IMG/VR virus record: IMGVR_UViG_2713896903_000003
Length of the DNA stretch: 5,539 bases
Source: a virus
Taxonomy: Duplodnaviria > Heunggongvirae > Uroviricota > Caudoviricetes
Reading direction: 5' to 3' (one strand)
In this document: positions 1-5,539 of the stretch, piece by piece
How the letters are laid out: each line of letters begins with the position of its first letter
How positions within the stretch are numbered: the first letter of the stretch is position 1
The notes under the pieces: model-generated
Database searches by the model: none
What the model was told of the DNA's origin: nothing
The model's input: only the letters and a program-made list of their open reading frames with translations
Position numbers and translations under genes: made by a program

Positions 1-30
1 TTCCTACCGTTGTGAATGCTTCAGGCCAGG

Positions 31-546
31 TCATCGCAAAACATCCTCTGCACTTATCAGTTCGTTCCGCTTCAGGTAGTCCATCGCCTTCTCCGGTAAT
101 TTGCAGTCTGGATTAGCTTTTTTCAGTTGACTGACCAGTCGTTTAACCCACATTGTTAATTCGCCAACCTGATTACTGGATGCTAGTGGATTGTCGGCTT
201 TACCCAGAATGACAGCACAGCAGGCCTCCTTGAGTACCCAATCAACAGCATCTTTCCATGCTCCTGTTTCGACTGGTGGATTCTCACGCTTTACCTGTTC
301 ATAAAAGCGCACGGCTTTAACCAGTCCTTCTGATATCACCGGGACTGGCGGGGTAGTGAATAAGGCCTGAATCTCATAGCTCGGCCTGTCGTTGCCCCCC
401 TCTTTTGTCGGTACATATTTCCAGTCACCAACCCACCTCTTCTCCTGAAAGTCCGTAACGCCTTTTTTCACGTAGCGATATCGCCATGCAACTGGTTTTG
501 CCTGCTCTGCCGTTTCATGCCCTTCCTGATAATTAATCTCGCTCAT
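31..546 (-). CDS. Hypothetical phage protein, 171 aa
   Basis: Full ORF with ATG at 546 and TGA at 31-33. GAGTGGGG SD-like sequence just upstream on the minus strand. Its start overlaps the stop of the upstream small ORF (ATGA at 543-546), indicating translational coupling. No family recognised. Confidence 0.6.
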   Translation of the reverse strand: MSEINYQEGHETAEQAKPVAWRYRYVKKGVTDFQEKRWVGDWKYVPTKEGGNDRPSYEIQALFTTPPVPVISEGLVKAVRFYEQVKRENPPVETGAWKDAVDWVLKEACCAVILGKADNPLASSNQVGELTMWVKRLVSQLKKANPDCKLPEKAMDYLKRNELISAEDVLR

Positions 547-719
547 TCATCGCCCCACTCATCACAATATGCTTCGACCGGAGTTTTTCCTGCTTCGTAG
601 TCATCACGCCAGGCTTCAGCATCAGCAGCACTTCCACCACGTAACTCGGCATAGTCCATTAACAGTTCATGCCATTCTTCAAAACTGACGTTGTATTTAG
701 TTGAACCAAAATCAGCCAT
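543..719 (-). CDS. Small hypothetical protein, 58 aa (MADFGSTKYNVSFEEWHELLMDYAELRGGSAADAEAWRDDYEAGKTPVEAYCDEWGDE); below the ORF-track size cutoff
   Basis: Hand translation of the minus strand. ATG at 719-717 preceded by GAGGAAG SD at about 8 nt. Stop TGA 545-543 overlaps the ATG of the 171-aa gene (ATGA). It fills the otherwise empty 547-711 gap in a tightly packed leftward operon. Confidence 0.5.
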   Translation of the reverse strand: MADFGSTKYNVSFEEWHELLMDYAELRGGSAADAEAWRDDYEAGKTPVEAYCDEWGDE

Positions 720-894
720 TTTGTTCTTCCTCTTCGTCTTTTATTTCGTGATATGAGTAATTGCAGTAGTTAAAGAAAATTTCTTTTGCTTCGTCATGAA
801 TTTCATCAGGTGTTGCGTCATCGTCCACTTCGAATATATCCTCAAAATCTCCACCAGCTATTCCAGTTTCAATAATTATTTTGAACTTTCGCAT
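712..894 (-). CDS. Small acidic hypothetical protein, 60 aa
   Basis: ORF with ATG at 894. Its stop (714-712) overlaps the start of the 58-aa ORF by 8 nt (ATGGCTGA). The upstream AGGAG is separated from the ATG by an 18-nt hairpin (see findings). Highly acidic C-terminus; no family recognised. Confidence 0.4.
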   Translation of the reverse strand: MRKFKIIIETGIAGGDFEDIFEVDDDATPDEIHDEAKEIFFNYCNYSYHEIKDEEEEQNG

Positions 895-987
895 TTCACT
901 GCCGCCCTTTCGGGTGGCCTCCTGCTGTTCTGAGGGTGTAGAAATCCCTCCGGTTAAGGATCGAATTTTTAACAGTGCTAAATTTAA

Positions 988-1344
988 TTATTCAGTTCTG
1001 GATTTTGTCACCCTGCGTATCCGCGCTTTCGCGTTACGCTCAATCTGAATTAACTTTTCTATATTTTTCCGTCTTTCCTGTTCCTCCTGGCGCAATAGCC
1101 TTACATCATCTGCCAGTCTGGTTTCTCTTTTCGCCACAGAGAGCATCCAGTCAAATGGCTCCACAACTGCACCGCAGATTTTACAGCGGACCTGACGCTC
1201 TTTTTCGTCAACCCGGACAGAAGCGTGATGGCAATATGGTCTTTCCGATGGCTCATAAAGAAAATTAACCTGATTACGAGGGCCATCCTCTTTTACCGGA
1301 AATAAAACGATATTGCTTAACTCATCTTCTGGTTTTATTTCCAT
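988..1344 (-). CDS. Hypothetical protein with putative zinc-binding motif (C-H-H ... C-x2-C) and basic C-terminal tail, 118 aa
   Basis: ATG at 1344 preceded by a strong AAAGGAGAGGAG SD at about 6 nt. The ORF track extends it to a GTG at 1401 (137 aa); the ATG is preferred because of the RBS. Motif YCHHASVRV...CKICG read from the translation. Function unknown. Confidence 0.6.
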   Translation of the reverse strand: MEIKPEDELSNIVLFPVKEDGPRNQVNFLYEPSERPYCHHASVRVDEKERQVRCKICGAVVEPFDWMLSVAKRETRLADDVRLLRQEEQERRKNIEKLIQIERNAKARIRRVTKSRTE

Positions 1345-1568
1345 GCTCCTCTCCTTTGATGCGAATGCCAGCGGTAATTGAAGCCTGATAGCTAATTTCA
1401 CTCACAGTACCGCCTCCTGAAAATTACCCTGATAGAAAGCCAGTACACGCTGCATAGCTTCGCTCTTCCGGCACTCGCGACAGATTATATTCAGGCGCCT
1501 GTCGTAGCGGCGTATTTCTCCGTCTGGTAATGACCAGATAAGGTCCGGATCAATCACAGATGTTTTCT

Positions 1569-1823
1569 TCAGATTTGCCCTTGAGAGTTTTTGCGGGCGT
1601 TTTGCCAGTCCTTACGGGCCTGTTCAGACGGGAATAACCCGTAGCCAGAGTTGTATACATCACCACTGGCAACCAGCTCTCTGGCGAGAATGCTCATCAG
1701 ATATCTTGTCGCACCTGTCTTGACTTCCAGTTGCCGTAACGTCTCACGCCCACTCTGGCGTACGAGTTCAACAACCTGCCCTTTAATTTTTTCTCGCTCT
1801 TCTTGTGTAAAAACTTTTGCCAC
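1569..1823 (-). CDS. Hypothetical small protein, 84 aa, possible HTH-like
   Basis: GTG start at 1823 with AGGAGG SD 4 nt upstream (minus strand). Directly downstream of the replication-initiator gene. No family recognised. Confidence 0.55.
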   Translation of the reverse strand: MAKVFTQEEREKIKGQVVELVRQSGRETLRQLEVKTGATRYLMSILARELVASGDVYNSGYGLFPSEQARKDWQNARKNSQGQI

Positions 1824-1863
1824 AAGTCCTCCTGAAAATTACCTCGTGACCTGAAATAAACAC

Positions 1864-2934
1864 TTACCCCCTGAAGCCCGGTGGAATTTCGGTATCTGGT
1901 TCAGAAATGTGATTCACGCAACGCTGGTTGTTCGTACCGCTTACCGGGAGCAACCAGGGGTTTTCAAAATTCCGGTCCGGTCCAAAAAACGTCGTCGCTC
2001 GCTGAACAAATTCCGTTCCCGTTTTCCCGGTAGCCGCCAGGTATCTTGCGTAACGCCTCACACCATCCAGCATGGCTTCTGGTGGCACCCCCTCGCGTAA
2101 TCTGGCCTTCCAGGCACTGAAAGCGGATTTCTTCGGGTTTGCCCCGGCACGCAACGGGTACTCCCGCCAGACCTGTTCGAACACATCCGGATAATCCACT
2201 CGTCCCACAGACTGCCCGGTGTTTTCCGGGACTACCCGATCGGCTTCCCGCTGAATGGCGGAATCGGCTTCAGGCTGCTGCAGTTGGTGTGATTGCTCCG
2301 GCCTTGCGGTCATCACCTGCTGCACAGCGCCCGAATCGGCTTTCAGCGCATACGCTGAATCGGCTTCCGGTGTCGTGCCTGCTGGCTGACCAGGATTGAC
2401 GGTCTGAACACCCCCTGCCTGGTTCGTGGCGTTTTTTACGCCATGGACCATAGTGTTTTGATCTTCTTGATCTGTATCTTTATCTGTATCTTTATCTGTC
2501 GTGACTCGTCGTGACATGTGCGTGACATTTCGTGACGCGCCGTGACAATCGCCATTTTGTTCCCGCTTTCTTTCCCTCTCTCGCTGCGCCCTCTTGCGCT
2601 CTGCAGGAGATTTTGCGGTTTGCGAAATATTGCCGTTGTCCTCTTTAAGCACTTGGCGTTTTTCCCATCCAGTGATTAAATCACCATCAAGTACCCGCCC
2701 CTGCATCGTCTGCAAAATTGAATCAATTACCTCTTCTGTCACGTCGAGCGCACTTGCCAAATCTTCTGTCGTGACATCAATGTGACCTCGCGTGACATTT
2801 CGTGACGCGCTCACCAGGAGGTGGATATACACTGCCATCACTGTTGCAATTGGCTGCCCTGACACCCTGGCAATTGTTCGCCACTTAGGGTCATTTGGCA
2901 TGTCATGCCATAATCTGAGCCAGGCGTTAGCCAT
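1864..2934 (-). CDS. Putative phage replication initiation protein (O-like replisome organizer), 356 aa, with origin-like iterons inside the coding sequence
   Basis: Long ORF. Preferred start is ATG 2934-2932 with AAGAGGTGA SD; the track begins at GTG 2940. N-terminus (AWLRLWHDMPNDPKWRTIARVSG...VYIHLLVSAS) fits the winged-helix pattern of phage/plasmid replication initiators, and the C-terminus (FEQVWREYP...AFSAWKARL...NPWL) fits a motif common in such initiators. Sits where lambda O sits, downstream of the cro/cII equivalents. Contains two CGTGAC iteron arrays. Confidence 0.7.
   Translation of the reverse strand: MANAWLRLWHDMPNDPKWRTIARVSGQPIATVMAVYIHLLVSASRNVTRGHIDVTTEDLASALDVTEEVIDSILQTMQGRVLDGDLITGWEKRQVLKEDNGNISQTAKSPAERKRAQRERERKREQNGDCHGASRNVTHMSRRVTTDKDTDKDTDQEDQNTMVHGVKNATNQAGGVQTVNPGQPAGTTPEADSAYALKADSGAVQQVMTARPEQSHQLQQPEADSAIQREADRVVPENTGQSVGRVDYPDVFEQVWREYPLRAGANPKKSAFSAWKARLREGVPPEAMLDGVRRYARYLAATGKTGTEFVQRATTFFGPDRNFENPWLLPVSGTNNQRCVNHISEPDTEIPPGFRG
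2470..2499. repeat. Tandem 12-bp repeat ATCTGTATCTTT (about 2.5 copies), encoding (TD/KD)n in the initiator protein
   Basis: Read directly: atctgtatcttt at 2470-2481 and 2482-2493, then atctgt at 2494-2499. Immediately abuts iteron array 1. Confidence 0.8.
2500..2546. repeat. Iteron array 1: five direct CGTGAC repeats at 10/11/10/10-bp spacing (candidate origin of replication)
   Basis: CGTGAC at 2500, 2510, 2521, 2531 and 2541, i.e. helical-turn phasing. Lies in the middle of the initiator gene, analogous to lambda ori inside O. Followed by a pyrimidine-rich tract encoding a K/R/E-rich linker. Confidence 0.65.
2732..2810. repeat. Iteron array 2: four direct (C/T)GTGAC repeats plus one inverted copy; the final 20 bp are identical to the end of array 1
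   Basis: GTGAC at 2771, 2782, 2792 and 2802 (11/10/10 spacing). Inverted CGTGAC at 2738-2743. tcttctgtc duplicated at 2732-2740 and 2762-2770. cgtgacatttcgtgacgcgc is identical at 2791-2810 and 2521-2540. Confidence 0.6.
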
Positions 2935-3005
2935 ACTCACCTCTTTTGATACCGAATCTTTTTACTCACAAATTGCCGGAAGTGATCCGGTATGAATATT
3001 GCGAG

Positions 3006-3431
3006 TCAATGCACAGCCACAATATTTCCTGCAGGGCCACCACGATTCATCTGGTTGAAACCAGCGATCGCCACTGCGACAAAATCATCAGCGTCTCTCA
3101 CCAGTCGCTCCCGCGTCTCCACCAGCTCCCGAAAATAAGCTGAACTGTGGCTGCGCATTCTGGCCACCAGCAAAGGTGGCATTGCCTTTTCGATCGCTGG
3201 TAACAACGCCTGAATTTTTTCAACTGCATCAGGGGTGTCTTTCTCTACCCAGCGGAAAATTTTCTGGGTATTGCGAGCCAGGGCTTCCGGATGGCTGTCG
3301 TCATACAGTTCAGGAAACGTCATACCCAACTCAAAATAAGCCTGGGTTATTCCAGCTGCTGGAACTTTTTCGCCATCAGGACGCGCCCAGGCATTCATCG
3401 CCATGCGGATGTGTTCATGCTTGATTTTCAT
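3006..3431 (-). CDS. ydaT: YdaT-like protein (functional CII equivalent of Rac/CP-933P-type prophages), 141 aa
   Basis: ATG at 3431 overlaps the TGA of the upstream HTH gene (ATGA). GGAG SD 8 nt upstream. Size and position, second gene after the Cro-like HTH, match the ydaS-ydaT arrangement. Name assigned from memory of that family, not from a search. Confidence 0.6.
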   Translation of the reverse strand: MKIKHEHIRMAMNAWARPDGEKVPAAGITQAYFELGMTFPELYDDSHPEALARNTQKIFRWVEKDTPDAVEKIQALLPAIEKAMPPLLVARMRSHSSAYFRELVETRERLVRDADDFVAVAIAGFNQMNRGGPAGNIVAVH

Positions 3432-3730
3432 GAATCAACTCCATCAGATAAGCATGCACTACAATCACCTTCAGCATGAACTACATGTGTTTGCCCCAAA
3501 CGAATACCGCTCGCATACTCAGGCCAAATAAGCTCCCAATCATGGGGTCGTAGCTCCGCCCTACTTACTTGGCCTTCCGTCGCAGATTCGATCATAAGGG
3601 CGCGGGTTGGAGATATAGCTGCTCGTCCAGACGCCATTTGCGATAAGTAAGATGGCGATACACCAAGTCTGGCCGCGAATTTCTTAGCATCACCAACCCT
3701 CAATGATTTAATAAACTCTTTTAATGTCAT
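3428..3730 (-). CDS. ydaS: Cro-like XRE-family HTH regulator (YdaS-like), 100 aa
   Basis: ATG at 3730 with GAGGAAGG SD. HTH signature (AKKFAARLGVSPSYLSQMASGR). Divergent from the repressor gene across an operator-rich intergenic region; translationally coupled to the downstream gene. Confidence 0.7.
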   Translation of the reverse strand: MTLKEFIKSLRVGDAKKFAARLGVSPSYLSQMASGRAAISPTRALMIESATEGQVSRAELRPHDWELIWPEYASGIRLGQTHVVHAEGDCSACLSDGVDS

Positions 3731-3827
3731 ACCTTCCTCGGTTTAGTGTTTTTTTGCGAGTTTAGTGTTTAATAAACCATTAAGTCAAGTATTTGCTTGT
3801 TTAGTGATTACTAAAGATAATTACCAC
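3731..3827. promoter_or_regulatory. Divergent promoter/operator region (OR-like genetic switch)
   Basis: Three direct GTTTAGTG repeats (3741-3748, 3760-3767, 3799-3806). Perfect inverted repeat GTTTAaTAAAC (3767-3777). Imperfect palindrome TTAGTGATTACTAA (3801-3814). Leftward candidate promoter: TTGACT (minus, 3788-3783) with TAAACT at 18-nt spacing. Rightward candidate promoter: TTGCTT (3793-3798), 17 nt, GATAAT (3816-3821). Confidence 0.6.
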
Positions 3828-4199
3828 ATGCAAAAAAAAGAAATTCGCCGTTTACGTCTCAAGGAGTGGTTTAAAGATAAAACTCTGCCACCCAAAGAGA
3901 AGAGCTACCTATCTCAACTAATGAGTGGGAGGGCCTCGTTTGGAGAAAAGGCTGCCAGAAGAATAGAGCAAACATACGGGATGCCGGAAGGGTATCTGGA
4001 TGCGGAATACGCAGAACAACCGGAAGCTTCTCCACCACATGCGGGGTTAACGTCTAATCAACTGGAATTATTGCAGATTTTTTCAGCCTTCCCTGAGGAT
4101 GAGCAACGCCAGATAATCAGCGAGTTAAAGCAGAAAAAAGAATCAATGGAAGATCTCATAGCGAGATGGATTGCGGCGCAAAAATGCCGCCGCGCCTGA
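3828..4199 (+). CDS. paaR2: Prophage repressor / transcriptional regulator of the three-component TA operon (PaaR2-like; DicA/cI functional analogue), 123 aa
   Basis: ATG at 3828 preferred over the GTG at 3765 used by the ORF track. No SD, and the -10 ends 6 nt upstream, suggesting a leaderless mRNA like lambda cI from PRM. N-terminal HTH-like segment (LSQLMSGRASFGEKAARRIEQ). Divergent to the Cro-like gene. Symbol from memory of the CP-933P module. Confidence 0.65.
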   Translation: MQKKEIRRLRLKEWFKDKTLPPKEKSYLSQLMSGRASFGEKAARRIEQTYGMPEGYLDAEYAEQPEASPPHAGLTSNQLELLQIFSAFPEDEQRQIISELKQKKESMEDLIARWIAAQKCRRA

Positions 4200-4219
4200 G
4201 TTATAAAACCGGAGGAAAC

Positions 4220-4411
4220 ATGAATAGAGCCCTTTCACCAATGGTTTCTGAATTTGAAACCATTGAACAAGAAAACAGTTACAACGAATGGCTGCGCGCG
4301 AAAGTAGCAACGAGCCTTGCAGATCCGCGCCCAGCAATTCCCCATGACGAAGTTGAGCGCAGAATGGCAGAACGCTTTGCTAAAATGCGCAAGGAACGGA
4401 GCAAGCAGTAA
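4220..4411 (+). CDS. paaA2: Small antitoxin-like protein (PaaA2-like), 63 aa
   Basis: ATG 4220 with GGAGG SD. Stop TAA 4409-4411 lies 1 nt before the toxin ATG. Small, charged, likely partly disordered protein immediately upstream of a ParE-like toxin. The ORF-track start at 4166 is rejected as it has no RBS. Confidence 0.65.
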   Translation: MNRALSPMVSEFETIEQENSYNEWLRAKVATSLADPRPAIPHDEVERRMAERFAKMRKERSKQ

Positions 4412-4412
4412 A

Positions 4413-4691
4413 ATGTTACCCGTGTTATGGCTTGAAAGCGCAGATACCGACCTAGATGATATAACTAGTTATATTGCTCGTTTCGACATAGATGCGGCTG
4501 AACGCTTATGGCAGCGATTAAGGGGTTGTGTGCTGCCGTTATCCGAACATCCGTATTTATACCCACCAAGCGACAGAGTACCTGGCTTGCGTGAGATTGT
4601 AGCCCACCCTAACTATATAATTCTATACCGCGTAACAACATCAAGCGTTGAAGTAGTAAACGTGATCCACGCAAGACGCCAGTTTCCCTAA
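4413..4691 (+). CDS. parE2: ParE/RelE-superfamily toxin (ParE2-like), 92 aa
   Basis: ATG 4413 tightly coupled to the upstream gene. C-terminal pattern REIVAHPNYIILYRV...VEVVNVIHARRQFP is typical of ParE/RelE-fold toxins. The ORF-track start at 4317 would overlap the antitoxin gene and is rejected. Confidence 0.7.
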   Translation: MLPVLWLESADTDLDDITSYIARFDIDAAERLWQRLRGCVLPLSEHPYLYPPSDRVPGLREIVAHPNYIILYRVTTSSVEVVNVIHARRQFP

Positions 4692-4752
4692 CTTTCACTA
4701 CCAATAGAAACATAACAACCGCAACGACTTTATCAAAAGCGTTGTGTTTGTT

Positions 4753-4794
4753 ACGCCCCGTGGTTTAGTTTTTACTTGACTTAAGTTTAATGTT
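4753..4794 (+). promoter_or_regulatory. OL/PdicB-like rightward promoter with operator: TTGACT (4766-4771), 16 nt, TAAACT (4788-4793); inverted repeat GTTTAtTAAAC (4782-4792); GTTTAGT half-site (4753-4759)
   Basis: Sequence cttgacttaa...gtttattaaac is the reverse-complement counterpart of 3767-3789 in the OR-like region, so the same repressor likely binds both. Oriented toward the ydfA-like operon. Confidence 0.5.
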
Positions 4795-4980
4795 TATTAA
4801 ACTAAAAAATACCAACCCCCCCCGCCCCACAGAACGCCGGGCAATACTTCGAGTTACCAGGCAGTGGTCAGGGGTTAAGTAGCCAGCCCGAGGCGTAAGA
4901 ACATGACGGCAGGGTTCAACTTTAACTATGCAGCAGGTTTTTGTTCCGCTACCCCGGCGTTAAGGGGAAATGAGGTCAAC

Positions 4981-5136
4981 ATGGATACTATCGATCTTGG
5001 CAACAACGAATCTCTGGTGTACGGCGTGTTTCCCAACCAGGACGGCACGTTCACCGCGATGACGTATACCAAAAGCAAAACGTTTAAAACCGAAAATGGT
5101 GCCCGTCGCTGGCTGGAAAGAAACTCAGGTGAGTGA
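4981..5136 (+). CDS. ydfA: YdfA-like small protein, 51 aa
   Basis: ATG 4981 with GAGGT SD. An in-frame ATG at 4903 (77 aa) is an alternative start. Size and position, first gene after the repressor-controlled promoter, match ydfA of the Qin dicB operon. Symbol from memory. Confidence 0.55.
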   Translation: MDTIDLGNNESLVYGVFPNQDGTFTAMTYTKSKTFKTENGARRWLERNSGE

Positions 5137-5137
5137 T

Positions 5138-5266
5138 ATGGATTTCGACACAATCATGGAAAAGGCTTACGAAGAATACTTCGAAGGCCTTGCCGAAGGC
5201 GAAGAAGCTCTCAGCTTCAGTGAGTTTAAACAGGCGCTTTCCAGCCCGGCAAAATCTAACGGCTGA
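5138..5266 (+). CDS. ydfB: YdfB-like small protein, 42 aa (MDFDTIMEKAYEEYFEGLAEGEEALSFSEFKQALSSPAKSNG); below the ORF-track cutoff
   Basis: Hand translation. ATG 5138 with AGGTGA SD, 1 nt after the ydfA-like stop. 42 aa matches the size of Qin YdfB. Confidence 0.55.
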   Translation: MDFDTIMEKAYEEYFEGLAEGEEALSFSEFKQALSSPAKSNG

Positions 5267-5295
5267 TAAGCGAAGCAGCACCGCGAGGAATCAGT

Positions 5296-5514
5296 ATGCA
5301 GAAACGAGAACCCGTCATCATCGCGCCAGACTATACCGATGATGAACTTTATGAGTGGATGCACCAGAAAATTAAGGCAGCGCAGGACCTGAAATGGGCC
5401 AATGAAGCCAGGGCTAAGCAGGCCGAAAATCTGTCTGCTCTGGAAAAAGATATTACCAATCTGGAAAAAGCAGCGGCATTAAGTATCGCCAGAATGATTA
5501 CATACCCGCGTTAA
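5296..5514 (+). CDS. ydfC: YdfC-like small protein, 72 aa
   Basis: ATG 5296 with GAGGA SD at 6 nt. Stop TAA 5512-5514. Third gene of the ydfABC-like series. Confidence 0.6.
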   Translation: MQKREPVIIAPDYTDDELYEWMHQKIKAAQDLKWANEARAKQAENLSALEKDITNLEKAAALSIARMITYPR

Positions 5515-5539
5515 TAGCTAAACAACGAAGCTAAGGTTG

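Follow-up and report, generated by a model that had tools for sequence, protein, structure and literature searches.

Does a regularly spaced array of short repeats in the middle of a prophage replication gene mark the place where replication starts and, if so, which part of the encoded protein reads it? We addressed this question in one stretch of 5,539 bp, referred to here as the window, and in homologues of the gene. We think it likely that the initiator gene of this E. coli prophage harbours a replication origin made of three parts: a repeat array over the codons of an inter-domain linker (array A), an A/T-rich tract next to it, and a second repeat array (array B). The best reading of these parts is an origin of the replisome-organizer type, akin to those of lambda and SPP1, which would be bound by the initiator and would carry a bipartite, co-evolving set of iterons. 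This reading is supported by the identity of the gene, a layout shared by about 50 species, conservation at the level of DNA, the A/T codon choice in the tract, and clusters of the motif that, in two complete phage genomes, are found only within the gene. Origins inside initiator genes are textbook knowledge for lambda and a few Gram-positive phages. As judged from sequence comparison, what is new here is a second, matching array within the codons of a folded N-terminal domain, together with the recurrence of this layout in a large family of phages that has not been studied. In the phage collection, this N-domain occurs only in recently sequenced, uncharacterised phages; we found no paper in the literature on GTCACG iterons or on the origin of this initiator family, and a paper on the 'Eru' replication types of Stx phages does not mention iterons or origins.

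The initiator gene and its genomic setting

On its minus strand, the window carries a lambdoid early-right operon from an E. coli prophage, in which a cro/YdaS-like gene and a cII/YdaT-like gene are followed by the initiator and then by DUF977/LygF and proteins of unknown function. Downstream of the initiator in the window, neither the ORF list nor Pfam or PHROG revealed a helicase or loader gene. The neighbouring DUF977 gene is frameshifted, so the prophage may be defective and the origin may be a relic in this copy. The features on which our argument draws are as follows.

1864..2934, minus strand: replication initiator/replisome-organizer gene (from the ORF list, phrog_3729 and RefSeq names)
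2768..2807, minus strand: iteron array B, with four direct repeats oriented like those of array A
2738..2743, plus strand: one inverted core copy, reading GTCACG on the plus strand, in codons D66-V67-T68
2650..2934, minus strand: coding region of the N-terminal winged-helix domain (residues 3-97)
2548..2607, minus strand: coding region of a basic helix (residues 112-131, PAERKRAQRERERKREQNG), a helix in the model, between the N-domain and array A
2498..2547, minus strand: iteron array A (the linker array), five direct repeats with the gene-strand core GTCACG
2461..2499, minus strand: A/T-rich, purine-rich tract (GATAAAGATACA)n, the proposed DNA-unwinding element, directly 3' of array A
1867..2199, minus strand: coding region of the C-terminal domain (about residues 248-358), with a DnaT-like tail and PHROG matches
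1845..1850, minus strand: isolated CGTGAC copy, 14 bp beyond the initiator stop codon

The open reading frame (1864-2940, minus strand) opens with a GTG at 2940 and has 358 codons; residues are numbered from this GTG throughout. Translation probably starts instead at the ATG at 2934, giving an initiator of 356 aa, because an AGAGG ribosome-binding site lies upstream, the PHROG profile aligns from residue 3 and the homologue in phage Tritos is annotated with 356 aa. The ORF matches phrog_3729 ('replication initiation protein') over residues 3-358 with E 6e-257, which agrees with an earlier, sequence-only reading of this DNA that had placed the array mid-gene in a putative replication initiator. 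RefSeq labels near-identical genes 'phage replisome organizer', and the annotation of the Tritos homologue reads 'Replication protein, N-terminal phage replisome organiser'. PHROG families named 'replisome organizer' give matches with E 6e-6 and 2e-4. The match of PF09681 to the N-terminal part is weak (E 0.014, 15.8 bits versus a cut-off of 23.3, profile positions 1-119 of 121) and reaches E 0.1 or better in only 2 of 24 family members. Because the Pfam and NCBIfam scans returned no family above threshold, the family placement rests on PHROGs, the fold and RefSeq names; Pfam revealed no Rep_3 or RepA-type domain either, and Phage_rep_O gave no Pfam-A match to the whole protein or to its N-terminal 127 residues at E values up to 10. 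The family itself is large, with about 2,500 representatives (50% identity; E 1e-10 or better), and is common in E. coli prophages.

Two iteron arrays and an A/T-rich tract

The hexamer CGTGAC occurs ten times in the window, against 1.97 expected copies, and none of 200 dinucleotide shuffles contained ten or more. In array A the copies start, on the plus strand, at 2500, 2510, 2521, 2531 and 2541 (spacing 10/11/10/10 bp); the array codes for C132-T148, and its cores are read in all three reading frames. Adjoining it, at 2465-2499, Tandem Repeats Finder places 2.9 copies of the 12-bp unit TCTTTATCTGTA. The tract to which this repeat belongs encodes D149-D157 (DKDTDKDTD) and the residues that follow, and is the most AT-rich 40-bp stretch of the initiator gene (72-75% AT). 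Array B, with CGTGAC at 2770, 2791 and 2801 and TGTGAC at 2781 (spacing 11/10/10 bp), sits in the coding region of the N-terminal winged-helix domain, where it encodes A45-T57 (ASRNVTRGHIDVT), about 230 bp upstream of array A on the gene strand and without an adjoining A/T tract of its own. No DnaA box with one mismatch or fewer was found, and none lies near the arrays.

Much of what the sequence-only reading had described is recovered here, namely the five CGTGAC copies with their spacing and the 12-bp tandem repeat abutting them, while other parts need correction. It had the DNA repeats translated into a TD/KD repeat that was followed by a K/R/E-rich linker. The DNA repeats are indeed coding, but the DK/DT repeat comes from the 12-bp tandem repeat and not from the CGTGAC units, and the order on the gene strand is instead the K/R/E-rich helix (residues 112-131), the iteron peptide C132-T148 and then the D-K-D-T repeat (residues 149-157). 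Its view of a single origin-like array is supported for array A but was incomplete, as neither the second array (2770-2806) nor the pattern across the family had been noticed.

Taken as an origin, these elements would work as follows. The N-terminal domain of newly made initiator would bind the iterons cooperatively on one face of the helix, with the five GTCACG iterons of array A, one per helical turn, lying over the codons of the disordered inter-domain linker. Array B, four iterons of the same orientation within codons 45-57, would form the third part of the origin; looping or wrapping may juxtapose the two arrays; alternatively, array B may be an auxiliary or control locus. Binding stress would then melt the adjacent (GATAAAGATACA)n tract, the putative unwinding element directly 3' of array A on the gene strand, and the C-terminal domain with its DnaT-like tail would engage the single strand and/or the host DnaB-DnaC machinery.

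Conservation of the layout and selection on the DNA

The same layout, with array B, a gap of about 230 bp, array A in its 10/11-bp spacing and an A/T- and purine-rich (GATAAA)n tract, was found in about 50 homologues from different species (one per species, 37-69% GC, from Gamma-, Beta- and Alphaproteobacteria and Acidobacteria). Within array A the spacing is 10 bp in 102 intervals and 11 bp in 14, and with loci aligned on the final core alone, 1.4-1.8 bits for each core position remain at -10 and -20; in most homologues, array B is found +86 to +117 from the DPKW codon. The repeat cores differ among lineages (GTCACG, CGAACG, GTAACG and a fourth class, GCAACG, found in Ralstonia phage Hennie), and the core was identical in arrays A and B at all 49 loci at which both were detected (26 GTCAC, 17 GAACG, 6 GTAAC). 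In a tree built without the loop columns, the iteron class switches at least eight times. Two close relatives, L109 (GTAACG) and L111 (GTCACG), differ in every copy of both arrays, and even the position of the inverted copy tracks the class via synonymous change (GTT ACA in L109, GTG ACG in L111). Array B is missing in homologues L123, L125, L143 and L004, and L113, L116 and L131 have one or two recognisable cores at most, which counts against the proposed origin. In E. albertii, a 7-aa insertion (TCHGVSL) in the array-B segment amounts to a tolerated insertion of a whole iteron. A search of plasmids returned only prophage-like inserts and two 51-kb P. aeruginosa records resembling phage genomes, none of them a small replicon of the kind that would prove self-sufficiency. 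The distance from one array to the other tends to fall near 0 mod 10 (R 0.51, Rayleigh p ~8e-7); we do not rely on helical phasing between the arrays because a 9-bp period, as expected from three-codon indels, fits equally well and the loci are related.

The tract is conserved in its own way. The 36 bp after the last iteron fall within the top 5% of AT-rich windows of their own ORF in 43 of 53 loci, with a mean AT content of 68% versus 44% and 76% purine on the gene strand. Codon choice is biased accordingly: among Asp codons GAT makes up 96% in the tract versus 46% in the rest of the gene (p 2.5e-37; here and in our other significance tests, species are counted as independent although they are related), and among Lys codons AAA makes up 78% versus 47%. 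This bias towards A/T holds even in genes of 58-69% GC, and the tract sequence is shared across iteron classes. Among 80 near-identical E. coli copies, the copy number differs by 6 or 12 bp; the underlying scan of viral contigs yielded only 99%-identical E. coli copies and is informative for this polymorphism only.

At the cores of array B, 98% of third codon positions are invariant among 23 species, as opposed to 54% at other conserved residues (Mann-Whitney p 7.5e-6, again with related species counted as independent). The peptide encoded by array A differs between relatives (CHGASRNVTHMSRRVTT in the window, VTQCHAESRNVT in phi1). Given that cores are read in all three frames, that third positions are frozen and that GAT is favoured in the tract, these comparisons indicate that selection acts on the DNA of the cores and the tract. 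The earlier suggestion that the same bases are constrained both as a site and as codons is thus upheld, with a hexamer that stays constant while the peptide varies and with frozen synonymous sites in array B; across homologues, array and tract are kept at the same place in about 50 species while the amino acids change. A repeat maintained at the level of protein was rejected, given the cores in all three frames and the frozen synonymous sites.

Could the repeats nevertheless be a by-product of low complexity in a flexible linker, driven by the protein or by slippage and devoid of any function as DNA? The predicted disorder of linker residues 132-157 (pLDDT below 50) and the variable copy number of the 12-bp repeat among near-identical E. 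coli copies would fit this view. Yet the hexamer is constant in all three frames while peptides differ between species, synonymous positions in the cores are frozen, the core recurs in a structured part of the N-domain with arrays A and B always matching, and GAT and AAA are favoured even in GC-rich genes, all of which makes this explanation extremely improbable.

A different possibility is that the repeats are bound by the initiator but serve control, as an autoregulatory roadblock, by titration, or by handcuffing of the incA/incC kind seen in P1 and F, with the true origin elsewhere. Iteron plasmids do have an origin set of iterons and a separate control set, and here there are likewise two separate arrays, one of them without an adjoining A/T tract. 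Moreover, in some homologues the N-domain is fused to an HNH nuclease, and these keep array B and lack array A, so array B can exist outside an origin context. We nonetheless hold a control role with an origin elsewhere to be quite unlikely. In 43 of 53 loci, array A is followed by a strongly selected A/T tract, which is what marks an unwinding element and not an operator. In the complete Tritos and phi1 genomes, motif clusters (at least three same-strand copies within 45 bp) occur only inside the initiator gene, which leaves no candidate for a true origin with the same sites, and in characterised replisome organizers the in-gene repeats are the ori (PMC6316719, PMC8965321).

Protein modules, known systems and implications

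If the repeats are origin iterons, the N-terminal winged-helix domain is the presumed binding module. Within this folded domain, only positions encoded by array B (47-50 and 53-57) separate the GTCACG class from the CGAACG class; the adjacent basic helix, in which R115 and R120 are nearly invariant, also has class-specific residues, e.g., Q119 versus W119. By rmsd, the best structural match of the modelled N-domain is the N-domain of DnaD, which is known as an oligomerisation module rather than a DNA-binding one. The modelled canonical recognition helix (residues 69-79, EEVIDSILQTM) is acidic and poorly conserved. Both points count against the proposed origin, as the helix offers no obvious means by which the domain would read DNA.

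At the other end of the protein, the final 13 residues (SEPDTEIPPGFRG) differ very little from the C-terminus of E. coli DnaT (SEPDNHIPPGFRG). With phmmer against the PDB, the DnaT chains 6aep, 2ru8 and 9zbt match the last 21-24 residues only (E 0.02-0.07), and the NCBIfam DnaT model (NF002770) scores 18.1 bits (E 0.0016), far below its cut-off of 201, which does not make the protein a full-length DnaT. Matches to phrog_1701 ('DnaD-like helicase loader', E 1e-62) and phrog_9327 ('primosomal protein', E 8e-16) were found as well, and the C-terminal domain is presumed to provide the link to the host helicase-loading machinery.

C-terminal regions combine freely with iteron classes. They form 15 unrelated BLAST clusters, and the large clusters mix iteron classes; listed homologous proteins were only short or partial ones, and an alignment of the C-terminal part contained many frameshifted fragments. 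Iteron class is thus independent of the C-terminal type, which leaves the N-domain as the only constant partner. Similarity breaks off right after the tract, with phi1, for example, sharing only residues 3-140. Such a mosaic, together with a tract sequence kept across iteron classes, could mean that the iterons and AGATAAAGATAAAGA at the domain boundary are maintained mainly as a recombination junction for swapping C-terminal/helicase-loading modules. This seems very unlikely to us, as it leaves unexplained the helical phasing, the class-specific cores, the matching array 230 bp away and the concerted switching; module exchange is more likely a consequence of a conserved origin sequence than its purpose.

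Within the origin reading, one may speculate, with considerable doubt, that array B is a binding site whose nucleotides also encode the specificity-setting part of the initiator. If loop 45-57 contacts the variable half of the iteron, reader and site would be the same DNA, and gene conversion between the two arrays could propagate a new origin specificity in nearly one step, which would explain at least eight concerted class switches without discordant intermediates. The narrower claim that the loop alone sets specificity is weakened by the class-specific residues in the basic helix and by the switch from class 1 to class 3, which can be silent since GTC and GTA both encode Val in frame 0.

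The parallel with lambda that the sequence-only reading had drawn stands for the logic but not for the protein, which is not a homologue of lambda O; with no Phage_rep_O match in Pfam, the comparison is one of logic and not of family. Shared with lambda are the mid-gene position (here codons 132-160 of 358), a repeat array with an AT-rich tract behind it as transcription runs, a putatively origin-binding N-terminal half with a C-terminal half recruiting helicase loading, and an initiator gene directly after cro and cII in the early-right operon. Lambda iterons are about 19 bp long, and a gene for the P-type helicase loader follows O. Here, by contrast, units are 10-11 bp long with an asymmetric core of 6-7 bp and form direct repeats, a second array lies in the N-domain coding sequence, and a DnaT-like tail stands in place of a P-type loader gene. 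The lambda ori consists of iterons, which are inverted repeats, and an AT-rich tract in mid-O; in lambda-type origins, among them those of Stx phages 933W and P27, the protein becomes longer with each additional iteron (PMC7466680).

The Gram-positive replisome organizers (PF09681/TIGR01714) likewise have direct repeats inside their own gene and an adjoining AT-rich region. In SPP1, gp38 binds the direct oriL repeats within gene 38, beside an AT-rich unwinding element (PMC6316719), and TP901-1 ORF13 and Tuc2009 Rep2009 bind direct repeats in their own genes that serve as ori (PMC8965321). Unlike SPP1, whose second origin oriR is intergenic and about 13 kb away (PMC6316719), the second array here is 230 bp away in the same gene, and Tritos and phi1 have no other cluster. 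For phages with Gram-positive organizers, we came across no account of iteron classes that co-vary or of iterons placed within a folded domain.

Iteron plasmids (P1, F, R6K, RK2, pPS10) have short, helix-phased direct repeats bound by a winged-helix initiator, with two iteron sets near or around the rep gene and an AT-rich unwinding element alongside. Phased short direct repeats, two sets, an AT-rich tract and a winged-helix protein are all present in our locus. Plasmid iterons are, however, 17-22 bp long and intergenic, their origins contain a DnaA box, and their initiators are of the Rep_3 type with tandem winged helices; the units here measure 10-11 bp and lie within coding sequence, with no Rep_3/RepA domain and no DnaA box near the arrays. 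As for DnaT and DnaD, the likeness consists of the DnaT-like last 13 residues and the DnaD-like N-domain fold, the match to DnaT being limited to the tail, and we know of no binding of sequence-specific origin repeats by either protein. The C-terminal domain of DnaT assembles into filaments on ssDNA and marks the site at which helicase is loaded (PMC13377028).

Our comparative data amount to an origin annotation for thousands of prophages, giving iteron class, array positions and unwinding tract. Natural specificity-switch pairs, such as the relatives L109 and L111, make the co-evolution of initiator and origin directly testable. Array B, in turn, shows how far a DNA signal laid over codons shapes a folded domain, with residues 45-57 essentially dictated by four putative sites. 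Finally, the origin fragment and the N-domain could become orthogonal replication or incompatibility modules, and could help to predict replication interference between co-resident prophages.

Gene context and the initiator protein

The window comes from a lambdoid E. coli prophage and covers its immunity and replication region; the early-right operon lies on the minus strand.

Genes and repeat features of the window
3828-4691 (+): PaaR2-like regulator with paaA2-parE2 toxin-antitoxin genes
3428-3730 (-): cro/YdaS-like gene
3006-3431 (-): cII/YdaT-like gene
1864-2940 (-): initiator ORF, phrog_3729 'replication initiation protein' (E 6e-257)
2768-2807 (-): array B, iterons in the N-domain codons
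2498-2547 (-): array A, iterons in the linker codons
2461-2499 (-): A/T- and purine-rich tract, 3' of array A
1569-1823 and 1402-1557 (-): split DUF977/LygF gene

DNA near-identical to the window is carried by the inducible E. coli phages Tritos, Evi and the vB_Eco series and by thousands of E. coli genomes, the RefSeq name of the gene being 'phage replisome organizer'. The PaaR2-like regulator, followed by the PaaA2 antitoxin and ParE toxin genes, occupies the lambdoid repressor position, divergent from the cro-like gene, and this three-component module appears to double as the prophage's immunity region. Downstream of the initiator, a 1-nt deletion near 1587 relative to phage Tritos (AAAAA-CTC vs AAAAAGCTC) breaks the DUF977/LygF (Ren-like) gene into its two ORFs, reflecting either a decaying prophage copy or a sequence error. 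An isolated CGTGAC lies in the short gap ahead of this gene (1845-1850, 14 bp beyond the initiator stop).

The initiator likely starts at the ATG at 2934; residues are counted here from the GTG at 2940. In the AlphaFold2 model, which covers residues 1-157, the N-domain is confident (block-mean pLDDT 87-97 over residues 11-90) and predicted to comprise three helices (3-16, 18-27 and 31-47), the loop-strand segment 48-57, two further helices (58-65 and 69-79), a beta wing and helix 92-95; a basic helix (112-131) follows, and residues 132-157 are modelled as disordered. Lower-score structural matches of the N-domain include the ORC2 winged helix and a plasmid initiator. The canonical recognition helix of the N-domain has an acidic, variable sequence. 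The match to Pfam PF09681 (phage replisome organizer, N-terminal) extends over the whole profile but scores below threshold, and membership in that family is borderline. The C-terminal half matches the PHROG families 'DnaD-like helicase loader' and 'primosomal protein', and the protein ends in 13 residues, SEPDTEIPPGFRG, that match the tail of DnaT; neither a helicase nor a loader gene was found downstream of the initiator in the window. Identification as a lambda O homologue was rejected; the likeness to lambda O and to replisome organizers would be one of function, without homology to lambda O. The inter-domain region also holds a second repeat family, (G/C)ATCGGCTT, whose four copies (2239-2274 and 2335-2370, +) form two pairs 96 bp apart, translated on the gene strand as the peptide repeat EADSA.

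Two iteron arrays and their layout across homologues

CGTGAC occurs ten times in the window against 1.97 expected, a count reached in none of 200 shuffles. The five repeats described in the sequence-only reading were recovered, starting at 2500, 2510, 2521, 2531 and 2541, as was the abutting 12-bp tandem repeat (2.9 copies over 2465-2499, encoding DKDTDKDTD). On the gene strand, the array A cores (GTCACG) fall in successive different frames, giving C-H-G-A-S-R-N-V-T-H-M-S-R-R-V-T, and they occupy codons of a predicted disordered linker, given the modelled disorder of residues 132-157. That reading overlooked array B, at 2770, 2781 (TGTGAC), 2791 and 2801, oriented as array A; it encodes A45-T57 inside the N-domain, which in the modelled secondary structure would be the end of helix 31-47 and the following loop and strand. 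One inverted core lies at 2738-2743.

A profile of the N-domain retrieved 2,540 cluster representatives (clustered at 50% identity) with E values of 1e-10 or lower. A one-genome-per-species scan yielded 63 loci spread over Acidobacteria and the Gamma-, Beta- and Alphaproteobacteria; a phage collection supplied Pseudomonas phage phi1 and Ralstonia phage Hennie in addition. Measured from the invariant DPKW codon, one gene-strand layout is common to nearly all loci: array B spans about +86 to +117, array A about +310 to +390, and behind array A come (GATAAA)n, (GATACA)n or (AGAGAAG)n. Of the intervals between iterons, 102 in array A and 78 in array B measure 10 bp, against 14 and 25, respectively, that measure 11 bp. 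BLAST sorts the C-terminal regions into 15 unrelated clusters, the large ones mixing iteron classes, and only the N-domain is therefore constantly paired with the repeats. No motif clusters lie outside the initiator gene in the complete genomes of Tritos and phi1. The phi1 GenBank record leaves the initiator unannotated, a 300-310-aa ORF with both arrays (L150 24906-25790; KT887557.1 32905-33789). In 80 near-identical E. coli prophage copies (L006-L085) there are always five iterons, individual cores seldom carry a single-base variant (about 1 in 80 copies each), and the (GATAAAGATACA) tract is longer by 12 bp in four copies and by 6 bp in two, always in frame.

Array B, apparently a new feature and new to us, is independent of array A, because each occurs without the other: array B persists without array A in HNH-fusion homologues, and some homologues have array A only. 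Homologues in which an HNH nuclease is joined directly to the N-domain include P0043, P0061, P0075, P0105, P0106, P0114 and locus L151 (4001-4546), where the four array-B iterons are kept without array A or the A/T tract; such a fusion could be an iteron-targeted nuclease. The gene directly downstream at L151 resembles, on visual inspection, a replication gene. Whole-iteron insertions are tolerated in array B (L087 from Escherichia albertii, P0016 and P0017; also L107, L109, L111, L112 and L129); a 7-aa TCHGVSL insertion amounts to two extra iterons, larger loop expansions are also found, and L129 has the identical 11-aa peptide ETTGNAGVTQG in loop and linker alike. In longer homologues at the Serratia and Pantoea loci L132 and L144 (ORF from about 2501), the N-domain precedes a region that we take, by eye, to resemble a GIY-YIG or T5orf172-type domain (YVYYV...GISSNPWAR), and ACTACG(TA) repeats replace the usual iterons.

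Selection on the DNA and switching of iteron classes

Selection acts on the DNA of the repeats and the tract. The sequence-only reading had proposed comparing iterons with their encoded amino acids in homologues; the hexamer is constant and the peptides differ between species, class 1 array-A cores being spread about equally over the three frames (29, 37 and 37). When only the last core is anchored, upstream array-A cores keep 1.4-1.8 bits per position, and spacers mostly less than 1 bit. In array-B cores of 23 class-1 species, third codon positions are 98% invariant (V49 GTC, T50 ACG, G52 GGT and V56 GTC, each 23/23), against an average of 54% for equally conserved other N-domain residues (Mann-Whitney p 7.5e-6, optimistic, like all p-values of these tests, because species were treated as independent); effect sizes are large. 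In the 36 bp after array A the AT content is 68%, compared with 44% over the ORFs, and purines make up 76% of the gene strand; at 43 of 53 loci this stretch ranks within the top 5% of AT-rich windows of its own ORF. Tract Asp codons are GAT in 96% of cases versus 46% elsewhere (p 2.5e-37) and Lys codons AAA in 78% versus 47%, a bias also present in genes of at least 58% GC.

Iteron classes (gene-strand core, examples)
Class 1: (T)GTCACG(C/A); window, phi1
Class 2: (C)CGAACGC; L119, L145
Class 3: (T)GTAACG(C); L107, L109
Class 4: GCAACG(C); Ralstonia phage Hennie

All four cores share a 3' ACG, and arrays A and B have the same core at every locus where both were detected (26, 17 and 6 pairs, none discordant). 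On a neighbour-joining tree with the loop columns left out, the class changes at least eight times. Between the close relatives L109 and L111, every copy in both arrays has switched from GTAACG to GTCACG, including the inverted copy at D66-V67-T68, through a synonymous change. Within the folded domain, only the array-B-encoded residues separate class 1 from class 2, which allows the speculation that the loop they encode is the iteron specificity element. Counter to this idea, the difference between GTC and GTA is silent in frame 0, and the classes also differ in the basic helix.

Array A and the tract as a candidate origin

Array A and the selected A/T-rich tract lie inside the initiator gene and are transcribed from the early-right promoter. 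Initiator-gene repeats beside an AT-rich tract have been characterised in lambda and Stx phages (PMC7466680), and the same anatomy in SPP1 gp38 with oriL (PMC6316719) and in TP901-1 ORF13 and Tuc2009 Rep2009 (PMC8965321); the window's gene matches these in its phased initiator-type repeats beside an A/T-rich tract. Because the anatomy matches three characterised cases, we read array A and the tract as a putative origin core and unwinding element, which supports, as far as sequence analysis reaches, the in-gene origin proposed earlier. Array B may cooperate with array A through looping or wrapping, or may alternatively be an auxiliary or control set. The DnaT C-terminal domain forms a filament on ssDNA (PMC13377028), and since a DnaT-like tail is present and a loader gene absent, we suggest that the host DnaB-DnaC system would receive the melted strand from the C-domain. 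The window's gene differs from the characterised cases in the bipartite layout, the 10-bp units, the array inside domain coding sequence and the switching iteron classes.

Follow-up and report, generated by a model that had tools for sequence, protein, structure and literature searches.

The question raised by this locus is why a phage replication initiator gene should carry two clusters of the same short repeat inside its own coding sequence. In the window, i.e. the whole 5,539-nucleotide stretch of Caudoviricetes DNA that was analysed (IMG/VR record IMGVR_UViG_2713896903_000003), the hexamer CGTGAC, which reads GTCACG on the minus strand coding for the initiator, occurs 10 times compared with 1.97 +/- 1.32 expected copies (0 of 200 shuffles reached 10), and two clusters, named here array A and array B, account for 9 of these 10 copies (Table 1). 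Array B is situated in the linker-coding region (amino acids about 131-148), where its plus-strand copies start at 2500, 2510, 2521, 2531 and 2541 and where TRF reports a period of 10 over 2498-2547. Array A is found approximately 260 bp upstream within the coding sequence of the N-domain; its plus-strand copies start at 2770, 2791 and 2801, while the third copy on the gene strand is degenerate (GTCACA, i.e. TGTGAC at 2781-2786). The 20-mer CGTGACATTTCGTGACGCGC is exactly repeated at 2521-2540 and 2791-2810, a match that was not reached in any shuffle even with up to three mismatches, and TCTGTCGTGAC occurs exactly at 2495-2505 and 2765-2775, again with an offset of 270 bp. Hence, the second iteron-type cluster and the identical 20-bp core described in the initial annotation were both confirmed. 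The protein-level duplication claimed there exists insofar as both peptides, ...SASRNVTRGHIDVTTED... and ...GASRNVTHMSRRVTTDKD..., are present in the ORF translation, however, it does not represent a separate fact: the offset of 270 bp corresponds to 90 codons, and the array peptides are alike because one DNA repeat is read in one frame. In other words, it is the repeated DNA that brings about the repetition in the protein. A promoter-like match on the plus strand at 2522-2549 consists of array repeats, and promoter matches in total occurred at chance number.

Table 1. Features of the initiator locus, in coordinates of the window.
Feature	Position	Strand	Remarks
Replication initiator gene, 358 aa	1864..2940	-	Winged-helix N-domain, DnaT/DnaD-like C-terminal domain
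Imperfect inverted repeat, 13-nt arms, 5-nt loop	2420..2450		Far side of AT-rich segment
AT-rich segment	2430..2500		TRF repeat and GC content; presumed DNA-unwinding element
Array B	2500..2546	-	Five direct GTCACG copies; spacing 10/10/11/10 bp
Inverted hexamer copy	2738..2743	+ (GTCACG on + strand)	26 bp gene-downstream of array A
Array A	2770..2806	-	Four direct GTCACG copies; spacing 10/10/11 bp; conserved in homologues
Sigma-70-like promoter match	3759..3788	-	Consensus scan, upstream of cro-like gene; pattern match, context only

The surroundings of array B resemble a replication origin. The adjacent AT-rich segment has 35-38% GC compared with 52-63% in the flanking windows and includes three copies of the 12-bp tandem repeat TCTTTATCTGTA at 2465-2500 (TRF), which reads GATAAAGATACA on the gene strand and encodes DKDTDKDTD; most homologues have a GATAAA/GATACA/GAGACA run with a period of 6 bp after array B. 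At the place of the imperfect inverted repeat, many homologues have a perfect palindrome, the stems of which differ while its 4-nt centre recurs. Array B is presumed to be the core iteron array of the origin and the AT-rich segment its DNA-unwinding element, such that both together would form the origin. The order of array B, AT-rich run and palindrome in the linker corresponds to that known from ori-lambda and SPP1 oriL (PMC6022878, PMC5737612). In ori-lambda, which is located in gene O, a repeat array is likewise followed by an AT-rich unwinding region (PMC6022878, PMC5043065, PMC7466680); the array of lambda is single and consists of four inverted-repeat iterons of 18-19 bp, to which O dimers bind, while Stx phages have six iterons (PMC6022878). 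The likeness extends to the location of the origin-like array in the linker between the DNA-binding N-domain and the partner-recruiting C-domain, and to the arrangement of the initiator gene in a cro / cII-like / initiator operon, which leads to transcription across the origin. Here, the promoter match upstream of the cro-like gene would, as a consensus match, drive the YdaS-like, YdaT-like and initiator genes and hence transcription across both arrays. In contrast to lambda, the repeat units are direct repeats of approximately 10 bp with a 6-bp core, a second array exists 260 bp upstream in the sequence coding for the DNA-binding domain, and the initiator has no match to Phage_rep_O, the Pfam family of lambda O. 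The name "replication protein O", given to the gene in some phage records, is an annotation only.

The initiator comprises a winged-helix domain (about residues 5-95) with a fold resembling the N-terminal domain of DnaD, a charged helix (112-128), a linker that is disordered in the AF2 model (132-161) and the C-terminal DnaT/DnaD-like domain. Pfam searches returned no family at E <= 0.01, the matches that appeared at E <= 10 were weak and unrelated, and neither Pfam nor NCBIfam gave a match to the RepA/pi (Rep_3) initiator family. The replisome-organiser models stayed below their cut-offs, PF09681 (Phage_rep_org_N) with E 0.13 and 12.7 bits versus 23.3, and TIGR01714 with E 0.016 and 15.4 bits versus 49.8; the alignment to the family model is full-length (positions 1-118 of 121) and the RefSeq name is "phage replisome organizer". 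On the basis of this full-length alignment and of the RefSeq name, a distant kinship to phage replisome organisers of the SPP1 gp38 type is likely. We infer that the putative binder of the arrays is the N-domain of the initiator; its helix 69-79, which has the usual recognition position, is acidic, a feature that makes it hard to see how this domain would read DNA and that was counted against the explanation favoured below.

Homologues were collected by a scan of genome contigs, which yielded 59 non-redundant sequences from many bacterial species. Two arrays in one initiator gene were considered unusual in the initial annotation, which also envisaged that homologues might universally carry a single one; instead, both arrays are present in 44 of the 59 homologues, and array A is absent in about a quarter. 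The two-array relatives belong to phages and prophages of Pseudomonas, Ralstonia, Bordetella, Aquitalea, Stenotrophomonas, Sphingomonas and others, and their N-domains are only 35-70% identical, which excludes the recent transfer of one sequence. Array B is found in essentially all homologues, with 3-7 copies. When viral contigs were scanned in addition, using an N-domain alignment of four sequences, only 80 near-identical copies from E. coli were obtained, which added no diversity.

These data bear on the possibility that part of array B was recently duplicated, or transferred by gene conversion, into the N-domain coding region of the E. coli prophage, where it would be functionless. Such an event would be consistent with the exact 20-mer and 11-mer that share the 270-bp offset, a multiple of 3. 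However, array A is found at the corresponding position in Pseudomonas phage phi1 as well as in many other genera, hence, it is ancient; moreover, the identity between the arrays is confined to the repeat units and common flank preferences of the hexamers (T before, C or A after), while the 15 nt separating the two exact blocks differ, and no longer duplicated segment across both arrays was found in a repeat search of the window sequence. Finally, the hexamer co-varies between the arrays and its synonymous sites are fixed across species, as detailed below. The distant homologues and the synonymous fixation refute a recent duplication as source of array A, and a functionless copy is scarcely credible. 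For the E. coli lineage, gene conversion between the arrays may nevertheless account for the exact 20-mer.

The hexamer class differs by lineage (GTCACG, GTAACG, CGAACG/GAACGC, GCAACG or GTGACG), and arrays A and B of one gene always match. In 45 of 60 loci, region A contains two or more copies of the hexamer proper to the locus, whereas hexamers of other classes reach this number in 3.3%; the own hexamer has a density of 11.8 per kb in region A versus 0.94 per kb in the remainder of the gene, and in about 2.8 kb searched per locus it clusters only at arrays A and B. Several hexamer classes exist within each of two N-domain subfamilies. The N-domain is the sole element common to all loci, since C-terminal domains and neighbouring genes differ, and the hexamer tracks the lineage of this domain, not the host. 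The inverted copy beside array A, which encodes D66-V67-T68 in the turn joining helices 58-65 and 69-79, also belongs to the conserved pattern: CGTGAC(A) is retained in 11 of 13 tabulated homologues of the GTCACG class, using a GTG and an ACA codon, and equivalent inverted copies are present in the GCAACG and GTAACG classes.

Alternatively, the repeats of array A might merely result from selection acting on the conserved protein motif SRNVTRGH, or they might be sites for a host factor instead of the initiator. Within the winged-helix domain, array A encodes S46-T57, a stretch that runs from the end of helix 31-47 through a loop to a short strand; this segment is modelled with pLDDT above 90 and includes R51 and G52, which are conserved family-wide. 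However, among 13 homologues sharing ASRNVTRGHxxVT, the codons TCA, GTC, ACG, GGT and CAC were used in 91 of 91 hexamer-forming positions, whereas elsewhere in the same 13 genes their use amounts to 13-69%, and the spacer codons between the array A hexamers vary freely. Because synonymous codon choice is fixed only inside the hexamers, the DNA and not the peptide is under selection. Furthermore, the peptide changes completely between hexamer classes, and the loop is of the ordinary type in lineages that lack array A. Nor is array A bound to a single position in the protein: it is located in an upstream inserted loop in loci L156 and L161, in the same inserted loop but inverted in L160, and in the helix-turn-helix region in L139, while in L085, L109, L125 and L003 it is enlarged by insertions consisting only of repeat-encoded peptide. 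The loci L156, L159 and L161 have array A elsewhere, GTCACG in array B and an ordinary canonical loop (SQSNPRGELS-like); they also rule out that the array A peptide sets which hexamer the protein reads. A host factor is hard to reconcile with a hexamer that varies among phages of related enterobacterial hosts and is common to distant hosts. Both explanations are therefore regarded as very improbable.

Since distant relatives retain both clusters and change their repeat in step, array A is very probably a working binding site rather than an accidental duplicate. The explanation that we favour, with about an even chance of being correct, is that array A represents an accessory, stimulating second binding cluster of the N-domain, which forms a two-part origin together with array B, the AT-rich run and the palindrome. 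At both arrays, initiator protomers would bind the hexamers head-to-tail, one helical turn apart and along the same face of the DNA. Separated by about 260 bp, the two nucleoprotein complexes might then touch by looping the intervening DNA; the loop would raise the occupancy of array B and aid the opening of the adjacent AT-rich element, where the C-terminal domain could subsequently recruit the helicase machinery. Array A would thus be an accessory stimulator overwritten on a tolerant loop of the DNA-binding domain, and this placement would permit the inheritance of binding specificity and both site clusters as one cassette. The absence of array A in about a quarter of the homologues indicates that it is accessory and dispensable. 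Array B has on average 4.6 copies where array A is absent and 3.8 where it is present (p = 0.06, a trend that ignores phylogeny), and the copy numbers of A and B show a Spearman coefficient of -0.11, which is not significant and likewise ignores phylogeny; the larger B arrays without A hint at a positive contribution of array A. Looping and the positive sign of the effect are proposed parts of this scheme. The distance between the arrays varies from 178 to 350 bp across homologues without evident helical phasing and array A is flipped in L160, therefore, a rigid joint complex is unlikely, and array A possibly acts independently.

Several variants of the connection between the arrays were rejected. 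A continuous filament is not supported, because exact and one-mismatch hexamers amount to 11.9 per kb between the arrays versus 11.1 downstream and 9.1 in the 400 bp upstream. An IHF-assisted loop was discarded, since the IHF consensus WATCAANNNNTTR has no match anywhere in the window. Regarding auto-regulation, no hexamers were found in the 400 bp upstream of the gene, and no locus has upstream clusters.

A different sign of the array A effect has to be considered as well. Array A could bind the initiator and act negatively, by handcuffing or looping with array B, either in cis or on a sister molecule, such that melting is blocked, by titration of the initiator, or as a roadblock within the gene that would restrict transcription of the initiator gene and of genes downstream. 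The binding-site evidence is identical to that for a stimulating array A. Control iteron arrays of this type are known from iteron plasmids such as R6K and from Vibrio chromosome II (PMC4857107, PMC6090056), and handcuffing is an established mechanism (PMC4857107). As in these plasmids, array A repeats the hexamer of array B outside the minimal origin, is not universally required and would permit pairing or looping between the arrays, with binding by the initiator being putative here. The variable distance and orientation of array A would also suit a control site. In iteron plasmids, Rep dimers repress via inverted repeats, and the extra inverted copies beside array A recall such repeats; control iteron arrays are also represented by incA of P1 and incC of F. 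However, the plasmid arrays flank rep in non-coding DNA, consist of 17-22-bp iterons and serve a RepA/pi initiator, whereas both arrays described here lie in the coding sequence of an unrelated phage initiator. Moreover, a lambdoid phage in lytic replication would seem to gain little from limiting its copy number, the classical auto-operator position upstream of the gene is without hexamers, and the weak tendency of array B to be larger where array A is missing points to an additive rather than an opposing action of the sites. We consider a negative role rather unlikely; a two-part origin and a handcuffing-type control site, both proposed in the initial annotation, are viable readings of array A.

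The comparison with replisome organisers of the SPP1 type offers another possibility. SPP1 gp38 binds two repeat regions, oriL, which lies in gene 38 itself, and oriR (PMC5737612, PMC6316719), and fork collision with gp38 at oriR has been proposed as trigger of the theta-to-sigma transition (PMC6316719). Correspondingly, array A could be a programmed fork barrier, at which bound initiator would halt the fork travelling from the origin in the direction of the 5' end of the gene; this would make replication unidirectional or trigger the switch from circle-to-circle to rolling-circle replication. The invariable location of array A on the iteron side of the AT-rich element, never past it, would fit this function. 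The systems share direct repeats and an unwinding element (presumed here) within their own replisome-organiser-annotated gene, the initiator described here being below the thresholds of the replisome-organiser models PF09681 and TIGR01714. However, the barrier is an analogy only: oriR is intergenic, lies at a distance of 13 kb and is equipped with an AT-rich element, while array A is 260 bp away in the same gene and has none; and array B would already be such a barrier, 260 bp nearer to the start. Hence, a fork barrier appears improbable.

Returning to the two-part origin with a stimulating array A, a known counterpart is found in satellite phage P4, the origin of which consists of ori and the cis-required crr about 4.5 kb apart, with the primase-helicase alpha as initiator. 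Both would be phage origins in two parts with initiator-recognised short repeats at each of them (putative here), however, the parts are much further apart in P4, and alpha is unrelated to the initiator of this locus. Phage origins in initiator genes, as in lambda and SPP1, are textbook knowledge, with a single array and an AT-rich element as their described components. A prior description of a two-array origin was not found in the literature searched, which covers few older subscription papers. A more far-reaching proposal, to which we subscribe only tentatively, is that a protein-bridged loop of approximately 260 bp must link the two arrays inside the initiator coding sequence, one of them over the DNA-binding domain, for firing or control of the origin; this would be an undescribed design in a large family that is widespread in many proteobacterial genera, in which the helically phased hexamers would have switched at least five times in step at both arrays and would represent a natural recognition code of this winged-helix domain.

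For the biology of these phages, array A would mean that an added, co-evolving element is present in the initiator gene, which could be destroyed by synonymous recoding while the protein remains unchanged. It would furthermore represent a case of dual coding, in which selection on DNA sites dictates the sequence of a protein loop, including insertions made purely of repeat-encoded peptide. The at least five hexamer classes with their related N-domains provide a ready series for studying how the winged-helix domain of this initiator reads DNA. Finally, the gene is a very frequent component of E. coli prophages, with a copy covered to at least 80% in 1647 of 5426 complete genomes (about 30%), hence, its origin and incompatibility determinants would bear on prophage induction, superinfection and mosaic recombination.

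The hexamer CGTGAC, which reads GTCACG on the strand of the initiator gene, occurs ten times in the window against about two expected copies, a number reached in no shuffle, and nine of the ten form two clusters, namely array A in the coding sequence of the winged-helix N-terminal domain (N-domain) and array B in the linker-coding region. The second cluster reported in the initial annotation, array A, is hence real (its first cluster is array B), and the 20-bp core is exact, as the 20-mer at 2521-2540 is identical to 2791-2810. In addition, TCTGTCGTGAC at 2495-2505 is exactly repeated at 2765-2775; the similarity of the two regions does not extend beyond the repeat units. The protein duplication that had also been proposed is a by-product of the DNA repeat: both quoted peptides are present in the ORF, but the synonymous sites are fixed as well. 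The 10-bp spacing places the hexamers in successive reading frames, so that GTCACG encodes V-T, then x-H-x, then S-R, and SRNVT recurs because 270 is a multiple of 3, which brings two units into the same frame in both arrays. Outside the arrays, CGTGAC occurs just once (1845-1850, 14 nt past the initiator stop codon), and such a single copy is within chance.

Genes and repeat features of the window
Feature	Position	Strand	Remark
DicA-like repressor	3828-4199	+	
PaaA2-like antitoxin and ParE toxin	4220-4691	+	
Cro/YdaS-like protein	3428-3730	-	
YdaT-like protein	3006-3431	-	
Initiator ORF	1864-2940	-	358 aa
Array A, CGTGAC copies	2770, 2791, 2801		degenerate TGTGAC at 2781
Array A, inverted copy	2738-2743		
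Array B, five copies	2500-2546		spacing 10/11/10/10 bp
12-bp tandem repeat	2465-2500		after array B in gene direction
GC minimum of the gene	2430-2519		35-38% GC; after array B in gene direction
Imperfect inverted repeat	2420-2450		13-nt arms; after array B in gene direction
DUF977/Ren-like protein	1569-1823	-	84 aa; next gene after initiator
Small genes	further downstream of DUF977/Ren-like gene	-	

A recent internal duplication, as initially considered, can be rejected because array A is conserved across the family and its hexamer co-varies with that of array B. Pseudomonas phage phi1 has GTCACG in both arrays together with the inverted copy and the AT-rich run, Ralstonia phage Hennie has GCAACG in each, and a spring-water phage carries array B only. 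Beyond these phages, scanning one genome per species added 80 loci, which belong to gamma-, beta- and alpha-proteobacteria as well as a small number of other phyla. Of 59 non-redundant loci whose array B contains three or more phased hexamers, 44 show another cluster of their own hexamer within the first ~290 nt of the gene, and in two more array A was mis-scored owing to the hexamer register; apart from arrays A and B, no further clusters of the own hexamer were found within ~2.8 kb per locus. The hexamer is GTCACG, GTAACG, CGAACG/GAACGC, GCAACG or GTGACG depending on the lineage, always alike in A and B, and the flanking bases agree too (T before the hexamer, C or A after it). In region A, the early part of the gene where array A lies, the own hexamer is found at least twice in 45 of 60 loci compared with 3.3% for hexamers of other classes, and its density is 11.8 per kb versus 0.94 per kb in the remaining gene. 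Since several hexamer classes occur within each N-domain subfamily (WLRLWHDMP... and W.RWHHGTV...), the hexamer has been switched repeatedly, each time in both arrays. Two arrays in one initiator gene, initially regarded as unusual, are a conserved and more general feature of a widespread family. The longer homologues of Serratia (L128, 1191 nt) and Pantoea (L151, 1305 nt), which may represent a different layout, use ACTACG in mixed orientation at gene nt 325-360 and 640-650, lack array A and show a small second pair ~300 nt downstream of array B.

Codon usage indicates that selection on array A acts on the DNA and not on the peptide. In 13 homologues with the common peptide ASRNVTRGHxxVT, the hexamer-building codons TCA, GTC, ACG, GGT and CAC are used in 91 of 91 cases, while in the rest of these genes they account for only 13%, 29%, 25%, 18% and 69% of the respective amino acids. 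Free variation is seen in the spacer codons (CGN, AAY, position 8-9) and in those that come after. Where a lineage lacks array A, its position is taken by an ordinary short loop (N..ERG.L), and some peptide insertions are encoded by repeats only, such as TCHGVSL in Escherichia albertii, 23 residues in L109 and GNADAT in the GCAACG class. In the E. albertii locus (L085, gene nt 128-180), array A is enlarged by a 21-nt (7-codon) insertion corresponding to two units (10 + 11 bp), which points to the gain of units in frame-preserving pairs. The array is placed in an inserted loop (nt 83-103) in Stenotrophomonas (L156, L161), comprises five inverted copies at nt 55-92 in Lysobacter, and five copies over the helix-turn-helix region (nt 192-222) in L139. 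That a site cluster is re-created at varied places and in both orientations, each time matching array B in its hexamer, would be difficult to account for if it had no function.

The hexamers are likely read by the N-domain of the initiator itself, because it is the sole element common to all compared loci, in which C-terminal domains, downstream partners and upstream genes vary, and because the hexamer tracks the lineage of the N-domain rather than that of the host. GTCACG is used in Escherichia, Pseudomonas, Bordetella, Aquitalea, Acidovorax and Stenotrophomonas, GTAACG in Enterobacter and Pantoea relatives. The idea that the array-A-encoded loop sets hexamer specificity was rejected, since L156, L159 and L161 have GTCACG with an ordinary loop. 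An AlphaFold2 model based on 41 homologues is confident for approximately residues 10-95 (mean pLDDT 87-98 per block of ten) and predicts helices at 6-16, 18-27 and 31-47, a loop with a short strand (48-57), helices at 58-65 and 69-79, a beta wing (80-91), a charged helix (112-128) and disorder at 132-161. Array A encodes S46-T57, where in this model the long helix ends and leads through the loop into the first strand. The inverted copy encodes the turn of the helix-turn-helix (D66-T68), and array B with the subsequent DKDTDKDTD run lies in the disordered linker.

The initiator corresponds to PHROG 3729 'replication initiation protein' (E 6e-257), although its N-terminal half hits a different PHROG from its C-terminal half. 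In RefSeq it is listed as 'phage replisome organizer' or as 'DnaT-like ssDNA-binding domain-containing protein'. A Pfam search gave no family at threshold and just a sub-threshold full-length alignment to Phage_rep_org_N. Among 5426 complete E. coli genomes, 1647 contain a copy that covers at least 80% of the gene, as do seven sequenced coliphages. By tblastn, the N-domain (aa 3-140) is found again next to C-terminal domains and neighbours that are unrelated, with identities of 69.5% in Pseudomonas phages phi1 and 5371, 47% in the spring-water phage and 38% in Hennie. In other coliphages and in Shigella phage 75/02 Stx, the shared part is restricted to aa 160-358 (65% identity); hence the N-domain and both arrays move as one cassette. 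The mosaic joint at about aa 140-160 (nt ~2460-2520) coincides with the presumptive origin, and the C-domain accordingly moves together with its partner. The downstream partner gene is P-like in phi1 and dnaB in Hennie, neither of which is present in the window, and no helicase or helicase-loader gene follows the initiator gene at 1569-1863; the DnaT/DnaD-like C-domain may directly recruit host factors. The window comprises the region for immunity and early replication of an E. coli prophage of the lambdoid type. On its repressor side, an operon at 3828-4691 (+) forms a three-gene toxin-antitoxin module of the DicA-like regulator, a PaaA2-type antitoxin (PF21217, E 1e-19) and a ParE toxin (PF05016, E 2e-16) in the usual place of a cI-type repressor gene.

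Array B and its AT-rich neighbour represent the presumptive origin core, because repeats followed by an AT-rich element in the linker-coding part of the initiator gene are also the layout of ori-lambda (PMC6022878, PMC5043065) and SPP1 oriL (PMC5737612), and they would work like these origins. The AT-rich element (2465-2500, with an equivalent in most loci L084-L163), a presumed unwinding element, is strictly 6-bp-periodic, with 3-10 units of GATAAA, GATACA, GAGACA or GCAGAA encoding DKDK, DTDT, ETET or AEAE in the linker. Just past this run, ~20-60 nt beyond array B, many homologues (L100, L135, L144, L157, L158, L142, L123, L113, L001) have a perfect palindrome, for example TCTCTCTCTCC-tgac-GGAGAGAGAGA, of which the window (2420-2450) has only an imperfect version. 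The stems differ wholly among loci around a recurrent 4-nt centre (TGAC, TAAC, TATC or TGGC), and the best stem averages 6.2 nt there versus 5.2 nt in the next 130 nt. Complementarity retained despite sequence change suggests a selected hairpin or cruciform.

Array A lies 178-350 bp (median 260) from this core, on its iteron side, and is best described as an accessory, selected cluster of putative initiator sites. No weak sites were found between the arrays, no hexamer sites in the upstream promoter region and no IHF consensus within the window. We favour a cooperative, stimulating role, in which phased direct repeats would align head-to-tail protomers on one DNA face at each array, and the assemblies at A and B would bridge a short loop, thereby raising the occupancy of array B and aiding the opening of the AT-rich run. 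This role is supported by a trend towards larger B arrays where A is absent (4.6 versus 3.8 copies; p = 0.06, uncorrected for phylogeny) and by the little use that a lytic phage has for copy limitation. The principal alternative is that array A acts negatively, through handcuffing, a melting-blocking loop, titration or an intragenic roadblock to transcription; in favour of this are its dispensability, the inverted copies that accompany it and plasmid precedent (PMC4857107). A role as a fork barrier, analogous to SPP1 oriR (PMC6316719), is a further, less likely possibility.

Intragenic iteron origins are a known kind of system, of which the second array is rated a variant that recalls the control arrays of plasmids, SPP1 oriR or P4 crr. 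The initiator does not qualify as a member of the lambda O, Phage_rep_org_N or plasmid Rep families: it has no sequence match to lambda O, whose sites are inverted 19-mers whereas the repeats here are direct 10-bp units, it stays under the curated cut-offs of Phage_rep_org_N although its fold is DnaD-like, and it is unrelated to plasmid Rep proteins. Paired arrays in this initiator family are not described in the literature covered, in which older subscription papers were thinly represented and a mention in a genome paper is possible. Collectively, the second array is a conserved, co-evolving element of a widespread initiator family that overprints the coding sequence of the DNA-binding domain. 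It is a striking case of dual coding that permits a clean synonymous-recoding experiment, and the hexamer classes offer a natural series of specificity switches.

Follow-up and report, generated by a model that had tools for sequence, protein, structure and literature searches.

Does the short AT-rich interval between two divergent phage regulatory genes form a genuine immunity switch and, if so, what kind of switch is it? The question arises from a stretch of viral DNA (Caudoviricetes) of 5,539 nucleotides, referred to throughout as the window, in which 97 bp separate the ATG of a ydaS-like gene on the minus strand (3730) from the ATG of a 123-aa repressor on the plus strand (3828). An earlier note, made from the sequence alone, had seen in these 97 bp a divergent switch of the lambda OR type, its operators lying within the spacers of the promoters, and had proposed transcript mapping, binding and reporter experiments. 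Our analysis indicates that 3731–3827 is almost certainly the OR-equivalent control region of a lambdoid immunity switch of the CP-933P/Sp12 type. The switch is already known from CP-933P, a cryptic prophage of E. coli O157:H7, and the proposed experiments were published in 2021 (Jurenas et al., mBio, PMC8630535) on the same 97 bp. The genes and sites around it are the following (positions in the window).

3006–3431, minus strand: ydaT, CII-like activator (Pfam YdaT_toxin; 118 of 141 residues identical to O157:H7)
3421–3438: YdaT operator OM, TTGATT-N6-AATCAA, read from the sequence as TTGATTTTCATGAATCAA (motif from PMC9986795)
3428–3730, minus strand: ydaS, 100-aa Cro-like regulator (Pfam YdaS_toxin, 3.9e-12, and HTH_3; 99 of 100 residues identical to O157:H7)
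3731–3827, no strand: paaR2-ydaS intergenic region, 97 bp, with the OR-equivalent operators and promoters (100% identity to O157:H7)
3828–4199, plus strand: paaR2, 123-aa CI-like repressor without an S24 domain (121 of 123 residues identical to O157:H7)
4220–4411, plus strand: paaA2 (Pfam PaaA2, 1e-19; 100% identical to O157:H7)
4413–4691, plus strand: parE2 (Pfam ParE_toxin, 1.9e-16; 100% identical to O157:H7)

The identity of the locus rests on several independent matches. The 97 bp are an exact substring of the CP-933P locus of O157:H7 (L001, 6332–6428). Positions 3720–3840 recur with at least 99% identity in 582 E. coli genomes, and the wider interval 3400–4250 was found at a coverage of at least 80% in 583 complete E. 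coli genomes, with O157:H7 at 99.1% identity. The EMSA primers FL1 and FL2 of PMC8630535 fall on 3731–3750 and 3806–3827 with 0 mismatches; since their ends coincide with those of the interval, the published EMSA probe is exactly 3731–3827. Primers F-PRM/R-PRM and F-prom-PaaR2 from the same study also have 0 mismatches in the window and place the PRM/PR fragment at 3755–3828, while the published PL primers map to 4692–4809. The flanking genes of the window agree with the annotation at the corresponding prophage locus of O157:H7, the surroundings of which include exonuclease, excisionase, an integrase remnant, dicB and hokD.

The features that characterise a CP-933P-type switch are all found: (i) the 97-bp region, (ii) a 123-aa PaaR2 that starts MQKKE, (iii) a divergent YdaS, (iv) paaA2-parE2 3' of paaR2, (v) PL933P with its OL sites beyond, and (vi) ydaT with its OM box. 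The window and CP-933P/Sp12 of O157:H7 have in common the PL/OL region, the YdaT box, the operator repeats, the promoters and the leaderless start of paaR2, and there is nothing in the evidence that contradicts the assignment. The window is nevertheless a mosaic relative of CP-933P. Its ydaT diverges to the left of about 3363 (hence the 118 of 141 residues), its replication genes differ, and there is a 1-nt difference in the A-run directly after the PL −10. Since ydaT and the replication genes diverge from those of CP-933P, behaviour outside the identical core could differ.

Transcription of the locus can be followed from three promoters.

3759–3788, minus strand: PR933P, promoter of ydaS-ydaT, TTGACT (3788–3783), 18-bp spacer, TAAACT (3764–3759), called by an independent consensus promoter scan
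3793–3821, plus strand: PRM933P, promoter of paaR2-paaA2-parE2, TTGCTT (3793–3798), 17-bp spacer, GATAAT (3816–3821), read from the sequence
4763–4803, plus strand: OL/PL with PL933P, TTGACT (4776–4781), 16-bp spacer, TAAACT (4798–4803), called by the promoter scan; its hexamers are those of PR

The −35 hexamers of PR933P and PRM933P stand back to back, 4 bp apart. That of PRM933P agrees with the consensus at 3 of 6 positions and was not called by the promoter scan, which fits a weak, activator-dependent promoter of the PRM type. The GATAAT at 3816–3821 is followed by 6 nt (TACCAC) and then directly by the ATG at 3828, with no Shine-Dalgarno sequence, as the earlier note had described in predicting a leaderless repressor mRNA. 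That prediction was correct. The PRM933P start determined by 5' RACE is the A of the paaR2 ATG (PMC8630535) and the paaR2 mRNA is therefore leaderless; both mapped starts agree with the predicted divergent promoters. The leaderless message is translated, as the N-terminal sequence of the protein is MQKKE and its intact mass is as expected (PMC8630535). Reading of the sequence alone had thus recovered a real switch, including its leaderless repressor.

In EMSA, specific binding to the 97-bp fragment, with several complexes, was seen for PaaR2 as well as YdaS, and each represses both promoters in gfp fusions; a divergent switch of the lambda OR type with operators inside the promoter spacers has thus been demonstrated on the identical sequence (PMC8630535). 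PaaR2 gives a DNase I footprint of about 78 bp and YdaS one of 65 bp, the latter made up of two blocks (27 and 32 bp); each footprint overlaps the two promoters (PMC8630535). At low level PaaR2 represses PR and activates PRM933P and at high level it represses both, while repression by YdaS begins with PRM and reaches PR when its concentration is higher (PMC8630535). Similar operators at PL933P, beyond parE2, are also repressed by PaaR2 and YdaS; YdaT activates a PRE-type promoter and the locus is bistable (PMC8630535). According to that study, PaaR2 shows no response to mitomycin C (PMC8630535).

What are the DNA elements that the two proteins read? The three direct repeats of GTTTAGTG described in the earlier note lie at 3741–3748, 3760–3767 and 3799–3806 (19 and 39 bp from start to start), and a repeat finder extends the copies to GTTTAGTGTTT or GTTTAGTGATT. 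The two palindromes are also present where the note had placed them: GTTTAATAAAC at 3767–3777, inside the leftward promoter spacer by the independent promoter call, and TTAGTGATTACTAA at 3801–3814 in the rightward promoter spacer, where it grows to 6-nt arms (TTTAGT/ACTAAA) over 3800–3815. There is in addition a 24-nt direct repeat (3753–3776 against 3792–3815, 83% identity).

Repeats and palindromes of this length could arise by chance in intergenic DNA of 31% GC, and the 97 bp by themselves give that idea some room. Of 2,000 dinucleotide-preserving shuffles of the 97 bp, 37 contained some 8-mer three times, 52 had five or more short inverted repeats and 466 had a 6-nt perfect arm, so that the arm is not unusual and the other two statistics are only moderately so. 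The significance to be drawn from the AT-rich 97 bp by itself is modest. Against chance, GTTTAGTG has no further copy in the window (expected 0.17) and none of 200 shuffles contained three copies; a matrix trained on homologous operators and the conservation of the layout in about 60 loci (both described below) point the same way, as does the published specific binding (PMC8630535). Chance is therefore a practically negligible explanation. Decisive here are the conservation seen in homologous loci and the experiments published for the identical sequence.

RNA structure was considered as an explanation for the repeats as well. Perfect inverted repeats of 11 nt (3675–3685/3838–3848) and 9 nt (3749–3757/3830–3838) flank the region and pair in the minimum free energy fold of 3660–3870. 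The fold is no better than that of shuffled sequences (z = −1.44; 17 of 200 fold as well) and this explanation was therefore dropped. A search of the window against Rfam gave no match.

Homologous loci were collected in a scan of one genome per species, which yielded 65 loci in Enterobacterales, Pasteurellales, Orbales, Burkholderiales and Nitrosomonadales. The 200 nt upstream of each repressor gene were searched for GTTTA-N8-TAAAC with at most 2 mismatches. At least two operator sites were present in 57 of the 65 sequences, against 0.2 per control stretch. In 41 loci the operators are spaced by 37–39 bp, and 6 loci, from Pasteurellaceae and Orbales, have a spacing of 48 bp. Counted from the ATG, the proximal operator begins at −29 in the window and 22 other sequences (23 in all) and at −25 in another 7. 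For relatives with the proximal operator at −29 or −25 a leaderless start is predicted; in Photorhabdus/Xenorhabdus and Pasteurellaceae the layout points to a leader. Most loci have a YdaS-like protein as the divergent neighbour, with 36–63% identity.

The shared upstream layout can be read from 5' to 3'. It begins with AGTTTA-N8-TAAAC, then 5–6 nt, then GTCAAG, the reverse complement of the −35 of the Cro promoter. There follow TATTTGCTT, which holds the −35 of the repressor promoter, GTTTAG-N6-(T)ACTAA, a −10, 5–6 nt and the ATG. The −10 is CAAAAT, CACAAT or GATAAT, or TAAACT in Burkholderiaceae. In an alignment of 33 upstream regions (A2) the invariant or nearly invariant columns are those of the ATG, of the −35 block and of the outer pentamers in the two operators, and the distance of 5–6 nt from −10 to ATG is conserved.

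A matrix built from the operators of the homologues, with the window excluded, was used to score the window. The sites considered here are these.

3741–3758, no strand: lone GTTTAGTG half-site (3741–3749) in the ydaS 5' leader; half-site 12.8 against 0.2 for the full 18-mer
3760–3777, no strand: operator A, GTTTAGTGTTTAATAAAC, which holds the 11-bp palindrome and overlaps the ydaS promoter at its spacer and −10
3779–3796, no strand: degenerate middle site overlapping both −35s, placed from the published four equally spaced 18-bp inverted repeats
3799–3816, no strand: operator B, GTTTAGTGATTACTAAAG, filling the 17-bp spacer of the paaR2 promoter and holding the 14-bp palindrome
4763–4780 and 4785–4802, plus strand: OL sites

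Operator A has the top score in the window (24.7 bits) and operator B, which is conserved in A2, the second (22.3 bits), followed by the OL sites at 4785–4802 (20.3) and 4763–4780 (15.1); the next best site reaches 7.7. In shuffled controls the maximum averages 7.5, the highest being 17. No site was called by the matrix in 3779–3796. The block GTCAAGTATTTGCTT at this middle site is strongly conserved in A2, a conservation that could stem from the two −35 hexamers alone.

The third GTTTAGTG (3741) was tried as a full operator and rejected, with its 18-mer score of 0.2 and no conservation in the 32 aligned loci. In the two most closely related diverged PaaR/PaaA/ParE loci (75% and 66% protein identity) it is absent at the aligned position, though words resembling the half-site are found close by at different positions or in a different orientation. 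From these comparisons the third copy is, as far as the sequence goes, a lone and lineage-specific half-site. The coordinates in the earlier note thus stand and its parse of the repeats is revised: the palindromes of 11 and 14 bp are sub-features of two 18-bp GTTTA-N8-TAAAC operators, and the remaining GTTTAGTG is half of a site.

The published study describes 18-bp inverted repeats, four in number and equally spaced, with GTTTAGTAA as the consensus of the half-site; IR1 lies over PRM and IR3 over PR, and in IR2 and IR4 a single half is conserved (PMC8630535). Judged from its text, IR1 would correspond to 3799–3816, IR2 to 3779–3796, IR3 to 3760–3777 and IR4 to 3741–3758, and the PaaR2 footprint of about 78 bp would cover approximately 3741–3818. 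The third GTTTAGTG, a half-site without a partner at 3741, fits IR4 with its single conserved half.

Whether direct or inverted repeats are used was left undecided in PMC8630535, and the units could in principle be three direct repeats (GTTTAGTG, or the approximately 24-nt TTTGCnnGTTTAGTGnTTAnTAAA) bound head-to-tail by an oligomeric repressor. The three identical 8-mers and the 83% identical 24-nt repeat would suit such binding, as would the report that PaaR2 is an octamer with a single continuous footprint (PMC8630535). The homologues, however, conserve the symmetric GTTTA...TAAAC pair while the inner bases vary, and neither the third repeat nor the TTTGC extension of the PR-side repeat is conserved. 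The PR operator is moreover found in both orientations: the reverse complement of GTTTATTAAACACTAAAC, the version seen most often in relatives, is exactly the GTTTAGTGTTTAATAAAC of the window, which argues that this operator is read as a symmetric unit. Direct repeats as the functional units are, on balance, improbable. The functional unit is best read as the 18-bp GTTTA-N8-TAAAC inverted repeat, two copies of which are strong and conserved in the family.

The two proteins that act on these sites are themselves related. Residues 3–48 of PaaR2 and 4–49 of YdaS share 37% identity (BLASTP E = 8e-5), and a helix segment, SYLSQ(L/M)xSGRA, is common to both and kept in both proteins across the loci. 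In phage 434 the HTH domains of repressor and Cro are paralogous, and their recognition helices, almost identical, read the same half-site. PaaR2 and YdaS would resemble that pair in their shared helix, with another protein family and operator sequence. We infer that PaaR2 and YdaS may both read the GTTTA half-site through the same SYLSQ(L/M)xSG recognition helix. The N-terminal domain of PaaR2 is identical over residues 1–65 to PDB entries 7NKV, 8C3K and 8C3L; a literature search found no paper on these entries (on an operator complex, for example). Pfam gave no match for the 123-aa PaaR2 and no lambda CI or Cro family in either PaaR2 or YdaS.

The switch is built on two back-to-back sigma-70 promoters. 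Leftward PR933P drives the Cro-like ydaS and the CII-like ydaT, and the weak rightward PRM933P drives paaR2-paaA2-parE2. Operators sit in the spacer and −10 of PR (3760–3777) and in the spacer of PRM (3799–3816), with a degenerate site between them over the two −35s and an extra half-site at 3741 in the ydaS leader. PaaR2 and YdaS bind overlapping sites, with a bistable switch as the outcome, and there is a second operator pair at PL (4763–4802). Counted from the PRM start, the centre of the PR operator falls at about −59.5 and that of the degenerate middle site at about −40.5. Since it is centred near −40.5, the middle site would be the positional analogue of lambda OR2. Activation of PRM could come about through PaaR2 bound at the PR operator together with cooperative filling of the middle site.

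Features shared with lambda OR are (i) divergent back-to-back promoters between the repressor and cro, with operators common to both proteins; (ii) a weak maintenance promoter activated by low levels of repressor, with a leaderless repressor mRNA; and (iii) further operators clustered at PL, and a CII-like activator acting on a PRE-type promoter. The operators themselves differ in word and arrangement. Lambda has three 17-bp sites 23–24 bp apart, whereas the window has two strong 18-bp GTTTA-N8-TAAAC sites 39 bp apart with degenerate or half sites; divergent promoters with shared operators are thus found and three tandem, cooperatively filled 17-bp operators are not. PaaR2 also differs from lambda CI and LexA-like repressors in that its 123 residues do not include a C-terminal S24 peptidase domain, the domain that permits self-cleavage stimulated by RecA.

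A further difference from lambda is the toxin-antitoxin pair paaA2-parE2, co-transcribed with paaR2, which takes the position of rexAB and looks like a passenger there. Its presence raises the question of whether the repeats serve mainly as the autoregulatory operator of a three-component operon, paaR2-paaA2-parE2, and not as a lysis/lysogeny switch. PaaR2 was, in the account attributed to Hallez 2010 (as cited), first described as the regulator of PaaA2-ParE2, and paaA2 and parE2 lie directly 3' of paaR2 in the window, as they do in its two nearest diverged relatives. Yet LexA-like phage repressors of 206–252 aa with an S24 domain have this DNA-binding domain too, together with the same layout of operators and a YdaS partner, and the locus is bordered on one side by cII-like and replication genes and on its other side by a PL-type promoter. 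PaaA2, for its part, has no DNA-binding motif or domain, and regulation runs through PaaR2, YdaS and YdaT (PMC8630535). An operator that primarily serves the toxin-antitoxin operon is therefore very unlikely, and the immunity switch is the reading we retain.

The Rac prophage of E. coli K-12 offers a second comparison. Its RacR-YdaS-YdaT genes are in the same order as in the window, its Cro and CII counterparts are likewise of the YdaS and YdaT families, and its YdaT box is almost identical to that of the window. YdaT, however, binds the Rac intergenic region and not the paaR2-ydaS region. For the YdaS of CP-933P an identity of only 26% to that of Rac is reported (PMC8630535). RacR is absent among the 120 PaaR2 relatives listed.

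Those relatives are of two kinds: short proteins of about 116–140 aa, and proteins of 206–252 aa with an S24 peptidase domain (PF00717). In the latter, which include repressors from Yersinia aleksiciae and Erwinia, the first 58 or so residues are 60–85% identical to PaaR2 and are followed by the S24 domain. The PaaR2-type DNA-binding domain, the YdaS-type Cro and the layout of operators and promoters are conserved together in approximately 60 gamma- and betaproteobacterial loci. The PaaR2-type domain also occurs in five phage records (Evi, two of Klebsiella, one of them a weak match at 29% identity, and two of Burkholderia), none of which was traced to a published switch study. A literature search found no earlier description of the family-wide conservation of the layout and its leaderless geometry. 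This conservation is an extension of a known kind of switch, not a new kind.

Taken together, the comparisons lead us to suggest, tentatively, that the CP-933P switch is a derived member of an old conserved immunity cassette of gamma- and betaproteobacterial prophages, a proposal that we hold to be a serious possibility, if a little short of probable. Such a cassette would comprise a PaaR2-type domain that Pfam does not recognise and a paralogous YdaS-type Cro with the same SYLSQ recognition helix, two invariant GTTTA-N8-TAAAC operators 37–39 bp apart, back-to-back −35s and a fixed leaderless start. The C-terminus of its repressor would be either a self-cleaving S24 domain or a short non-cleavable form, the short form being accompanied in several cases by a paaA-parE passenger. 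If the cassette is real and undescribed, one operator half-site specificity would be common to prophages of distant genera, and it becomes a question whether these prophages show cross-immunity or whether specificity is set by the inner operator bases.

The layout and the predicted leaderless start are conserved well beyond E. coli, and the layout is common to cleavable and non-cleavable repressors. The homologous loci provide a natural set of variants for the bases read by PaaR2 and YdaS, a matter left undecided in the 2021 paper. The family-level picture also accounts for the wrong starts that gene callers assign to these repressor genes.

The true start of paaR2 is the ATG that has no Shine-Dalgarno sequence, because this choice agrees with the conserved leaderless geometry and with the published N-terminal sequence. 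The open reading frame called mechanically in the window (3765-4199) instead takes a GTG at 3765 as its start codon. N-terminal extension is also frequent in the public annotations of PaaR2 and its close relatives, giving proteins of 130-150 aa rather than 123 aa (protein records P0001, P0002, P0004, P0005). The extension of PaaR2-type gene calls looks like a systematic mis-annotation. In the homologous loci of Photorhabdus and Xenorhabdus (L002-L010, L017), the conserved operator/promoter block is set back from the repressor ATG by a further 48-79 nt compared with the window, so transcription from its promoter would not be expected to give a leaderless start. At locus L016, tandem repeats of about 21 nt replace the conserved operator/promoter block; L006 carries an extra repeated segment.

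Two perfect inverted repeats flank the intergenic region:

3675-3685 and 3838-3848, 11-nt perfect inverted repeat, GCGAATTTCTT and AAGAAATTCGC
3749-3757 and 3830-3838, 9-nt perfect inverted repeat

In a transcript reading through from the PRE-type promoter, both would form pairings that span the start codon of paaR2. The minimum-energy fold includes the two repeats, and is no better than the folds of shuffled sequences (z = -1.44).

Residues 1-58 of PaaR2 (window 3828-4001) form the DNA-binding domain, for which there is no Pfam family. The domain is strongly conserved across loci L020-L063, with 22 invariant residues. It is common to short PaaR-type proteins and to S24-peptidase phage repressors of 206-252 aa, in both gamma- and beta-proteobacteria. 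This distribution looks like the swapping of C-terminal domains on one common operator-reading module. PaaR2 and the Cro-like YdaS also have a motif in common, SYLSQ(L/M)xSGRA (BLASTP E = 8e-5; 37% identity over 46 aa), which is encoded on opposite strands:

3900-3926, plus strand, SYLSQLMSG of PaaR2
3632-3658, minus strand, SYLSQMASG of YdaS

Both partners retain the motif in most of 64 other loci. The Cro partner of Pasteurellaceae has S(Y/F)L(R/C)Q(V/I)E(T/K)G in its place, and the operators of this family are 48 bp apart.

The PR operator of the window (3760-3777) is GTTTAGTGTTTAATAAAC; its reverse complement is exactly GTTTATTAAACACTAAAC, the version found most often in relatives. Comparison with loci L022-L031, L037 and L056 shows that the asymmetric inner bases are inverted while the flanking promoter elements have not moved. 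Nine half-sites in the window score at least 10 on a matrix built from the homologues' operators, and only one of these lies beyond the intergenic and OL regions. This half-site, GTTTATTAA (3708-3716, minus strand, score 11.9), is located within codons 5-8 of ydaS and is strong, and has no partner half.

Relative to the CP-933P prophage of O157:H7, the window has a mosaic junction within ydaT at about 3363. To the right of this point the two are near-identical, whereas to the left (3006-3363) ydaT diverges, with 118 of 141 aa matching, and the replication region (1-3005) is unlike that of O157:H7. Here the window encodes a 358-aa protein (1864-2940) that gave no match in a Pfam search, where O157:H7 has an HTH protein and an ATP-binding protein. 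Despite the divergence of ydaT from the CP-933P copy, the window retains the YdaT operator OM, whose published motif is TTGATT-N6-AATCAA (PMC9986795). OM is present as TTGATTTTCATGAATCAA at 3421-3438, extending over both the stop of ydaS and the start of ydaT. Homopolymer-length differences occur where the PL transcript begins (region 4804-4826): the A-run directly after the PL -10 has six A in the window and five in O157:H7, and the C-rich tract that follows is CCAACCCCCCCCGCCCCAC in the window and CCAACCCACCCCGCCCCAC in O157:H7.

Follow-up and report, generated by a model that had tools for sequence, protein, structure and literature searches.

Identification by sequence of a paaR2-paaA2-parE2 toxin–antitoxin operon in the immunity region of a lambdoid E. 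coli prophage

Judged by sequence identity, positions 3828–4691 of a 5,539-nucleotide stretch of Caudoviricetes DNA (IMG/VR virus record IMGVR_UViG_2713896903_000003; hereafter the window, meaning the whole stretch analyzed) are the known paaR2-paaA2-parE2 toxin–antitoxin (TA) operon, lying in the immunity region of an E. coli lambdoid prophage. We consider it very probable that the operon belongs to an immunity region of the CP-933P/Sp12 type and acts there as an addiction module. The gene order, the sequence identity, and the promoters and operators are established for the window itself. The published DNA binding, repression, bistability, toxicity, neutralization and killing would be expected to carry over to the mosaic prophage from which the window comes. 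Nothing is new in the identity of the operon, and the locus is among the best characterized three-component TA systems, all three of its proteins being represented by crystal structures and its regulation by a published model. The original prediction had named this operon and called it probably described; the protein comparisons agreed on the identity, and its points of interpretation are indeed published (PMC8630535, PMC9986795). The additions made here are small: the mosaic context, the prevalence (633 of 5426 genomes), the linkage of paaR2 with the TA pair, and an intact module in the coliphage Evi.

Three co-directional open reading frames (ORFs) form the operon, and the ORF list and sequence place them exactly where they had been predicted:

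3828–4199, + strand: paaR2, from ATG at 3828 to the stop at 4199; a 123-amino-acid helix-turn-helix (HTH) repressor, the functional equivalent of CI/DicA
4220–4411, + strand: paaA2, from ATG at 4220 to TAA at 4411; a 63-amino-acid antitoxin without a DNA-binding domain
4413–4691, + strand: parE2, from ATG at 4413 to TAA at 4691; a 92-amino-acid toxin of the ParE/RelE superfamily

A gap of 20 nt separates paaR2 from paaA2 on the same strand, with the paaA2 ribosome-binding site, GGAGG, at 4211–4215, four nt 5' of the start codon. Only base 4412 lies between the stop codon of paaA2 and the start codon of parE2. Both features had been read correctly in the original prediction, as had the charged character of the 63-residue protein, in which a sequence count gave 23 charged residues out of 63 (11 Asp/Glu and 12 Lys/Arg).

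All 92 residues of ParE2 agree with the crystallized E. coli O157 toxin (PDB 5CW7_B/5CZE), and the protein matched the Pfam ParE_toxin model PF05016 with E = 1.9e-16 and 60.9 bits (cut-off 23); more distant PDB matches were 3KXE (E = 3.6e-5) and 6X0A (E = 6.2e-5). PaaA2 is identical over 62/62 residues to the crystallized PaaA2 (PDB 3ZBE/5CW7) and matched the Pfam PaaA2 model PF21217 (E = 1e-19), both Pfam matches lying above the gathering scores. No HTH, ribbon-helix-helix (RHH) or AbrB model matched PaaA2 in the Pfam profile search, and the protein has been described as having no DNA-binding domain (PMC8630535). The NCBIfam name for PaaA2, 'RelB family antitoxin', follows a naming convention and is no evidence of a DNA-binding fold. 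The structures 3ZBE, 5CW7 and 5CZE of the paaR2-paaA2-parE2 locus are reportedly the work of Sterckx et al. in 2014 and 2016. Residues 1–65 of PaaR2 are identical to its solved N-terminal domain (PDB 7NKV, 8C3K and 8C3L); 'Phage repressor protein CI', the PDB title of that domain, denotes PaaR2. Residues 68–119 matched the NCBIfam DicA model in its C-terminal part (E = 8e-7, under the curated cut-off), with PaaR2 scoring 28.9 bits against a family cut-off of 101. The resemblance is consistent with the term 'cI/DicA equivalent' used in the original prediction.

The locus combines a toxin of the ParE branch, a PaaA-family antitoxin encoded upstream of it and an HTH regulator gene in first position, which is the arrangement of the three-component paaR-paaA-parE systems. 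ParE2 has its fold and family in common with the toxins of RK2 ParDE, Caulobacter ParDE1 (3KXE) and V. cholerae ParDE2. However, the antitoxin of canonical parDE systems is the RHH protein ParD, whereas here it is PaaA2, and regulation is left to a separate repressor. By its profile matches, PaaA2 appears to fall outside the canonical ParD–ParE class, in which the antitoxin carries an RHH domain and autoregulates. PaaR2 likewise appears to lie outside the lambda CI/LexA-type repressors: no Peptidase_S24 match was found in its 123 residues by Pfam profile search. Since the S24 peptidase domain is absent, PaaR2 would not be cleavable by the RecA/SOS route, and published work on PaaR2 also found no S24 motif and no response to mitomycin C (PMC8630535).

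On the opposite strand, next to paaR2, lie the genes for two further regulators and an operator site:

3428–3730, − strand: ydaS, a Cro-like regulator of 100 amino acids that forms the bistable switch together with PaaR2
3006–3431, − strand: ydaT, a 141-amino-acid CII-like activator of PRE
3421–3438: OM, the primary operator of YdaT, TTGATTTTCATGAATCAA, at the ydaS/ydaT junction

In Pfam, YdaS matched YdaS_toxin (E = 3.9e-12) and HTH_3 (E = 1.4e-6), with weak matches to P22_Cro and Cro, and YdaT matched YdaT_toxin (E = 7.3e-10). The site at 3421–3438 agrees exactly with the published OM sequence, 5'-TTGATTN6AATCAA-3' (PMC9986795). Since on average 0.43 OM matches with up to two mismatches are to be expected by chance, the weight of this finding rests on the position and the exactness of the match. 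YdaT has been described as a CII-like regulator with OM as its operator (Prolic-Kalinsek et al. 2023, PMC9986795), and a PRE-like promoter is activated by YdaT (PMC8630535).

The operon is bracketed by two control elements, with a candidate terminator between parE2 and the second of them:

3731–3827: OR, a divergent control region of 97 bp with PR, PRM and operator half-sites
3788–3783 and 3764–3759, − strand: PR, with hexamers TTGACT and TAAACT (consensus promoter scan)
3793–3798 and 3816–3821, + strand: putative PRM from reading of the sequence, with −35 TTGCTT, −10 GATAAT and +1 at the A of the ATG at 3828
3741, 3760 and 3799: GTTTAGT-type operator half-sites in OR (repeat search)
3799–3816: 18-bp palindrome in OR
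4713–4753, + strand: candidate operon terminator, a stem-loop with a U-rich tail
4763–4803, + strand: PL/OL element, 3' of parE2, with −35 TTGACT at 4776–4781 and −10 TAAACT at 4798–4803
4763–4776 and 4785–4802: OL operator-like repeats (repeat search)

That these two elements are related, as the original prediction held, was borne out by several observations. The PR and PL hexamers found in the promoter scan are identical and stand in mirror orientation. Two inverted repeats, a perfect one of 12 nt and one of 37 nt at 70%, link OR and OL, and a five-member family of GTTTAGT-type direct repeats occupies both (3741, 3760, 3799, 4763 and 4785). Exact GTTTAGT occurs four times in the 5.5-kb window, each time within the OR or OL element, against 0.52 expected, and none of 200 shuffles reached four. 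The window has each component of a CP-933P-type immunity region, namely a divergent ydaS–ydaT operon set apart from paaR2 by a 97-bp OR with PR, PRM and repeats, a second OL/PL cluster, and the YdaT operator. For the identical 97-bp sequence, footprinting with DNase I has been published for PaaR2 and YdaS, together with 5' RACE data (PMC8630535); it harbors four equally spaced 18-bp GTTTAGTAA-type repeats, and the stretches of it that the two proteins footprint overlap (PMC8630535). PL933P lies at the other end of the operon; it shares its −35 and −10 with PR, is accompanied by three OL operators, and in reporter assays was repressed ~100-fold by PaaR2 and by YdaS (PMC8630535).

The hairpin at 4713–4753 is plausibly an operon terminator resembling lambda t_imm. 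The predicted fold of the 4688–4765 RNA has −18.9 kcal/mol (z = −3.15), a stability reached by 2 of 200 shuffles; a simple terminator scan called no + strand terminator 3' of parE2. An Rfam scan of the whole window gave nothing at gathering thresholds, which speaks against the involvement of any known sRNA or antisense RNA element. With respect to base composition, the region had been judged by eye to be more AT-rich than the replication genes, and this is weakly true: its GC content of 0.464 lies below the 0.539 of the O-like replication gene, but the window as a whole has 0.480 and several of its other genes 0.35–0.47.

The window was aligned with the CP-933P/Sp12-type prophage of O157:H7 strain TR01 as reference. 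parE2 has no nucleotide difference; PaaA2 has no amino acid difference and two nucleotide differences; and PaaR2 agrees at 121 of 123 residues, the differences being E66G and A67G. Both substitutions come immediately behind the stretch of PaaR2 (residues 1–65) that agrees fully with its solved N-terminal domain. Over the three genes, the distance from the published system amounts to two amino acids, both in PaaR2, and seven nucleotides. The 97-bp paaR2–ydaS intergenic region is identical at every base, a few base differences lie just outside the PL/OL core, YdaS has one amino acid difference, and YdaT differs at 23 of 141 residues (84% identical). Gene order, spacing, the PL/OL element, the divergent ydaS–ydaT pair and the OM site are all common to the window and CP-933P/Sp12 (RAE2 locus).

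However, the window can be aligned to the O157:H7 prophage only at 3010–4970, from ydaT to just past PL, and at ydfC. Its replication module encodes a 358-amino-acid 'phage replisome organizer' and a DUF977 protein, whereas that of CP-933P encodes an O-like HTH protein and a DnaC-like ATPase; its PL operon begins with ydfA(DUF1391)-ydfB-ydfC, whereas that of CP-933P begins with ECs_2282/ydfC. The DUF977 gene is frameshifted in the window. At 99% identity or more, the window was covered by no record among complete E. coli genomes, phages and plasmids; the best whole-window match had 92% coverage at 96.4% identity, and complete E. coli genomes topped out at ~96–97%. Thus, the window represents a mosaic relative, distinct from CP-933P. 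Given the YdaT differences and the other flanking genes, the quantitative behavior of the switch could differ from that of CP-933P.

The functional framework comes from CP-933P, where PaaR2 acts as a repressor of both PR933P and PL933P and controls its own promoter, PRM933P (Jurenas et al. 2021, PMC8630535). The paaR2 mRNA from PRM933P is leaderless, and the protein N-terminus, MQKKE, was determined experimentally (PMC8630535). PaaR2 and YdaS each repress PR933P and PRM933P; at low PaaR2, PRM is activated and PR is repressed (PMC8630535). The locus is bistable (PMC8630535). Two of the original proposals, that the regulator is the cI/DicA equivalent for both early operons and that it forms a bistable switch with a Cro-like partner, are hence already on record for CP-933P (PMC8630535), the former with no difference peculiar to the window. 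As to the TA pair, PaaA2 is labile to ClpAP and ClpXP and sequesters ParE2, free ParE2 joins the nucleoid and induces SOS (PMC8630535), and the region stabilized an unstable mini-F plasmid through post-segregational killing (PMC8630535). According to the account in PMC8630535 of Hallez et al. 2010, the locus is a three-component TA system whose operon is regulated by PaaR2; for proteins identical to those of the window, the same account gives ParE2 toxicity, PaaA2 neutralization and Clp-dependent post-segregational killing.

Based on these findings, we propose a plausible mechanism for the window. The operon would be read in the order PRM, paaR2, paaA2, parE2, with OR/PR and OL/PL flanking it and facing outwards. 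PaaR2, made from the leaderless PRM transcript, would bind the GTTTAGT-type operators in OR (3731–3827) and OL (about 4763–4803). At low levels it would repress PR (ydaS-ydaT-replication) and PL (the ydfA/B/C side) and activate its own promoter, which it would repress at high levels. A bistable switch would result because the Cro-like YdaS competes with PaaR2 for the same operators, and YdaT, acting in the manner of CII on OM at 3421–3438, would activate an alternative promoter of the operon. paaA2 and parE2 would be co-transcribed with the repressor, at the position of lambda rexAB. PaaA2, labile to ClpAP/ClpXP, would sequester ParE2 in a tight complex. Upon loss of the operon, PaaA2 would decay and ParE2 would be freed, followed by its association with the nucleoid, SOS induction and cell death. 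Since freed ParE2 would kill cells that lose the operon, the TA pair would act as an addiction module stabilizing the immunity region or the prophage. Such stabilization is probably the selected function, a view whose published basis is plasmid-stabilization assays.

The original prediction also held that toxin expression is tied to the lysogeny decision. This stands with respect to promoter control but does not extend to ParE2 activity. In single-cell work, the TA pair was transcribed in both states of the switch, and ParE2 activity, followed as SOS induction, was detected in neither (PMC8630535). As far as is known, toxin activity is therefore uncoupled from the lysogeny decision.

The arrangement follows the same logic as that of phage lambda, with a leaderless repressor gene and two accessory genes on one transcript. 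The flanks are also the same, with two operator clusters, outward early promoters, and Cro-like and CII-like partners on the opposite strand. Nonetheless, no similarity in sequence to CI, Cro, CII or RexAB could be detected for the proteins of the window, and the S24 peptidase domain of CI has no counterpart in PaaR2. Lambda has three operators, whereas the paaR2 region has the four 18-bp repeats (PMC8630535), and the cargo is RexAB in lambda but a ParE-type TA pair in the paaR2 operon. The analogy with the rexAB position, drawn in the original prediction, had already been stated (PMC9986795). In the Qin dicA-dicC switch of E. coli K-12 (ydfA-ydfB-ydfC-dicF-dicB operon), the repressor occupies the same position as PaaR2, and homologs of ydfA, ydfB and ydfC lie on the PL side of the window too. 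The C-terminal part of DicA resembles that of PaaR2, whereas the N-terminal HTH differs. Qin is not known to have a TA pair after dicA.

The distribution of the module was surveyed by megablast in 5426 complete E. coli genomes. The TA pair was present in 633 of them (~12%), at 99% identity or more in 586 of the 633, while paaR2 together with OR was found in 593 genomes and the whole 1070-bp module, at a coverage of at least 80%, in 595. The module is almost always single copy per genome, and in about 40 genomes the TA pair is diverged and the PaaR2 regulator is absent. Compared as totals and at megablast sensitivity, these genome counts suggest a handful of TA-less paaR2 copies at most, and the distribution fits a strong linkage of paaR2 with the TA pair. 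Beyond the E. coli genomes, Escherichia phage Evi (LR597642), which was isolated from infant feces, carries the module at 98.5% identity and with an intact parE2 ORF. The PaaR2 immunity type is thus not confined to cryptic prophages.

The position of the TA pair also bears on what it may be for. Instead of serving mainly in addiction, paaA2-parE2 could be above all a device for rexAB-like anti-phage exclusion or abortive infection, expressed by the lysogen from the repressor operon and triggered when another phage infects. Many type II TA systems, some of them of the ParE/RelE superfamily, have been reported as phage defense. The pair sits downstream of the repressor in the rexAB position, is intact in an isolated temperate coliphage, and shares a transcript with the repressor gene in lysogen-like cells (PMC8630535), all of which would suit such a role. 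However, none of the three proteins matched a defense model of PADLOC-DB at E ≤ 0.01, a literature search found no phage-defense or phage-challenge phenotype of paaR2-paaA2-parE2, and the phenotypes described in print are post-segregational killing and plasmid stabilization (PMC8630535). We therefore regard exclusion as an unlikely main role, while an addiction module remains our preferred explanation. Exclusion and addiction are not mutually exclusive. The 'PAAR2' of a Burkholderia phage paper belongs to an unrelated T6SS cluster.

Two further readings question the immunity region or the integrity of the genes. PaaR2 and PaaA2 might be the two halves of a split ParD-like antitoxin in an autonomous TA module that landed beside ydaS-ydaT, with PaaR2 not a true immunity repressor. 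The lack of a DNA-binding domain in PaaA2 would suit this, as would the original three-component description with PaaR2 as operon regulator, in the form in which PMC8630535 cites it from Hallez 2010. We hold it to be very improbable, given that PaaR2 extends its repression beyond its own promoter to PR and PL (PMC8630535), sits exactly at the cI/dicA position and has a DicA-like C-terminus. Moreover, the OL operators are not part of the TA operon but border another early operon, and the ORF list of the window held no other repressor candidate between ydaS and the PL operon. That the three ORFs are decayed, non-functional remnants of a cryptic prophage is harder still to credit. The frameshifted DUF977 gene nearby and the description of CP-933P as defective (PMC9986795) point that way, but the ORFs are intact, their products are identical or nearly so to proteins that have been expressed, found toxic or neutralizing, and crystallized, and the high conservation of the TA pair in 586 of 633 genomes argues against decay.

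A more speculative idea concerns the pair in viable phages. It is conceivable, though we give it little credence at present, that the TA pair belongs as a fixed and functional component to an immunity type circulating also in viable temperate phages such as Evi, and that in lysogens it serves either in RexAB-like exclusion or abortive infection or as a safeguard, killing any cell in which recombination with a heteroimmune phage has replaced the immunity region. The scarcity of TA-less paaR2 suggested by the genome totals (593 paaR2 genomes among the 5426 searched) would fit a selected role of this kind.

The value of the present analysis lies in annotation. RefSeq labels PaaR2 a 'hypothetical protein' and PaaA2 a 'RelB family antitoxin', and YdaS and YdaT carry 'transcriptional regulator / toxin YdaT family' labels. 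Such names mask a switch of the CI/Cro/CII type, and the addiction module embedded in it, in ~12% of complete E. coli genomes. The intact parE2 of Evi is unannotated in the phage record.

Against the O157:H7 copy (CP-933P/Sp12-type prophage of strain TR01), the CII-like activator YdaT (3006-3431, minus strand) differed at 23 of 141 amino acids, with 79 of 426 nucleotides changed in the alignment. Its neighbours were far closer, with three nucleotide differences in ydaS, which encodes the Cro-like regulator, none in the divergent control region OR, and seven in all across paaR2-parE2. Because ydaT is so much more diverged than these neighbours, the alignment places a recombination breakpoint near the ydaS/ydaT junction, not far from the conserved YdaT primary operator OM at 3421-3438.

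The NCBIfam model for the DicA repressor, NF007257, matched residues 68-119 of the repressor PaaR2 with its C-terminal part (E = 8e-7), at a score of 28.9 bits that falls under the model cut-off of 101. The helix-turn-helix domains of DicA and PaaR2 are unlike, yet this match suggests that the two proteins share an oligomerisation domain. The toxin gene of the same operon recurs in Escherichia phage Evi, described as an isolated coliphage; the deposited record annotates paaR2 and paaA2 and leaves out parE2.

LR597642 (Evi), 4683-4961: intact, unannotated parE2 ORF, its product identical to the window's ParE2 at 92 of 92 residues

Two elements flank the early promoter PL.

4713-4753, plus strand: stem-loop followed by GUUUGUU, from RNA folding
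4813-4830: C-rich run CCAACCCCCCCCGCCCCA, a short way 3' of the PL -10

The stem-loop, located after the parE2 stop codon and before PL, has a minimum free energy of -18.9 kcal/mol (z = -3.15). It is a possible terminator that would keep the repressor operon insulated from the PL operon; a simple terminator scan of the window did not call it. The C-rich run falls within the leader sequence of the operon on the ydfA side; O157:H7 shows a single substitution inside it.

Repeats were found within the minus-strand replisome-organizer gene (1864-2940), whose O-like, 358-aa product had no matches in a Pfam search.

2465-2547: short tandem repeats, with 2.9 copies of the 12-nt unit TCTTTATCTGTA first and then 4.9 copies of the 10-nt unit GTCGTGACAC

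The tract is mid-gene and encodes a DKDTDKDTD stretch of the protein. By analogy with lambda O, which has gene-internal iterons, these repeats are the candidate counterpart and may represent origin iterons.

On the same strand, the DUF977 gene is divided between two reading frames with PF06163 profile matches (1402-1823 overall).

1569-1823, minus strand: ORF covering PF06163 positions 1-82
1402-1557, minus strand: ORF covering PF06163 positions 83-134

The gene is probably a frameshifted pseudogene, and its split state hints at decay of the prophage. RefSeq likewise annotates the DUF977 gene of the closest genome (rl0044) as a frameshifted pseudogene.

Follow-up and report, generated by a model that had tools for sequence, protein, structure and literature searches.

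The inverted promoter-operator repeat downstream of the PaaR2 repressor operon in an E. coli prophage corresponds to PL/OL of CP-933P

Results

Genes of the immunity region

The window, by which we mean the whole stretch of 5,539 nucleotides analysed here, is the immunity region of a lambdoid Escherichia coli prophage. The region is present at near full length in 591–593 of 5,426 complete E. coli genomes (~11%), the best match, 99.1% identical, being a pig ETEC strain. The minus strand carries an O-like replication gene (1864–2940), ydaT (3006–3431; Pfam YdaT_toxin) and ydaS (3428–3730; Pfam YdaS_toxin/HTH_3), which encodes a Cro-like regulator and is the first gene of the PR arm. The plus strand carries the repressor gene paaR2 (3828–4199), the antitoxin gene paaA2 (4220–4411; Pfam PaaA2, E = 1e-19) and the toxin gene parE2 (4413–4691; Pfam ParE_toxin, E = 2e-16), followed by the PL arm, which starts with ydfA (4981–5136; Pfam DUF1391, E = 2e-28) and continues with a ydfB-like (5148–5266) and a ydfC-like (5296–5514) open reading frame. 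The 123-aa product of paaR2 gave no domain in the Pfam search of the window proteins; we identify it as PaaR2, a CI-like repressor, because it matches the PDB entries 7nkv/8c3k ('Phage repressor protein CI') at E = 6e-40. Downstream of ydfA-ydfB-ydfC, the PL arm of the closest genome goes on to dicB, a DUF1482 gene and an exonuclease gene, and PL therefore controls a toxic cell-division inhibitor.

Two outward-facing promoters with a shared operator

OR, the region between ydaS and paaR2 (3731–3827), contains two divergent promoters, overlapped by repeats at 3741, 3760 and 3799. One of the promoters is PR, found on the minus strand by the promoter scan, with its −35 hexamer TTGACT at 3788–3783 and its −10 hexamer TAAACT at 3764–3759, separated by a spacer of 18 nt. 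The inverted repeat GTTTAGTGTTTAATAAAC (3760–3777) overlaps the spacer and −10 of PR and falls within the region that is footprinted by PaaR2 and YdaS in the prophage CP-933P. A further inverted repeat, GTTTAGTGATTACTAAAG (3799–3816), fills the spacer of PRM, the predicted promoter of paaR2, whose hexamers TTGCTT (3793–3798) and GATAAT (3816–3821) were read from the sequence, and an extra GTTTAGT half-site on the plus strand (3741–3747) adjoins the start of ydaS. The ATG of paaR2 is at 3828 and the gene is leaderless, as has been reported for CP-933P (PMC8630535).

The second promoter, PL (4776–4803, plus strand), lies 72 nt past the parE2 stop and faces away from paaR2-paaA2-parE2, towards ydfA. 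According to the promoter scan, its −35 is TTGACT (4776–4781), inside an exact 12-nt inverted copy at 4773–4784, and its −10 is TAAACT (4798–4803), leaving a spacer of 16 nt; transcription is predicted to start at about 4809–4811. Both hexamers are embedded in plus-strand inverted repeats, which together make up OL. The first, repeat a, reads GTTTAGT-TTTT-ACTTGAC (4763–4780), differs from GTTTAGTN4ACTAAAC by two mismatches and holds the PL −35 in its right half. The second, repeat b, reads GTTTAAT-GTTT-ATTAAAC (4785–4802) and is a perfect 7-4-7 palindrome over the PL spacer and −10; it, too, has two mismatches to GTTTAGTN4ACTAAAC, and it equals the OR repeat at 3760–3777 in 16 of 18 positions. 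At PL and PR alike, the −10 is made up of the closing 5 nt of an 18-bp palindrome and the T that follows. The PL spacer of 16 nt results from the spacing of the palindromes, which are 22 bp apart, each hexamer having the same place within its palindrome. The repressor operon is thus bracketed, as an earlier note on this DNA had proposed, by two outward-facing promoters, PR (minus strand) and PL (plus strand). The two have identical TTGACT/TAAACT hexamers and share an operator palindrome, sites of the GTTTAGTN4ACTAAAC type being present in both regions with no other site as good in the window.

Position of the repeat and comparison with chance

The earlier note had reported the reverse complement of 3767–3789 to recur at 4765–4792. 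The first of these positions is correct and the second is 10 nt too low: the recurring block CTTGACTTAAGTTTAATGTTTATTAAAC occupies 4775–4802, with CTTGACTTAA at 4775–4784. The GTTTAGT half-site that had been placed at 4753 exists, and its position is 4763–4769. Aligning the reverse complement of 3760–3790 with the second copy bore out the similarity itself, and the proposed 5-nt insertion turned out to be one of several possible solutions. The MAFFT alignment of the two copies differs from that version, which we regard as a by-product of the internal repetitiveness of the region; in a functionally sensible alignment, the copies differ by 2 nt in the spacer, which is 18 nt long in PR and 16 nt in PL.

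Several statistics describe how unusual the resemblance is. The exact 12-nt inverted repeat is formed by TTAAGTCAAGTA (3780–3791) and TACTTGACTTAA (4773–4784), and with up to one mismatch, the word is found in those two places only, two matches being reached in 0 of 200 shuffles of the window. When both intergenic regions were simulated at their own AT-rich composition, 13 of 5,000 runs produced an inverted word of at least 12 nt. The word GTTTATTAAAC is found exactly at 3767–3777 on the minus strand and at 4792–4802 on the plus strand, a result matched by 0 of 200 shuffles. Exact GTTTAGT occurs four times in the window, each time inside the two regions, compared with an expectation of 0.52 and with 0 of 200 shuffles that reach four. 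Finally, the 18-bp pattern GTTTAGTNNNNACTAAAC, allowed up to three mismatches, has its sites at 3760–3777, 3799–3816, 4763–4780 and 4785–4802 only, a number that 0 of 200 shuffles reach; these four carry one or two mismatches, and the next best match elsewhere in the window has at least four. Given the shuffle and simulation statistics, the repeat is real rather than a product of chance, and only its coordinates and the gapped alignment need mending.

Upstream of OL, an inverted repeat (4713–4753, plus strand) between the parE2 stop and the operators folds as RNA into a hairpin of −18.5 kcal/mol (z = −3.66), with 0 of 200 shuffles equally stable. It is not followed by a U-tract, and the promoter and terminator scan returned no intrinsic terminator between parE2 and PL, only this U-less hairpin, which probably ends the paaR2-paaA2-parE2 transcript or insulates that transcript from PL.

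The element in CP-933P

The repeated element is the PL933P/OL published for CP-933P, a cryptic prophage of E. coli O157:H7 EDL933 that is the Sp12 of strain Sakai; PL933P with its operators OL1-3 was described by Jurenas et al. (2021, mBio 12:e02947-21; PMC8630535), and the finding is correct and has been known since 2021. The text of that paper places PL933P 'upstream of the RAE2 locus' (PMC8630535). Its location is settled as window positions 4692–4809, because the primers map there: F-PL matches 4692–4712 (21 of 21 nt) and R-PL matches 4788–4809 (21 of 22 nt, the window having one more A).

The published experiments supply what sequence comparisons cannot. The −35 and −10 hexamers of PL933P are identical to those of PR933P, a PL933P-gfp fusion is active and is repressed about 100-fold by PaaR2 and likewise by the Cro-like YdaS, and even without induction, leaky PaaR2 already lowers the activity of PL933P, as it does with PR933P (PMC8630535). 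Both proteins footprint the 97-bp ydaS/paaR2 intergenic region, EMSA and footprinting having been confined to this OR fragment, where 18-bp palindromes with the half-site consensus GTTTAGTAA are recognised (PMC8630535). The OL sites at 4763–4780 and 4785–4802 are the same kind of 18-bp palindrome as in this published consensus. At the sequence level, the element in the window agrees with PL933P/OL in position and direction, in its hexamers, in its palindromes and in its identity to the cloned fragment; as to the number of operators, OL has two repeats with up to two mismatches, all other candidates there have at least five, and no third strong repeat with fewer than five was found at OL, whereas PMC8630535 names three operators and defines in a figure a second type of operator repeat. 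The same authors found that PaaR2 forms octamers in solution and suggested lambda-like looping, and they noted that PaaR2 is without a peptidase motif and is not SOS-inducible (PMC8630535). A literature search for newer work on PaaR2 and its DNA found nothing past the 2021 paper and a paper on the structure of YdaT.

The DNA studied in O157:H7 is nearly the same as ours. Between the window and the O157:H7 copy, there is 100% identity over the 97-bp OR, and OL is the same from 4763 to 4803; PaaR2, YdaS, PaaA2 and ParE2 differ by 2, 1, 0 and 0 amino acids, and YdaT differs at 23 of 141 residues. Compared with EDL933, the window has three substitutions at about 4754–4762 and one extra A at 4804–4809, which could shift the PL start by 1 nt. 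The main difference is further downstream, where PL of the window leads into intact ydfA, ydfB and ydfC whereas O157:H7 has lost ydfA and ydfB, and the region downstream of the promoter was for that reason given no function in PMC8630535. Two predictions of the earlier note thus have experimental backing from CP-933P: that the second copy is an active promoter, which PL933P-gfp shows for the near-identical EDL933 DNA, and that one repressor controls both arms, the repression having been demonstrated in an essentially identical system (PMC8630535).

Boundary of the immunity module

The extent of the module was sought by searching complete E. coli genomes with window positions 4692–4990. In thousands of genomes, homology to this query starts at its positions 112–138, corresponding to 4803–4829 of the window, that is, at the PL −10 and the predicted start. 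The loci that we fetched have diverse repressors upstream of this point: two types of the LexA family, a 139-aa hypothetical protein, an HTH protein, RacR of the K-12 Rac prophage and DicA of the Qin type. Their alignment diverges completely upstream of ATACCAACCC and has about 95% identity downstream of it. Similarly, in 114 viral contigs that were chosen by the leader alone, at least 11 types of promoter and operator meet the leader at the same junction. Each type that was examined (L002–L008) has its own palindrome both in its OR and in the spacer/−10 of its left promoter: GGTAAC...GTTACC, ATACCCAYRGGTAT, GTAC-N5-GTAC, TTAGGC-N5-GCCTAA in Rac and TTGTTAGTCATGACTAACAA for DicA (Oc; PMC3441716). 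Matrices of the longest shared word and of k-mers between OR and OL have a strong diagonal for the PaaR2 and Rac types and a weak one for types with short operators, and the type-specific palindromes are clearer by direct reading than in either matrix.

Within the PaaR2 type, the viral-contig copies differ from one another at two places only, the ~10 nt that precede the first palindrome (~4752–4762) and the A-run after the −10, and 4763–4803 is unchanged in all of them but one (L060, with TTGGCT in the −35). These mosaic boundaries, by which everything from OR to the PL −10 is swapped as one block, agree with the view that the toxin-antitoxin (TA) genes belong inside the immunity cassette, a prediction of the earlier note that had been stated in print for CP-933P (PMC8630535).

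Operator pairs in relatives of PaaR2

To look beyond E. coli, we collected 27 loci from other species with PaaR2 relatives of 44–76% identity, from the genera Xenorhabdus, Photorhabdus, Yersinia, Erwinia, Raoultella, Enterobacter, Morganella, Massilia, Mycoavidus and others. Upstream of the repressor gene, inverted repeats of the OR type can be recognised in all but one of the 27 (L035). Exactly one pair of 18-bp palindromes, spaced 23–24 bp, was found in 18 of the 27, and in all 18 it lies downstream of the repressor gene, 451–2269 bp from the gene start and in the same orientation. The pairs keep the site homologous to OL repeat a, with ACTTGAC or ACTTTAC in the first palindrome, and TAAAC plus T closes the second. 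No further pair was found elsewhere in these loci, and none in 560 shuffled loci. The stretch that separates the pair from the repressor gene differs among the loci, holding nothing, the TA pair or other ORFs, and some of the relatives combine the same N-terminal domain with a longer C-terminal part (210–218 aa), putatively of the S24/LexA type. Considering the boundary and the conservation of the pair together, we conclude that PL/OL belongs to the repressor module and that the TA pair is its cargo.

The leader of the PL transcript

Beyond the junction lies the leader of the PL transcript (4809–4980, plus strand), which is kept across immunity types. This stretch of ~170 nt, from the PL start to ydfA, is common to at least 11 of them, including Rac of K-12, with different genes downstream. 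When the whole window was scanned against Rfam at E ≤ 1, the only match was a spurious lncRNA, and neither the leader nor the operators had any. As a single sequence, the leader folds no more stably than its shuffles (z = +0.76), and the RNAalifold consensus of 70 distinct leaders had 27 pairs, none of them backed by a compensatory change, with a covariation term of −0.33, the leader being too conserved for this measure to decide. Identity with the Rho-dependent terminator of Rac was rejected, as that terminator, 'trac', lies inside racR (PMC4150792).

Discussion

We are highly confident that positions 4763–4803 of the window are PL/OL of the CP-933P/Sp12 type of immunity, a sigma-70 promoter built from two operator repeats for PaaR2 and YdaS. 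Repression most likely works by promoter occlusion. While the state is stable, PaaR2 would bind the two palindromes that contain the PL −35 and −10, and YdaS would do so once the switch has occurred; with the OL repeats occupied, RNA polymerase would be excluded and the left arm shut off. Direct binding of both proteins to both OL repeats, and the exact contacts there, we infer by analogy with OR. The spacing of 22 bp, about two helical turns, could allow two dimers to bind cooperatively, and a PaaR2 octamer bridging OL and OR over about 1.0 kb is plausible given the octamers seen in solution. The TA genes are cargo in a slot between the repressor gene and PL, comparable to rexAB of lambda.

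One may ask whether control of the left promoter is what the OL repeats are there for. They could be mainly architectural, the distal anchor of an octameric PaaR2 loop that tunes PR and PRM, with control of the left promoter being secondary; the OL of lambda likewise tunes PRM through looping. The octamers and the lambda analogy drawn by the authors (PMC8630535), as well as the OL–OR distance of ~1.0 kb, fit such a role, and a loop could tolerate the variable distance of the pair, 0.45–2.3 kb, among the relatives. In every relative, however, the hexamers are fixed within the repeats, and the spacing of the repeats, 22–24 bp, corresponds to promoter spacers of 16–18 nt; as the spacing of the repeats equals that of a promoter, it is the promoter itself that appears to be the selected feature. 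Moreover, PL on its own, with no OR in cis, is still repressed about 100-fold (PMC8630535), and we consider a mainly architectural role unlikely.

Slightly less probable still is that the physiological regulator of PL is YdaS and not PaaR2, the promoter being turned down after derepression. PL933P-gfp is indeed repressed about as strongly by YdaS as by PaaR2, and the same OR repeats are footprinted by the two, but the uninduced, leaky PaaR2 is already sufficient to lower PL933P activity (PMC8630535) and the left arm, which encodes DicB in related genomes, needs silencing in the prophage state, when PaaR2 is made and YdaS is not. As with CI and Cro at the OL of lambda, the roles of the two proteins at PL are compatible. 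That the similarity has arisen by chance between AT-rich, promoter-like stretches, or is an inert scar of recombination, is very improbable: both regions are AT-rich, the 12-nt inverted word does appear in ~0.3% of the composition-matched simulations and GTTTAGT with one mismatch is not enriched across the window (18 against 13.6 expected), but four independent motif statistics each had 0 of 200 shuffles, 18 of 27 loci from other species have the paired architecture downstream of their PaaR2 homologue and shuffles never have it, 4763–4803 is fixed in the leader-selected viral contigs (with the exception of L060) while the preceding ~10 nt vary, and promoter activity and repression have been published (PMC8630535).

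The element works like OL/OR of lambda, as the earlier note had suggested, but it is not a member of the lambda family in the strict sense. In both systems, the repressor gene is flanked by two clusters of operators overlapping outward-facing early promoters, a CI-like and a Cro-like protein share the operators, the repressor can form octamers and the stretch from the repressor gene to PL holds accessory genes, which are rexAB in lambda and paaA2-parE2 here. Adjacent operators in lambda are also 22–24 bp apart from centre to centre. The differences are nevertheless substantial. OL and OR are ~2.4 kb apart in lambda but only ~1.0 kb apart here (centres of the repeats at ~3768 and 4793), PaaR2 is without the S24 autocleavage domain, the operators are 18-bp palindromes of 7-4-7 geometry with only two strong ones at OL, and instead of an N gene, PL is followed by the conserved leader of ~170 nt and ydfA.

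The element explains how one small repressor silences both arms of this type of prophage, one of which, the left, leads to the cell-division inhibitor DicB, and the ParE-family TA pair inside the immunity module can penalise the loss or replacement of the module. The architecture was published in 2021 for CP-933P and is here confirmed as recoverable from sequence alone; the boundary at the PL start, the recurrence of the operator pair in other genera and the leader common to the immunity types generalise the published picture and do not change it. Going further, we put forward two ideas, both tentative and rather doubtful at present. The first is that PL/OL is an ancestral, portable module of the family of repressors with the PaaR2 N-terminal domain: the hexamers lie at the same position of the two palindromes, the family spans Enterobacterales and Burkholderiales, and its C-terminal domain varies, being either a coiled coil like that of DicA or longer and probably of the S24 type, as does its cargo. 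The second is that the leader of ~170 nt is a functional RNA element, with a possible role in attenuation or in the processivity of transcription of an early-left operon that has no N.

Among known prophages, the comparison with the DicA operators Oc and Ob, which the earlier note had drawn, is apt, as dicBp has a DicA palindrome in its spacer and the C-terminal domain of DicA is homologous to that of PaaR2. The DicA/DicC system of Qin has the same downstream operon, ydfA-ydfB-ydfC and then dicB (Bejar/Bouche; PMC3441716, PMC10448788), and, as here, the palindromic operator that lies in the spacer/−10 of its left promoter has a second copy between dicA and dicC. The C-terminal domains of DicA and PaaR2 are 28% identical over 60 aa (E = 3e-6), and their N-terminal, DNA-binding domains have no detectable similarity. 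The operators of the two have the 7-4-7 geometry and the core TTAGT-N4-ACTAA in common but differ in their outer bases, TGTTAGT in Qin and GTTTAGT in the PaaR2 type. Cross-specificity with DicA was considered and dropped, because neither type of operator matches the other locus at up to three mismatches: the DicA operator TTGTTAGTCATAACTAACAA (Oc; PMC3441716) has 0 matches in the window, and the Qin-type locus has none to the PaaR2-type repeat. The Qin-type locus (L008) differs also in having no annotated gene between dicA and dicBp, and thus no TA cargo, and in its short leader, which shares only the last ~48 nt with that of the window.

Rac of E. coli K-12 differs from the window in its repressor, in the sequence of its operators and in its downstream genes (ydaF, sieB, kilR), and it has no TA genes. 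The order of ydaT, ydaS, a divergent repressor gene and a left promoter is the same, however, and this racR-proximal promoter, TTGACA...TATAGT, is wrapped in palindromes of the RacR type, TTAGGC-N5-GCCTAA. These palindromes recur in the racR/ydaS intergenic region, with a shared word of 14 nt, and the leader transcribed from the Rac promoter is the same as that of the window.

The early-left leader and its flanks

The leader transcribed from the early-left promoter PL, about 170 nt long (window 4809-4980), opens with a C-rich 5' end, ACCAACCC(C/A)CCCCGCCCCACAG, and sequence comparison shows it to be near-identical, from the predicted start site on, across at least 11 immunity types, that of K-12 Rac included. 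The conserved copies precede at least three different downstream genes, and Qin/dicA-type loci retain only the last ~48 nt. The leader had no match in Rfam and its fold stability was not unusual; no covariation was seen among the copies because the sequences are too conserved. Its role may be that of an attenuator or of a processivity signal, or it may simply be a linker used in recombination.

Compared with window 4970-5300, the post-leader sequence of O157:H7 TT12B (L001 3501-4450) departs at about window 4970; ydfA and ydfB are absent from it and a minus-strand gene annotated 'ECs_2282 family zinc-binding protein' is present, whereas the window's lineage carries intact ydfABC after PL and, in the closest genome, dicB as well. 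This divergence, with the absence of ydfA and ydfB, is the reason that the 2021 study of the O157:H7 prophage (Jurenas et al., mBio, PMC8630535) had no function to offer for the ORFs that follow PL933P.

On the other side of PL, between the parE2 stop codon and the operator OL, lies a stable hairpin (window 4713-4753; z = -3.66) that has no U-tract, and several other immunity types have at the equivalent position canonical terminators with a GC stem and a T-run, such as GAACCCGCATTCATTGCGGGTTTTTT in L002. The hairpin probably blocks read-through of the paaR2-paaA2-parE2 transcript into the arm running from ydfA to dicB.

Features of the immunity and replication genes

At the ydaS/ydaT junction, the sequence TTGATTTTCATGAATCAA (window 3421-3438) covers both the ydaS stop and the ydaT start; it agrees in sequence with the published YdaT operator, 5'-TTGATTN6AATCAA-3' (PMC9986795), and coincides with the position assigned to PRE933P in the 2021 study. 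YdaT differs from its O157:H7 copy at 23 of 141 residues (window 3006-3431 versus L001 1815-2240), whereas PaaR2, YdaS, PaaA2 and ParE2 are near-identical to theirs, which places a recombination boundary at, or just past, this junction.

In four loci (L024, L027, L029 and L032, where the repressor gene begins at 2501 or 2152), from Yersinia, a Martelella-labelled contig and Mycoavidus, the N-terminal DNA-binding domain of PaaR2 is followed by a longer C-terminal part of 210-218 aa, a putative LexA/S24-type domain judging by its sequence; their OR and OL operators are also GTTTAGT-N4-ACTAAAC. By contrast, the C-terminal domain of PaaR2 itself (window 4014-4184) shares homology with that of DicA from the Qin-type locus L008.

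Within the O-like replication gene, (C)GTGAC(A) repeats form two clusters, at window 2497-2552 (tcgtgactcgtcgtgacatgtgcgtgacatttcgtgacgcgccgtgaca) and 2768-2812 (around 2770-2810). They look like candidate iterons of an origin that lies within the initiator gene, a placement similar to that in lambda O.

In the viral contig L060 (IMG/VR 2547132252_000010), a PaaR2-type copy has its -35 element changed from TTGACT to TTGGCT (equivalent to window 4779); the prophage is likely in decay, and the change a promoter-down mutation that affects its PL. Escherichia phage Evi (L009, LR597642.1, 6001-7273) has the same immunity region with paaR2-paaA2, together with OL and the leader, 98% identical, and since this record was deposited as a phage genome, the PaaR2 immunity type may still be present in inducible phage and not in cryptic prophages alone.
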